64,000 nucleotides of DNA, taken from assembly GCA_963770895.1 (NCBI GenBank), contig CAVYRF010000002.1, positions 4,224,001-4,288,000 on the forward strand, given 5' to 3'. The notes beneath the pieces were generated by a model, which saw only the letters and a list, made by a program, of their open reading frames with translations, ran no database searches and was not told the DNA's origin. The position numbers and the translations under genes were made by a program. This document shows, one piece after another, positions 1 through 64,000 of the stretch (position 1 is the stretch's first letter; every line of letters begins with the position of its first letter). This DNA comes from an uncultured Acidobacteriota bacterium (GTDB lineage Bacteria > Acidobacteriota > Thermoanaerobaculia > Multivoradales > UBA5704).

Positions 1-3000
1 CGGGATCAGCGGTTGCGCCCCGGCGCCGGCCGCAACCTGGTTGAAGCTCGCCAGGTCGCGGCTCAGCAGACCGGCAAGCACCCCCAGCTGCGTGTCGATG
101 GCGGCCACCAGCTCGTCGCGCACGGCGATCGCCTGCGCGGTGGGCCGGTAGTCGCCCAGCGCCGCCGACTCGGCGACGCCGTTGAGCTTGTCGTCCAGGC
201 GGATCGGGAAGTTGAGCGCGTCTTCGACGCTGTGGCTCTTGGTCTGGTACAGCGCCTCCTCGACCGCCGCCAGCTTGCCGTCCAGCTCCTTGGCGGCCTT
301 GTACACCCCGGCGTAGGGCGATGGGTGCGCGGCGGCGGCCTTGCCGCCGTCGCCGTCGTGGTCGGAGTCTCCCTTGGCGCCGGCGGCGGCGCCCGCTGGG
401 GCCTCGGCGGCGCGCAGGCGCTTGCGCAGGTCGGCGATCTGGCCGCGCACGGCGCGCACCCGGCGCAGGGCGTCGTGGGTCTGATCGATCTTGTCGCGGA
501 TGCCGAGCAGGAACGCCTGCTGCGCCGCCAGGTCGGCGTCGCTGCCGCTGGCGCGCGGGTCCTTGACGACGGTGAAGGCGACGGTGGCGGTCTGGCCGCC
601 GGCGGTCACCCGCGCCTGGTAGGCGCCGGGCGCCACGCGCGGCGCGATCAGCTCACCGTTCCACAGCACCATCCCCGGAAAGCCCTTGGCCGCCGGCCAG
701 GTCAGGTCCCAGACGAAGCGGTTGAAGCCGCGCGCCGCCGGTGGGTGGGGCTCCTCGCGCCCGCGCCGGCTGGGCCGGTCGGCCTCTTCAGGCTCGCCTT
801 CGGCTTCGTCGCCGCCCGGTTCGGCGCCGCCCTTGTCGGCATCTTCGGCTTCGCCGGCACGGCCCGCTGCACTGGCGGTGCCGGCGGCGCCGGTCTTCGC
901 CCCTTCGGCGGCGGCGGCGCGTTCGGCGGCCCCGCCCGCCGGCGCCGGCGTGTGTTTGTCCGCGCTCCCCGCCGGCGCAGGCTTGTCCGCATCGCCCGCT
1001 GGCGCCGGCTTTTCGGCGGTGAAGGTGCGGATCTGCTTGCCGTCGGGCCCCAGGATGTCGATCTTGAGCGGTGCCGAACCGGCGGCGGGGGCGTCGCGCA
1101 GCCAATAGTCGATCACCACGCCGGTCGGCGGGTTCTGTCCTTCGCCGACGGGCGGCCTGCGGGCGTTGCGTCCGGCCAGGCGCCAGGCGGGCGGCGGGGC
1201 GAAGACGTGCAGCGCCGCCGCCAGGACCTGCGGCGCGGCGGCCACCTCGCGCAGCGGCTGCAGGTCGTCGAGCACCCAGAAGCCGCGCCCTTCCGTGGCG
1301 GCGATCAGGTCGCCGTCCTTGATGGTGAGGTCGCCGATCGGCACGATCGGCAGGTTGAGCTGCCAGGCCCGCCAGTGCGCGCCGTCGTCTTGCGACAGGT
1401 AGACGCCGCGCTGGGTGCCGGCGTACAGCAGGCCGCGCCGCGCCGGATCGGCGCGCACCACGCGGGTGAAGTGGGTGCGGTCGATGCCGCTGTCGATGCG
1501 GGTCCAGTGGGCGCCGTAGTCGGACGTCTTGTACAGGTAGGGCGTCTGGTCGTCGGCGCGGTACAGGGTGGCGGCGAAGTAGGCGCCGCCGGGCTCGAAC
1601 GGGCTGGCTTCGATGCTGTTGATCTGCGCCCACCTGGGCAGCCCCGGCGGGGTGACGTCCTGCCAGGCGCCGCCGCCGTCGCGCGAGACGTGCACCAGGC
1701 CGTCGTCGGAGCCCACCCACAGCACGCCGGCGGCGAGCGGCGATTCGGCGATGGTGAAGATGGTGTCGTAGTACTCGACGCTGGTGTTGTCCTGCGTGAT
1801 CGGACCGCCCGACGACGCCTGGCGCGCAGGGTCGTTGCGCGTCAGGTCGGGGGAGATGACCGCCCAGCTCTGGCCGCCGTCGAGCGACTTGAACAGGACG
1901 TTGGCGCCGACGTACAGCACGCGCCGGTCGTGGGGCGAGGTGGCGATCGGGAAGTTCCACTGGAAGCGGTACTTGAGGCCGGCCGCGGCGGCGCCCATCG
2001 GGTTGTCGGGCCAGGGATTGACGTCGCGCACCTCGCCCGTCGTGTGGTTGAGCCGCACCAGCAGGCCGCCGTAGGAGCCGCCGTAGACCACCTCGGGATT
2101 GGCGGGATCGGCCAGGATGTAGCCGCTTTCGCCGCCGGCCGTCTCCTGCCAGTCGCCGCGGCCGATGCCGCCGCCGTCGCCGCGGCTGGCGATGCGCAGC
2201 GCCGAGTTGTCCTGCTGCGCGCCGTAGATGCGGTACGGGAAGTGGGTGTCGGTGGTGACGCGATAGATCTGGGCGGTGGGCTGGTTGTCCTGCGGCGTCC
2301 AGGTGAGGCCGCCGTCGTCGCTGACGTTGACGCCGCCGTCGTTGGCTTCGATCATCCGCCGCGGATCGCCGGGGTCGATCCACAGGTCGTGGTTGTCGCC
2401 GTGCGGCGTGGGGATGGCGGTGAAGGTGCGGCCGCCGTCCTGCGAATGGCGGAACGAGACGTTGACGACGTAGACCGATTCGGCGTTGCCCGGATCGGCA
2501 TAGATGCGGTTGTAGTACCAGGCGCGCTGGGTCAGCTCGTGGTCGGAGTTGACGCGGGTCCAGGTCTTGCCGGCGTCGCGCGAGCGGAAGACGCCGCCTT
2601 CCTTGGCCTCGAACATGGCGTACAGGTTGTCGGGGTCGGTGCGCGAGACGGACACGCCGACGATGCCGAGCGGCCCCTTGGGCACGCCGGGGTTGTGCGA
2701 CAGGTCGGTCCAGGTGTCGCCGCCGTCGGTCGACTTCCACAGGCCCGAACCGGGGCCGCCGCTCTCCAGGCTGTAGGGCGTGCGCAGGATGCGCCACATG
2801 CCGGCATAGAGCACCCGCGGATTGGTGGGGTCCATCGCCAGGTCCACCGCGCCCACCTTGTCGCCCACGAACAGCACCCGCTTCCAGGTGGCGCCGCCGT
2901 CGGTCGAACGGAAGATGCCGCGCTCGGCGTTGGCGCCGAACAGGTGGCCCAGCACCGCGGCATAGACCAGGTCGGGATTCTTGGGATGGATGCGGATGCG

Positions 3001-3555
3001 GCAGATGTGGCGGGAGTCGAGCAGGCCGGCGCGCTTCCAGGTCTTGCCGGCGTCGGTCGATTTCCACATGCCGTCGCCTTCGGAGACGTTGCCGCGCACC
3101 GTTTCTTCGCCGGTGCCGGCGTACACCACGTTGGGGTCCCAGCTGGAGACGGCGACGTCGCCGATCGAGCCGCCGAAGAAGCCGTCCGACACGCTGTGCC
3201 AGGTGCGGCCGGCGTCGGTCGATTTCCAGACGCCGCCGCCGGTGGCGCCAAAGTAGTAGGTGGCGCGGTCGCCCGGCAGGCCGGCCACCGCGTCGGCGCG
3301 GCCGCCGCGATAGGGACCCACCTCCCGCCAGCGCAGCGCCTTCCACAGGTCGGCGTCGCCGGCGTTGGCGCCGGGGCTGGGGCTGGCGGAGTCGGCGGAG
3401 TTGGCGGTATTGGCGGTATTGGCGGCATGGGCGGCGCCGGCGAAGCTGGCGGACAGCACCGCCATGCAGACCAGCAGCAGCGGCCACGCCGCCGGCGGTG
3501 GGGCGCCGGCGGCGCGACGGCGGCGGCCGGTGCAGGGACGCAAAGACGTAGTCAT
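1..3555 (-). CDS. Secreted BNR/Asp-box (VPS10/sortilin-like) beta-propeller glycosyl hydrolase-family protein, 3' end runs off the window
   Basis: Manual translation of the minus strand from ATG 3555 gives a signal-like segment, then LWKALRWREVGPYRGGRADAVAGLPGDRATYYFGATGGGVWKSTDAGRTW and repeated S-x-D-x-G-x-T-W Asp-boxes. It is absent from the ORF track because no stop lies in the window; the 13..3744 + ORF is its antisense shadow. Confidence 0.88.
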   Translation of the reverse strand, partial: MTTSLRPCTGRRRRAAGAPPPAAWPLLLVCMAVLSASFAGAAHAANTANTANSADSASPSPGANAGDADLWKALRWREVGPYRGGRADAVAGLPGDRATYYFGATGGGVWKSTDAGRTWHSVSDGFFGGSIGDVAVSSWDPNVVYAGTGEETVRGNVSEGDGMWKSTDAGKTWKRAGLLDSRHICRIRIHPKNPDLVYAAVLGHLFGANAERGIFRSTDGGATWKRVLFVGDKVGAVDLAMDPTNPRVLYAGMWRILRTPYSLESGGPGSGLWKSTDGGDTWTDLSHNPGVPKGPLGIVGVSVSRTDPDNLYAMFEAKEGGVFRSRDAGKTWTRVNSDHELTQRAWYYNRIYADPGNAESVYVVNVSFRHSQDGGRTFTAIPTPHGDNHDLWIDPGDPRRMIEANDGGVNVSDDGGLTWTPQDNQPTAQIYRVTTDTHFPYRIYGAQQDNSALRIASRGDGGGIGRGDWQETAGGESGYILADPANPEVVYGGSYGGLLVRLNHTTGEVRDVNPWPDNPMGAAAAGLKYRFQWNFPIATSPHDRRVLYVGANVLFKSLDGGQSWAVISPDLTRNDPARQASSGGPITQDNTSVEYYDTIFTIAESPLAAGVLWVGSDDGLVHVSRDGGGAWQDVTPPGLPRWAQINSIEASPFEPGGAYFAATLYRADDQTPYLYKTSDYGAHWTRIDSGIDRTHFTRVVRADPARRGLLYAGTQRGVYLSQDDGAHWRAWQLNLPIVPIGDLTIKDGDLIAATEGRGFWVLDDLQPLREVAAAPQVLAAALHVFAPPPAWRLAGRNARRPPVGEGQNPPTGVVIDYWLRDAPAAGSAPLKIDILGPDGKQIRTFTAEKPAPAGDADKPAPAGSADKHTPAPAGGAAERAAAAEGAKTGAAGTASAAGRAGEAEDADKGGAEPGGDEAEGEPEEADRPSRRGREEPHPPAARGFNRFVWDLTWPAAKGFPGMVLWNGELIAPRVAPGAYQARVTAGGQTATVAFTVVKDPRASGSDADLAAQQAFLLGIRDKIDQTHDALRRVRAVRGQIADLRKRLRAAEAPAGAAAGAKGDSDHDGDGGKAAAAHPSPYAGVYKAAKELDGKLAAVEEALYQTKSHSVEDALNFPIRLDDKLNGVAESAALGDYRPTAQAIAVRDELVAAIDTQLGVLAGLLSRDLASFNQVAAGAGAQPLIP

Positions 3556-3776
3556 GATGGAGGATCCCCCGCGATCAGGTGGGCGGCGCGAGCCCACACA
3601 TCCGTGATGCCGCGGGAGAGTGTAGTGCACTGCGAGGACCAGCGCATGCCGCGCGCCGGCAGACGGCCCGGCGCCACCCGGCACGCGCGGCACCGCGCGC
3701 GTACCGGCGCGGTTGCGCGCGGGGCCGAGCCCGAGGAGCGCTGAGCGAAGAACCTGGAGGAACGCAACTCCCCGGC

Positions 3777-4244
3777 CTACGGGTAGTCGTTGACCTCCAG
3801 CTTGTCGAGCGGCAGGCCGCAGGGGTAGAACAGGTTGAAGACCGGCTGCTCGATCACCTCGGCGTAATGCAGCAGCAGCGGGCCGTACTGCTCGATGCCC
3901 GACTTGCCGCCTTCGATGTCTTCGTACTCCTGCTTGGGGATCTCCAGCTCTTCGGCCATCTGGTCGACGGTCTTGTTGCGCTTCTCGCGGTGCTTGCGGA
4001 TCAGCTGTCCCGCCTGCCCGTGCTGGGTGTCGGCGGATCTGCCGCTGTCGGCCAGCAGGCGGGAGGTGGGGGTTTCGAGCTTGATGGCGACCCGCGCCAG
4101 CAGCGGTCCCCACTGCTCGGCAGGCGAGCTGCCGGCTTCCATCTCGCGATAGCTATCCGCCGAGATGCCGAGTTTGGTCGCCATGTCCTCGACCGACAGC
4201 TTCTTGCGCTCGCGCTCTTTTTTCAGGACGTCTCCGAGTTTCAC
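3777..4244 (-). CDS. XRE-family regulator with two tandem HTH domains
   Basis: GTG at 4244 with an AAGGAGG RBS. Two similar halves: LKKERERKKLSVEDMATKLGIS..YREMEAG..EQWGPLL and IRKHREKRNKTVDQMAEELEIP..YEDIEGG..EQYGPLL. Confidence 0.85.
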   Translation of the reverse strand: MKLGDVLKKERERKKLSVEDMATKLGISADSYREMEAGSSPAEQWGPLLARVAIKLETPTSRLLADSGRSADTQHGQAGQLIRKHREKRNKTVDQMAEELEIPKQEYEDIEGGKSGIEQYGPLLLHYAEVIEQPVFNLFYPCGLPLDKLEVNDYP

Positions 4245-4423
4245 CGCGTTCCTCCTTGTCCGGATTGTATCTTCTGGGGGCGCTCGTGGGGCGCGGGAGA
4301 GAGCTCCTGGCAACGAGCGCGCCGCCGGGTCGGTTCCCCCGTTACAGTGCGCCTCGCGGTGCCGGGCGTGACAAGGCCGGACTGCATACCCCCCTTGGGG
4401 ACCGCCGAGCGCGTCCGTCAGGC

Positions 4424-6532
4424 CTACTTGTGCTTTTCGGCCGACAGCAGCTTGAGCGCGTCGATCGGGCGCCGGTCTGGCGCCATCATCTTGATCGCCC
4501 GGCGCAGCAGCCCTTCGGCTTCGTCGCGCTTGCCCATCTGGCGGTGGATCTCCCCCGAGTAGTAGACGGCGAGGCCGCAGCGGGGGTCTCGCCGCAGGGT
4601 GTCCTGCAGGTCCTTGATCGCCCGGGCGCCCTGGCCCGGCGCGATGCAGAAGCGGCAGTATGCCAGCTCGGCGCTGTACAGGCCGTTGGCCGGATCGCAG
4701 TCGGAGGCGAACTCCAGCAGCAGGGCGGCATCCTGGAACTTGCCGGCTTCCATCAGGGCCTGCCCCTTGCGGTACTGCACCTCGGGATCGAGCAGGTCGG
4801 TCTTGATCGCCAGCCCGTCGCCGGCGGGCGGCCGCTTGGAGCGCTCTTCACGCGCGGTGCGGCGGCGGAACAGCAGCACGTTGCGCCGCTCCAGGTCGAG
4901 CAGCTCGACGTAGGCGCGGGCGCCGGCCAGGAACAGGTCGCTCACCTTCTCTTCCATGTCGGCCATGCCCGGCTGGCGCATCGTCCAGGGCGCGAAGCGC
5001 TGGGCGAAATCCAGGTAGCGGCTTTCGATCGCGGCCGGGGAGGCGTCCTCGTCGGTGCCGAGCAGGTCGAAGGCGTCCAGGCGGCGATAGGAGAGGTAGG
5101 ACTGCATGATCTCGTTGCGCCGCCGCTCCAGCGCCGGCGGCAGCTCCGCCGGCGACGCCGGTTCGGCCGGCGTGGGGACCTCCTGCGTGCCGGTCGGCAG
5201 CTCCTCCGGCGCCAGGGGCAGCGGCGGCGGGATGGCGATCGCGCGCGTTGCCGTCGACGCGACCCGCAGCGGCGACCGGGCGGCGGCGCGGGGGCCGGCG
5301 TCGGGCGGGGCGGGCCTGAGCGCGGCGCCGGCCGGCGCCGCGATTGCCGTCGGCGCGGTCGGCGCGGTCGGCCTGGCGGCGGTGGGGGCCGCATGCGCGT
5401 CGGCCGCCGTCGCGGCCGGCAACGGTGCCGCGAGCGGGGGCGCATCGGCAGGTCTGGCGGCGGGGGCCGGGGGAGCGTCTACCGCGGCCACGGTCGCGGC
5501 CGGGAAGGGCACCGCGTGCGGGGACGCTTCGGCGGGCCTGTCGGCGCCGCCGGCATCCGGCGCCGGCGGCGCGTCCACCCCGACCGGCGCGCTGCCCGGC
5601 TTCTGGGCGGCACCCCCCGGCGCGCCGGTAGCCGGCGCGGCTCCCTGGCCCGCGGGTGCTGCCTGCGATGGGGCGGCGGCGGCGTTGGGATTGGGGTTGG
5701 TCAGGCGGGCGGCGCGCAGCGCGGCCTTGGCCGCCGGGTGGTCTTCGGTGACGACGGCGCCGAGCACGGACAGGGCGTACAGCAGGCGGGTCAGCTCCTC
5801 GAACGGCATGCCGGTGCCCAGCGCCAGCTCGTCGATGCGCCAGCCCGAGCGCAGGGCCACCGCGACCTGTCCCTGGCGCTGGTTGAGGCGGATCTCCTCC
5901 AGGGGGTAGGGCGGGTCGGGATGCAGGCAGAGCTTCTTGCCCACCAGCGGCACGACGCCGGCGTCGACTTCCTCCTGCTGGGCGAATTTGGTGATGCCGG
6001 TGACGATGAGCTGCGGCACCCGCACCTTGAGCGAGGATTCCGGGTGCGGCATCTCGTCGTGGACGCGGAATTCGCCGTCGCGCCAGCTGAAGACGTCCAG
6101 CAGCTTCTTGGCGAGGTTCTGCTGCAGCAGCTTGTACAGCTCTTCGGCGGTGACGACGCCGTTGTCGAGCAGAACTTCGCCGAGCGGCAGGCCCTTGGCC
6201 GCCGACTGGCCTAGATAGGAATGCAGGTCTTCCGGGACGATCTTGCCCAGGCCGACCATGAAGCGGCCCAGCGTTTCGTGCACCAGGTTGGAGCGGCAGT
6301 CGATCGGCACGCCATGCTCGAGCATGATGCGCTTGGACATCTGCTTGCGCCGCACTTCCAGCACCAACGTCCGCCGCTCCACCGCCAGAGCCAGCAGCAG
6401 CGCGCCGAAAGGCACCTCCGCCAGGCTGCCGGCACGCAGTTGGGAAACCTGCTGCAACTGCTCAGGGGTCGGGATCAACAGAAGCCTCGCGAAGTCAAGA
6501 ATCCAATGCTGGCCGGAGGCTACCTGCTGCAC
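4424..6532 (-). CDS. DUF4388-like domain, Pro/Ala linker, degenerate J-domain and C-terminal TPR
   Basis: LGEVLLDNGVV..VFSWRDGEFR (DUF4388-like), DAFDLLG..ASPAAIESRYLDFAQRFAP (J-like, no HPD), and TPR-type C-terminus YYSGEIHRQMGKRDEAEGLLRRAIKMMAP. Confidence 0.7.
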   Translation of the reverse strand: MQQVASGQHWILDFARLLLIPTPEQLQQVSQLRAGSLAEVPFGALLLALAVERRTLVLEVRRKQMSKRIMLEHGVPIDCRSNLVHETLGRFMVGLGKIVPEDLHSYLGQSAAKGLPLGEVLLDNGVVTAEELYKLLQQNLAKKLLDVFSWRDGEFRVHDEMPHPESSLKVRVPQLIVTGITKFAQQEEVDAGVVPLVGKKLCLHPDPPYPLEEIRLNQRQGQVAVALRSGWRIDELALGTGMPFEELTRLLYALSVLGAVVTEDHPAAKAALRAARLTNPNPNAAAAPSQAAPAGQGAAPATGAPGGAAQKPGSAPVGVDAPPAPDAGGADRPAEASPHAVPFPAATVAAVDAPPAPAARPADAPPLAAPLPAATAADAHAAPTAARPTAPTAPTAIAAPAGAALRPAPPDAGPRAAARSPLRVASTATRAIAIPPPLPLAPEELPTGTQEVPTPAEPASPAELPPALERRRNEIMQSYLSYRRLDAFDLLGTDEDASPAAIESRYLDFAQRFAPWTMRQPGMADMEEKVSDLFLAGARAYVELLDLERRNVLLFRRRTAREERSKRPPAGDGLAIKTDLLDPEVQYRKGQALMEAGKFQDAALLLEFASDCDPANGLYSAELAYCRFCIAPGQGARAIKDLQDTLRRDPRCGLAVYYSGEIHRQMGKRDEAEGLLRRAIKMMAPDRRPIDALKLLSAEKHK

Positions 6533-6770
6533 CCGGAGCTGTCAATTGCGGCCGCGATCCCGCTCCGCAAAGCGCGGGGCGGAAACGGCGTAGGAGCTCC
6601 TTTGGTGTGGGGGTACTGGACTAGCTTTCATAGATTCACATACTACGATAGGGTATGGACTCCTAAGGAGCGCAGGGTGGCTGTGCGTCCCATGCGAAGT
6701 TAGGAACATTGCGAAATAATGCGTGAAGGCTCGCGACGGCTTGCCGTTGCGAAAAGGAAGGGGGTTGCGA

Positions 6771-7580
6771 ATGAAGCACGGTGCTGCACTGACGGTCGCA
6801 GCGCTCTCCAGTCTCCTGCTTTTCCCACCTGGGGCAGAGGCCCGACAGGACGCTTCTCGGCCGCAACCACGTCCACCCAGTGATATTGGAGCCACGCCAG
6901 GCCATCTCCCCAAGGTGCACTACGTTCCCAGCAGGGCACCCGAGATGACTTACCCGGTATGGGTCGATGCCTCCTTGGTCTTCAACCAGGACGGCTCAGT
7001 GAACACCACACTCGTCCATCCTCAAGGAGCTCGGGAGATCCAGGCCATAAAGGCCATCCCACCAGCGAACGGGTGCACGCCTGTAGGCATCTACTTTCAG
7101 GACATTCTGGGCCTCCTTCCGCGAACGAGCCCGGAACAGGCGGTCCAGGCGTCCCGGCTGGTCATTCTTGGCAAGGTCACCGAGAAGTCCTACGGCCTGC
7201 ACGTAGACACGCCGGGACAGCTTCTACGCGTCGTGCCAGAGGAAGTCATCAAGGGCCGGCCGCGCAATGTCGATGCCTACTTTGTCTTCCTGCCACTGGG
7301 CACGTTCACGATGGGCGGTCTCAAGATTTGCAAGACGGACAGCCGCTACCCTGATCCACCGTTGGTAGGTGAGGAGGTGCTGCTGTTTGTTCCTTTCCAG
7401 GAGGAGGACCAGGCCGAGCCCTATCTCGAAATCCAGGATGGGGAGGGAATCATAACCCTCCATGCCGGCGGTGCTACCAGCCTGCCAAAGCGCTTCCAGT
7501 CTGACAAAGTGTCTACATCCATCACCAGAGATGCTCTCCTCGATCGAGTCCGGTCCGCGGCCGCAAAGGAGGGGCATTAA
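6771..7580 (+). CDS. Secreted hypothetical protein
   Basis: Signal-peptide-like MKHGAALTVAALSSLLLFPPGAEA. The ORF ends 1 nt before the next ATG, with AAGGAGG inside its 3' end. Confidence 0.7.
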   Translation: MKHGAALTVAALSSLLLFPPGAEARQDASRPQPRPPSDIGATPGHLPKVHYVPSRAPEMTYPVWVDASLVFNQDGSVNTTLVHPQGAREIQAIKAIPPANGCTPVGIYFQDILGLLPRTSPEQAVQASRLVILGKVTEKSYGLHVDTPGQLLRVVPEEVIKGRPRNVDAYFVFLPLGTFTMGGLKICKTDSRYPDPPLVGEEVLLFVPFQEEDQAEPYLEIQDGEGIITLHAGGATSLPKRFQSDKVSTSITRDALLDRVRSAAAKEGH

Positions 7581-7581
7581 C

Positions 7582-8406
7582 ATGACTCCCGCGGCGCTGA
7601 TGGTGCTGGCAATGGTTCAGGGCATGCAGACCGAGGCGGCCGCCTCCCCATGCGTAAGTTCAATCTATACCTCGCCGCTTTATAGTCCCGCGGCCTGGCA
7701 GCTGGTGCCAGACAGCACCGTCCCGCCGGGCTTGGTAGACGCGGCCGAAGCCGCTTGGAATAGTCCCTCCTGCAACACCAGCGGCACTGCCTTCCCCATG
7801 TTTACAACGAGTCCAAGCGCGGGATCGAAACCAGTTCCGGTGACCTATGTCAATGGCTTGAATCCATCGAACCCCCGCTCCTGCGGTCAGACCGCACCCA
7901 GCGGGATAACAATTTACTCACAGGCAAAGATGCCAAGCGGAACAACGGCAAGCTGCGGCAGCGGAAACGTCCAGACTCAGACTTTGGAGCACGAGCTGGG
8001 GCATCAGCTCGGGCTCGCTGACAGCAGCTGTGCAGGCTACATCATGTCTCAGGTGGCGTATCCGCCACAGACGGGATCCATTCCGCCTCAGCCCATGCCG
8101 CGAGCGATTCAAGGGGCCGAATGCAGCGAGGCCAACCAGATCAACATCACGCCGGCAGAGCAGCCGCCCCCGCCCCCGCCACCGAATCAATGTCCACCAG
8201 AGTGCCAATGCCCGCCGAGCTGCCTGAGTGGCTGCGACGTCAATGGCGTTTGCAAGGACAATCCCTGCGACACGGATCCAACGTCGCCGCAGTGCGGCGG
8301 TGACGGCGGCGGCAGTCCATGCGATGCGGATCATCCCTGCGACGACGGCGTCCTCTCTTCGCCGCCTCCTTTGGGGCGGCTCAGCTTCAACGTCTGTAAG
8401 CTTTGA
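7582..8406 (+). CDS. Secreted metzincin-like zinc metallopeptidase with Cys-rich C-terminal tail
   Basis: HELGHQLGLAD (HExxHxxGxxD) followed by a Met-turn-like YIMS, a poly-Pro linker and a Cys/Asp/Gly-rich tail. RBS AAGGAGG. Confidence 0.75.
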   Translation: MTPAALMVLAMVQGMQTEAAASPCVSSIYTSPLYSPAAWQLVPDSTVPPGLVDAAEAAWNSPSCNTSGTAFPMFTTSPSAGSKPVPVTYVNGLNPSNPRSCGQTAPSGITIYSQAKMPSGTTASCGSGNVQTQTLEHELGHQLGLADSSCAGYIMSQVAYPPQTGSIPPQPMPRAIQGAECSEANQINITPAEQPPPPPPPNQCPPECQCPPSCLSGCDVNGVCKDNPCDTDPTSPQCGGDGGGSPCDADHPCDDGVLSSPPPLGRLSFNVCKL

Positions 8407-8498
8407 CTTTGCAGACTGTCGCCCCGCTCCACCAACGACGAACAAGGTCACTACCGCCTTGCCGGGCTCGGGCTCAGGGCCGGCGGATCTACGATAGG

Positions 8499-10040
8499 AT
8501 GAGCGCACACATGCTAGCGGGCGAAACCACGACGGGCGGCAGCGCCCCGGCGGCGGCAGGTCCGGCGCGCAAGCCGGAAGGGTGGCGCGGCCCGGACGTG
8601 CTGCGCGCGGCGGCGCTGGTGTTCGGCCTGTACTTTGCGCTGCAGCTGATCTGGCTGGTCCACCCGGTCGTGCTGACGGGCTTCATCGGCCTGCTGTTCG
8701 GCCTGGCGGTGGCGCGCGGCGCCGACCTGCTGGAGCGCTTCAAGGTGCCGCGCGGGATCGCGGCGGCGCTGATCGTGCTGGCCACCTACGCGGCGTTGGT
8801 CGGCGTCCTGGCCATCGCCGCGCCGACCCTGGGCAAGCAGTTCGGCGAGCTGCGCGCCAAGCTGCCGCAGGCGATGGACCGCGTGGACCAATGGATCGCC
8901 GCCAACAAGGGCAACGTGTGGGGCCAGATGTTCGCCAGCCCCGAACCGGGTGGCCAGCAGGCTGCCGCGCCGGCCAGCGCCCTGCCGGCGCCGACCCCCG
9001 CCAGCCGCGACGCCGGACACGGCGCGGCGCACGCCGGCCGGTCGGCCAAGGGGGCGTCGAAGGCAGGGAGCCCCCCGCCGGCCCCCCAGGGGTCAGCGCC
9101 TGAGGGGGCCCCGCCCGGCCCGCAAGCGGCTGGGGCTGCAACGACGGGCGCACCCACGGGCGCGCCGGCTCCTGCGGGGGCAACGCCTGGCGCCCAACAA
9201 GGCGGAGCCGGTGCCTCGGCTGCTGCCGGCGGCGCCGCGGCCCCCGGCACGCCGCGCGCGGCGGGGGCCGCGGCGTCCGGCAAGCCGCCGGCCGGTGCGG
9301 GCACCCCCGCGCCTGGAGCGCCGCCAGCCGGCGGCGCGATGTCGCCGGCGGCCGCGCCGTCGCCGTTGCGGACGCGGCTGGCGCAGCAGCTGGGGGCGGC
9401 AACGCGGTACCTGTTCCCGTTCCTGTCGTCGACGGTCGAAGTGCTGGCGGGCCTGCTGCTGATCACCTTTGTGGCGATCTATTTCGGCGTCGATCCCGAC
9501 CTGTATCGCCGCGGGTTGCTGCACCTGGTGCCGCACGCCAGCCGCGAGCGGGCTTCGGAGGTGGTGGCGGCGATCGGCGTGACGCTGCGGCGGTGGCTGA
9601 TGACCCAGCTGATCGCGATGGTGGTGATCGGCACGCTGGTCTGGGTGACGCTGGCGGTGATGGGCGTCGAGGCGGCGCTGTCGCTGGGCATCATCGCCGG
9701 CGTGCTGGAATTCATCCCCACGATCGGGCCGCTGCTCTCCGCGCTGCCGGCCATCGCCATGGGCTTCCTGGTGTCGCCCGAAAAGGCGCTGGCGGTGGCC
9801 ATCGCCTTCACCCTGGTGCAGATGATCGAAGGCCACGTGCTGATCCCGATGCTGATGAAGCGCGGCATGAACCTGCCGCCGCTGATCACCATCCTGGGGC
9901 AGGCCATCATGGCGGTGGTGTTCGGCTTCCTCGGCCTGCTGGTGGCCGTGCCGCTGGTGGCGATGATCCTGACCGCGGTGAAGATGCTCTACGTCAACGA
10001 CGTCATGGGCGACCAGGTGGCGACCGGCAGCCACCGTTAG
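8499..10040 (+). CDS. AI-2E family (PerM-like) transporter with a long Ala/Pro/Gly insertion
   Basis: Multiple TM segments with GVLEFIPTIGPLLS, QMIEGHVLIP and GFLGLLVAVPL family motifs. Confidence 0.88.
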   Translation: MSAHMLAGETTTGGSAPAAAGPARKPEGWRGPDVLRAAALVFGLYFALQLIWLVHPVVLTGFIGLLFGLAVARGADLLERFKVPRGIAAALIVLATYAALVGVLAIAAPTLGKQFGELRAKLPQAMDRVDQWIAANKGNVWGQMFASPEPGGQQAAAPASALPAPTPASRDAGHGAAHAGRSAKGASKAGSPPPAPQGSAPEGAPPGPQAAGAATTGAPTGAPAPAGATPGAQQGGAGASAAAGGAAAPGTPRAAGAAASGKPPAGAGTPAPGAPPAGGAMSPAAAPSPLRTRLAQQLGAATRYLFPFLSSTVEVLAGLLLITFVAIYFGVDPDLYRRGLLHLVPHASRERASEVVAAIGVTLRRWLMTQLIAMVVIGTLVWVTLAVMGVEAALSLGIIAGVLEFIPTIGPLLSALPAIAMGFLVSPEKALAVAIAFTLVQMIEGHVLIPMLMKRGMNLPPLITILGQAIMAVVFGFLGLLVAVPLVAMILTAVKMLYVNDVMGDQVATGSHR

Positions 10041-10075
10041 CCGCCGCCGCCCCTTGCGGGCGCGGCACCCCCGCC

Positions 10076-10744
10076 ATGCCTGATTTCGCTCTGCCGGAGG
10101 CGGTGAAACCTCCGGTCCGGCCCCTGCGCGTGCTGCTGGTGGGGGACGATCCGCTGGCGCGCGGCGGCGTCGAGCACCTGCTGGCGGGCGAACCGGGCAT
10201 CGAGGTGGTGGCGCGGGCCGGCACCGGCACCGCGGCGGCCGCCTGGGGCGGCGAAGGCGCGGCCGCCATCGACGTCGCGGTCTGGGACGTGGGGGCGGAC
10301 GTGCCCGCCTGGCTCGAGCAGCTGGGCGAGCTGGGCGACGGCGCGCCGCCGGCGCTCGCCCTGGTGCGCGACGACCAGGACGCCGCCGCGATCCTCGCCG
10401 CCGGCGCCCAGGGATGCCTGTACCGCGACACCGACCCGGGGCGGCTGGCGGCGGCGCTGCGCGCGCTGGCGGGCGGCCTGGCGGTGTTCGAGGCGGCGAT
10501 GCTGCCGCGCCTGCTGCGGCCGGCGGCGGCGGCGCTGGCGCCGCCCGAGCCGCTGACGCCGCGCGAGATCGAGGTGCTGCAGCTGCTCGCCGCCGGGCTG
10601 TCCAACCGCCGCATCGCCGAACGTCTGGGGATCAGCGAGCACACCGCCAAGTTCCACGTCAACGCGATCGTCACCAAGCTGGGCGCCCAGACCCGCACCG
10701 ATGCCGCCATCCGCGCCGCGCGCCTGGGCCTGGTGCCGCTGTAG
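10076..10744 (+). CDS. NarL/LuxR-family response regulator (atypical receiver)
   Basis: VLLVGDD receiver start and LTPREIEVLQLLAAGLSNRRIAERLGISEHTAKFHV LuxR HTH. Confidence 0.9.
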   Translation: MPDFALPEAVKPPVRPLRVLLVGDDPLARGGVEHLLAGEPGIEVVARAGTGTAAAAWGGEGAAAIDVAVWDVGADVPAWLEQLGELGDGAPPALALVRDDQDAAAILAAGAQGCLYRDTDPGRLAAALRALAGGLAVFEAAMLPRLLRPAAAALAPPEPLTPREIEVLQLLAAGLSNRRIAERLGISEHTAKFHVNAIVTKLGAQTRTDAAIRAARLGLVPL

Positions 10745-10765
10745 GCCGGCGCGCCGGCCTCGCCA

Positions 10766-10833
10766 GCCGATCGGGCGGGGTGGGTGCCCGGCCGATCGGG
10801 CAGGCGGCGCGCCGGCGCCACTGCCCGATCGGC
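10766..10833. promoter_or_regulatory. Three copies of GCCGATCGGGC (two direct, one inverted) between the regulator and the protease gene; candidate operator or hairpin
   Basis: GCCGATCGGGC at 10766-10776 and 10791-10801. CTGCCCGATCGGC at 10821-10833 is the exact reverse complement of 10791-10803. Confidence 0.5.
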
Positions 10834-10871
10834 GGATGCGCGGCGCCGGCGGCGGGGGCTACGCTGCCGTC

Positions 10872-11804
10872 ATGAGCACACAGACTTCCAACTCGACCTC
10901 TTCGACGACATCTCCATCTCCCCTGTCCCAACTTTCCCAGGCGCTGGCCGACGCGGTGGCCGCGGCGGCGCCGTTCGCGGCGCAGGTCGACGGCGGGCGC
11001 CGCCTTTCGGCCAGCGGCACGGTGGTCGGCGCCGACGGCTTGATCGTGGCGGCAAGCCACAACGTGGAGCGCGACGACGACGTGACGGTCGGCCTGGACG
11101 GCGGGCGCCGTCTGCCGGCGAAGGTCGTGGGGCGCGACGAAAGCAACGACCTGGTGCTGCTGCGGGTCGAAGCCACGGGCCTGGCGGTGCCGGCCTGGGC
11201 CGACGTCGGTGGCGTGCGCGCCGGCGAGCTGGCGCTGGTTGTGGGCCGCCCCGGCCGCCAGCCGCGGGCGGCGCTGGCGATGATCAGCGACGTGCGCGAC
11301 GCGTGGCGCAGCCCCGCCGGCGGCGAGCTGGCGCGCTACATCGAGCTGGACGCGGCGCGCGAGCGCGGCTTTTCGGGCAGCCTGGTGGTGGGGGCGGCGG
11401 GCCAGCCGCTGGGCATCGCCACCAGCGGCTTGCTGCGCGGCCGCGGCATGGTGATCCCCGGCGCCAACCTGCAGCGCGTGGTGGAGGTGCTGCTGACCCA
11501 CGGCCGCATGCCGCGCGGCTTCCTGGGTCTCGCCGCGACGCCGGTACGCCTGCCGGACGCCCAGGCGGAGGCGCTGGGCCAGGCGGTGGCGCTCCTGGTG
11601 CTGAGCGTCCAGCCGGAAAGCCCGGCCTCCCAGGCCGGCCTGCTGCTCGGCGACGTGCTGCTGGCGATCGACGGCAAGTCGCTCGCCGACGTCAGCCAGC
11701 TGCACGCCCAGCTGGGCGGCGACCGCATCGGCAAACCCGTCACCCTGCGCGTCCTGCGCGGCGGCGAGCCGCGCGACCTGCAGGTCACCGTGGCGGCGCG
11801 CTAG
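10872..11804 (+). CDS. S1C (HtrA/DegP-like) serine protease with one PDZ domain, no signal peptide
   Basis: AASHNV (His), DLVLL (Asp), RGFSGS (Ser), and PDZ segment SPASQAGLLLGDVLLAIDG. Confidence 0.85.
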   Translation: MSTQTSNSTSSTTSPSPLSQLSQALADAVAAAAPFAAQVDGGRRLSASGTVVGADGLIVAASHNVERDDDVTVGLDGGRRLPAKVVGRDESNDLVLLRVEATGLAVPAWADVGGVRAGELALVVGRPGRQPRAALAMISDVRDAWRSPAGGELARYIELDAARERGFSGSLVVGAAGQPLGIATSGLLRGRGMVIPGANLQRVVEVLLTHGRMPRGFLGLAATPVRLPDAQAEALGQAVALLVLSVQPESPASQAGLLLGDVLLAIDGKSLADVSQLHAQLGGDRIGKPVTLRVLRGGEPRDLQVTVAAR

Positions 11805-12020
11805 TGGCGGGACACTAGCTAGGCCTCCGCCTTCCATCGCAACTCCTGGTCGCCGGGCGGCAGCCGCTGCCCGGCGGCGATCGGCTGGGGCCGGCGACCG
11901 CAACCACCTTGTCGCCGGGTCGTGACGGTACCGCCCCTGGGGATGGGTGGTGGGGGTGGCATAGACTACGCCATCCGGCGTGCCGCCTTCGGCGCCTCGG
12001 CGTCGCGGGGAGTGTCCACC

Positions 12021-13421
12021 TTGGAGAGCGGTTTCGAGTACGATCTGGTCTGCATCGGCAGCGGACCCGCCGGCCAGCGCGCTGCCGTGCGGGCGGCCAA
12101 GCTCGGCAAACGGGTGGCGCTGGTGGAGCGCCGCCGCGTGGTGGGCGGGGTATGCATCGACACCGGCACCATTCCCAGCAAGACGTTTCGCGAGGCGGTG
12201 CTCGGCTTCGTCGGCCGCAACCGGCCGTTCGAGCAGGCGGCCGCCGGCCCGCCGCCGGCCCGCCCCAACGCCGCAGACCTGATGAGCCGCGTCGCCGACG
12301 TGATCGCGCGCGAATCGGCGGTGATCGAGAGCCAGCTGGCGCGCAACCAGGTGGAGGTCTTTCGCGGCGCGGCGCGCTTCGTCGATCCCCACACCCTGGC
12401 GGTCGACGCCGAGCAGGGCAGCCGCAGGGTGACCGCCGACAAGATCCTCATCGCCTGCGGCACCCGGCCGTCGCCGCCGCCAGGGGTGGCGGTGGACGGC
12501 GAAACGGTGATCACCAGCGACGACGTGATGATGCTCAAGCGCATCCCGCGCCAGATGGCGGTGGTGGGCGCGGGCGTCATCGGCATCGAGTACGCCTCGA
12601 TGTTTGCCGCGCTGGGCACCGCGGTGACGCTGGTGGACCGCCAGCGCCGGCCGCTGGAATTTCTCGACGGCGAGATCGTCGACGAGCTGATCCACCAGAT
12701 GCGCGACGCCAACGTCACCTTCCGCGGCGAAGAGGAGGTCGAGCGGCTGGAGGTCGACGCCGGCCCGCCGCGCCGGGCGGTGCTGCTGCTCAAGTCGGGC
12801 AAGCGGATCGTCTCCGACCTGGTGCTGTTTTCGATCGGCCGCATCGGCGCCACCGATTCGCTGGACCTGGCCGCCGCCGGCCTGACCGCCGACGTGCGCG
12901 GCCGTTTGAAGGTCGACGGCAGCTTCGCCACCGCGGTGCCGCACATCTTCGCCGCCGGCGACGTGCTGGGCTACCCGAGCCTGGCGGCCACCTCCAGCGA
13001 GCAGGGGCGCCTGGCCGCCGGCTGCGCCCTGGGGCTGCCGTCCAAGCCGCTGGCCGAGCACTTCCCCATCGGCATCTACGCCATCCCGGAAGTGTCGATG
13101 GTGGGGGCGACCGAGCAGGCGCTGACCGCCGCCAAGGTGCCCTACGAAGTGGGGGTGGCGCGCTACCGCGAGATCGCCCGCGGCCAGATCCTGGGCGACA
13201 ACAGCGGTTTCTTCAAGATGCTGTTCCACCGCGAGACGCGCGCTCTGCTGGGCGTGCACGTCATCGGCACCGGCGCCACCGAGCTGATCCACATCGGCCA
13301 GGCGGTGCTGGCGCTGGCGGGCGGGCTGGACTACTTCCTGGACGCGATCTTCAACTACCCGACGCTCGCCGAGTGCTACAAGGTCGCGGCCCTCGACGCG
13401 GCGAACAAGCTGGCCTGCTGA
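12021..13421 (+). CDS. sthA: Soluble Si-specific NAD(P)+ transhydrogenase
   Basis: IGSGPAG FAD motif, GGVCIDTGTIPSKT (single Cys), GIYAIPE and FNYPTLAECYKVAALDA C-terminus. Start could be GTG 12012. Confidence 0.9.
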   Translation: MESGFEYDLVCIGSGPAGQRAAVRAAKLGKRVALVERRRVVGGVCIDTGTIPSKTFREAVLGFVGRNRPFEQAAAGPPPARPNAADLMSRVADVIARESAVIESQLARNQVEVFRGAARFVDPHTLAVDAEQGSRRVTADKILIACGTRPSPPPGVAVDGETVITSDDVMMLKRIPRQMAVVGAGVIGIEYASMFAALGTAVTLVDRQRRPLEFLDGEIVDELIHQMRDANVTFRGEEEVERLEVDAGPPRRAVLLLKSGKRIVSDLVLFSIGRIGATDSLDLAAAGLTADVRGRLKVDGSFATAVPHIFAAGDVLGYPSLAATSSEQGRLAAGCALGLPSKPLAEHFPIGIYAIPEVSMVGATEQALTAAKVPYEVGVARYREIARGQILGDNSGFFKMLFHRETRALLGVHVIGTGATELIHIGQAVLALAGGLDYFLDAIFNYPTLAECYKVAALDAANKLAC

Positions 13422-13479
13422 GGCCGCCCCTGCCCATCCTGCGCCCTCGCCAGCGGCGGCCGGGCAACCGGGAGAGCAG

Positions 13480-14562
13480 GTGCCGGTGAAGCCGTCGCGC
13501 CGGCGCTCGCTCGGCCGCATCGGCCTGCGGGTGGCCGGATCGCTTGCCGCCGTCGCGGTGGTGGGGCTGGTCTTCCGCCACGCCGAGGTGGCGCGCATCC
13601 GCGCGCTGCTGGTGGCGGCGCCGTGGCTTTTGGCGACGCCGATTTTCTACTTCGGGGTGTTGGCCTGCGACGCCCTGGGGTGGCGGCGGCTGATCATGAC
13701 CGGCCGGCGGCCCCCCGCCTGGGCGCGCCTGCTGGGGGTGCGCACGGCCGCCGAGGCGCTGGGGCTGAGCCTGCCGTCGGGCGGGGTGCTGGCCGAGGGG
13801 GTGGCGGTCTACCTGCTGCGCACCTCCTGCGGCGTGCCCACCGGCCTGGGGGTGGCGAGCCTGGCGGCGCGCCGCTTCTTCATCTTCCTGTCCTTTGGGC
13901 TCACCCTGGCGGCGAGCGCCGTGGCCGGGTATTCGCTGCTGGGCTCGATCTCGCCGCGGGTGCTCGGCCATGCCGGCCTGGAATGGGCGGTGCCGGTCGC
14001 CGCCCTGGTGGTCCTGGGGGCCGCCTTCGGGTTGCGCGCAGGCCTCCTGGGCGGCGACCTGGTGGGGCGCATCTTCCAGGCCCTGCGCCGGGTGCCGATC
14101 GCGGCGGTGCGGCGCTGGCTGGACCGCCGCCAGGACTCCTTTGCCGAGGTGGACCGCCAGGTCGAGCAGGCGCTGGTGGGGCGGCGCGGCGGGCCGCTGC
14201 TGACCACGGTCTACTACCTGGGGATCTGGATCTCCGAGTCGTGCGAGACCTTTTTCATCCTCACCCTGCTGGGGGCGGGCCTGTCGTTCCGCACCGTCTT
14301 CTCGTTCGAGTCGGGGCTCACCCTGCTGCGCGGCCTGGCCTTTTTCACCCCCTCCGGGCTGGGGGTGCAGGATCTGGGCTATCTTGCGATCCTGCAAGGA
14401 CTTGGGGTCAAGCAGGCGGTCAACGTCTGCGCCGCCTTCGTGGTGGTCAAACGCTCCAAGGAGATCTTCTGGATTATGATTGGGTACCTGCTGCTGGCGA
14501 GGCATGCCTGGCGCCCGTCCGCGAGCGCGGGGGATGCGTCCGGGCCGGCAGGGAACGCATGA
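13480..14562 (+). CDS. Lysylphosphatidylglycerol-synthase TM-like (flippase-like) membrane protein
   Basis: Multi-TM protein with LPSGGVLAE and FFTPSGLGVQD motifs typical of LPG_synthase_TM/AglD2-like proteins. Confidence 0.75.
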   Translation: MPVKPSRRRSLGRIGLRVAGSLAAVAVVGLVFRHAEVARIRALLVAAPWLLATPIFYFGVLACDALGWRRLIMTGRRPPAWARLLGVRTAAEALGLSLPSGGVLAEGVAVYLLRTSCGVPTGLGVASLAARRFFIFLSFGLTLAASAVAGYSLLGSISPRVLGHAGLEWAVPVAALVVLGAAFGLRAGLLGGDLVGRIFQALRRVPIAAVRRWLDRRQDSFAEVDRQVEQALVGRRGGPLLTTVYYLGIWISESCETFFILTLLGAGLSFRTVFSFESGLTLLRGLAFFTPSGLGVQDLGYLAILQGLGVKQAVNVCAAFVVVKRSKEIFWIMIGYLLLARHAWRPSASAGDASGPAGNA

Positions 14563-15809
14563 GCCACTCCGCCCCAAGCAGACGCAAGCAGATCCTGTTC
14601 ATCTGCGGGTCGATCAACCAGACGACCCAGATGCACCAGGTCGCCCAGCTGCTGCCGGAGCACGACCACGCCTATACCCCCTATTACGGCACCGGCTACA
14701 TCGAGCTGCTGCGCCAGGCCCATTGCCTGGAATTCACCGTCCTGGGGTACAAGCTGCGCCACCGCTGCCTCGACTACCTGGAGCGCCACGGCCTGCCGAT
14801 CGACCTGCATGGACGGCGCGGCGGCTACGACCTGGTGGTGACCTGTTCCGACCTGATCGTGCCGCGCAACATCCGCAAGACCCCGACGGTCCTGGTGCAG
14901 GAAGGGATCCTGGACCCTGCCGGCCTGCCGTTCCGGCTGTGCCGCGGCCTGAAGGTGCTGCCGCTGTGGCTGGCCGGCACGTCGACGACCGGCCTGTCGC
15001 TGCGCTACCAGCGCTTTTGCGTCGCGAGCGAGGGCTACCGCGACCTGTTCATCGCCAACGGCGTGCCGGCGGACCGCATCGCCGTCACCGGCATCCCCAA
15101 CTTCGACGACTGCCGGCGGTATTTACAAAACGACTTCCCGCACCGCCATTTCGTGCTGGTGTGCTCGTCGGACGCCCGTGAAACGTTCAAGCGCGACAAC
15201 CGCCAGGCATTTCTGGCGCACTGCGTGCGGGTCGCCGCCGGCCGCCAGCTGATCTTCAAGCTCCACCCCAACGAGAACCGCGAGCGGGCGACGCGCGAGA
15301 TCGCCCAGGTGGCGCCGCAGGCGCTGGTCTACACCAGCGGCTGCGCCGAAGAGATGATCGCCAACTGCGACGTGCTGGTGACGCAGTATTCGTCGACGGT
15401 GTTCGTCGGCATGGCGCTGGGCAAAGAGGTGTACTCCTACAACGATCTGGACGAGGTGCGCCGGCTGATGCCGGAGCAGAACGGCTGCGCGGCGCAGAAG
15501 ATCGCCGGCACCTGCCGCGAAGTGCTGGCGCGGGCCGAGGTCGCCGCCGCGGGCATGGCCGCTGCAATGGATGCCGCGGCCGGCCGTCGCGGCAAGGCGG
15601 CTGCCTCGCTGTGGCGCCTGGGCGGCTTGCAGCGCTGGGGCGCGTCGCCGTCCGCCGGCGTGCGCCCGCCGCGGCCCGCGGCCCGCGGCGCGTCGCCCGC
15701 GGGGTTGGCGGGGTCGGCGGGGTCGGGATCGGCGCCGCACGGTCTGGGCCTGCGGGCGTGGCGCGCCGGGCGCAAGGGGTCGCCGTTCGGGCGATCGAGG
15801 GCGCGGTGA
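14559..15809 (+). CDS. GT-B-fold glycosyltransferase-like protein
   Basis: IAVTGIPNFD, LIFKLHPNE and CDVLVTQYSSTVF motifs, as in CDP-glycerol/sialyltransferase/capsule GT-B proteins. ATGA overlap with the upstream gene. Confidence 0.65.
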   Translation: MSHSAPSRRKQILFICGSINQTTQMHQVAQLLPEHDHAYTPYYGTGYIELLRQAHCLEFTVLGYKLRHRCLDYLERHGLPIDLHGRRGGYDLVVTCSDLIVPRNIRKTPTVLVQEGILDPAGLPFRLCRGLKVLPLWLAGTSTTGLSLRYQRFCVASEGYRDLFIANGVPADRIAVTGIPNFDDCRRYLQNDFPHRHFVLVCSSDARETFKRDNRQAFLAHCVRVAAGRQLIFKLHPNENRERATREIAQVAPQALVYTSGCAEEMIANCDVLVTQYSSTVFVGMALGKEVYSYNDLDEVRRLMPEQNGCAAQKIAGTCREVLARAEVAAAGMAAAMDAAAGRRGKAAASLWRLGGLQRWGASPSAGVRPPRPAARGASPAGLAGSAGSGSAPHGLGLRAWRAGRKGSPFGRSRAR

Positions 15810-16668
15810 GGGTTCTCGGCGTCGTTCAGGCTCGGACGGGCTCGACCCGCCTGCCGGGCAAGGTGTTGCTGCCGGTCGCCGGCCAGCCGCTGCTGGCGCG
15901 GATGCTCCAGCGGGTGCGCGCGGCGCGGACGCTCACCGACGTGGTGGTGGCGACCACCACCGACCCGGCCGACCAACCGGTGCGCCAGGTGTGCCGGCAG
16001 GAGGGCGTGCGCTGGGTGGACGGCCATCCCACCGACCTGCTCGACCGCCACTACCAGGCGGCGCTCGCCTGCGGCTTGACGGAAAGCCCGCAGGGTGGCG
16101 CCGGTGACGCCGCGGCCGGGCAGCCGGGTGACGTGGTGGTCAAGATCCCCTCCGACTGCCCGCTGATCGATCCGGCGGTCATCGACCAGGTGCTGGACGT
16201 CTACCTGCGCCAGCCGCGGCGCTGGGACTTCGTGAGCAACCTGCACCCCGCCAGCTGGCCCGACGGCAACGATGTCGAGGTGATGCCGATGGCGGCCCTG
16301 GCCGTCGCCTGGCGGGAAGCGCGCCTGCCGCACGAGCGCGAGCACACGACCCCCTTTCTGTGGGACCATCCGCAGCGTTTCCGGGTCGGCAACGTCAGCT
16401 GGCCGACCGGCCTCGACTACTCGATGTCGCACCGCTTCACCATCGACTACGCCGAGGATTACGACTTTGTGCGCGCCGTCTACGACGCGCTGTGGAGCCC
16501 GGAGCGGCCGCTGTTTGGACTGCAGGAGATCCTGGACCTGCTGGCGGCGCGCCCCGACATCTTCGCCCTCAACCGCCGCTACGCCGGCGTCAACTGGTAC
16601 CGCCATCACCTGGGCCAGCTGGCGACCGTCGACGCCGGCCAGACCCGCAGCCCCGAGGAGAATCCCGC

Positions 16669-16672
<4 letters not shown>
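15806..16672 (+). CDS. SpsF-like cytidylyltransferase
   Basis: VVQARTGSTRLPGKVL, SDCPLIDP, EREHTTPF and RFTIDYAEDY motifs. GTGA overlap. Confidence 0.88.
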
Positions 16673-17576
<904 letters not shown>

Positions 17577-17580
<4 letters not shown>

Positions 17581-18667
17581 GCGGCGGGGTGACGACGGTG
17601 ACCCCGGAAACCCCGACGATCCCGGAAACCGCTGCGGCCATCGCGGGCGACGGCTGGGCCGGCCTGGGCCTGCCGCGGCCGGCTTCCTACGAAGAGGCGC
17701 TCAAGGCGCTGGCGGCGGTGCGCCCCGACCTGGTGGTGATGACGGCCGAAAACCGCGCCGCCATCCGCAACCTGCCGCCGGTCCTGGGGCCGCGTTTCAT
17801 CGACGTCGGGATCTGTGAGCAGACCATGGTGGGCGCCGCGGCTGGGCTGGCGCTGCGCGGCCGGACGCCGGTGGCGCACGCCCTGGCGACCTTCCTGGTG
17901 ATGCGGGCGTTCGAATTCATCCGCACCGACGTGGGGATCGCCAACCTGCCGGTCAAGCTGGTGGGCTACGTGCCGGGGTTCCTGTCGGACGGCAACGGTC
18001 CGACGCACCAGGCGATCGAAGACGTGTCGCTGATGCGCGGCATCCCGCACATGCAGGTGATCTGTCCGGCCGACGAAGAGGAGCTGATCGCGGCGCTGCC
18101 GGCCATCCTGGACAGCGGCGCGCCCTGCTACGTCCGCTACACCAACGCGCGGCCGGCGGTAGCCCACACGGCGCCGTTCCAGATCGGCCATGCCGAGCTG
18201 CTGGCGCCGGGCGCACCGGGGGGCGTGACGCTCGCCACCTATGGGTTCCTGCTGCGTGAGGTCGAGGCGGCGCGCGTGCTGCTCGCGGAGCGCGGCGTGC
18301 CGGTGCGGCTGCTCAACATGCGCACCTTGAAGCCGGTGGACGAAGCGGCGGTGCTTGCCGCCGCCGGCCGTTCGCGGCTGCTGGTGGCGGTCGAAGACCA
18401 CTTCCAGACCGGCGGCCTGTATTCGATCTGCGCCGAGGTGCTGGTGCGTCACGGCGTGCTCTGCCCGCTGCATTCGATCTCGCTGGGCGAGCGCTGGTTC
18501 AAGCCGGCGCTGCTGCCCGACGTGCTTGAGCACGAGGGTTTCACCGGGCCGGCCATCGCCGGCCGCGTGATGGCCGAGCTGGCGCGCCTGGACGCAGCGG
18601 CGTCCGCTGCCAGCCCGGCGCCGGACCACAGCTCCGGCGCCGCTCCCGACCCGACCGACCGGAGGTA

Positions 18668-18668
<1 letters not shown>
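17577..18668 (+). CDS. Transketolase-like protein, C-terminal subunit
   Basis: RFIDVGICEQ, GPTHQAIED, TLKPVD and VEDH..GGL motifs. ATGA overlap. Confidence 0.9.
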
Positions 18669-20019
<1,351 letters not shown>

Positions 20020-20020
<1 letters not shown>

Positions 20021-20934
20021 TGAGCGGCGGCGGACAACCCGCTCGGGACGGCCGGGAAGCGACGCTGGACGGCGCCGGAGCGGTCGCGGCGCCGGCGCTG
20101 CCGGCTTTTTCGCTGGCCGGACGGGTGGCGGTGGTGACCGGCGCCGCGGGACTTCTGGGGCGCCGCCACTGCCGCGCCCTGGCGGCGGCGGGAGCCAGCG
20201 TCGTGGCGACCGACCTGGACGCCGCCGTCTGCGATGCGGTGGCCGTGGAGGCGGCGGCGGCCGGCGGCGGCTCGGCGGCGGGTCAGGGCGGCGTGGTGGG
20301 CCAGGCGGCCGACATCACCCGCAAGGAATCGGTCGCGGCGTTGCGCGACGCCGTGCTGGCGCGATTCGGGCGGATCGACGTGCTGGTCAACAACGCCGCG
20401 GTCAACGAAAAGGTGGAAAGCCCGCTCGCCGGCGGCGAGGTGCTGCGCTTCGAAAACATGCCGCTCGACCTGTGGGAGTCGGCGCTCAAGGTCAACGTCA
20501 CCGGCACCTTCCTGTGCTGCCAGCTGCTCGGCGGGGAAATGGCGCGGCGCGGCCAGGGCGGCAGCATCGTCAACATCGCGTCCACCTACGGCATCGTGGC
20601 GCCCGACCAGTCGCTCTACCGCCAGCCCGACGGCAGCCAGACGTTCTTCAAGTCGGCGGCCTATCCCACCAGCAAGGGGGCGGTGCTGTCGCTGACGCGC
20701 TTTTTGGCCGCCTACTGGGGGAGCGCCGGGGTGCGGGTCAACGCGCTGTCGCCGGGCGGCGTCGAAAACGGCCAGGACGCCGGGTTCGTCGCCCGCTACT
20801 CGGCGCGCACGCCGCTCGGCCGCATGGCCGACCCGGCGGACTACGAGGGCGCGCTGGTGTTTCTGGCGAGCGATGCGTCGCGCTACATGACCGGCGCCAA
20901 CCTGGTGGTCGATGGCGGTTGGACCGCATGGTGA
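20020..20934 (+). CDS. SDR-family oxidoreductase
   Basis: [16 protein letters not shown] catalytic motif and [13 protein letters not shown]. Confidence 0.92.
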
Positions 20935-21502
20935 GCCTGGAGCGCCCCGCCGCGGCGGCAGCGGCGGCAGTGCCGGATCTGCACGAGCTCGGGGCGCGCG
21001 CCCGGCGGCTGCGGCTGGTGCTGACCGACAGCGACGGCGTGCTGACCGACGGCGGCGTCTACTACTCCGAAACCGGCGAGGCGCTGCGGCGGTTCACGGT
21101 GCGCGACGGCATGGGGATGGAGCGGCTGCGGCTGGCGGGCATCGGCACCGCCATCGTGACTCGCGAGCGGTCGGGCTGTGTCGAGCGGCGGTCGGCCAAG
21201 CTGGGGCTGCCGTACCTGTTTCTGGGGGTGCAGGACAAGGCCGCGGAGCTGCCGGCCATCCTGGCGCGCACCGGCCTGGGCATCGACGCGCTGGCCTACA
21301 TCGGCGATGATGTGAACGATCTTGGCATCATGGCGGCGATCGGCGAGCGTGGCCTGACGGCGGCGCCCGCCGACGCCATGCCCGAGCTGCTGGCCGCCTG
21401 CCAGCACCGCTGCGCGGCGCGCGGCGGGCACGGGGCTTTTCGCGATTTCGCCGAGTGGATCCTGCGCCTGCGGCAGGGAAACGAACACGACAAGGAGGAG
21501 CC

Positions 21503-21506
<4 letters not shown>
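20928..21506 (+). CDS. KdsC-like HAD phosphatase (KDO8P/KDN9P phosphatase family)
   Basis: [17 protein letters not shown] and [11 protein letters not shown] motifs. Confidence 0.88.
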
Positions 21507-22408
<902 letters not shown>

Positions 22409-22427
22409 TGGAGGCTGAAAACACGGT

Positions 22428-23249
22428 ATGAGCTTCAATACCTGGACTCTCATTTCCGCGGCCGTCATCCTGGTGTCGGTCGGCGTGCTCATCGGCCTGG
22501 AACGGCTGCGCCCCTACGACCGCGGCGAGCGCCTGTTCCGCGAAGGCTTCTGGACCGACCTGGTGTTTTACACCGTGGTGCAGAACCTGATCCTGGCGGT
22601 GGTGATCGGCAAGATCATCGCCTGGATCGACGGCACCACCCACCTGTCGCGGCTGCATCTCATCTCGGGGTGGCCGATCTGGGTACAGGTCACGTTTTTC
22701 ATCGTCACCCACGACCTGTACATCTATTGGTTTCACCGCTGGCAGCACAACAACCAGTTCCTGTGGCGGCTGCACGAAGCGCACCATTCGGCCAAGACCA
22801 TCGATTGGCTGGCGGGGGCGCGGTCGCATGGGTTCGAGATCCTGATCAATCAGACGATCGAAGCGGCGCCGATGATCCTGCTCGGCGCGCCGCCGGTGGT
22901 GCCGGTGATCAAGGGGATGGTGAGCGCCGTCTGGGGCATGTACATCCATTCGAACATCGACGTGCGCACCGGCCCGCTGCAATACGTGATCAATGGTCCC
23001 GAGGCGCACCGCTGGCACCACGCGGTCGACCTGGAACCGCCCGGCATGAACTTCAGCACCAAGCTGGCGATCTGGGACCACCTGTTCGGCACGTTCTACC
23101 TGGAGCGCGACCGCCGGCCGACCGGCTACGGCCTCACCTACGTGGACTTTCCGCGCGGCTGGTGGCGCCAGAACCTGTTCGCGTTCCGGCGTTTCGACCC
23201 GCCGGCGCCGGCGGAGGAGCCGGCGGCGGGTCCGTTGGCCGGGGCCTGA
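22428..23249 (+). CDS. Sterol desaturase / fatty-acid hydroxylase family membrane protein
   Basis: His boxes YWFHRWQH, LHEAHHS, IHSN and HRWHH, plus WDHLFGT. Confidence 0.9.
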   Translation: MSFNTWTLISAAVILVSVGVLIGLERLRPYDRGERLFREGFWTDLVFYTVVQNLILAVVIGKIIAWIDGTTHLSRLHLISGWPIWVQVTFFIVTHDLYIYWFHRWQHNNQFLWRLHEAHHSAKTIDWLAGARSHGFEILINQTIEAAPMILLGAPPVVPVIKGMVSAVWGMYIHSNIDVRTGPLQYVINGPEAHRWHHAVDLEPPGMNFSTKLAIWDHLFGTFYLERDRRPTGYGLTYVDFPRGWWRQNLFAFRRFDPPAPAEEPAAGPLAGA

Positions 23250-23321
23250 CCGCGCAAGGCGGTCCGGCCCGGCCGTTCATCGCGGTACTGATCCGGTCTA
23301 GCGCCGGTGGGAAGGAACTCT

Positions 23322-23924
23322 ATGAAACTCGCGGCACTTGGGTGCTTGGGGCTGTTGCTGCTGGGGGTGCTGATCGTCGGCGTCAGTGCGGTCGGCTCCT
23401 ACAACACGCTGGTGGGGCTTGACCAGGCTGTGCAGTCGCAGTGGGGGCAGGTGCAGAACGTCTATCAACGGCGGTCCGACCTGGTGCCCAACCTGGTCGA
23501 AACGGTGAAGGGCGCCGCCAACTTCGAAAAGGACACCTTTGTCGCCGTCGCCGAAGCCCGTTCGAAGGTCGGGCAGGTCTCGGTCCAGGGCGGAGCGCCC
23601 ACGTCGCAGCAGGACCTGGACAAGTTCCAGCAGGCGCAGGCCGGTCTGGGCAGCGCGCTCTCGCGCCTGCTGGTGGTGGCGGAACAGTATCCGCAGCTCA
23701 AGGCGACGCAGAACTTCCAGGACCTGCAGTCGCAGCTGGAAGGGACGGAAAACCGCATCTCGGTCGAGCGCATGCGCTTCAACGAGACGGCGCAGGCGTT
23801 CAACACCAAGCGCAACACGTTCCCGACGGTGGTGATCGCCGGCTTCTTCGGTTCCCGCTTCGACACCAAGCCCTACTTCAAGGCGCAAGAGGGCGCCGAG
23901 ACCGCGCCGAAGGTGAAGTTCTAG
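23322..23924 (+). CDS. lemA: LemA family protein
   Basis: YNTLV..QWGQVQNVYQRRSDLVPNLV, YPQLKA and LEGTENRISVER. Confidence 0.92.
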   Translation: MKLAALGCLGLLLLGVLIVGVSAVGSYNTLVGLDQAVQSQWGQVQNVYQRRSDLVPNLVETVKGAANFEKDTFVAVAEARSKVGQVSVQGGAPTSQQDLDKFQQAQAGLGSALSRLLVVAEQYPQLKATQNFQDLQSQLEGTENRISVERMRFNETAQAFNTKRNTFPTVVIAGFFGSRFDTKPYFKAQEGAETAPKVKF

Positions 23925-23950
23925 CGCGCGCGTCGGGTCGGGGCGCGATC

Positions 23951-24961
23951 ATGTGCAACCTCACTCTTGCGGCGCCCTGCGGGGCGCCGCGCCGCCGGCG
24001 CCGCGGTCCTGGCGCAGCGCTGCGTGCGGCGCTGGCGGTGGCCGTGCTGGCGGTGGCCGGTGCGCTCGCCGCGGTGGCGGCGCCGGGCACGCCTGGAACG
24101 TCGGGGTCGCCGGGAGCGTCGGGGACGCCGGGCTCGGCGGTTCCGGGGGGCACGGCCGCCGGCGCATCGGCGGCGACCGCGACGAGCGCGACGAGCGACG
24201 CGGACCGTCAGCGGGCTGGCGTGCCGGCGTTGCCGCCGGCGCCGCGGCAGTGGGTGACGGACACCGCGGGTTTCCTCTCAGCAGGGGCGGCGGAATCGCT
24301 CAATGCGCAGCTGCGGGACGTCCAGGCGCGCAGCGGTCACCAGGTGCTGGTCTGGATCGGCGGCACGACCGGCGCCGACCCCATCGAGGACTACACGGTG
24401 CGGGCGTTTGCGGCCTGGAAAGTCGGCCGCAAGGGGATGGACGACGGGCTGGCCATCTTCGTCTTCGCGGACGACCGCAAGGTCCGCATCGAAGTCGGTT
24501 ACGGGCTGGAGGGCCAGATCACCGACGCCATCGCCTCGCGCATCATCGACGAAGTGATGGTGCCGCGGCTGCGCGCCGGCGAAAAGGACGGCGCAGTCGG
24601 CGCCGGCGTCGCGGCGACGCTGGCGGTGATGGACGGCCAGCCGTGGTCCGCGGTCCTGGCCAGCGTCGGCACCAACTTTGCCGGCGCGCCGTCGCCCGAC
24701 GGCTCCCCCTACGCCGGGCAGGGCGTTCCGCCCGGCCAGCGGGCGGTGCGGCGGCCGCTCTCCATGGGCCAGGTGATCCTCTTCTGGATCGTCGGCATCA
24801 TCGTCCTGATCGTCCTCATCACCCACCCCTCGTTCGCCCTGTGGCTGCTCTACACCATCCTTTCCGGCGGTGGGGGAGGCGGCGGCGGGGGCGGAGGTGG
24901 CGGCGGTTTCTCGGGCGGCGGTGGCCGCTCCGGGGGAGGCGGGGCCTCGGGATCGTGGTAA
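23951..24961 (+). CDS. TPM domain protein (YgcG-like) with Gly-rich tail
   Basis: VTDTAGFLS, WKVGRKGMDDG, RIEVGYGLEG and the FSGGGGRSGGGGASGSW tail. Confidence 0.9.
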   Translation: MCNLTLAAPCGAPRRRRRGPGAALRAALAVAVLAVAGALAAVAAPGTPGTSGSPGASGTPGSAVPGGTAAGASAATATSATSDADRQRAGVPALPPAPRQWVTDTAGFLSAGAAESLNAQLRDVQARSGHQVLVWIGGTTGADPIEDYTVRAFAAWKVGRKGMDDGLAIFVFADDRKVRIEVGYGLEGQITDAIASRIIDEVMVPRLRAGEKDGAVGAGVAATLAVMDGQPWSAVLASVGTNFAGAPSPDGSPYAGQGVPPGQRAVRRPLSMGQVILFWIVGIIVLIVLITHPSFALWLLYTILSGGGGGGGGGGGGGGFSGGGGRSGGGGASGSW

Positions 24962-25094
24962 GGATGGTCCCGTAGCAAGGGTCGAGCCGTAAGCGGGTTG
25001 GCAGGGCCGCGAGGCACCCGGGCGGTCTGCGAACCAGGGCTGGGATTCGGCCGGCCGGCGGGATGGAGCGGCGGAGCCGCTGGGGAGAACGCAC

Positions 25095-25538
25095 ATGTTT
25101 CTGGCACGCAGAAGGCTGCAGCGGGCCATCGACCAGCAGCAGGTCCACCAGGCGATCGTCGACGCCGAGCGCCGTACCTCGGGAGAGATCCGGGTGTCGC
25201 TGTCGCCCTTCTTCTGGGGCGACGTCCACCGCGCCGCCGAGCGCGCCTTCGAGCGCATGGGCATGACCGGCACCCGCCAGCGCAACGGCGTGCTCTTCTT
25301 CGTCGTGCCCTCGCGCCGCCGCTTCGTCGTCCTGGGCGACCAGGGCATCCACTCCCACGTCGGCCAGGAGTTCTGGCACGACGTCACGGCGGCCGTCGGC
25401 GACCGCTTCCGGCGCGGCGACTTCACCGGCGGCCTGGTCCACGGCATCGAAACCGTGGGAGAAGAGCTGGCGGAGGCCTTCCCGGCCGCGGAGCGGGTCG
25501 GGCACGACCAGCTGCCGGACGAAATTGACATCGGCTGA
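25095..25538 (+). CDS. TPM domain protein
   Basis: AERRTSGEIRV, RNGVLFF, GDQGIH and DQLPDEI; the usual third gene of the LemA operon. Confidence 0.88.
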   Translation: MFLARRRLQRAIDQQQVHQAIVDAERRTSGEIRVSLSPFFWGDVHRAAERAFERMGMTGTRQRNGVLFFVVPSRRRFVVLGDQGIHSHVGQEFWHDVTAAVGDRFRRGDFTGGLVHGIETVGEELAEAFPAAERVGHDQLPDEIDIG

Positions 25539-25663
25539 TGAGGCATCCCGAGCGCCGCCGGCCCTGACGACATCGCCCAGCGACTCATCCAACGCCACGG
25601 TCGGCAGCCAATGCCGCGGCACTGCACGCGGCTCACTGAAAGGCAACCCTCAGCGGAAGCATC

Positions 25664-26428
25664 ATGGCCACCATCACCGAGATCGCCCCTGACATCTATC
25701 GCATCTGCGTGGTCAACTCCGCCATCGGGTTGCAGTTCAGCCACTTCCTGGTGCGCGACGACGAGCCGCTGCTCTTCCATGCCGGCCTGCGCCGCATGTG
25801 GCCCGAGGTGCGCGACGGCGTCGCCAAGCTGATCGATCCGGCAGCCCTGCGCTGGATCAGCTGGAGCCACTTCGAATCCGACGAATGCGGCGCCCTGAAC
25901 GACTGGCTGCGCATCGCCCCCCACGCCACGCCCGCCTGCGGCATGATCGGCGCGCGCGTCAACGTCAACGACTTCAGCGACCGCGAAGTCCGCGTCCTGG
26001 CCCCCCAGGACGTGCTCTCGACCGGCCGCCACCGCTTCCGCTACCACCCCACCCCCCAGCTGCCGCACGGCTGGGACGCCGGCCTGCTCTTCGAAGAGAC
26101 CCGGCGCACCCTTTTCTGCTCCGACCTCTTCCACCAGCTGGGCGGCGACCTGGAACCCCTGTCCCAGGCCAGCATCCTGGACCGCTGCCGCCACGCACTC
26201 GCCACCATCCAGGCCGGTCCCCTGGCCGGCTACATCCCCTACACCGCCTCGACCGGCACCATCCTGCAATCCCTGGCCGCCCTCGACCCCCAGACCCTGG
26301 CCATCCAGCACGGCTCCAGCTTCACCGGCAACTGCGCCGCCGCCCTGTCCGAGCTGAACGCTCTGATGGCCGACCTGCTGACCCAGGCGCCGGAAACGCC
26401 CGGCGGATGCGCCGGCACCGCCGGCTGA
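25664..26428 (+). CDS. MBL-fold protein (FprA/ODP-like N-terminal domain)
   Basis: SHFESDECG, PHGWD, LFCSDLF and QHGS metal-ligand motifs. Confidence 0.85.
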   Translation: MATITEIAPDIYRICVVNSAIGLQFSHFLVRDDEPLLFHAGLRRMWPEVRDGVAKLIDPAALRWISWSHFESDECGALNDWLRIAPHATPACGMIGARVNVNDFSDREVRVLAPQDVLSTGRHRFRYHPTPQLPHGWDAGLLFEETRRTLFCSDLFHQLGGDLEPLSQASILDRCRHALATIQAGPLAGYIPYTASTGTILQSLAALDPQTLAIQHGSSFTGNCAAALSELNALMADLLTQAPETPGGCAGTAG

Positions 26429-26499
26429 CCGCGTACGCGAGCGCCTCCCTGGTGCGGAAGGCCGGCGACGGTGACGGCGACGTGCGGAGCGCCCAGCAC

Positions 26500-26997
26500 T
26501 TGACGGACGAACCCTATGGATTCCGCCCCGCCACGGCCGACGACCTGCCAATGCTGCGGCGCTGGCTGCACACCCCCGAGGTCGTGCGCTGGTGGGGCGA
26601 CCCCGATCACGAGCTGTCCCTGCTCACCGAAGACCTGAACGAGCCCAACATGGTCATGCGCATCGTCTCGCTGGGCGCCAGGCCCTTCGCCTATGCCCAG
26701 CACTACGATGTGCACAGCTGGCCGCAGGACCACCTGGCCGCGCTCCCCGCCGGCACCCGCGCCATCGACACCTTCATCGGCGAGCCCGACATGCTCGGCG
26801 GCGGCCACGGCTCCCGCTACCTGCGCCAGCTGGCAAATCAACTGCTCCGCGAAGGCGCGCCGCTCATCGCCATCGACCCCGGCGCCGACAACCACCGAGC
26901 CCACCGCGCCTACCGGAAAGCCGGTTTCCGCGGCGACGCCCTCGTCGAAACCCCCGAAGGTCCAGCCGTTCTGATGACCTTCGACGGCAGGGGCTAG
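26500..26997 (+). CDS. GNAT acetyltransferase (AAC(6')-Ib/Acetyltransf_8-like)
   Basis: DLPMLRRWL..PEVVRWWG, IDTFIGEPDMLGGGHG and DPGADNHRAHRAYRKAGF. Start uncertain (26482 or 26500). Confidence 0.82.
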   Translation: MTDEPYGFRPATADDLPMLRRWLHTPEVVRWWGDPDHELSLLTEDLNEPNMVMRIVSLGARPFAYAQHYDVHSWPQDHLAALPAGTRAIDTFIGEPDMLGGGHGSRYLRQLANQLLREGAPLIAIDPGADNHRAHRAYRKAGFRGDALVETPEGPAVLMTFDGRG

Positions 26998-27122
26998 TCT
27001 CGTCGAGCGGCCGAGGCAAGCGCCGTTTGACCGACGGCTTGGCTTCGCGGCTTCTCCCAGGCCCGATGCAGGGCTCTCGGCGGAGGAGTAAAATCGGCCA
27101 GACTCGAATCGAGGAGATCTTC

Positions 27123-27323
27123 ATGAGCGAAGTCGAGCAGATCGAGAAGCGAATCGAAGGCCTTTCCCGAGAGGACCTGGCGAACTTCAGGGAATGGTTT
27201 CTCGAATATGACGCTGCCGTTTGGGACCAACAGATCGCAGCCGACGCCAAGGCTGGAAGACTGGATAGCCTGATTGCCGAAGCCACAGCCGACTACAAAG
27301 CCGGGAAGGCGCGGGACCTTTGA
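27123..27323 (+). CDS. Putative antitoxin (66 aa)
   Basis: MSEVEQIEKRIEGLS..WDQQIAADAKAGRLDSL; GAGGAG RBS; overlaps the toxin start by TTGA. Confidence 0.75.
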   Translation: MSEVEQIEKRIEGLSREDLANFREWFLEYDAAVWDQQIAADAKAGRLDSLIAEATADYKAGKARDL

Positions 27324-27571
27324 GGCATGTTGCGTCTCCACGCTTCTGGGCGATGTATCAGGCATTGCCGCTCGATGTCAGGTATCTGGCAGACAAGAGC
27401 TTTGCGCTCTTGAAGTCCGACCCCCGCCACCCTTCCCTCCACTTCAAGAAGCTCGGCCAACTCTGGTCAGTCCGCGTGGGCAATCACTACCGTGCCCTCG
27501 GAACAGAAGTTGAGAGCGGTATTTACTGGATCTGGATCGGCACCCACGCCGAGTACGACAAAAGAACATAG
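27320..27571 (+). CDS. RelE/ParE-fold toxin
   Basis: RFWAMYQALP..DPRHPSLHFKK..WSVRVG..YRALG..WIWIGTHAEYD. Confidence 0.82.
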   Translation: MRHVASPRFWAMYQALPLDVRYLADKSFALLKSDPRHPSLHFKKLGQLWSVRVGNHYRALGTEVESGIYWIWIGTHAEYDKRT

Positions 27572-27759
27572 GCGGCTGTCGTCGGCGTGCCCAGAACTTG
27601 CTGAGTGGCTACCGGGAGGCGTCGGCGGATAGGCAGCGGCGATACGATATGTAAGCGTCAAGCGCCCAGTCCCAGGCGGCTTGGGCGGCGTCCGGATCGC
27701 CGGCGGCCTGCTCGAGATTCTAGGCGAATATTCTTGGACGCTGCCAATACGCGGCCGCG

Positions 27760-27972
27760 TCACAGGTCGCTGGGGCTGAGACCTGTGTTCTTGGCGATCT
27801 TGGCGAGCATTCGAGGTCCAATTTCATCGCCCTCATGGAAGGCCCAGACGTAATCTGGCCAGCCGGCACGCTGAAGTACTCTGTGGGACCCGGAACTTCG
27901 CTTGACCGCCCAGCCCTTTCGCAGGAGTGCGGTCAGAACTCGACTTGCCTTTGTTGACGGCCAGGCGCTCAA
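27760..27972 (-). CDS. hicA: HicA-family toxin
   Basis: 70 aa, GW..KRSSGSHR and H..DEIGPRMLAKIAK. Confidence 0.85.
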   Translation of the reverse strand: MSAWPSTKASRVLTALLRKGWAVKRSSGSHRVLQRAGWPDYVWAFHEGDEIGPRMLAKIAKNTGLSPSDL

Positions 27973-28184
27973 GCAGCGGCGTTGACGACGAAGGAAAGAT
28001 CCAAGGGGGAAGCCGGCGCCTCGCCGTGCTCGAGCCGATCCGCGACGACTCGCAGCGCCAAGGCTTGGGCGCTGGCGAGGGCTTCGTCGCGAGAAGCGCC
28101 GTAGACCAAGGTCCCAGGCAGGTCCACGACCTCGGCGATCCAGCGCCCGTCCGTTTCCTGGTCCAGTTCAACGGTGAGTTTCAT
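27969..28184 (-). CDS. hicB: Short HicB-family antitoxin (no DNA-binding domain)
   Basis: EQ/ETDGRWIAEVVDLPG..YGASRDEAL; 4-nt overlap with hicA. Confidence 0.85.
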   Translation of the reverse strand: MKLTVELDQETDGRWIAEVVDLPGTLVYGASRDEALASAQALALRVVADRLEHGEAPASPLDLSFVVNAAA

Positions 28185-28320
28185 GGGATCTCAGGGTAGC
28201 ACGCCGCAAACTCGACCCGCCAGGATCGCTAGGCGGGGCGCTGTTGCCGGCCCCCCTGAGGGGTAGACCGGCGTTTGGATGGGCGCGAGCGGCTGAAAGT
28301 TTGCGGGCGGGCTGGTGGGG

Positions 28321-30453
28321 CTAGCCGTCCTGGGCGACTTGGGAGTGGTCGCGGAGCTTTTCGGCGGCGGGGGAGAGGGGGGCGTTGATGAGGATTTTGT
28401 TGATGCGTTCGCTGGCTTTGGTGGCGTCGCCGAGGCCCTGGTAGAGGACGACTTCGCCGTAGAGGTTGTCGGCCAGGACGTTGAGGCGATCCAGGACGGG
28501 GATGACGAATTCGCCTTCGGGGAAGCGGCGGAGGTATTCGGCGCCGTTGGCGGGGTCGTCGTAGATGTGGGCGACCTTGGTGAGGCGGTCGCCGGCCAGC
28601 TTTTGCATTTCGGTGTCGCGCTGCTGGTCGACCAGCTCCTGCAGGGCGGCCAGCTCCTTGAGGGTGCTGGTGAGGTTGCGCAGGCCGGTGCGGGCGCGTT
28701 TGCCGAAGTCGGTGTCGGGGCCGGCTTCCCAGGCGGTGAGGTATTGGCGCACGGCTTCGGTCTCGTTGCCGGTGCGGCTGTAGGCGTCGCCCAGGGCGAG
28801 GGCGACCTGCGGCACTTGCGGGGCGTCGGGGAAGTTGCTCAGGAAGGCGACCAGGAAGGGGGTTTCATAGATGCCGTCGGTGAACACTTCCACGGCGTGC
28901 GGATAGAGCGCCTTGCGCTGGTCGTCCAGGGCCGCGATCTCGATTGCGAGGGTCGCCACCAGGGGCGGCACGGGGCCGGTGGGGTCGAGCGACTGGACCT
29001 CGGCAAGCTCGCGGCGGTAGGCCCGCACGACGGAGCCGTAGTCGTGCAGCTCGGGGGCGCAGGTGGTGCTTTGGAAGCCGTGGAAACCCGCCAGCTGGCC
29101 GGGGGTCGGGCGGACGCGCCCGCTGCCGCCGCGATTGCTGGGGGCGGTGGCGGTGCGGTTGGCGTCGCGACGCGGCGTGACTTCGGGGCAGCTGGCGAGC
29201 TTGGCGTCACGGATCTTGTGCAGGCGGGCCAGCCGGATGGAGTCGGCGATGCTGCCCTTGGGCCAGACGCCCAGGGCGCTCTGATAGAGCAGCTCGCTGA
29301 CGGTCTTGGGCGGCTGCGGCGCTTCGGGGTCTTCCTCACGCCGGACTTCGCCGGAGGAATCCGGCTCGGGTTCGGGCCTGGGCTTTGGCGGCTTGAGGGC
29401 TTCCTTGATGCGTGCGTGGGCCGCGTAGTTGACCAGAACCTGCTGGGTGGCCTGCCGGTAGGCGTCGGCGGATTGGCGCTTCTGGATGCTGAAGCTCTGC
29501 TTGCGGGCTTCGCCGGCGCGCATGCGTTCCTGCGAGAAGGGGTGGGTCTGCAGGTAGCCGTATTCGCGGACCTGCGGCGAGCGGGCTTCCATCCTGACCC
29601 ACAGGCGCCGGGTGCCGTCGGGGTCGTAGCCGGCGGCGGCGGCGAGCTGCTGGCCCACGAAGTCGGCTTCGTCTTCGTTGTCGCGGCTGTAGCCGCGCAG
29701 CAGCAGTTCCCCCAACACCAGGCTGGCCGCGGCGGCGCCCTGGACGCGGTTGCCGTCGCCGTAGTCGTAGCCGTAGCGCGGGTCGTAAGGCCCTTCCAGC
29801 CCCTGCTTGGGGGGATTGCGGGCGGAGGTGACCAGCACGCCCGCCACCAGCAGATCGCCAAGGATGCTCATCAGCATCGCCCGGTGCGCCAGGTGGATCT
29901 GGTGCTCCCTGATGACGTGGGTCATTTCGTGACCCAGCAAGCACGCCACCATGTCGTCGTCGAGGTCGAGATCGAGCATGCCGCGGGTGACGAAGATCTG
30001 GCCGCCGGGCAGGGCGAAGGCGTTGGGTTCCGCCATGTTCACCAAGGTGAAGGTGATCGGGAACTTGTAGTAGTCGTTGTGCTGTGCCAGCTCGTAGCCG
30101 ATGCGGTTGATGCGGGTGGCCATGGCCGGGTTGTCGTAGAAGCCGTACTCTTCGATGACTTCCACGGCCGCTCCGGCGCTCTGGTTGAAGAGCTTCTCAT
30201 CGGAGATCGTCGGCGGCTGCTGGACCAGGTGCTCGCCGGGGGGCAGCTTGATCGCGACGGTGTCCGGCGATGCCGGCGCCGGTGTGGACGCCGTCGATGG
30301 TGGCGCGGCCGGCGCGGCTGGCGGGGCAGCGGTCGAAGTTTGAGCGGTGGTCGCTGTTGGCGTGGGGCTTGGAGCGGCGGCGCCAAGCTGCGTCGGCAGG
30401 GTGCCGGGCAGCAGGAGGAGTGCGAGGGCAGGGGCGATCGCGCGCGCGTTCAT
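28321..30453 (-). CDS. M48 family metalloprotease with C-terminal TPR-like region
   Basis: PNAFALPGG, GHEMTH (HExxH), YSRDNEDEAD and THP motifs; N-terminal signal-like segment. Confidence 0.88.
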   Translation of the reverse strand: MNARAIAPALALLLLPGTLPTQLGAAAPSPTPTATTAQTSTAAPPAAPAAPPSTASTPAPASPDTVAIKLPPGEHLVQQPPTISDEKLFNQSAGAAVEVIEEYGFYDNPAMATRINRIGYELAQHNDYYKFPITFTLVNMAEPNAFALPGGQIFVTRGMLDLDLDDDMVACLLGHEMTHVIREHQIHLAHRAMLMSILGDLLVAGVLVTSARNPPKQGLEGPYDPRYGYDYGDGNRVQGAAAASLVLGELLLRGYSRDNEDEADFVGQQLAAAAGYDPDGTRRLWVRMEARSPQVREYGYLQTHPFSQERMRAGEARKQSFSIQKRQSADAYRQATQQVLVNYAAHARIKEALKPPKPRPEPEPDSSGEVRREEDPEAPQPPKTVSELLYQSALGVWPKGSIADSIRLARLHKIRDAKLASCPEVTPRRDANRTATAPSNRGGSGRVRPTPGQLAGFHGFQSTTCAPELHDYGSVVRAYRRELAEVQSLDPTGPVPPLVATLAIEIAALDDQRKALYPHAVEVFTDGIYETPFLVAFLSNFPDAPQVPQVALALGDAYSRTGNETEAVRQYLTAWEAGPDTDFGKRARTGLRNLTSTLKELAALQELVDQQRDTEMQKLAGDRLTKVAHIYDDPANGAEYLRRFPEGEFVIPVLDRLNVLADNLYGEVVLYQGLGDATKASERINKILINAPLSPAAEKLRDHSQVAQDG

Positions 30454-30537
30454 GGGCAAATAGTAGGCCTCTTACGTCAGTTCGGCAAAGGCAGGTGGCT
30501 GCGGCTTACACCAATTGCGTTTGGGCAGCGATCCGCC

Positions 30538-30780
30538 TCATGCCTGGGGCGCCACGGCCGTGGGAGGTTGTAAGACCCCTGGCGGCCTGGCGTCGAAAGC
30601 GCCGAGGAGTGCGGCGATGATCAAGGCGATCAGGATGGTGATCGCCACGCACCCGGCGACACAGATGAAAATGAAGGTGGCGAGACTGATGACCCCGGCC
30701 AATAGAATCAGGATGAGCAGCAGGAGCCCGGTTGCGGCGAGGATGGACACGACCCAGGAAACCACGTCGAGGTAGGGCAT
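30538..30780 (-). CDS. Small hydrophobic membrane protein
   Basis: 80 aa with two long hydrophobic stretches and a GGAGG RBS upstream. Confidence 0.55.
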   Translation of the reverse strand: MPYLDVVSWVVSILAATGLLLLILILLAGVISLATFIFICVAGCVAITILIALIIAALLGAFDARPPGVLQPPTAVAPQA

Positions 30781-30868
30781 CAAACACCGTTCCTCCACGG
30801 CTATCTTAGCAGGTCGGAGCGATTCGCGGAGGTCCGCGAGTGGCCCGCGTGTGGTAGGTTCATGGCCC

Positions 30869-31147
30869 ATGAGCGACTTGACCATTGAGGTGAAGACCGT
30901 CAAATCTTCGATGGGGGAGATCCGCCCGGCAATCGATGCCGGCCTCCTGGAGGCTTTCCCCGGTGGAATGCTCAAATGGCGCTGGGAGGGTGACGTCCTG
31001 CACCTCTCCGGTCCGGGCGCCAAAGGCACGCTGGTCCTCGAAGGCGACCGGCTCGTGGGGCGCGCCCACCTGGGGCCGCCGGCGAGCATGATGCGGCCGA
31101 TCATCGAGCAGAAAATTCGCAGCGTCATGCAGAAAGTCGCCGCCTGA
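30869..31147 (+). CDS. Small hypothetical protein (PHA-system-protein-like fold possible)
   Basis: WRWEGDVLHLSGPGAKGTL..MRPIIEQKIR; globular composition. Confidence 0.6.
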   Translation: MSDLTIEVKTVKSSMGEIRPAIDAGLLEAFPGGMLKWRWEGDVLHLSGPGAKGTLVLEGDRLVGRAHLGPPASMMRPIIEQKIRSVMQKVAA

Positions 31148-31302
31148 AGGGCGGCGGAGCCGCCGCGCAGCACCCGCGCGCCGCTCTCCGCCGGCCGCCA
31201 ATTTGCCGGCCCTTGCGGCGGCCTCCGCCTCAGACCCGCTGACGCAGGCGTCGCCGGCGCCGCCGCCGGAAACATGGGGCGGGGCGCAGTCGGCGTCAAG
31301 CC

Positions 31303-32652
31303 ATGGTGGACCATCCGACCCAATTGTTGGCAGCGCTGCGGGCGCGGGCAGCCGCGGAGCCTGAATCGCCGTTCCTGTTCTGGCCCGATGGCTGGGACTG
31401 GCGGTGGTGGTCCTGGGGGCGGGTCGCCCAGCTGACCGCGCGCTGGCAGAAGACCCTGGTGGAGCTGCCGGCCGGCGCCCGCGTCGGGTTTGCGGGCGAC
31501 GCCTGGCCGGGCGCGCTGGTTCTCGACCTGGCGGTGCAGGCAGCGGGCCTGGAAGCGGTGCCGACCGCGGCGATCTCCGCGGGCGAGCCCGCTCCGGCGG
31601 AGCATGCAGGCGGTCCGGACGTCGTATCGCCCATGGCGGCGTCAGCCGGCGCGCCGACGATTTCGGCGTGGCTGGAAGTGGCGGTGGACGGCCCGGTGCG
31701 GACCCGCTGGGACAGAGACCTGCAGATCCGCGTGCTCCCGCGCCGAGGCGCCGGAGAGGCGCGGCGCTCCGAGCGCTTTGGGCGGATCGATGGGCTGGAA
31801 TCGGCCGCGGCAGGGATGTGGGATTCGGCGGCGGTGCCGGCCGTGACCCAGGCAGTAGGTCCGGCGCCGGCGGTAGGAGCGAACCTGGAATCCGAATCGG
31901 GGGTGGAGGCGACGGCGCAAGCCGGACCCGCGGCGGAGGCAGCGAAGCACGGATCGTCGACGACGGCCGGCGAGGCTGAGGTAGCGGCGGCGGGGGCGGT
32001 CTGGACCGCCAGCGACCATGGCTGGCGGCGATGGTCGCCCGATGCGCTTGCCGCGGCGATAGCACGGATCGAGGGTGTGGTGTGGCCGGGGCGGGGCGAT
32101 GCGGCCAGGGCGCCCAGCGAGCCGCCGGCTGGGCCTGGGCCGCAAGGTGGCAGCCTGACGGGCGACTTCCGCCTGTCGAGCAGCTCTGGTCAGGCGGGCG
32201 ACCTCCATGCGGCGGCCAGGGGAACGCGGGTGCCGGGGCTTGGGGTGAGGCGGCAGATCGTGGTGGCGGGGACGCCCTTGGGGGAGGTGGGCGGGCGGTT
32301 GATTGCGGCGTGGGCGACGATCGCGGGCGCGGCGCTGGTGTTGGATGCCGATCCGGGGCGGCGGCGGGGCACGATGGTGTGGGCGCGGCCGACGGCGCTG
32401 TATGCGGACGCGGGGGAGCTTGCCTGGCTGCGGCGGGAGGCGGCCGGCGGCGCTGAGGGGCGCCGGCGGCGGCAGCGGTTTGCGCCGGGGGCGGGCCAGC
32501 CGCGGCGGCCCTTTGATCGGCTGCGCACGGTGTTCCAGGCGGGGGCTCCCGATCCGGACGACGTGGCCTTCTGGGAGGAGCGCGGGGCGCGGCTCTTGCA
32601 GCTTCCCGGCCTGGACGGTGGCAGCCCGGTCGCGCCGGCCCAGGCATGGTAG
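31303..32652 (+). CDS. Degenerate AMP-binding (acyl-CoA ligase-like) protein
   Basis: N-terminus resembles long-chain acyl-CoA ligases (WSWGRV..GARVGF..LDLAVQAAG..VP) but has no intact TSGTTGxPKG loop or C-terminal domain. Confidence 0.5.
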   Translation: MVDHPTQLLAALRARAAAEPESPFLFWPDGWDWRWWSWGRVAQLTARWQKTLVELPAGARVGFAGDAWPGALVLDLAVQAAGLEAVPTAAISAGEPAPAEHAGGPDVVSPMAASAGAPTISAWLEVAVDGPVRTRWDRDLQIRVLPRRGAGEARRSERFGRIDGLESAAAGMWDSAAVPAVTQAVGPAPAVGANLESESGVEATAQAGPAAEAAKHGSSTTAGEAEVAAAGAVWTASDHGWRRWSPDALAAAIARIEGVVWPGRGDAARAPSEPPAGPGPQGGSLTGDFRLSSSSGQAGDLHAAARGTRVPGLGVRRQIVVAGTPLGEVGGRLIAAWATIAGAALVLDADPGRRRGTMVWARPTALYADAGELAWLRREAAGGAEGRRRRQRFAPGAGQPRRPFDRLRTVFQAGAPDPDDVAFWEERGARLLQLPGLDGGSPVAPAQAW

Positions 32653-32680
32653 TGGTATAAGAACGGGCGCGAGACAGGAG

Positions 32681-34192
32681 ATGCCTATGCCCGCTGACAG
32701 CACCTCATCCGCGGCGCCGGGTTCCGGCCAGGCGGCGCCCTTGCAAGCTGCCGCGCCGCCGTTGCCGCTGCGGCCGGAAAACCACGCGTCGATTCTCGAA
32801 GAGATCGGCGAGCGCGCCGATACGGTGTGGACCCACGCCGCCGCGGGGCGCTCCGGCAACGGATTCCACGAGCCGCTGACGATCACCGGCCGCGACCAGC
32901 TCAAGGGCAGCCACGGCCGGATCGCCATCGTGGACGGGTGCCGCACGCCGTTCATCAAGTCCGGCACGCTGTTCCAGGACATGGACGTGGTGGACCTGGC
33001 GGGCGCCGCCACCGCCGAGCTGATCGAGCGCACGGCGGTCGATCCGGCCGAGATCGGGCTTTCGGTGTTCGGCGTGGTGGTGCCGGCGCTGCATGCGCCC
33101 AACCTCGGACGCGAGGTGGTGTTTCGCTCGTCGTTGCCGATGAGCGTGCCGGGGGTCACCGTCAACCTCGCGTGCGCATCTTCGACCCGCGCCATCACCT
33201 TCGTCGCCGAAGCGATGCTAACCGGCGAATGCGAGGTGGCGCTGGCCGGCGGCGCGGAGTCGTTGAGCAACGTGCCGATCCAGTTTTCGCGCCGCGCCTC
33301 GCGTGCCTTCATGGAGCTGAGCAAGGCGCGCACGGTCAGCCAGCGGCTGGCGGTGCTGAGCAAGCTGCGGCCCAAGGACCTGGCGCCGGTGGCGCCGGCG
33401 ATCGCCGAATACACCACCGGCCAGAGCATGGGCGAATCGGCGGAAAAGATGGCGAAGGAAAACGACATCTCCCGCCGGGCCCAGGACGAGATCGCCCTGA
33501 TGTCGCACCAGCGCGCCGCGGCCGCGGCGGCCGACGGGCGCCTGGCCGCCCAGATCGCGCCGGCGTTTCCGCCGCCGCGCTACGACAAGGCGGCGAACCA
33601 CGACAACGGCGTGCGCGCCGATACTTCGTTTGAGGCCCTGGCCAAGCTGAAGCCGGTGTTCGACCGCCGCTACGGCACGCTCACCGCCGGCAACTCGAGC
33701 CCGCTGACCGACGGCGGCTCGGCGGTGCTGATGATGACGGAAGAGCGGGCCAAGGCGCTGGGCTACCAGCCGCTCGGCTACCTGCGCTCCTATGCGTACG
33801 CGGCGGTCAACCCGCGCGAGCAGCTGCTGCAGGGGCCGGCCTACGCCGCGCCGGCAGCCCTGGACGCCGCCGGCCTCAAGCTGCAGGACATCGACCTGGT
33901 GGAAATGCACGAGGCGTTTGCGGCGCAGATCGTCTCCAACATGAAGGCGTTCGCGTCGGCCAAGTTCGCGCGCGAGGAGCTGGGGCGCAGCGCCGCGATG
34001 GGGCAGATCGACCTGGACCGCTTCAACGTCACCGGCGGCTCCATCTCCATCGGCCATCCCTTTGGCGCCACCGGCGCCCGCGTCGTCATGCAGCTCCTCT
34101 ACGAGCTGCGCCGGCGCGGCCAGAACCTGGGCCTGCTGACCGTCTGCGCCGCCGGCGGCGTCGGCCTGGCCATGGTCGTCGAGCGCGACTGA
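32681..34192 (+). CDS. fadI: Acetyl-CoA C-acyltransferase (FadI-type thiolase)
   Basis: GCRTPF, NLACAS (catalytic Cys), MHEAFAAQ, GHPFGATG and CAAGG. Confidence 0.85.
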   Translation: MPMPADSTSSAAPGSGQAAPLQAAAPPLPLRPENHASILEEIGERADTVWTHAAAGRSGNGFHEPLTITGRDQLKGSHGRIAIVDGCRTPFIKSGTLFQDMDVVDLAGAATAELIERTAVDPAEIGLSVFGVVVPALHAPNLGREVVFRSSLPMSVPGVTVNLACASSTRAITFVAEAMLTGECEVALAGGAESLSNVPIQFSRRASRAFMELSKARTVSQRLAVLSKLRPKDLAPVAPAIAEYTTGQSMGESAEKMAKENDISRRAQDEIALMSHQRAAAAAADGRLAAQIAPAFPPPRYDKAANHDNGVRADTSFEALAKLKPVFDRRYGTLTAGNSSPLTDGGSAVLMMTEERAKALGYQPLGYLRSYAYAAVNPREQLLQGPAYAAPAALDAAGLKLQDIDLVEMHEAFAAQIVSNMKAFASAKFAREELGRSAAMGQIDLDRFNVTGGSISIGHPFGATGARVVMQLLYELRRRGQNLGLLTVCAAGGVGLAMVVERD

Positions 34193-34198
34193 CCCCCG

Positions 34199-35185
34199 TC
34201 AGCGCGCGCCGGCGGGGGGTGCGCCGGGTTTGGGCGCCGGGGTGGCGGCGGCGGTCGGGGCTTCGGTGAAGCGGGTGTCGTCGATGGGCGGATTGTTTTC
34301 GATCTGGGTGAAGACGATGTGGTTTTTCTGGTTGCTGCCCTGCATCCACGACGCGATCTTGAATGCGTACTGGACGCCGCCGACGTCGCGATAGTCGCTG
34401 TAGCTCGATTCGAAGACGACCAGCTTGTGATTGATCGTGCGCGCGCCTTCCCAATGGATGGGCAGGAACGTCGTGGCGTCGATGTCGTAATAGAACACGT
34501 CGCCGTTGAGCAGGATGATCTTGACGCGGTAGGCGGTGGCGCCGTCGACCGTCTCCTTGGCGAGCAGGTCGGCGTGGCCCTTGACGTCGGTATCGATCAA
34601 CGCGCCGGCGAAGTCGAAATCGGATTCGTTGTGGATGTTGTGCAGGTCGTCGGCGGTCAACGGCTCCGCATTCTTGGACATGGGCTGCATCTGCCAGCCG
34701 TGCAGACCGTCGTAGGCGCGGATCAGCTTGGACCCCGGCAGGTCGATCTCCATCCGCATGCTGCGCGGCCGTTTGTGCTCGACGATGAACGGCCAGGTGG
34801 TCCCCGCTTCGAGCGAGATGCTGCCGGTTTCGCGCCGCGTCTGCACCGCGTGCAGCTTTTGGATGCCGCCGCGCGCCTGCACCGATTTTGCCAGGATGTC
34901 GCGGATGCTCATGCCGTCGAGCTTGGCCACAGGCCTGACGGCCGGCGCGGGCGCCGCCGCTTGCGGCTGGCCGGCGCCGGGCTGGCCCGCGGCCGGCGGC
35001 GCCGTGGGAGCCTGCGCCGCCGCGGGCGGCGCTGCCGCGCCTTGGATGGCGCCGGCGGGTGCGGCGCAGGCCACAAGGACCGACACGCCCACCGCCGCGG
35101 CGGCCGCACAGCGCAAAGCCGTTGCTTGAACCTGGCGAGTGGCGGCGCGGTAGCGCGGCCACGGATTCCCGTTCGTTCTGGTCAC
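34199..35185 (-). CDS. Exported protein, LolA-like/outer-membrane lipoprotein-sorting family
   Basis: ILAKSVQARGG, AYDGLHGW, YYDIDATTFLP and YSDYRDVGG..AF pattern; GTG start with AGGAG RBS. Confidence 0.65.
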   Translation of the reverse strand: MTRTNGNPWPRYRAATRQVQATALRCAAAAAVGVSVLVACAAPAGAIQGAAAPPAAAQAPTAPPAAGQPGAGQPQAAAPAPAVRPVAKLDGMSIRDILAKSVQARGGIQKLHAVQTRRETGSISLEAGTTWPFIVEHKRPRSMRMEIDLPGSKLIRAYDGLHGWQMQPMSKNAEPLTADDLHNIHNESDFDFAGALIDTDVKGHADLLAKETVDGATAYRVKIILLNGDVFYYDIDATTFLPIHWEGARTINHKLVVFESSYSDYRDVGGVQYAFKIASWMQGSNQKNHIVFTQIENNPPIDDTRFTEAPTAAATPAPKPGAPPAGAR

Positions 35186-35350
35186 AGGGTCTCTCCTAGA
35201 ATCCGACCATATCCAAATTGATCCGACGTTGGGGTTGCCTCACCGATCACCGATCGGAAGTCTAACATCGGAGGTTCGCAAGGTGCGGTGCGGCCGCTGC
35301 CCGCGCGCGGCGAGGCAAGAACCCGCGAAGAAACCTGGTCTAGCGGGGCA

Positions 35351-36400
35351 CTAACGCGCGGCGACGACGATGGCGTCGAAGCCTGATGCGGAAAGATCGC
35401 GGCGCACCGCTTCGGCCTGATCGCGCTCGCCGAAGATGCCGATTTGCACGCGGTTCCAGGTTCCGTCCGAGGTGACCGCCACGGCGGGGTAGCGCGCGGC
35501 AAGGCTCTGCTGGAGAGCGGTAGCGCGTTCGATCTGGCCGAAGGCGCCCACCTGCACGGTGAAGTGCATACCCGCGGTAAATCCGCCAGCGCCCCGCTCG
35601 CCGCCGCTCCGGCTGGCTGCGCCGGCCGCAGCCGCCGCGATCCGGCCAGGAGCCGGGCGATCGACGGGTTCCAGGGTTTCCATGGGGTCGGCGGTCTGGC
35701 CGGCTTGGGTGTCCAGGGGCTCTGCCATGGGCGCCGCGTCGCCGCGTTGCGGCGTTTGCCCGGCCGTCGCGGGCTGGGCAGGGTCGCGCCAGCCGTCGCG
35801 GGCGTCGCCGCCCGCGGCCGGGGAGGTGGCTGGTTGCGCCGTGCTCAGCGCGGCGATGCGCCCGGCCGCGCCTGCCGGTGCCGCGATCGATGCGGTCGCG
35901 GCGGGCGGCGGCGCAGGCTCAGCGGCGGCGACCAGGAAGGGGCCGGGCTGCGGGGGCGGCATGTCGTAGCGGCTGACCAGGGCGAGCTCGACTTCGCCGG
36001 TGCCGGTGCCCACGATGTCCAGCTGGCGGGCGGCGGCGTAGGAGAGGTCGATGATGCGGCGGCGGCCGAACGGGCCGCGATCGTTGATCCGCACCACGAC
36101 CTGGCGGCCGTTGCGCCGGTTGGTGACCTGCACGAGCGTGCCGAAGGGGAGCGTCGGGTGCGCCGCGGTCAGCGCGTGCATGTCGTAGCGCTCGCCGCTG
36201 GCGGTGCGACGGCCGTTGAATTTGGGTCCGTACCAGGAGGCCATGCCGCTGGCGATGACGGGGCCGGCGGCGGTGCTCCCCGGCGTGGCCGGATGGTGGT
36301 TGCCCGAACAGGCTGCCGACACCAGCGCCGCCGAGGCGAGCAGCGCGGCAAGGCCGGCGCGGCTGCGGCAGGGGGCGGCGCGGCGCCACCGCCGGGACAT
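35351..36400 (-). CDS. rlpA: Septal ring lytic transglycosylase RlpA with SPOR domain
   Basis: Lipobox VSAAC, GMASWYG..TASGE..TAAHPTLPFGT..INDRGPF..IIDLS, and SPOR segment VQVGAF. Start uncertain (36400 or 36556). Confidence 0.9.
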   Translation of the reverse strand: MSRRWRRAAPCRSRAGLAALLASAALVSAACSGNHHPATPGSTAAGPVIASGMASWYGPKFNGRRTASGERYDMHALTAAHPTLPFGTLVQVTNRRNGRQVVVRINDRGPFGRRRIIDLSYAAARQLDIVGTGTGEVELALVSRYDMPPPQPGPFLVAAAEPAPPPAATASIAAPAGAAGRIAALSTAQPATSPAAGGDARDGWRDPAQPATAGQTPQRGDAAPMAEPLDTQAGQTADPMETLEPVDRPAPGRIAAAAAGAASRSGGERGAGGFTAGMHFTVQVGAFGQIERATALQQSLAARYPAVAVTSDGTWNRVQIGIFGERDQAEAVRRDLSASGFDAIVVAAR

Positions 36401-36687
36401 CAGCCGCGGATCGGGATCGGCGCTGGCAGCGCGATTGCAGGTGCGATTGTCGTCGTTGGGGTGGTGGAGAGAGCGGTCTGGTGCGCCGGAAGGTGGCGGG
36501 AGCGGGAGCCAGCTTGCGCAGGCTGCGGCAAAGTCGGAAGGGTGGTTTTGCTCCATCGCTTCACACCGGCGTCTGCCCCGGGGTTTGCACCCTCGGCAGG
36601 CTCACGCACTTCGCTTGTTCTTGCGCTGACGCGCCAGAAGACCGCGCCATGGTAGCACGGCCCGGCTTTCAGCTCTACATCAGAACA

Positions 36688-38112
36688 TCAGATGCGCGGT
36701 TCGTATCCGGCGACGATCGCGGCGCCTTCCAGCGCCGGCTCGACTTCGTCGGCCAGAAACTCGTCGACCTGCTGCGCGGCGCGGCCGGTGAAGGCGACCG
36801 GATCCAGGCATCCTTCGGCGTCGGCGAGGTCCAGGTGGAAATCGGGGTCGGCGGCGATGCGGCCGATCAGCGGGTTGTCTTCGCCGCGCGCCACCGCCGC
36901 CTGGGCTTCGAAGCTGTAGACGCGGATGCGCTCGTGCAGCTGCTGGCGGTCGCCGCCGCGCAGCGCCGCCTGCATGAGCAGCGTTTCGGTCGCCATGAAC
37001 GGCAGCTCGCGGGCGACGCGCGCCTGTACCGCGTCCTGCCGCACCACCAGGCCGCCGGCGATGTGCCCGGCCAGGCCCAGCACGGCGTCGGCGGCGAGGA
37101 ACGAATCGGCCAGCACCAGGCGCCGGTTCGCCGAGTCGTCCAGGCTGCGCTCCAGCCACTGCGTGGCGGCGTTGAGCGGCCCGTTCAGGCTGTCGGTGAT
37201 GATGCGCCGCGCCAGCGCGCACATGCGCTCGGACCGCACCGGATTGCGCTTGTAGGCCATGGCGGAGGAGCCGACCTGGTCTTCGTCAAACGGTTCGGCC
37301 AGCTCGCCCATCCCTTGCAACAGCCGCACGTCGGTGCCCAGCTTGTGGCAGCTTTCGGCGATGCCGGCCAGGGCGCTCAGCACCTGGCTGTCCTGCTTGC
37401 GCGGGTAGGTCTGGCCGGTGACCGGGAAGGTCGCGGCGAAGCCCAGCCGCACGGCGAGCCGGCGGTCCAGCTCGCGCACCTTGGCCGAGTCGCCTCCGAA
37501 CAGCGTCAGAAAGCTGGCCTGGGTGCCGGTCGTCCCCTTGACGCCGCGGCAGCGCAGCGTCGCCAGGCGGTGCCGCACTTCGGCCAGGTCGATCATCAGG
37601 TCCTGCAGCCACAGGCAGGCGCGTTTGCCGACCGTCGTCAGCTGTGCCGGTTGCAGGTGCGTGTAGGCCAAGGTCGGCAGGGCGCGCGTGCGGCGGGCGA
37701 AGGCGGCGAGCGCGGCGGCGGCGGCGGCGAGGCGGCCGGCGAGCAGCTGCAACGCTTCGCGGATCAGCAGCACGTCGGCGTTGTCGGTGATGTAGGCGCT
37801 GGTGGCGCCCAGGTGGAGGATGCCGCCGGCCTCGCCGGCCTGTTCCGCGAAGTGGCGCAGGTGGGCCATCACGTCGTGGCGAGTGCGGCGCTCGATTTCG
37901 GCGACGCGCCCGAGGTCGATCACGGGCGCCGCCCGCCGCAAGCTTTCGATCTGCTCGGCGGAGATCGGCAGTCCCAGGTCGCGCTCGGTTTCAGCCAGCG
38001 CGATCCACAGCTGGCGCCACAGGCGAAAACGGTTCTCGGCCGCGAACAGCCGGGCCATCTCGGGTGAGGCGTAGCGCTCGTATAGCGGGTTTTGCGGCGT
38101 GTCGGCGGCCAT
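36688..38112 (-). CDS. purB: Adenylosuccinate lyase
   Basis: RHDVMAH, HLGATS, YTHLQPAQ, GSSAMAYKRNP and LERSLDDSANRR. Confidence 0.95.
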   Translation of the reverse strand: MAADTPQNPLYERYASPEMARLFAAENRFRLWRQLWIALAETERDLGLPISAEQIESLRRAAPVIDLGRVAEIERRTRHDVMAHLRHFAEQAGEAGGILHLGATSAYITDNADVLLIREALQLLAGRLAAAAAALAAFARRTRALPTLAYTHLQPAQLTTVGKRACLWLQDLMIDLAEVRHRLATLRCRGVKGTTGTQASFLTLFGGDSAKVRELDRRLAVRLGFAATFPVTGQTYPRKQDSQVLSALAGIAESCHKLGTDVRLLQGMGELAEPFDEDQVGSSAMAYKRNPVRSERMCALARRIITDSLNGPLNAATQWLERSLDDSANRRLVLADSFLAADAVLGLAGHIAGGLVVRQDAVQARVARELPFMATETLLMQAALRGGDRQQLHERIRVYSFEAQAAVARGEDNPLIGRIAADPDFHLDLADAEGCLDPVAFTGRAAQQVDEFLADEVEPALEGAAIVAGYEPRI

Positions 38113-38155
38113 GAGTGGAGCTTAGTTTACAACAGCCGGCCGGTGCCTCCGGACG

Positions 38156-39370
38156 TCAGGGCGTGAACACCACGGGGGTGCCGGGCCGCACCAGGCTCGC
38201 CACCGTCAGGGCGTCCCAGTTGGTGAGCCTCACGCAACCGTGGGAAAAGCCGGTGCCGATGGAGGCGGGGTTCGGCGTGCCGTGGATGCCATAATGATCC
38301 TTCGACAGGTCGATCCACACGACGCCGACGGGATTGTTGGGTCCGGCGGCGAGCGTCGCCTTGGAGTCGGCGGGATTGCCATTCCAAAACAGCGCCGGAT
38401 CGTAGTGGAACACCGGGTTGCGCACCACGCTGCGTACCTTCCAGGTGCCCAGCGGCAGCGGGTCGTGCTCGCTGCCCGCCGACACCGGCGCGAAGAACAG
38501 CGGCCGGCCGCCGCTGGTGACGGTCAGCTCCTTCTGCGACTTGGAAACCGTGATCTGCAAGTCGGCGGCTGTCACCTTGGTGGCGCCGCCCCAGGCGACC
38601 AGGCGGATGTTCGGTACGCGGATGGTCTCGCCGGCGGCAAAGCTGGCATTGGGGTTGAGCTGGCGCAGGAGCTTTTCGCCGCAGTGGAACCGTTCGCCCA
38701 GCATCTCCATGAGCGACGCGTAGCCCAGCGCCGGCAGGCTGGCCTGCTCTTCGAGCTTGGGCGGAATCTGGTAGAACGGCCCGGCGGCGTCCGCCGGGGT
38801 GATCGTGTACATCGCGACCGGGCCGCCGCCGCTTGCCGACAGCAGGGTGTCCCAGGTCGCGCGATCGATCTCGCTGGTCACCGGCAGCGCATGAGTCTGC
38901 TGGAACGCCGCCACCGCCTTGCGCGAGTTCTCACCCCAGCTGCCGTCGATCACCCCCGGCGAATAGCCGATCCGATCCAGCAGGATCTGCGGATCGGCCG
39001 GCGGCGGCGGAAACGGCGCCGCGTCGACCACGCCGGGAGCGCCGGCTGACCCTGCGGCCCCGGAGGCCCCGGAGATTGACGGCGCCGCGCCCGGATTGAC
39101 GGCTCCCGAAGGCGCGGGCGGCGCGCCGGCCGGCTGGCCCTGCGCCTGCGGCGCCAGGGGACCGGCGGGCGGCTGCGCCGGCGGCGGTGCGGCCGGTGCG
39201 GGTGCCGGCGCAGCGGGCGGTGCCTGCCGGCCTGCCTGTGCCGCGCGCGCCGCCTGCGCCGGTGGCGCCGCCGGCGAGAAACCAGGGCGCACGGCCGCCT
39301 CGCCGTGGCGAGAGGCCAAGCTGAACAGGATCGGTACGACAGCGATCGCAAGCAGACGGCGGCTGGGCAT
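38156..39370 (-). CDS. L,D-transpeptidase with peptidoglycan-binding domain
   Basis: PG-binding segment (SPGVIDG..AVAAFQ), GPNNPVG and YGIHGT..SHGCVRL (YkuD motif). Confidence 0.9.
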   Translation of the reverse strand: MPSRRLLAIAVVPILFSLASRHGEAAVRPGFSPAAPPAQAARAAQAGRQAPPAAPAPAPAAPPPAQPPAGPLAPQAQGQPAGAPPAPSGAVNPGAAPSISGASGAAGSAGAPGVVDAAPFPPPPADPQILLDRIGYSPGVIDGSWGENSRKAVAAFQQTHALPVTSEIDRATWDTLLSASGGGPVAMYTITPADAAGPFYQIPPKLEEQASLPALGYASLMEMLGERFHCGEKLLRQLNPNASFAAGETIRVPNIRLVAWGGATKVTAADLQITVSKSQKELTVTSGGRPLFFAPVSAGSEHDPLPLGTWKVRSVVRNPVFHYDPALFWNGNPADSKATLAAGPNNPVGVVWIDLSKDHYGIHGTPNPASIGTGFSHGCVRLTNWDALTVASLVRPGTPVVFTP

Positions 39371-39573
39371 TCGAGAGTCTCCCTCACGGACCTTCGACAT
39401 AGCGACCTACAAGAAGCGTGCCGTCGCCGGCGGGCCGCCGCTCCGGCAAGCCGCCGCCAGCCGCCAGGCCCTGGGAGTGCCGGGCGGCGCAATGCGCAAT
39501 GCGCGATCTGCTATATTCGCCTCCCGAGACAGGGTGGCGTTTCGGTACTCTCCCACTCCCTGAAAGAAAGACG

Positions 39574-40857
39574 ATGGCTACGCGAGTCGATTCTGAGATC
39601 GGGCGCCTGCGGCGCGTCCTCGTGCACCGGCCGGCGCGCGAGATCGACTGGATGGTGCCGTCGATGATGGAGCGCCTGCTGTTCGACGACATCCTGGACG
39701 GCAACGAGGCGCGCGAAGAGCACGCGATGTTCTGCGAAGTCCTGCGCCAGGCGGGCGCCCAGGTGCTGGACGCCCAGGACCTGCTGGCGCAGGTGCTGGA
39801 AGACCAGGCGGTGGCGGGCGCGCTGATCGACGAGCTGGAACGGGAATACGCCGCGCCCACCGCGGTGGTGCGGCAGCTGGCACAGCTGGCGCCGGCCCAC
39901 CTGGCGGCGACGCTGATCGAAGGCATCCGCCTGCCGCCCAATGCCGCCGACGGCGGGCGGCGCCAGTTCTTTTCGCTCAACCCGGTGCCCAACTATTTCT
40001 TCCAGCGCGATCCGCAGGTGGTGCTGGGCAACCGGCTGGTGGTTTCGTCGATGGCCACCGACGCGCGCGAGCGCGAGCCGCTCTTGGCGCAGACGCTCTT
40101 TGCCCACCACCCCTCGCTGGCCGACCTGGCTGCGACCTTCGAGATCGAGGTGCCGCCGTCGGGCGCGCCGCAGCACGATCCCAGCTTCCCCTATCCGACG
40201 CTCGAAGGCGGCGACGTGCTGGTGGTCAGCCCCGAGATCGTGCTGGTGGGGCTGAGCGAGCGCACCAACCGGCGCGGCGTGGAGACTCTTGCCGAATATC
40301 TGCGGCTGGAAGAGACCTCGTTCCGCCACATGATCGTCGTCGAGCTGCCGCACCGCCGGTCGTATATGCACCTGGACACGGTGTTCACCTTGATCGATCG
40401 CGATCTGTGCCTGGCGCACCTGCCGGTGGTCGAGCCCGGCGGTCCGGACTCGGCGCACGTCTATTCGGTCGATCTGTCCGCGCGCGAGCTGACCTTCACG
40501 CTGCGCTCCGGCCTGCTGCGGACGCTGGGCGACTTCGGCATCAAGCTGGACGTGGTGGCGTGCGGCGGCGCCCACGAAGCGATCGATCAGCAGCGCGAGC
40601 AGTGGACCGACGGCGCCAACGCCTTCGCCATGGCGCCGGGCCTGGTGCTGCTGTACGAGCGCAACCGCAAGACCATCGCCGAGCTGGGACGCCACGGTTT
40701 CCGCATCCTGCGCGGCGAAGACGTGGCCGCCGGCCGCCACGACCTGGCGAGCGGCGGCCGGGCGGTGGTGACGCTGTGGAGCAACGAGCTGTCGCGCGCC
40801 CGCGGCGGCCCGCGCTGCATGACGATGCCGCTCGAACGCGAGCGCGTCGACGCATGA
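39574..40857 (+). CDS. arcA: Arginine deiminase
   Basis: DSEIGRLRRVLVHRP, FQRD, LEGGD, MHLDTVF and ELSRARGGPRCMTMP. Confidence 0.92.
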   Translation: MATRVDSEIGRLRRVLVHRPAREIDWMVPSMMERLLFDDILDGNEAREEHAMFCEVLRQAGAQVLDAQDLLAQVLEDQAVAGALIDELEREYAAPTAVVRQLAQLAPAHLAATLIEGIRLPPNAADGGRRQFFSLNPVPNYFFQRDPQVVLGNRLVVSSMATDAREREPLLAQTLFAHHPSLADLAATFEIEVPPSGAPQHDPSFPYPTLEGGDVLVVSPEIVLVGLSERTNRRGVETLAEYLRLEETSFRHMIVVELPHRRSYMHLDTVFTLIDRDLCLAHLPVVEPGGPDSAHVYSVDLSARELTFTLRSGLLRTLGDFGIKLDVVACGGAHEAIDQQREQWTDGANAFAMAPGLVLLYERNRKTIAELGRHGFRILRGEDVAAGRHDLASGGRAVVTLWSNELSRARGGPRCMTMPLERERVDA

Positions 40858-40966
40858 GGCGCGGCCGCGTCCGGCGCCGGCCCCCTGGGCTGGGCGGCGC
40901 GGCTGAACAAAACCTTTTCTTTGCGTGTGCCGGTGCCTCCTGCGGAGCATCGGCCAAGGAGGCTTG

Positions 40967-41896
40967 ATGGTCCGTCACTTCATCTCGATCCATGAGCTTG
41001 ACGCGGCCGAAGTGGCCGGGCTGTTCCGGCTTGCCGCCGAAGTGAAGGCGGAGCCGCGGCGCTTCGGCGGCGCCCTCGCCGCCAAAAGCCTGGGGATGAT
41101 CTTCGAGAAGTCCTCCACCCGCACGCGGGTCAGCTTCGAAGTGGGCATGGTGCAGCTGGGCGGTCACGCCCTGTTCCTGTCCAGCCGCGACATCCAGCTG
41201 GGCCGCGGCGAGCCGATCGGCGACACGGCGCAGGTGCTGTCGCGCTACGTCGACGGCATCATGGCGCGCACCTTCGCCCACCAGACGGTGCTCGACCTGG
41301 CGCGCTACGGGTCGGTGCCGGTGATCAACGGCCTGACCGACGACCTGCACCCCTGCCAGGCGATGACCGACTACTTCACGCTGGGCGAGGTGTTCGGCGG
41401 CGACCTCAAGGGGCGCAAGATCGCCTACGTCGGCGACGGCAACAACATGGCCCATTCGCTGCTCTTCGGCGCCCCCAAGGTGGGCATGGACATCGCCGTC
41501 GCCTCTCCTGCGGGCTACACCGTCAAGCCGCACTATGTCGAGCTGGCGCGCGCCGACGCCGCGGCCGCCGGCACCCGGATCGAGATCACCGACGACCCGC
41601 GCGCCGCGGTCGCCGGCGCCTCCTGCGTCTACACCGACGTCTGGGCCTCGATGGGGCAGGAGGGCGAAGCGGCGGAGCGCCTGCGCGCCTTCCACGGCTT
41701 CCAGGTCGACGCCGCGCTGATGGCCGCCGCCCGCCCCGACGCGGTGTTCCTGCACTGCCTGCCTGCCCACCGCGGCGAAGAGGTAGCCGCGGAGGTTGCC
41801 GACGGGCCGCAGAGCCGCATCTTCGACGAAGCCGAAAACCGCCTGCACGTGCAAAAAGCCATCCTGCTGTGGCTGATGGCAGGCGTTGCGATCTGA
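40967..41896 (+). CDS. argF: Ornithine carbamoyltransferase
   Basis: STRTR, HPCQ, DVWASMG, FLHCLP and AENRLH. Confidence 0.95.
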   Translation: MVRHFISIHELDAAEVAGLFRLAAEVKAEPRRFGGALAAKSLGMIFEKSSTRTRVSFEVGMVQLGGHALFLSSRDIQLGRGEPIGDTAQVLSRYVDGIMARTFAHQTVLDLARYGSVPVINGLTDDLHPCQAMTDYFTLGEVFGGDLKGRKIAYVGDGNNMAHSLLFGAPKVGMDIAVASPAGYTVKPHYVELARADAAAAGTRIEITDDPRAAVAGASCVYTDVWASMGQEGEAAERLRAFHGFQVDAALMAAARPDAVFLHCLPAHRGEEVAAEVADGPQSRIFDEAENRLHVQKAILLWLMAGVAI

Positions 41897-42185
41897 CGCG
41901 CACCGACGCAATTTGACGGACGCGCACGGTGTGCCCGGCTGTCCGGGCGTGCCGGCCCACGCCTGGAGAAGATTTCTCACTGGCGGTCCGCTGGAGCCGA
42001 AGAACTCGGAAAGGATGTTGCCAAAGCCAAATCCGTATGCAAGCACCCTGATGAGAGGAGCAATCTTCTCTGTGGTCCCGTCGCGCGGAAACGTCGACCA
42101 GAATGCCCCCAGCTCGGACCAGGCGAGGTGCTCGCCGATGTGCTCGCCGTGGGAGTTGACGCCCCAGTGTTCACATAGGCCACTA

Positions 42186-42202
42186 GTTCACAATTTGTGA
42201 AC
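42186..42202. promoter_or_regulatory. Perfect 8-1-8 palindrome GTTCACAA-T-TTGTGAAC, candidate autoregulatory operator of the AbiEi-type gene
   Basis: Exact inverted repeat 21 nt upstream of ATG 42224, next to a TAGAAT -10-like hexamer. An extra GTTCACA half-site lies near 42168. Confidence 0.7.
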
Positions 42203-42223
42203 GCCGATATAGAATGAACGGCA

Positions 42224-43282
42224 ATGCAAGGCGAAAAACAAGCACGGGAACAAGAGCTCCTTCGCGCAGTGACGGAGGCGGCTGGGCATCACGGATTACG
42301 CCTGGAACTCCGCGGCCACAGCCCCCGGTTGCCGGAAGGACAAGCCGAGGGCCTGGTGCGCCTACATCATCCTGCGGGGGTGGCCGACCTGGTTACAGAG
42401 GTCAAAACGCAGCTGACCGCCGCCGCCCTGGGACCGGTCTTGGCCAAGATGCGCCGCTACGGCCGGCCGGCGCTCCTGGTCACGGACTACGTCAACCCGA
42501 AGCTGGCCGAGCGGCTCCGCGAGCAGGAGGTGTTCTTCCTGGACGGCGCGGGCAATGCGTTCGTGCGCGATCGCGGCCTCTACGTCTTTGTGACGGGACG
42601 GCGCAACGAGCTGGAGCGGCAGCGGTTTCAACAGCGCGTGCGCGCGTTCCGGCCCAGCGGCTTGAAGCTCATCTTCGCGTTGCTCAGCAGGCCCGAGATG
42701 GTGGGGGCGGACTACCGGACGCTGGCGCAGGCAACGGGGGTGGCTCTCGGGACGGTGCAGTGGGTGATGCGAGACCTTACCGCGGCATCCTTCGTGCGGC
42801 GGGTGGATCGGACCCGCCGCGTGCTGGTGCGCCCGGCGGAACTGCTCGAATCCTGGGCGCAGGGGTATGCGCAGGATCTTCGCCCCCGTCTGCTGTTGGG
42901 CCGGTTCGCCACCGCCGACGTCGGCTGGTGGAAGCAGACCGACCCCCGCAAGTACGGCTGTCTGTGGGGCGGCGAACCCGCGGGCGCCCGGCTGACCGGC
43001 TTCCTGAAACCGGGGACGCTGACCCTGTATGCGGATGCGGTTCCGGCAAAGCTGCTGATCCACCAGCGCTTCAAAAGAGCGGAGGACGGCCAGGTCGAGG
43101 TGCTGAAGAAGTTCTGGCGCTTCGCCGATGCTGGGGAGGAGCGCGGTATGGTGCCGGCCGTCCTCGCCTACGCCGATCTGCTGGCCGTCGGCGACAGCCG
43201 CACCGTGGAGGCCGCGAACCGCCTGTTCGCGGGACAGATCGATGGACCTTTCCGCTCATACCTCGCTCGCGCCGCTGGCTGA
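42224..43282 (+). CDS. Type IV TA AbiEi-family antitoxin (AbiEi_2-like)
   Basis: LVTDYVNPKLAERLRE..FLDGAGNAF, HTH YRTLAQATGVALGTV, WGGEPAG and LAYADLL..GDSRTVEAA. Confidence 0.8.
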   Translation: MQGEKQAREQELLRAVTEAAGHHGLRLELRGHSPRLPEGQAEGLVRLHHPAGVADLVTEVKTQLTAAALGPVLAKMRRYGRPALLVTDYVNPKLAERLREQEVFFLDGAGNAFVRDRGLYVFVTGRRNELERQRFQQRVRAFRPSGLKLIFALLSRPEMVGADYRTLAQATGVALGTVQWVMRDLTAASFVRRVDRTRRVLVRPAELLESWAQGYAQDLRPRLLLGRFATADVGWWKQTDPRKYGCLWGGEPAGARLTGFLKPGTLTLYADAVPAKLLIHQRFKRAEDGQVEVLKKFWRFADAGEERGMVPAVLAYADLLAVGDSRTVEAANRLFAGQIDGPFRSYLARAAG

Positions 43283-43514
43283 GGCGGTCGCGGCGGTGCT
43301 GCGACCGGCATCCGCCGCGGGGATCGAGATCTACATCGCCGGCGCGCTGGCGCGCGACCTTTGGTTGGAGTTTGCCTACGGCATCGATACCGGACGCCGG
43401 CCCGGCGAGCATCAGCGGATGAACGCGCTGGGGTTCGCGGAGGCCACGCGCCTGATTCCCTTGTGCGCTGCTGGCTGCTTGCGGCAGCAAGAGGCCGATG
43501 CTAGTCTAGCTTGA
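43242..43514 (+). pseudogene. Truncated AbiEii-type nucleotidyltransferase toxin
   Basis: IYIAGALARDL..GIDTGRR matches the NTase N-terminus, but the expected TxDxD motif is replaced and the ORF stops at 90 aa. Confidence 0.65.
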
Positions 43515-43556
43515 CGCCATATACGACGTCTCTCAAGTTCAACCCAGGAGCTCATC

Positions 43557-43733
43557 ATGCGCAAGTGCAAGAAACTGGCATTGAACCGCGAAACCCTCCG
43601 CCACCTCGATACCCTGCGGCAAGCGGCCGGAGGGGCCACGGCGGCGACCGCCTGCAACCAGCTCACCTGCGCTTTACACGCTAGTTGCATGGATACGTGC
43701 CCGAAGTTTTGCAAAGGAACCACAGTCTGCTGA
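43557..43733 (+). CDS. RiPP/lanthipeptide-like precursor peptide (58 aa), double-Gly leader, Cys/Thr-rich core
   Basis: CAGGAG RBS. Translation: MRKCKKLALNRETLRHLDTLRQAAGG-ATAATACNQLTCALHASCMDTCPKFCKGTTVC. Below the ORF-track cutoff. Confidence 0.8.
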   Translation: MRKCKKLALNRETLRHLDTLRQAAGGATAATACNQLTCALHASCMDTCPKFCKGTTVC

Positions 43734-44193
43734 CAGTCTTAGGGCCGGGCTGAACGCGCAGGCTCAGGCTCACCGCAGAGCCCAGGCCGTGGCCGCCGGC
43801 AGCCCTGTGCCGGCGGCTTGACGCCGCCCTGTTGGTGGCAACTCCAAGTACGACGTGCTAGCCAGATTCTGACGGTGGGGAGGATCGCGGGGGACGAGGG
43901 CGAACAGGGTGATAAATCGATCCGAGATATCCAGGTTTGAAGCGAGCTGGCCCTAGGCCCTGCGGCAAGAGACCCGAGGCGGCAGCTCCGGGGCGGCCGC
44001 CGGGAGGGCTCCCCTTGTCGTCGCGCTGCGGGCTCGCGGGGCGGCAAGCGGCTTGGCGGTGAGCTGTCTTGCCAGCGGCTCGCCGCATTGCCTCGCCCCA
44101 GAGCGCCGCCAAGTGGACCCACCCGTCAGCCGCCCCTCCCCGGACTGCCAGCGATGGCTCCGGCGGCCGCGCAAGATGGGTGCTCAGTCCGGG

Positions 44194-45627
44194 TCAGTCC
44201 CGGTCCAGCGACCGCAGCGGCGCGCGATTCTCCAGCCGGCGAATGAGCTCTTGCGCCTGCGCTACGGTCGCCGTCTCCTGGAGGGCCGCCTCCCAGAACA
44301 GCCGCAGCGCTGCGAGCGCATCGCGCTCGATTCCCTCGGCCGAGAAAATCGATAGCATCGCCGCGGCCAGCGCCTTCACCTCCGCGGTCCGACCGGCCGC
44401 CAGGTCGATCACCGCGAGCTCGAGCGACACGACCGCCGCGTCGAGGGCATCGTGCCTCTCGACTAGGTAGTCCCGCACCTCCGCCAGTGCCGCTCGCGCC
44501 TCCGCATACCGTCCCTGGCCCTCATCCACACGCGCGCTCAGCCAGGTCACCCGCAGGCTGTCCAGATCGTTGCCGAGGCTGCGCGCGAGATCGCGTGCCT
44601 CCTCCACGCGCGCCCGTGCCTCCTCGAACTTCTTCAGGTGACAGAGGTTCACCGCCAGGTTGAAGGCCACGCACAACCGATCCCGGAGATCGCCGTGCTC
44701 TCCCATCAGGAGCACCGCCTCCTGCAGCGCCCGGAGCGCCCCCGGGACGTCGCCGGCCTGCTCCAGAGCGAAAGCAGCCTTGATGAGAAGCCGGCCCGCC
44801 ACCTCTGGCGGCGCACTGCCGCGAGCCCGTTCCAGCAAGGCAAGCGACTCAGCCGTACGCATCTGGTCGCGGCGCAGCGACGCTTCGAGGTCGAACAGCC
44901 GCCATTCCGGCAGGCGCCCCTCTGGATCGCCGTCTTGCCCGGCCTGCCAAAGTCTCCAGGTCTCCCGCCACTCCGCCTCGGCCTCAAGCAGTTGTCCGGA
45001 AAGCCGCAGACTGTTGGCCAGGAACGCATGCGCCCATCCTGCAAGCCGCTCCTTCCACGCCTGGTTCCCTGGGGCGTTCTGTGCAGCGCGCACCGCCAGC
45101 CGCGAAAGCTCGACCGCTGCGGTGGCGTCGCGCGGCGCCGCCCGGATGCTCGCGCCGCACAACCGCTCGGCGAGGGTCGGAAGCCCCCGTCCGTCCGCCG
45201 TCGCCGGGCCGGCGCTCGCGCCTCGGTCAGCGCTGTCCGGGTCCACGAACGCAGCCGCGAGGACACTGAGCGCAGCGCCGGACGCTGTCTTGAGGTCTGC
45301 CAGAAGATCCTGGTCGCGCAGCCCGGTCTCTTTTCCCCAGTCCATGGGTGCCGACGCTCGCACCTGACCGCCGTCCGACTCCATCAAGGTGCGAACGAGG
45401 CGGATGACGGGCGGCAGGATGCTCAGCGCCACGTCGACCGGCAGCCCCACCGCGGCGATCAGGCGCTCGACCGTCGCATCGGCCGGCTTGAGCTTGCCCT
45501 GCTCGAAACGCAGGATGCTCTCCGCCTCGACACCCGCCCTGGCGCCCAGCTTGACCTGGCTCCAGCGGCGAGAGGCCCGGAGCAGCCGAACCAGGAGCTT
45601 CACGTCCTCCGGCTCCATCCTCCCCAT
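44194..45627 (-). CDS. XRE-HTH plus TPR-like helical-repeat regulator (paralogue A)
   Basis: HTH LVRLLRASRRWSQVKLGARAGV..ILRFEQG and shared family motifs AFLANSLR, LPEWRLFDLEASLRRDQ, WLSARV and VSLELAV. Start uncertain (45618, 45627 or 45645). Confidence 0.8.
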   Translation of the reverse strand: MGRMEPEDVKLLVRLLRASRRWSQVKLGARAGVEAESILRFEQGKLKPADATVERLIAAVGLPVDVALSILPPVIRLVRTLMESDGGQVRASAPMDWGKETGLRDQDLLADLKTASGAALSVLAAAFVDPDSADRGASAGPATADGRGLPTLAERLCGASIRAAPRDATAAVELSRLAVRAAQNAPGNQAWKERLAGWAHAFLANSLRLSGQLLEAEAEWRETWRLWQAGQDGDPEGRLPEWRLFDLEASLRRDQMRTAESLALLERARGSAPPEVAGRLLIKAAFALEQAGDVPGALRALQEAVLLMGEHGDLRDRLCVAFNLAVNLCHLKKFEEARARVEEARDLARSLGNDLDSLRVTWLSARVDEGQGRYAEARAALAEVRDYLVERHDALDAAVVSLELAVIDLAAGRTAEVKALAAAMLSIFSAEGIERDALAALRLFWEAALQETATVAQAQELIRRLENRAPLRSLDRD

Positions 45628-45755
45628 CGTGCCCGGTTCCTCCATGGTTGGTGCACATTCTCTGACGTATGAGGTAACTTTCTTCACCACCAATGGCGCT
45701 CCAGCGGGCGACCACCTCCGGCCGGCTCCGGGGGCGTCAACGAAAGGAGCTTCGC

Positions 45756-46250
45756 ATGCCTCTGTCTCGCCCCCGCCCTCTCTGCATCCTCCTGCTGGTG
45801 CTCGCCCTTACCGCCTTGCCTCAGGCCCTCCTCGCCGCCCCCCGGTCCGAGGCGCCTGAATCCCAGGTGCCGAGCCTCTCCGCTCTGCTCCCCTCGTTCT
45901 GGAACTGGCTGGGCTTCGCCTCGACCGAAACCCGGTGCGGCGCCGACCCAAACGGAGGTCAACAGTGCAACCCGAGCAGCGGTAGTGACCAGCGTCCAAC
46001 CACCCAGCACGTGCGCGTCCTGTCCAGCCGTCCTACCTCCTCCAACAAGGCCTTATCCGGCAGCAACGTCAGGACGGACACCCGTTGCGGTCTCGACCCC
46101 GACGGCGTTGTGCAGTGCACTGATGGATCAAGGCGTCCCACCTGGTCCGGCGGCACCGTCGGGACGGACACCCGCTGCACCGCAGACCCTGACGGCGGCC
46201 TCAAGTGCGCTGCTGGAAGCAGCATCCAGCCTCCAACGCTGCGCCAGTAG
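45756..46250 (+). CDS. Secreted 164-aa precursor with three T[ED]TRCxxDP[ND]GxxxC repeats
   Basis: AAGGAG RBS, signal peptide MPLSRPRPLCILLLVLALTALPQALLA, amphipathic SFWNWL segment, then three motif copies. Confidence 0.82.
   Translation: MPLSRPRPLCILLLVLALTALPQALLAAPRSEAPESQVPSLSALLPSFWNWLGFASTETRCGADPNGGQQCNPSSGSDQRPTTQHVRVLSSRPTSSNKALSGSNVRTDTRCGLDPDGVVQCTDGSRRPTWSGGTVGTDTRCTADPDGGLKCAAGSSIQPPTLRQ
45924..46208 (+). repeat. Three dispersed 45-nt coding repeats
   Basis: 45924-45968 TETRCGADPNGGQQC; 46074-46118 TDTRCGLDPDGVVQC; 46164-46208 TDTRCTADPDGGLKC. Confidence 0.92.
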
Positions 46251-46316
46251 CCGCCATCTAACAGAGGCCCGCTCCCGCGTTCGGTGCTCCGGCGTGGCTG
46301 GTGCCGACCTCATGTC

Positions 46317-47921
46317 TTAATGAGCTTTGGCCTTGAGGTCCGCCGCCGTCTCGAAGAAGGCCAGAAGCCGGCGGGCCTCCGCCACGGTTACCGCCTCCTG
46401 CCGCGCTGCGTCGTGGAACAAGCGCACGGCGATGAGCGCTTCGGGCGCGACGCGCTCCGCGATGAAGGTCTGCACCATGAACTCCGCGAGCACCTTCACC
46501 TTCTGGGTGCGACCCTCCTCAAGGTACAGCACCGCGAGCTCCAGGGACACCATCGCCATCGCCAGGGGGTTCCTGGCGACCGCGTAGGCTCTACGGACGT
46601 GCTCCAGGACGCGGTACGCCTCCTTTCTCTGTCCCAGCCCCGCCGCAACCCGCCCACTCAGCCATTCCATCTTCAGGACATCCAGCTTATTGCCCAAGCT
46701 CTGTGCAACCTGCCTGAGACCGGGCAGTTGCTCCCAGGCCTTCGCGTACTGACCCAGGTGGCACAGGTTGACCGTCAGATTGAAGCCCAACACGCACTGG
46801 TCGCGCAGGGTTCCGGACCTCTTCACCAGGGGCTCCGCCTCGCGCAACGCGGCCACCGCGCCTTCGAGATCGCCAGACTGTTCCAGCGTGAATCCCTTCT
46901 TGACGAGAATCCTCCCCTCAACCTCAGCCGGCGCCGCCGCCTGAACCCTGTCGAGCAGCTCCAGAGCCTCCGCGAACCGCCCCTGGTCGCGCCGCAGCGA
47001 CGCCTCCAGGTCCCAGAGCCGCCACTCCGGGAGGATGCCGTGCGGATCGTCTCCGGCGCTCCAGACGGACCACGCCGCCGCCATTTCCAGGTCCGCCTCG
47101 CGCAGGCGGCTTTGGACCCGCAGGCCGTTGGCGACAAAGGCCCGGGTGAAGCCGCGGAGGCGGCTGCGGAAGCCATGGCCGACGTCTGCGAGCTCTGCGG
47201 CGCGGCCCGCCAGCGATGCGAGGTCCGTGGCAGCCCCCGCCCCCGTCGCGGCCACCTGTGCGCTTTCTTCGGCGAGCCGCTCCGCCATCGCCCACGTCTG
47301 GAGCTCCTCCAGGCTTTCCACGACCAGCTGCCGCTCCCGGTGATCGAAGCCTTGCAGCTCCTGCCAGAGGCGCGCCGCGTCGCGGCGCGCGGCTTCGATC
47401 CGCCGGCGGTGCAGCAGCGCCAGCACGCGCGGTACCACAAGCGCCGCCATCGCGAGGCCCAGCCGCGCCGCGGTCTCGCGGGCCAGCCGCTCGTCGAGGA
47501 GCGTCGGATCCTCCGAGTGACGCTCCGACGCTGACGGGGTGGCGGCCCTGTCCGCCTTCTTGCGGCGCCTCTGCCCCTGGCCGCGCCTGCGCTCGGGCCG
47601 GCCTGGCACCTCGACACCCGATGCCACCGTGGGAGGAAGCACTGCTTCCGGTCCTTCGCTCTCCCCCCGCCGCGGCGCCTCCGGCCGGACCACCGCCTGG
47701 ACTGCCAGGAGCGCCGCGTCGACATCGGCCCGGTTCAGACCCATGTGGCGCGCAAGATCCACCAGCCGTTCGTGGTCCAGCTCTCGGAAGCCGGTCTCGA
47801 AATGACCCAACTGGACCGGGTGAAACCCTTCGGCCGCCGCCAGCTCCTCGCGTGTCCAGCCGGCGGCTTGCCGAAGCCAGCTCAAGGCCAGACTTCTGGA
47901 TGGTGCGACAGCCTTGGGCAT
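46317..47921 (-). CDS. XRE-HTH plus TPR-like helical-repeat regulator (paralogue B)
   Basis: HTH LSWLRQAAGWTREELAAAEG..LGHFETG, then LQTWAMAERL, AFVANGLR, LPEWRLWDLEASLRRDQ, WLSGRV and VSLELAV. GGAGG RBS. Confidence 0.82.
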   Translation of the reverse strand: MPKAVAPSRSLALSWLRQAAGWTREELAAAEGFHPVQLGHFETGFRELDHERLVDLARHMGLNRADVDAALLAVQAVVRPEAPRRGESEGPEAVLPPTVASGVEVPGRPERRRGQGQRRRKKADRAATPSASERHSEDPTLLDERLARETAARLGLAMAALVVPRVLALLHRRRIEAARRDAARLWQELQGFDHRERQLVVESLEELQTWAMAERLAEESAQVAATGAGAATDLASLAGRAAELADVGHGFRSRLRGFTRAFVANGLRVQSRLREADLEMAAAWSVWSAGDDPHGILPEWRLWDLEASLRRDQGRFAEALELLDRVQAAAPAEVEGRILVKKGFTLEQSGDLEGAVAALREAEPLVKRSGTLRDQCVLGFNLTVNLCHLGQYAKAWEQLPGLRQVAQSLGNKLDVLKMEWLSGRVAAGLGQRKEAYRVLEHVRRAYAVARNPLAMAMVSLELAVLYLEEGRTQKVKVLAEFMVQTFIAERVAPEALIAVRLFHDAARQEAVTVAEARRLLAFFETAADLKAKAH

Positions 47922-48507
47922 TGCGCTGGTGTCCTCCAGGGTGACGCCGCGGCGACGACAGCGCCGCCTTGGGACCGGATGTTGCCGCCTTCAGGAGATC
48001 TCGTTCTCGCGCCAGAAATTGCCTGCTTCGAATACGGTATTGATTCTACGCGAATGCTCCTTTCATGCAAGCCTTTGGGCGTGTGGGTCCCAACCATGCG
48101 CCCTGTCTGCCGCAACATCTTCGGTTGCAGGGTGGAGGCACTGCCTGGGCCAGCGCGCGGCTGCCTCGTACGCCCCGTCATGTTCTCTGACGTAGCAGAT
48201 ACCTTTCTTGGCAGGTGGCAGTCGCACTGCCCCTGCACTCGCGTGGACAGCGAACGCTGCGGAGCTTCCTGCCAGCGGACCTTACCCCTGACGTTATGTC
48301 GCAAGAAGATCGTTGTGCCTTGCATCAGAAACACGTGCTGTTTCGTCGATTTTGTTGACCCTGCGTAATTGCTTCTTTCGCGCAAACGACAAGGGCGTTA
48401 GGGTTTCGGCCATGCGCACCGACGCCCCCGACATCCACGATGCCGCGCTCGGGGAGGCAATCGAGCGCGGCGCAGGTCACGGGGCGCTTTGACAGGAGGG
48501 GCATTCT

Positions 48508-49221
48508 TTGGCTAACGCGCACGACATGCCGGAGCGCAAAGCCCGGCTCGGGGAGGGGGGCGGTCCGGATGGTGAGACGGCCCATCCCGATCCCAGGAGT
48601 GCCGGCGCCAGACACGTCGAGATCGGCCTGATGGCGCGGCTGCTGACCGGCCACGCGCAGGACGAGGAGGTCCATCAGCGCCTGCTGCCCCACATGGTCG
48701 GCCAGTGTCCTGAGTGCCAGCGCTTGCTTGCCGGGCTGGAGGACCTGCGCTGTGAGGCGGCGGCGCCGGACGTCCTGATTGCCGCGACCGAATGGCCGGC
48801 GGCGCCCGGCCTGTGGCAGGGGCTGGCGCCGCTCTCTTTCGACGCGCAGCTGCGGGCCGCCGCGGCGGAGGAAACCCTTCACACCTGGGGACTCTGCCGG
48901 CTGCTCCAGGTCAAGAGCGGCGGCGAGGCGCGCGAGCATCCCGTTGCGGCTGGCCGGCTTGCCCAGCTGGCCCTGGTGATCTCCGAGCATCTGGCTCCCG
49001 GCTACGACTCCGACTGGGTGCGCGACCTGCGGGCGCTGTCGCTGGCCTGCCTGGGCAACGCCCGCCGCCTGATGGCCGAACCGGGCAGCGCGGCGGACGC
49101 GTTTGCGGCGGCGAGGGTCGAGTGCCAGGCGGGCACCGGCGACCCGGCGGTCGAAGCCGAGGTGCTGGTGCTCGAAGCCCTGCTGCTGCGCGACCCATCC
49201 ACGCCCCATCTTGGCTTATGA
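48508..49221 (+). CDS. Zn-finger-like (HxxxxCxxC) plus partial TPR-like protein, probably truncated family member
   Basis: AGGAGG RBS with TTG start, LLPHMVGQCPECQR, LHTWGLCRLL and DLRALSLACLGNARRL. Ends just after LEALLLRD, where the paralogues continue. Confidence 0.65.
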   Translation: MANAHDMPERKARLGEGGGPDGETAHPDPRSAGARHVEIGLMARLLTGHAQDEEVHQRLLPHMVGQCPECQRLLAGLEDLRCEAAAPDVLIAATEWPAAPGLWQGLAPLSFDAQLRAAAAEETLHTWGLCRLLQVKSGGEAREHPVAAGRLAQLALVISEHLAPGYDSDWVRDLRALSLACLGNARRLMAEPGSAADAFAAARVECQAGTGDPAVEAEVLVLEALLLRDPSTPHLGL

Positions 49222-50528
49222 GGACATCGCCCATGGCGCGAAATCGCAGTTACGAGCGCGGCGCAGCCTTCCCTGGCGAGACGCCGCGGTATCCCTTTCT
49301 TGCCGCGGGGCGCGACCCTGGGGGCGCGACCCCGATGGCCGATCTAGTGGCCCGGGCGCAGCAGGCCGCGGAGCTGGTCATGGAGCTGATGGCCATGCAG
49401 CGGACGGACCGCCTGCAGGCCGCACGGCACGAGACGCGGTTCCACCGCGTCGCCCTGCTCACGCTGCTTAACCTGGAGGCCGAAAGTGCGCTGCTGCAGG
49501 CGCGCGGCCGCGACGTGGGCGAACAGCAAGCCGAAGCCGCGACGGTCCTGGCCGCCTGCCTGCCGCGCGATCCGCAGGGCCGCGTCGGACGGGCGGGAGC
49601 GCTGGCGCACTGGCTGCTCGGCAAGGCCCGTCTCCACCGTGGCGACCTGGCGGGCGCGGCGCAATCGTTTGCGGAGATGGTCGCGTTCCTGGACGACCCC
49701 GATCAACCCAGCGAAGAAAAAGCGCTAGCCGCCGCCGGCTGGGCGCAGGTAAAGCAGCAGGTGGGCGCCTGGGACGAGGCCGTGGCGCACTATCAGCAGG
49801 CGGCCTTCGCTTTTGCGGACGCCAGAGCGGCCCTGCCCACCGCGGCCTGCCTGGCGGAAATCGGCTTCATCCTGCGTGCGACCAACGGCGACCTGCTGGT
49901 CGCGCGGCGCAACCTGGAGCGTGCCTGGAAGTTGCTGGACCCCGCGCTCGCCCCGACGGTGGCGGCCCGCGTCGCCCTTGGCTGCGCCGAGATCGAGGCC
50001 CTGCTGGCCGGAGACGCCGAAAGCCTGTGGCTGGAGCGCGCGCATAGCCTTTATCCCCTGCCGGCGCAGCCCTGCGAAGAGCTGGCCCGCGCCTGGAGCG
50101 AAGGCCGCATCGCCACCGCGGCGGGACGCTATGGCGAGGCCGAGCCGCTGCTGCAAGGGGTGCGCTTGCAACTCCTTTCGCTGGGGAGCCTGGCCGAGGC
50201 GGTGACGGTCTCCTGCGACCACCTGACCCTGCGGCTCGAAGCGGCGCAGCCGCCGCACGTCGATGCCCTTGCCGATGCCCTGGACAAGGCGTTTCCCCAC
50301 TCTGACGGCGCGACCTGGGCTGGCGCGCTGCGGGAGCTGGCCGAGACCGCGGCGGCGCGGGGACGCGATGCCTACTACATTGCCGTGCAGCTGCTGGTCG
50401 GGCGCCTGGCAGCTCAGGCACCGGTCTCGGGCCGGCCCGATCTGTTGCCGCCCCTGCGCGCCCTGACCGACCGGCTGCTGCGGAACCGCGGCGAGTTCGA
50501 AGATCCGCTGGGCGCCGTGCCCTCGTGA
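49218..50528 (+). CDS. TPR-like helical-repeat protein (divergent relative)
   Basis: ATGA overlap with the upstream gene. AHWLLGKARLHRGDLAGA, GAWDEAVAHYQQA and WSEGRIATAAGRYGEAE. Confidence 0.7.
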   Translation: MRTSPMARNRSYERGAAFPGETPRYPFLAAGRDPGGATPMADLVARAQQAAELVMELMAMQRTDRLQAARHETRFHRVALLTLLNLEAESALLQARGRDVGEQQAEAATVLAACLPRDPQGRVGRAGALAHWLLGKARLHRGDLAGAAQSFAEMVAFLDDPDQPSEEKALAAAGWAQVKQQVGAWDEAVAHYQQAAFAFADARAALPTAACLAEIGFILRATNGDLLVARRNLERAWKLLDPALAPTVAARVALGCAEIEALLAGDAESLWLERAHSLYPLPAQPCEELARAWSEGRIATAAGRYGEAEPLLQGVRLQLLSLGSLAEAVTVSCDHLTLRLEAAQPPHVDALADALDKAFPHSDGATWAGALRELAETAAARGRDAYYIAVQLLVGRLAAQAPVSGRPDLLPPLRALTDRLLRNRGEFEDPLGAVPS

Positions 50529-52666
50529 GCGCCCCTGACTCCGCATCTGCCGAAGCCTGTCCTGCGAGCGGTGCTGCGCGCACGCCCGACCAGGACCGAC
50601 CTTTGCGAATGGGCACTGGCATGGGACCTCATCGCAACCGGCCCGGTGCTGCCCCGGCAGCCGAGGTGCAGGGGACATGCACCAAGCGTCCACCGTTGGG
50701 CCTGGCGCTTTCCCTTTTGCGGCTCACCATGGGGTGGTCTCAAACCGATCTTTCCAAGGCCAGCGGCATCGTGATCAGCCAGATATCGCAATACGAAACG
50801 GGCAAAGCACGTTTGACTCAGGCTCGCTTTCATCACTTCGCCGCGGTGATGGGCGCCGCGGAGGGACTGGGCGAGTGCGCAGTAGCGACCTGCGCGCTGT
50901 TGTCTGCCGTATCCAGCCCGGCGGACTCTGTTTCGCCAGGCGGTCTTTCCCGCGACGAGCGGCAGCAGGTCAACGAGTTCACATTAAAAATGTTGCCTGC
51001 GCTGGCGGAACTTGTGCAGGAGCACGCCTCCGCAACGATCCTGATGCGGCGCGCCGAAGTGGCGCAGCTGGAAGCAGATGCACATTGGCGAGTGCTGGTG
51101 ACGCTCAGCCAAAGGGAACGGCGTCAACGATTGGAAACCGCTCTGCCTCTACAAACCTGGGCCATGTGCCTGCGCCTGTGCGACGCGAGCGTCGCCGCCG
51201 GTGCTCACAGTGTCACAGAATCCATGCAGCTTGCTGAGCTGTCCTTGCGTGCGGCCCAACTGGCGCAGGGTGACGCTGGCGGGCTGCTGCGCTTGCAGGG
51301 CTACGCACGCGCATTCCTTGCAAATGCTCATCGGCTATGGGGAGATCTGGCGGCGGCCGATGCCGAGTTCGCTGCGGCAACGGGACAGTGGGGTGAAGGT
51401 AATCAGGCCGCGGAATACACGCTTCCGGAATGGCGGCTCCTCGACTTGGAATCATCGCTCCGCCTTGCCCAAAAGGCTTGGCCTGCCACGGTGCGACTGC
51501 TCGACCGGGCCATTGCTCTTGCTCCCGCAAGCGAAATTGGCCGGCTGCTGGTCAAGAAAGCGACGGCTTTACGGCTCGCCGGCCAGGTCGACGATGCGCT
51601 CGCTTCGCTGGACGCGGCGGCGCCCCTGGTCGCGTCGCTGCCAGAAGTGCAGTGGATGGTGCAGTATCACCAGGTTGCGTGTTTGTGCCAGACAGGGCGC
51701 TATCGAGAGGCCGGCGAGTGCCTGCAGACCGTAGGTGGTGCGCTTGCCGGCGAGTCTACTTTGGAAATCATCAGGCGATTGTGGCTGACGGCACGCGTGA
51801 CCGCGGGCCAGGGCGATCGGCGACAAGCGATCGCCGATTTGGAATGGGTGCGTAGGGAACTCATGCCGTTCGCCGCTCGCTACGAGTCAGTCCTGGTGTC
51901 GATCGAGCTGGCGATTTTCCACCTCGACGATAGAGAGTGGAGCTCGAAGATTCGCGGCTTGGTGCAAGACATCTTGGAAACAGTGAAATCAAGATGGGGC
52001 TCGCGAGGCCTGGCAGCCAGCCTTGGTGAGTTATGTCAGTCGGCTGAGAAGCTATGGCAGCTGCACGAAGACCTGGAGCTTTTGAGGGTGGAGGACTGGG
52101 TCTTCGAACCCTTGACGACGGACGGTAGCGAGCACAGGGCGCACATCCCCCGCTTGGAACAGGCCGATACGGTCTCGATTCGCGACGAATTGAGCGTCCT
52201 GGTGCGCCTTTTGCGCGCAGTCCCTGGGTTTAGCCAGGACGCGATGGGCGCCAGAGCGTCGATCGACCGCACTACGATCAGCCGCTACGAGACCGGCGAC
52301 ATGATCCCCTCGCGGGCGCATCTCGCGCGCCTGGGCGATGCTGCCGGTATTTCACTGCCGTTTTTGGAGGGCGTGTTGCTGCCGGTAGTCCGCCTTATGT
52401 GCGTGAAGAGGGCCTGTTTGCACAGATCCTGGTTGCTGGCACAGCAAGCTGATGAGGTGGCTGCCGCGTTCGATCGGCAAATGGTGGCGACCCTGCGCGC
52501 AGGCATCGCCACGTTTGCAGCGGCGCTCCGGTGTCGGCCTGCTGTTGCTGCTCAACCAGGCCGGACACCGCCAGCCGGGTTGGGTTGCGCTAAGGCTGGC
52601 GAGTGGGCTGGCCCGGCTGGGCCAGCTGGGCCAGGAGGTCGCGCCAGGCGTGGCCGCGGTGGCTGA
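50525..52666 (+). CDS. XRE-HTH, TPR-like region and second XRE-HTH (paralogue C)
   Basis: GTGA overlap. N-terminal HTH LSLLRLTMGWSQTDLSKASG..ISQYETG, LPEWRLLDLESSLR, and C-terminal HTH LVRLLRAVPGFSQDAMGARAS..ISRYETG. Confidence 0.75.
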   Translation: MSAPDSASAEACPASGAARTPDQDRPLRMGTGMGPHRNRPGAAPAAEVQGTCTKRPPLGLALSLLRLTMGWSQTDLSKASGIVISQISQYETGKARLTQARFHHFAAVMGAAEGLGECAVATCALLSAVSSPADSVSPGGLSRDERQQVNEFTLKMLPALAELVQEHASATILMRRAEVAQLEADAHWRVLVTLSQRERRQRLETALPLQTWAMCLRLCDASVAAGAHSVTESMQLAELSLRAAQLAQGDAGGLLRLQGYARAFLANAHRLWGDLAAADAEFAAATGQWGEGNQAAEYTLPEWRLLDLESSLRLAQKAWPATVRLLDRAIALAPASEIGRLLVKKATALRLAGQVDDALASLDAAAPLVASLPEVQWMVQYHQVACLCQTGRYREAGECLQTVGGALAGESTLEIIRRLWLTARVTAGQGDRRQAIADLEWVRRELMPFAARYESVLVSIELAIFHLDDREWSSKIRGLVQDILETVKSRWGSRGLAASLGELCQSAEKLWQLHEDLELLRVEDWVFEPLTTDGSEHRAHIPRLEQADTVSIRDELSVLVRLLRAVPGFSQDAMGARASIDRTTISRYETGDMIPSRAHLARLGDAAGISLPFLEGVLLPVVRLMCVKRACLHRSWLLAQQADEVAAAFDRQMVATLRAGIATFAAALRCRPAVAAQPGRTPPAGLGCAKAGEWAGPAGPAGPGGRARRGRGG

Positions 52667-53174
52667 GGCGGTCTTTTTCGGCGTCGGTCAGCTCGCCGAA
52701 GGTGCGGTCGTGGCCCTGGGGGGCAAAGACCGGGTCCCAGCCGAAGCCCGCGGCGCCGCGGGGCGGCAGCACCAGGGTGCCGGCGGCGGCGCCTTGCGCG
52801 ATCAGGGTGCGGTCGGGGTCGCGGTAGTAGAGGGCGCAGCGGGCGACGGCGCGCGGGTCGCCGAGCGCCAGACCGACGCGGGCCAGGGTCTGGGCGCCGG
52901 CGGCGTCCAGCATCCATTTGACCAGCGGACCGGGGAAGCCGCCCAGCGCCGCCAGGTCGAAGCCGGCCTCCTCGACGATCAGCGGGCGCTCCAGCCGGCG
53001 CCATGCTTCGTCGCCCTTGTGGCGCAACACTTCCAGCAGGTCCAGCGACTGCATCTCCGGCAGGTCCATGGCGACGGCCGCCAGGCCGGGGCCGGCGATG
53101 CGGCGCGCCTCTGCGAGCTTGCCGCGGTTGCCGGTTACCAGGACGTAGGGAAGAGGCTGCGGCGCCGTGCTCAT
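52590..53174 (-). CDS. rdgB: Non-canonical purine NTP pyrophosphatase (RdgB/HAM1)
   Basis: VTGNRGKLAE, GFPGP, GFGWDPVF and KDRLSHRG. Confidence 0.9.
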   Translation of the reverse strand: MSTAPQPLPYVLVTGNRGKLAEARRIAGPGLAAVAMDLPEMQSLDLLEVLRHKGDEAWRRLERPLIVEEAGFDLAALGGFPGPLVKWMLDAAGAQTLARVGLALGDPRAVARCALYYRDPDRTLIAQGAAAGTLVLPPRGAAGFGWDPVFAPQGHDRTFGELTDAEKDRLSHRGHAWRDLLAQLAQPGQPTRQP

Positions 53175-53264
53175 GGGCGACCGTCTCCAGCCGTGCCTGC
53201 CGCTGCCGCGTTCATGGGCAGCCGTCTCCAGCCGTGCCTGCCAATGCCGCGCTCATCAGCGACC
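53164..53264. repeat. 41-bp tandem repeat (about 2.5 copies) between coaE and rdgB
   Basis: CCGTCTCCAGCCGTGCCTGCC recurs at 53181 and 53222. Each unit carries a minus-strand GGAG plus ATGA. Confidence 0.88.
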
Positions 53265-53930
53265 TTCCGTGTCCATCCGCGCCGGTGCAGGACTGGCCGC
53301 GGCGTGCCGCAGGTCTGCCAGCAGGTCCTGGAATTGGTGGCGCAGGGCGTCCATGTCGCCGCTGTTGTCGATCACGCGATGGGCGCCGCGCAGGCGGGCA
53401 CTGCCGTCGCCTTGGGCTGCAAGGCGGGCGCGCGCTGAAGCTTCGGGCAGGCCGCGGGCGACGGCGCGGTGCAGGCGCACGTCGGGGTCGGCCTCCACGG
53501 TGACGATCACGTCGAAACCCGGCCCGTAGCCCGCTTCGACCAGCAGCGTCGCTTCCAGGACCACGATCAGCGGCCCTGCGGCGGCGGACGGGCGTCCGCC
53601 CGCGTCCGCCGCGGCCTCGACCTGGGCGACGAGATCTTCGAAACGGTGGCGGACGAGGGGGTGGACGGCGGCTTCCAGCCGGCGGCGGGCGTCGTCGTCG
53701 GCGAATACGCGGGCGGCGACGGCGGCGTGATCGACCGCGCCGTCGGGGGTCAGGGCGGCTGGGCCGAACAGCTGACGCACGGCGGCGGCACCGGCGCCGC
53801 CGGGCCGGTAGAGGTCGGCGACCAGGCGGTCGGCGTCGATCACCACGCAACCCGCGTCGCGCATCCATCCGGCGATGGTGGACTTGCCGCTGCCCAGGCC
53901 GCCGGTCAAGCCGACCCGGTAGGCTTTCAC
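53256..53930 (-). CDS. coaE: Dephospho-CoA kinase
   Basis: VGLTGGLGSGKST, IDAD, LEAAVHPLV and VIDNSG. Confidence 0.92.
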   Translation of the reverse strand: MKAYRVGLTGGLGSGKSTIAGWMRDAGCVVIDADRLVADLYRPGGAGAAAVRQLFGPAALTPDGAVDHAAVAARVFADDDARRRLEAAVHPLVRHRFEDLVAQVEAAADAGGRPSAAAGPLIVVLEATLLVEAGYGPGFDVIVTVEADPDVRLHRAVARGLPEASARARLAAQGDGSARLRGAHRVIDNSGDMDALRHQFQDLLADLRHAAASPAPARMDTEGR

Positions 53931-54035
53931 CGCCGCACCCCGGCGCTCACCGCCCCACCCCTTGCCGCACGCGGAGACCTGGCGCCGGTGCTGGATTTGA
54001 CACGCGGCAGGGGCGGCACCTGGGCGCCCTGGCGG

Positions 54036-54959
54036 TCACCGCGGCAGGCCCTGGCGCTGGCGGGCGGCGGCCAGGGTGTTGACCAGGAGCATGGCGACGG
54101 TGAGGGGGCCGACGCCGCCGGGCACCGGGGTGATGGCGCCGGCCAGGGGGGCGACGCGGGTGAAGTCGACGTCGCCGACCAGGACCGAGCCCTTGGTCTG
54201 CCACTGCTCCAGGCGTTTGGCGTCGCCGGGAAAGAGGCGCTCCACCGCGTGGCGGTCGGTCAGGCGGTTGATGCCGACGTCGATGACCACGGCTCCCGGC
54301 TTGACGTGCTCGGCGCTGAGGATGGCGGGGCGGCCGATGGCGGCGACCAGGATGTCGGCCTGGCGGGTGACCTCGGCGAGATCGGCGGTGCGCGAATGAC
54401 AGATGGTGACGGTGCAGTTTTCGCGCAGCAGGAGGGCGGCCATCGGCTTGCCGACGGTGGGGCTGCGGCCGACCACCACGGCGCGGCGGCCGGCGAGCGG
54501 CACCTGGCTGCGGCGCAACAGCTCCAGGATGCCGTAGGGGGTGGCGGGCACGAAGCCCGGCTCGTCGAGCCAGAGGCGGCCGGCGTTGAGGGGGTGGAAG
54601 CCGTCGACGTCCTTTTCGGCGGCGACGCGGCTGATGACCCGCCGTTCGTCGATGCCGCGCGGCAGCGGCAGCTGCACCAGGATGCCGTCGATGGCGTCGT
54701 CGGCGTTGAGCTGATCCACCAGCGCCAGCAGGTCGGTTTCGGTCATGGTGGCCGGGTGGCGCAGGGTGCGGCTGACGATGCCGACTTCGGCGGAGGCCTT
54801 CACCTTGCTGCCGACGTAGACCTGCGACGCGGGGTTGTCGCCCACCAGCACGGCCGCCAGGCCCGGTGCGCGGCCGCCGCCCGCGGTCAGCCTGGCGACG
54901 CCTGCGGCAACTTCGGCGCGGATGGTGGCGGCGGCGGCTTTGCCGTCAAGGATGTTCAC
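54036..54959 (-). CDS. folD: Methylenetetrahydrofolate dehydrogenase/cyclohydrolase
   Basis: [34 protein letters not shown] and [14 protein letters not shown] start with GGAGG RBS. Confidence 0.95.
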
Positions 54960-56011
54960 CCGTCGGTCCTCCTGTGCGAAAGGGGCCGCACCGGCGCGGC
55001 CGCATAGGCGATTGCCGCCGCGCCGGCGCCGCCGGATCGCGACGGCGGCGATTGCAGCGATTGCAGCGATGGCTGCACGGTGGCGGGCGGCGCCAGCTTG
55101 GGGATGGCGCCCGAATACAGGCAGACGATGCCCCCGGAAAGATCTTGCCACGCCAGGTCGTCGAACCCGGCGGCCGCCATGCGGTCCAGGAAGCCCTGCC
55201 GCTGGGGGAAGGCCAGGACGGAGCTCGGCAGGTAGTCGTAGGCCGAGCTGCTGTCGGAGACCAGCCGCCCGAGCAGCGGCAGCAGCCGGCGGAAGTAGAA
55301 CAGGTAGAGCGCCCGCAGCGGCTGCAGGCGCGGCACGGCGAACTCCAGTACCTGCAGCCGCGCGCCGGGGGCGAGGACGATCGCCAGCTGGACCAGCGCC
55401 GCGTCCAGGTCGACCACGTTGCGCAGCCCGAACGCCACCGTCGCGCCGGCAAAGCGCCCCGGCGGGAACGGCAGCGCCAGCGCGTCCGCCGCCAGCGGCG
55501 CCGGCCGCGGCGCGCCCAGCCGCGCCAGCTTGGGCCGCGCCAGGGCGAGCATCGGCAGGCAGAAGTCGGCCGCCGCCACGCGCGCCCCCCGCCGCCGCAG
55601 CGCCACGGCCTGGTCGCCGGTACCGCAGCACAGGTCGAGCAGCAGCGCCTGGCCCCCGGTTCCCGCCGCGGTCGCCGCCGGCAGGCCGGCCGCAGCCGCC
55701 GCCGCGGCCCGGCGCCGCCAGGCCAGGTCGAGGCCGGCTGAAAGCAGGTGATTGAGCAGATCGTAGCGGCGCGCCACCTTGCCGAACATCGCCTGGATCG
55801 CCGTGCTCGACTTGTCGAGCGCGGGACCGGGGGCGCCGGCCGTGGCGCCCGTGCCTATGGCAGTGCCAGGACCGGGCGCACCGGCCGCGGCCGATGTGCC
55901 CATCGCGGTGGCAGGACCTGCCGCGGCGCCGCCGCCAGCTCCAGCCGGCCTTGCCTGAGCCTCCGCGCCGCCGGCTCCTGGCGCGGTGATCGTGGGGGGC
56001 GCTTCGCGCAT
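54956..56011 (-). CDS. ubiE: Ubiquinone/menaquinone C-methyltransferase (UbiE/MenG)
   Basis: [37 protein letters not shown] and AYDYLPSS. Confidence 0.9.
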
Positions 56012-56218
56012 GGCCCCAGTCTACCGAGAAAGCGGCTCGCGCGTGGGCGCAGGGGCAGGCGGTGCGCCGCCGGGTGCGCGCGGCCGGACGTCGGGCGGCG
56101 GCGGCCGCCGGCTGCCTTGCGGCCGCCGCCGGCTTGTCGTGGGGCTGTCGCGACGGTTGTCTACAGTGGGGGAGAGGGGAAGACTCACCTTCCTCGCCAG
56201 CATCCTGGAGAATCCCAC

Positions 56219-56425
56219 ATGGCGCACAAGCACGAGGCGACGGAGCATCACTTGAACGCGGCGGAGCACCACACCAAGGCGGCCGAGCACCACCACCATG
56301 CGGCTCGCCACCACGAGGCGGGCGATCACGCAACGGCGCGGGAGCACGCGGTCAAGGCCCACGAGCACGCCACCCACGCTCACGAGCACTCCGGCGACGC
56401 CCACGAAGCCTCTCACGAGGAGTAG
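56219..56425 (+). CDS. Small His-rich protein (68 aa, 21 His)
   Basis: GGAG RBS; [37 protein letters not shown]... Confidence 0.8.
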
Positions 56426-56609
56426 CAGCAACCCGCCGGCGGCGCCCTCCGGCACCTGCCGCTCCCGCGGCGCGTGCCGGAGAGCCCGCTGGTGACAGCT
56501 TTCTCTCCGAGGTCCGTCTCCCCCTTCGACGTCGGCCGCCCGCTCGCCGGCCCCCAGGTCCAGCATCGTCGGAAACAGGCGGCGGTCGGCGGCAAGCGAC
56601 GGCAGACGC

Positions 56610-56638
56610 TTGACAGCTGCGGTGAGTTCGCCTAACAT
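56610..56638 (+). promoter_or_regulatory. Sigma70-type promoter of the rplM operon
   Basis: TTGACA (56610-56615), 17-nt spacer, TAACAT (56633-56638). Confidence 0.75.
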
Positions 56639-56752
56639 TCGGGGTCCTTTGCGTCGCAAGGGCGGGTGTCCCTCGCCGTGGCGCTTTGGCTGCCCGAAGC
56701 CCGCGACGGACCTCACGCCCGCTTCCTAGGGAATGGATGGAGAGACCTGGAG

Positions 56753-57199
56753 ATGTTGAAAAGAACGTACAGTCCCAAGCTTGCCGAGATCGAGCATCAC
56801 TGGCACGTGCTCGACGCCGCGGAGGTGCCGCTGGGGCGGCTCTGCTCGCTGGCGGCTCAGCTGCTGATGGGAAAGCACAAGCCGGGCTTTGCGACGCATA
56901 TCGATACCGGCGACTTCGTGATCGTGATCAACGCCGAAAAGGCCAACCTCAGCGGTCGCAAGGAAGACGACAAGATCTATTTCCGCCACACCGGGTATCC
57001 GGGTGGCTTGAAGCAGGAAACGGCAGGCAAGCTGCGCCACCGGCGTCCGACCCAGCTGGTCGAGCGCGCGGTCTGGGGGATGCTTCCCAAGACCCGCCTG
57101 GGGCGGCAGCAGCTGCGCAAGCTGAAGGTGTACGCGGGCGCCGATCACCCGCACCAGGCGCAGCAGCCCAAGCCGCTGGACGTGGCGGCGTCGATTTAG
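56753..57199 (+). CDS. rplM: 50S ribosomal protein L13
   Basis: [32 protein letters not shown] and HPHQAQQP. Confidence 0.97.
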
Positions 57200-57233
57200 C
57201 CTTGCCTTTCAGGACCTTCGAGGAGACGGCAGA

Positions 57234-57626
57234 GTGAGCCAAACGCAGAACTACGGGACCGGCCGGCGCAAGACCGCCGCGGCGCGCATCTATCTGCGCC
57301 CCGGCACGGGATTGGTGCAGGTCAACGGCCGCACCCTGGACGACTATTTCCCCAACGAAGTGCTGAAGATGGTCATCAAGCAGCCGTTGCTGCTCACCGA
57401 GACGGCGGAAAAGTTCGACATCGTCGCCACCGTCGAAGGCGGCGGCAGCGCGGGTCAGGCCGGCGCCATCCGGCATGGCATCTCGCGCGCCCTGATGGAG
57501 TACAACGGCGAGCTGCGTGACCGCCTCAAGTCGGCCGGCCTTGTGACCCGCGATCCGCGTAAGAAGGAGCGCAAGAAGTACGGCCAGAAGGGCGCCCGCG
57601 CGCGGTTCCAGTTCAGCAAGCGTTGA
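57234..57626 (+). CDS. rpsI: 30S ribosomal protein S9
   Basis: [21 protein letters not shown] and [16 protein letters not shown]. Confidence 0.97.
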
Positions 57627-57711
57627 TCGCGCCGCAGCTTTTTTACTCTGCACGACGAGCGCGGCGCAGGCCCTTGCGGCCACGCGCGAGCGCTGACGAA
57701 GGAGACCAGGC

Positions 57712-58497
<786 letters not shown>

Positions 58498-58751
58498 TGA
58501 CGGCGAACCTCTGACACGGTAAGCCCCACATCGGGCGCCGGCCGCCATCCGCGGCATGAGCGCGTTGCGAAGAGGTCAGTCGAACGCCGCGTCGAACTGA
58601 CCTTTTCTTTTGTCAGGCCCATGGTTTGGGGTAGGGGCCGCCGGCGCCTTGCCAGGGCCGCGGGCGCTGGGTCCAGGCTGCCGGCGCTTGGGCAGGCCCG
58701 CCGGCGCGCCACGGGTCGGATTGTGCGTAGTACTTAAGGAGAGAGAAGACG

Positions 58752-59395
<644 letters not shown>

Positions 59396-59399
<4 letters not shown>

Positions 59400-60124
59400 G
59401 CGAGGCCGGGGGGCGGTCGATCTACGGCCGCATCCTGCTCAAGCTGTCGGGGGAGGCCCTGATGGGGCCGCAGTCGTTCGGCATCCACGAGCCGGTGGTG
59501 GCGGCGATCGCCGACGAGCTGCGCGACCTCCATACGCTGGACGTCGAGCCCGCGATCGTCGTCGGCGGCGGTAATATCATCCGTGGGTTGGCCGCCAGCC
59601 ACCGCGGGATCGACCGCGTGACCGGCGATTACATGGGGATGCTGGCCACGGTGATCAACGCCTTGGCGCTGCAGGACGCGCTGGAAAAGCGGGGGGTGCC
59701 GACGCGGGTGCAGACGGCGATCGACATCCGCGAGGTGGCCGAGCCGTTCATCCGGCGGCGCGCCATCCGCCACCTGGAAAAGAAGCGGGTGGTGATCTTC
59801 GCCGCCGGCACCGGCAACCCGTTCTTCACCACCGACAGCGCCGCGGCGCTGCGCGCCAACGAGATCCACGCCGAGGTGCTGCTCAAGGCGACCAAGGTGG
59901 ACGGCGTGTACACCGCCGATCCCGAGGTGGACAAGAACGCGGTGCTGTTGCGCGAGCTGACCTATCACGAGGTGCTGGAAAAGGACCTCAAGGTGATGGA
60001 CACGGCGGCGATCAGCCTCTGTCGCGACAACGGCATTCCCATCGCCATCTTCAACCTGATGACCCCCGGCAACATCCGCCGGGTGGTCTGCGGCGAACGG
60101 GTGGGCTCCATCGTACGAGCCTGA
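59396..60124 (+). CDS. pyrH: Uridylate kinase
   Basis: [30 protein letters not shown] and KVDGVY. Confidence 0.97.
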
Positions 60125-60142
60125 CCTGGGGCAGGAGGCACT

Positions 60143-60697
60143 ATGAAAGAGCTCTTTCAAGAAATCGACACGCACATGAAGCACGCGCTGGACCATCTCC
60201 ATCACGAGCTCAAGCACCTGCGCACCGGCCGCGCCTCGCTGGCGCTGCTGGAAGGGGTGTTTGTCGACTACTACGGCAGCAAGGTGCCGCTCAATCAGGT
60301 CGCCAACCTCGCCGTGGCGGACGCGGCGATGATCACCGCGCAGCCGTACGATCCCAGCCAGACGTCCGCCATCGAGCGCGCGATCATGAAGGCCGAGCTG
60401 GGGCTGAACCCGTCGAGCGACGGCAAGATCATCCGCATCCCGGTGCCGCAGCTGACCGAAGACCGGCGCAAGGAGATCGCCAAGAAGGCGCACGACCAGG
60501 CCGAGCACGCCCGCAACAGCGTGCGCCAGGCGCGGCGGGACGGCAACGACAAGCTCAAGAAGATGGAGAAGGACAAGCAGGTCAGCCAGGACGACGAGCA
60601 CCGCGGCCTGGACGAGATCCAGAAGCTGCACGACCGTTACATCCACGAGATCGGCGCCGCTCTGGAGAAGAAAGAGCAGCAGATCATGGAGCGCTGA
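60143..60697 (+). CDS. frr: Ribosome recycling factor
   Basis: LRTGRAS, VDYYG, LGLNPSSDG and PQLTEDRRKE. Confidence 0.97.
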   Translation: MKELFQEIDTHMKHALDHLHHELKHLRTGRASLALLEGVFVDYYGSKVPLNQVANLAVADAAMITAQPYDPSQTSAIERAIMKAELGLNPSSDGKIIRIPVPQLTEDRRKEIAKKAHDQAEHARNSVRQARRDGNDKLKKMEKDKQVSQDDEHRGLDEIQKLHDRYIHEIGAALEKKEQQIMER

Positions 60698-60703
60698 GCG
60701 GCC

Positions 60704-61561
60704 ATGCGGGACGGCCGGCGCCCGGCCATGGTCCTGTACGGCTATCACCCCGTCCGCGAGGCGCTGCGCCACCGGCCGCAGCAGGTGGCGCGCGTCCTGG
60801 TCAGCGCCTCGCGCCTGGGGCGCCGGCGCGCCGAAATCGAAGACCTCTGCGGGCGCCACCGCATCCCCCTGGAAGTCGTTGCCGACCGGGCGCTGGCCGC
60901 CCTGGCCGGCCCCGCTCACAACGGCATGGCCGCCGAGCTGCGGCGCGGCGACGCTGTGGCGGGATCCGCCGCGACGGCGACGGCGGCGGCGGCAGGCGGG
61001 AGCGACGCGCCGGCCGGTGCCGGGCCACAGGAGGATTCCAGGGAGAGCGTTGGCGCTGCCGCAGGGGCCGATTCGACGCTGGTGGTGCTGCTCGAGGACG
61101 TGCAGGACCCGCGCAACCTGGGCGCCGTGTTGCGGGTCTGCGAGGGGGCGGGTGTGGGGCAGGTGCTGATCCGTGATCGCGGCTCGGCGCCGATCACCGC
61201 CGCCGTCGCCAAGACCGCCGCCGGCGCCAGCGAATGGCTGGCGATCGAGCGCATCACCAACTCCGCCGCCACCCTGGAAGCGATGAAGCAGGACGGCTTC
61301 TGGGTCTACGGCACCGACCCCGCCGGGGCGCCGCCGTGGCAGATCGACCTGACCGGCAAGGTGGTGCTCTGCTTCGGCGGCGAGGAGCGCGGCCTGCGCG
61401 CCCGCACCCGCTCGCTGTGCGACGCCACCGTGGGCCTGCCGATGCGCGGCCGGCTGGGCTCGCTCAACATCGCCACCGCCGCCGCCGCCGTCCTGTACGA
61501 CGCCGTGCGCCAGCGCCTGGACGCCGCGGCGGCCGCCGCCGCCGGCCGCGGCCGCCGCTGA
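60704..61561 (+). CDS. rlmB: 23S rRNA 2'-O-methyltransferase (RlmB/TrmH family)
   Basis: YGYHPVREAL, DVQDPRNLGA, GGEERGL and SLNIATA. Confidence 0.85.
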   Translation: MRDGRRPAMVLYGYHPVREALRHRPQQVARVLVSASRLGRRRAEIEDLCGRHRIPLEVVADRALAALAGPAHNGMAAELRRGDAVAGSAATATAAAAGGSDAPAGAGPQEDSRESVGAAAGADSTLVVLLEDVQDPRNLGAVLRVCEGAGVGQVLIRDRGSAPITAAVAKTAAGASEWLAIERITNSAATLEAMKQDGFWVYGTDPAGAPPWQIDLTGKVVLCFGGEERGLRARTRSLCDATVGLPMRGRLGSLNIATAAAAVLYDAVRQRLDAAAAAAAGRGRR

Positions 61562-61733
61562 CGCGCGGGCGCCGCGCCGCCGCCCCCGCGTGGGACGGGC
61601 CGGCACGCTCTGTTCGTCGCTCGGCATGCCGCTCTGCATCCCGCGCTGCATCCGATATCATGAGCCGCTGGCGGAGCGGTCGCTGCGCGCGCCGGCCGGC
61701 ACGGCGCGACGCGCTGCGGGAGCGGGCTGACGC

Positions 61734-62099
61734 ATGAGCATGCAAGCGAGCGATCGCGCATCCAGGATGCGCCTGGCAAGCAAGGTGATCCTGATCGTCG
61801 GTATCGCCGCCGGGGTGGCGATCTTTCTGCGCGCCAGCCTGGCGACCGCGGACCCCGCCGGGCTTCAGCTCGACGACACCAAGCAGTACATGCGCCAGAT
61901 GGAGCTGTACGGTGGCAAGGCCAACGTCATGGCCAGCGACCTGCGCGAATGGCTCGGCAGCCTGTGGCACGGCAAGCGCCTGGGCGCGACCGTCGCCGTG
62001 CTCTCCGCCCTGGCCGCCGGCGCCGTACGCTTCGCCGCCATCCCGCTGCCGCCCCTCGACGGCGGCGACTCCGCCGAATCCACCGAGTCCGCAGACTAA
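61734..62099 (+). CDS. Small membrane hypothetical protein
   Basis: Two TM segments flanking KQYMRQMELYGGKANV..WLGSLWHGKRL. Confidence 0.65.
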   Translation: MSMQASDRASRMRLASKVILIVGIAAGVAIFLRASLATADPAGLQLDDTKQYMRQMELYGGKANVMASDLREWLGSLWHGKRLGATVAVLSALAAGAVRFAAIPLPPLDGGDSAESTESAD

Positions 62100-62134
62100 C
62101 CAAGCTAACCAAGCGAACCAAGCTGAGGTGACGC

Positions 62135-63982
62135 ATGAGCGCGCAAGGAGACGTCCCGCGTAGGCTGCACCGGCTGGTTGGGCTGACCGTGGCGGCGGTG
62201 CTGTGCATCTTCGGCGTCGCCGGATCGGCGCCCGGCGGCGCGCTGGCCCAGCCGGCTGGCAGCGGCGCCGGTGCCGCGGGCGCCACGTCTGGCCCGCCGG
62301 CGGCCCAGCTGGCGACGGTCGCGGCCGACTACTGGCGCCACCAGCTGGAGGAGGACCTGGGGACGCGGGTGCGCGAAGGGTTGCCGATCGAGCACCTGCC
62401 CGACCTGTCGCCGGAGTACGCGGAACGCGACGCGGCGTGGGGGCGCGAGCTGCGCGACCGCCTGGCGCGGATCGACGAAGCGGCGCTGGGGCACCAGGAC
62501 TGGCTCACCCTGGAGCTGCTGCGCGAGCAGGCCGAAGAGTCGATCCTGGCGCCGCGGGCGTACTGGCACATCTTCCTGGCGACGCCCTACGACGCGCCGT
62601 TCGGCGGTGTGCACACCGCTCTGGCATCCTGCGCCCTGGCGTCGGCGGACGATCGGGCGCGCTACCTGCGGCTGCTGCACGCCTACGCGGCGATGGTTGC
62701 GCAGCTGCGCCGGCACCTGGAAGGCCAGCGCACGCGCGGCATCCTGCTGCCGAAGGCCGAGGTGGACGCGGTGGTCGCCATGCTCAGGGCGTACGCGCAG
62801 CCCGGCGCGGCCAGCCCGGTGGCGGTCGCTGCCGACCGGCTGAGGGGGGTGGATGCCCAGGCGGCCGCGGCATTGCAGGCGGCGGTCGAGCACACCGTCG
62901 CGGGCGAGATCGATCCGGCGTTGACCGCCCTGGCGGACCAGCTGGCGGGCGACTATCGCCAGCAGGCGCCCGACCGCATCGGCATCGGCCAGTATCCGGG
63001 CGGCGCCGCCGCGTATCGCGCGATGATCTGGGTGCGCACGGGCTTCGACCTGCCGCCCGAGGAGATCCACCGCCGCGGTGTCGCCGAGGTCGATCGGCTG
63101 TCGCAGCGCATGGCGGAGGTGCGCCAGAAGCTGGGGTTTTCCGGTACGGCGCGCGAGTTCAACCAGCGCCTGCGCAGCGATCCGCGGTTTCTGGCGCGCA
63201 CCCCCGAAGAGGTCGCCGAACGGCTGATGGCGCCGGTGCGGCGCATCGAGCCGAAGATCCCCAACTGGTTCCTGACCACGCCCAAGGCCGCCTACGGCGT
63301 CGCGCCGCTGCCGGCCGCGATGAAGGGCATGACGTTCGGCTACTACCAGACGCCGACGCCGGCGCAGACGCGCGGCCTGTACCTGTTCAATGCCAGCCAG
63401 CTGGACCAGCGGCCGCTGGTGTGGGCGGCGCCGCTGATCTATCACGAGCTGGTGCCGGGGCATCATTTCCAGCTGGCGTTGCAGGCCGAAAACCAGGACC
63501 TGCCGATGTTCCGGCGCTACCTGTTTCACACCTCCTTCGTCGAGGGCTGGGGTGAATACGCTTCCAACCTGGGCGAAGAGATGGGGCTGTACGACGATCC
63601 GTACACGCTCTACGGCCGCCTTTCCATGGACATCTTTCTGTCCAGCCGCCTGGTGGTGGACACCGGGTTGAATGCCATGGGGTGGACGCGCGAGCAGGCC
63701 GTCGCCTACATGCGGGAGCGCCTGTTGCAGTCCGACGCCGAGATCGATTCCGAAGTGCTGCGCTACGCCATCGCCATGCCCGCGCAGGCGCTGGCCTACA
63801 AGCTGGGAGCCAGCAACATCGAAGAGCTGCGCCGCCACGCGGAGACGGCGCTCGGCCCGCGCTTCGACGTGCGCCGCTTCCACGATGCGGTGCTGGGCAG
63901 CGGTTCGCTGCCGCCGCAAATCCTGGCCCGGCACGTCGACTGGTGGATCGCCCAGGTCAAGGCGCAGGGAGCGGCACACTAG
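62135..63982 (+). CDS. DUF885 family secreted protein (metallopeptidase-like)
   Basis: HELVPGHHFQ, EGWGEYA, RLVVDTG, PAQALAYKLG and FDVRRFHDAVL. Confidence 0.92.
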   Translation: MSAQGDVPRRLHRLVGLTVAAVLCIFGVAGSAPGGALAQPAGSGAGAAGATSGPPAAQLATVAADYWRHQLEEDLGTRVREGLPIEHLPDLSPEYAERDAAWGRELRDRLARIDEAALGHQDWLTLELLREQAEESILAPRAYWHIFLATPYDAPFGGVHTALASCALASADDRARYLRLLHAYAAMVAQLRRHLEGQRTRGILLPKAEVDAVVAMLRAYAQPGAASPVAVAADRLRGVDAQAAAALQAAVEHTVAGEIDPALTALADQLAGDYRQQAPDRIGIGQYPGGAAAYRAMIWVRTGFDLPPEEIHRRGVAEVDRLSQRMAEVRQKLGFSGTAREFNQRLRSDPRFLARTPEEVAERLMAPVRRIEPKIPNWFLTTPKAAYGVAPLPAAMKGMTFGYYQTPTPAQTRGLYLFNASQLDQRPLVWAAPLIYHELVPGHHFQLALQAENQDLPMFRRYLFHTSFVEGWGEYASNLGEEMGLYDDPYTLYGRLSMDIFLSSRLVVDTGLNAMGWTREQAVAYMRERLLQSDAEIDSEVLRYAIAMPAQALAYKLGASNIEELRRHAETALGPRFDVRRFHDAVLGSGSLPPQILARHVDWWIAQVKAQGAAH

Positions 63983-64000
63983 CCCCCGGCCGTCCGGGGC

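Follow-up and report, generated by a model that had tools for sequence, protein, structure and literature searches.

Dispersed libraries of lanthipeptide precursors have been described mainly from marine cyanobacteria, and from a different enzyme class than the one considered here. In these systems (ProcA/ProcM and SyncA/SyncM) one class II synthetase, LanM, serves many dispersed precursors that share a GG-ended, Nif11-type leader and carry diverse cores. A total of 79 precursors have been reported for the single enzyme SyncM (PMC12328550), which forms rings in both directions (PMC8524650), and the prochlorosin precursor genes lie far from their enzyme (PMC7268733). A class I type of precursor with an LxLxKx5L leader, often ending in Gly-Gly and accompanied by a C39 protease, has been described in Bacteroidetes (Walker et al. 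2020, PMC7268733). In Thermoanaerobaculia, lanthipeptide chemistry has been shown experimentally for the tha and the clusters, in which LanM and a GMC oxidoreductase act on a clustered precursor with a leader of the mersacidin/lichenicidin type (ThaA and TheA); this work, the only one on Thermoanaerobaculia lanthipeptides that we found, treats LanM and class III clusters (PMC13083261). Outside subscription journals and bioRxiv supplements, our search found no account of a library of dispersed class I precursors from Acidobacteriota, and work on class I lanthipeptides of Pedobacter and myxobacteria may hold multi-precursor cases.

Here we analyzed a 64,000-nucleotide stretch (the window, G000:C2:4224001-4288000) from the genome of an uncultured member of the Thermoanaerobaculia (hereafter G000; 8.16 Mb in three contigs, 70.7% GC). 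A short open reading frame at positions 43557 to 43733 of the forward strand probably encodes, judging from its sequence, a LanA-type precursor of a class I lanthipeptide that is matured in trans by the products of unlinked genes; we put the probability of this reading at about 80%. The leader resembles the LxLxKx5L class I family (PMC7268733) in motif shape, in its GG end and in its LanB, LanC and C39 partners, and three of its paralogues pass the family model NF038153. It differs from that family in having Arg for Lys, in its Thermoanaerobaculia host and in precursor genes that are unclustered. The precursor itself falls below the cut-off of NF038153, and should therefore be considered a divergent variant rather than a certified member. 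Since the precursors are unclustered, the seven-gene window described in PMC7268733 would not see them.

The prochlorosin-like pattern, with many dispersed precursors, a conserved leader, diverse cores and presumably one enzyme, is found here as in ProcA/ProcM and SyncA/SyncM. Those systems are of class II, with LanM and a Nif11 leader, whereas here the enzyme would be of class I; the leader has only 26 residues, and the peptide is without a Pfam match at E 0.01. The predicted rings also look directional, with Ser/Thr before Cys, unlike the rings formed in both directions by SyncM (PMC8524650). Compared with NisB/NisC and MibB-type systems (PDB 4WD9, 6M7Y, 5EHK and 9G04), both LanB domains and the LanC motifs are alike, but the FxLD leader is missing, the genes are unclustered, and there are about 95 candidate substrates instead of one. 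The tha and the systems (PMC13083261) come from the same bacterial class, and they match the two LanM loci of G000 rather than this leader family.

The precursor gene and its leader family

The reading frame encodes 58 amino acids followed by TGA and is preceded by a ribosome-binding site, AGGAG (43546 to 43550), read from the sequence 6 nt 5′ of the ATG. The 26-residue leader (43557 to 43634) ends in Gly-Gly at residues 25 and 26, a predicted C39 cleavage site, and contains an LxLxRx5L motif at residues 7 to 17 (43575 to 43607), which is the Arg variant of the class I leader motif. The 32-residue core (43635 to 43730) holds six Cys, six Thr and one Ser, with Cys spacings of 5, 6, 4, 4 and 6, and its last residue is Cys. 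The original prediction had described the frame, its ribosome-binding site, leader, Gly-Gly and core, with six Cys spaced by 4 to 6 residues, seven Ser/Thr and a C-terminal Cys, just as we find them. GC3 is 0.74 against 0.53 for GC1 and 0.58 for GC2, a pattern typical of coding sequence, although the GC3 value ranks only at the 10th percentile among the members of the family described below. Cys richness alone is weak evidence, as 1357 of the 108811 reading frames of the genome end with at least six Cys in 35 amino acids. In NCBIfam the sole match of the precursor is NF038153 (lant_leader_L1a), at 12.6 to 13 bits against a cut-off of 22 bits. A contig of one sequencing run (type unstated) spans 43597 to 43837 with zero differences; the match is not independent, because the run may be the source sample.

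A profile of the leader, iterated over the 108811 stop-bounded frames of the genome, recovered 94 open reading frames with the leader and at least two Cys, scoring 14 to 46 bits, while reversed frames reached at most 10.8 bits. Five Cys-poor frames were added by hand, giving a family of 99. The score of the precursor in the window (44 bits) is circular, because it served as a seed. NF038153, a curated model that does not depend on the profile seeds, has 43 matches in the genome at E≤10; family members account for 40 of these, and three of them score above the cut-off. The leader resemblance is not due to chance.

It had been proposed to look for dispersed leader paralogues in the genome, and these do exist: the 99 members are spread over about 90 places (89 to 90 merged regions) among unrelated genes. 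A ribosome site of the form GGAG, GAGG or AGGA is found at the same place in 84 of them. The leader ends in GG in 59 paralogues, in AG in 26 and in GA in eight. An alignment of 91 of the 99 paralogues, from which eight short, Cys-poor or atypical rows were omitted, gives the leader consensus MKKxxxKLxLxRETLxxLxxxxLxxxAGG, with cores that are barely conserved except for Cys. Arg is the usual residue in the motif; its strict Lys form occurs in five of the 99 precursors, and the FxLD motif in none. The neighbors of the precursors, among 121 of 159 genes scanned (91 against NCBIfam and 54 against Pfam, 30 of the latter new), are a mix of housekeeping, transport and mobile genes. Comparing flanks with flanks by BLAST yielded only overlaps between tandem genes and a few short pairs, and no shared mobile flank or upstream motif that would account for the dispersal.

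Candidate maturation enzymes in the genome and in its relatives

Genome-wide domain searches placed no match to PF05147, PF04738, PF14028, PF13575, PF03412, YcaO, SPASM or radical SAM inside the 64-kb window, which bears out the earlier remark that no gene for LanB, LanC, LanM, a radical SAM enzyme or a C39 transporter lies there. The description of the precursor as an orphan is thus right for its window but not for the genome, where LanB, LanC, a C39 exporter and the paralogues are encoded elsewhere; the genome-wide survey for lanthionine synthetases and C39 peptidases that had been suggested does find a full-length LanB, LanC, LanM and a C39 exporter.

The single full-length LanB (C2:5180050-5183583, 1177 aa) matches PF04738 with 550 bits and PF14028 with 236 bits. 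The residues at positions corresponding to the catalytic ones of NisB are present in this protein and invariant in 14 orthologues. It aligns over both domains with solved class I dehydratases (E 6e-47 to 5EHK and 2e-24 to NisB), and two tRNA-Glu genes are found in the genome. The LanC gene C2:5178606-5180015 (469 aa) faces LanB in convergent orientation among housekeeping genes; its product contains GxAHG, WCYG and CHG, and so retains the catalytic His and the Cys/Cys/His zinc ligands described for NisC (PMC9889658). This pair is 0.91 Mb from the precursor in the window, and the nearest family precursor is more than 16 kb from it. A C39-ABC exporter (C2:2970253-2972568), with C39 and ABC domains and the Cys and His motifs, lies 1.3 Mb from the precursor. 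A predicted complex of LanB residues 1 to 800 with the precursor scored 0.51 against 0.00 for the best control, a weak value that may owe something to likeness remembered from the existing NisB structures. Of 157 solved complexes 116 scored at this mark or better, as did two of 215 mismatches, but scores of 0.60 or under were held by only 18 of the 157 and by both mismatches; the runs share at least 38% of contacts, with a partner pLDDT of at least 39.

Further Lan-type genes comprise a Lant_dehydr_N protein (890 aa), a lone Lant_dehydr_C match and eight more LanC-like genes, and the genome also contains two LanM genes, two kinase-LanC fusions (LanKC-like and LanL-like), one YcaO gene and 31 radical SAM domains. 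Because of these other enzymes, the enzyme assignment for this single peptide is made by inference from its family. Which of the LanC paralogues is the cognate of the cluster LanCs is left unsettled by the LanC tree, in which 11 of 25 inner branches are open.

In relatives, the same leader family is found next to class I genes. Four loci in three relatives join precursor, LanC and LanB, three of the four with an exporter: a precursor-LanC-LanB-LanT cluster in G024, two LanT-precursor-LanC-LanB clusters in G021, one of which has six precursors, and a LanB-two precursors-LanC-LanC cluster in G019. In G002 and G001 one precursor lies a few kb from a LanC/LanB pair. The remaining LanB loci, among the 20 read in relatives, showed no precursor in the stretch read. 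The usual clustering of precursor, lanB and lanC is thus seen for the leader family in G019, G021 and G024, though not for the precursor in the window; such an arrangement is customary rather than a chemical requirement. For the exporters encoded next to LanB in G024, G021 (two) and G015, the best match in G000 is C2:2970253 (58 to 60%, the next being 36 to 41%), so that G000 holds all parts of the relatives' cluster at three distant places. In addition, the region G000:C2:2967235-2974562 contains LanC, the C39-ABC exporter and a GAF-HlyD protein without a precursor, and is a precursor-less remnant of the ancestral cluster.

We further compared the occurrence of precursors and enzymes among 31 genomes (G000 and 30 relatives); these genomes are kin, so the counts overstate independence. 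Precursors are found in 19 of the 31, with 1 to 98 matches each and many genomes carrying 20 to 75 copies, all counts being lower bounds with 150 candidates scored per genome. The library is large and widespread in the group. LanB with at least 355 bits is present in 18 of the 19 precursor-bearing genomes and in one of the 12 others (G023, with a LanB of 477 bits and no precursor found). In the nineteenth precursor-bearing genome, G005 (84% complete), an N-terminal piece of LanB with 69% identity lies at a contig end. The exporter, at 57% or more, occurs in at least 17 of the 19 and in none of the 12. LanM is present in 14 of 19 against 3 of 12, and was not found in G018 (100% complete, 38 precursors) or G021 (98% complete). 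YcaO is present in eight of the 19 and in two of the 12, and the search found none in the nine same-genus genomes, all of which have precursors. The precursors track full-length LanB better than LanM or YcaO.

These counts bear on the alternative that the peptide is a lanthipeptide made by LanM, as the prochlorosins are, or by a LanKC- or LanL-like enzyme. GG leaders are typical of class II, the genome has two intact-looking LanM genes, one of them 40 kb from the precursor in the window and 3.5 kb from a family member, and a kinase-LanC fusion lacks a precursor of its own. Yet next to each LanM gene lies a precursor of its own, whose leader is of another kind, the mersacidin/lichenicidin type, LanM was not found in five of the 19 precursor-bearing genomes and is present in three of the 12 without precursors, and the leader family sits in LanB/LanC clusters in relatives. 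This alternative is improbable, with comparative evidence arguing against a ProcM-like LanM. The paralogues, the linkage and the co-occurrence all support the original prediction that, as with the prochlorosins, a promiscuous enzyme encoded elsewhere modifies this lanthipeptide-type precursor; the machinery is most likely class I LanB/LanC with a C39 exporter rather than a ProcM-like LanM.

The locus after argF and orthologues of the peptide

Around the precursor lie argF, an AbiEi-type gene and a stub of 90 aa, together with two HTH-TPR genes on the opposite strand. The AbiEi-type gene, the stub and the convergent HTH-TPR gene are local context and do not belong to the peptide system. The AbiEi-type antitoxin gene (42224 to 43282, forward strand) matches PF09952 with E 5.5e-34. 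The stub (43242 to 43514, forward strand) is without a Pfam match at 1e-7 and stops some 40 nt short of the start codon of the precursor; from its position and a motif, it is presumably the start of a truncated AbiEii-type partner. The AbiEi partner is also shortened in G005 (G005:C240), and 247 bp of the antitoxin gene have a second copy, 93% identical, at G000:C2:1899417-1899663. On the reverse strand, an HTH-TPR gene (44194 to 45693; Pfam HTH_31 and TPR_12) is convergent with the precursor. It is one of a series of such genes, in both orientations, at 44194 to 52666; the genome holds about 36 HTH-TPR genes in all. It had been suggested that the precursor is a regulatory target of the adjacent HTH-TPR proteins. 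The genes are tail-to-tail, and HTH-TPR genes lie within 1, 2.5 and 5 kb of 2, 3 and 3 of the 90 precursor loci, against 3.0, 4.2 and 5.3 expected; since they are not enriched beside precursors, such regulation is unsupported.

Two repeats lie between the precursor and the HTH-TPR gene and are absent from the precursor flanks compared. One of about 200 bp (43942 to 44167) has at least six other copies in the genome at 88 to 94%, and one of about 100 bp (43855 to 43953) has two other copies at about 85%. They are REP- or MITE-like, and several copies seem to be near HTH-TPR genes.

No orthologue of the precursor follows argF at the corresponding loci of eight relatives. In G005, of the same genus, a different family precursor is found right after argF on the opposite strand (G005:C856, L139:3422-3600). 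The site after argF is variable and has captured a precursor twice.

Could this be a once-functional member that is no longer expressed, a passenger behind a decayed toxin-antitoxin operon? The precursor gene could be silent, because its GC3 is low for the family, its neighbor is truncated and its position is a variable spot, and our scan called neither a sigma-70-like promoter at the gene nor a terminator downstream. However, the frame, the ribosome-binding site, the leader and the Gly-Gly are intact, and orthologues keep the Cys and Thr residues while other positions change. Three full-length matches were found in a set of 5.8 billion proteins, at 83, 76 and 72% in the alignment and either unnamed or annotated as hypothetical protein. 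The four aligned sequences share every one of the six Cys and six Thr of the core, and the single Ser shifts by one residue. In the core, 6 of the 7 Ser/Thr and 6 of the 6 Cys positions are conserved compared with 8 of the 19 other positions (P = 0.005 for Cys and Ser/Thr together; P = 0.06 for Ser/Thr alone). A scaffold with this core is therefore conserved somewhere, and the substitution pattern points to selection on it in the recent past. Loss of expression thus seems improbable too, about as much so as maturation by LanM. No close orthologue was found in 91 genomes of the same family (best 62 to 67% over part of the length), nor, by pattern scans, among the matches listed. A Cys at leader position 4 (43566 to 43568) is invariant in the four orthologous sequences and rare in the family.

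Ring placement and proposed maturation

The cores of the family consist of 16% Cys, 15% Thr and 8% Ser, with a median of about four Cys per core and few charged residues (Arg 1.9%, compared with 8.0% in the proteome). The number of Ser plus Thr follows the number of Cys (Spearman 0.70), and in 93 of 95 cores there are at least as many Ser plus Thr as Cys. Ser/Thr residues are found five residues before a Cys 146 times in the 95 cores of G000, against 102 expected (z 5.3; Thr alone z 4.0, Ser alone z 3.2), and five residues after a Cys 70 times against 73 expected, which is no enrichment. The same excess is seen in 69 cores of relatives (142 against 104 expected, z 4.9), whose precursors were chosen because they resemble this peptide or lie close to LanB. 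When each Cys is assigned a separate Ser/Thr partner two to eight residues upstream, 402 of the 417 Cys in G000 cores can be paired, against 345±6 in shuffled cores and 264 with downstream partners. In the relatives, 382 of 396 Cys are paired upstream against 335±5, with a smaller excess downstream (280 against 266±6). The shuffles kept Cys positions fixed and shuffled the other residues, and both signals remain after trimming to the Cys span. For the core in the window, just two complete assignments satisfy the upstream rule, and they differ only in whether T29 or T30 takes part in the last ring, and three of the six predicted rings have the +5 spacing. The placement of Ser/Thr relative to Cys is thus a lanthionine-like pattern, a statistical footprint of the kind that thioether rings would leave.

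A disulfide-rich or metal-binding secreted peptide, which would use the GG leader and the exporter but form no thioether rings, was the other possibility raised in the original prediction. The core in the window has an even number of Cys (six), even counts are somewhat more common in the family (56 of 95 cores, P = 0.10), and a Cys-x3-Cys spacing is enriched. Odd counts are nevertheless common (39 of the 95 G000 cores and 30 of the 69 cores of relatives), which is unlike a pure disulfide family. Together with the fixed register of Ser/Thr on the N-terminal side of Cys and in numbers that follow those of Cys, the Thr residues invariant among orthologues and the link of the family to LanB/LanC in relatives, this makes the disulfide reading slightly less probable still than a silent gene. 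Least probable is a substrate of YcaO (azoles) or of a radical SAM/SPASM enzyme (a sacti- or ranthipeptide), for although the genome has one YcaO and five SPASM domains and a radical SAM gene adjoins one paralogue, the distribution of YcaO given above speaks against it, and one-to-one pairing of each Cys with an upstream Ser/Thr is what lanthionine chemistry predicts.

Under class I maturation in trans, the conserved LxLxRETLxxL leader would be bound by the single full-length LanB, which would dehydrate Ser/Thr residues of the core using Glu-tRNA(Glu). LanC, most simply the product of C2:5178606-5180015, would then add each Cys to a dehydro residue on its N-terminal side, giving a ladder of up to six overlapping (methyl)lanthionine rings (T2-C7, T5-C12, T11-C18, S17-C22, T21-C26 and T29 or T30-C32, in core numbering). 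The exporter encoded at C2:2970253-2972568 would cut after Gly-Gly, and the exported product would be a nearly neutral, polycyclic peptide of 32 residues with a mass near 3155 Da. Some 95 paralogues whose cores are unrelated would depend on this one set of proteins, and an ancestral precursor-LanC-LanB-LanT cluster may have been broken up as copies of the precursor gene accumulated. Cores so close to neutral do not suggest a simple cationic antibiotic acting on membranes; by analogy, the products are most likely a diversified set of secreted antagonists or signals, a role that is the weakest step of this scheme.

We lean, with reservation, towards regarding the system as a class I counterpart of the prochlorosins. 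One LanB and one exporter would serve up to about 95 scattered precursors with directional, overlapping +5 rings, satellite LanCs (two of them zinc-less) would give substrate-specific cyclization, and the precursor in the window would be a six-ring member with a scaffold conserved across environments rather than varying neutrally. That one LanB serves all paralogues is itself inferred from the sequences. If so, a dehydratase of class I, whose members are mostly studied with one or a few substrates, handles about 95 polycyclic cores that are unrelated to one another, more than the 79 precursors reported for SyncM (PMC12328550), and would offer a ready tool for peptide-library engineering as well as a direct test of how ring topology is chosen in class I. 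Mining based on clusters (an enzyme plus seven genes) would then miss almost all lanthipeptides of an abundant uncultured group, and a second, non-cyanobacterial system would be at hand for asking what diversity-generating peptide libraries are for. The single reading frame in the window, by itself, is an ordinary member of this library.

Some family members have further genes beside them. Five precursors adjoin stand-alone LanC-like genes. Three loci (G000:C2:3320476-3323265, G000:C1:1011293-1012990 and G000:C1:1567036-1568463) contain precursors with their own downstream stand-alone LanC gene or genes but without LanB, and a ten-Cys precursor is followed by two tandem LanCs. Two LanC-like proteins without zinc ligands (G000:C1:1580170-1581435 and G000:C2:2707854-2709035) are 74% identical; they keep the GxAHG His, and their Cys/Cys/His are replaced by WAYA and IG[FY]G. 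Each of the two genes is directly upstream of a Cys-free, His-containing family precursor. Proteins of this kind were found in three of 151 genomes; beside the homologue in G003 the neighboring precursor has three Cys, and beside that in G042 no precursor was found within 1.5 kb. A constant pairing of zinc-less LanC-like genes with Cys-free, His-rich precursors therefore fits both G000 loci and is broken by G003 and G042. These proteins possibly form a non-thioether cross-link or act as a non-catalytic partner.

One family precursor (G000:C2:4970417-4970578) has a co-directional GMC oxidoreductase gene (L118:54-1754) 292 bp downstream. GMC enzymes install thiazoles in the tha and the clusters (PMC13083261), and the gene beside this precursor may encode a tailoring enzyme or be a chance neighbor. 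Three other precursors (L045, L049 and L052) are co-directional with adjacent genes for CocE/NonD-family hydrolases, of which BLAST finds four genome-wide; leader trimming is a possible role for these hydrolases.
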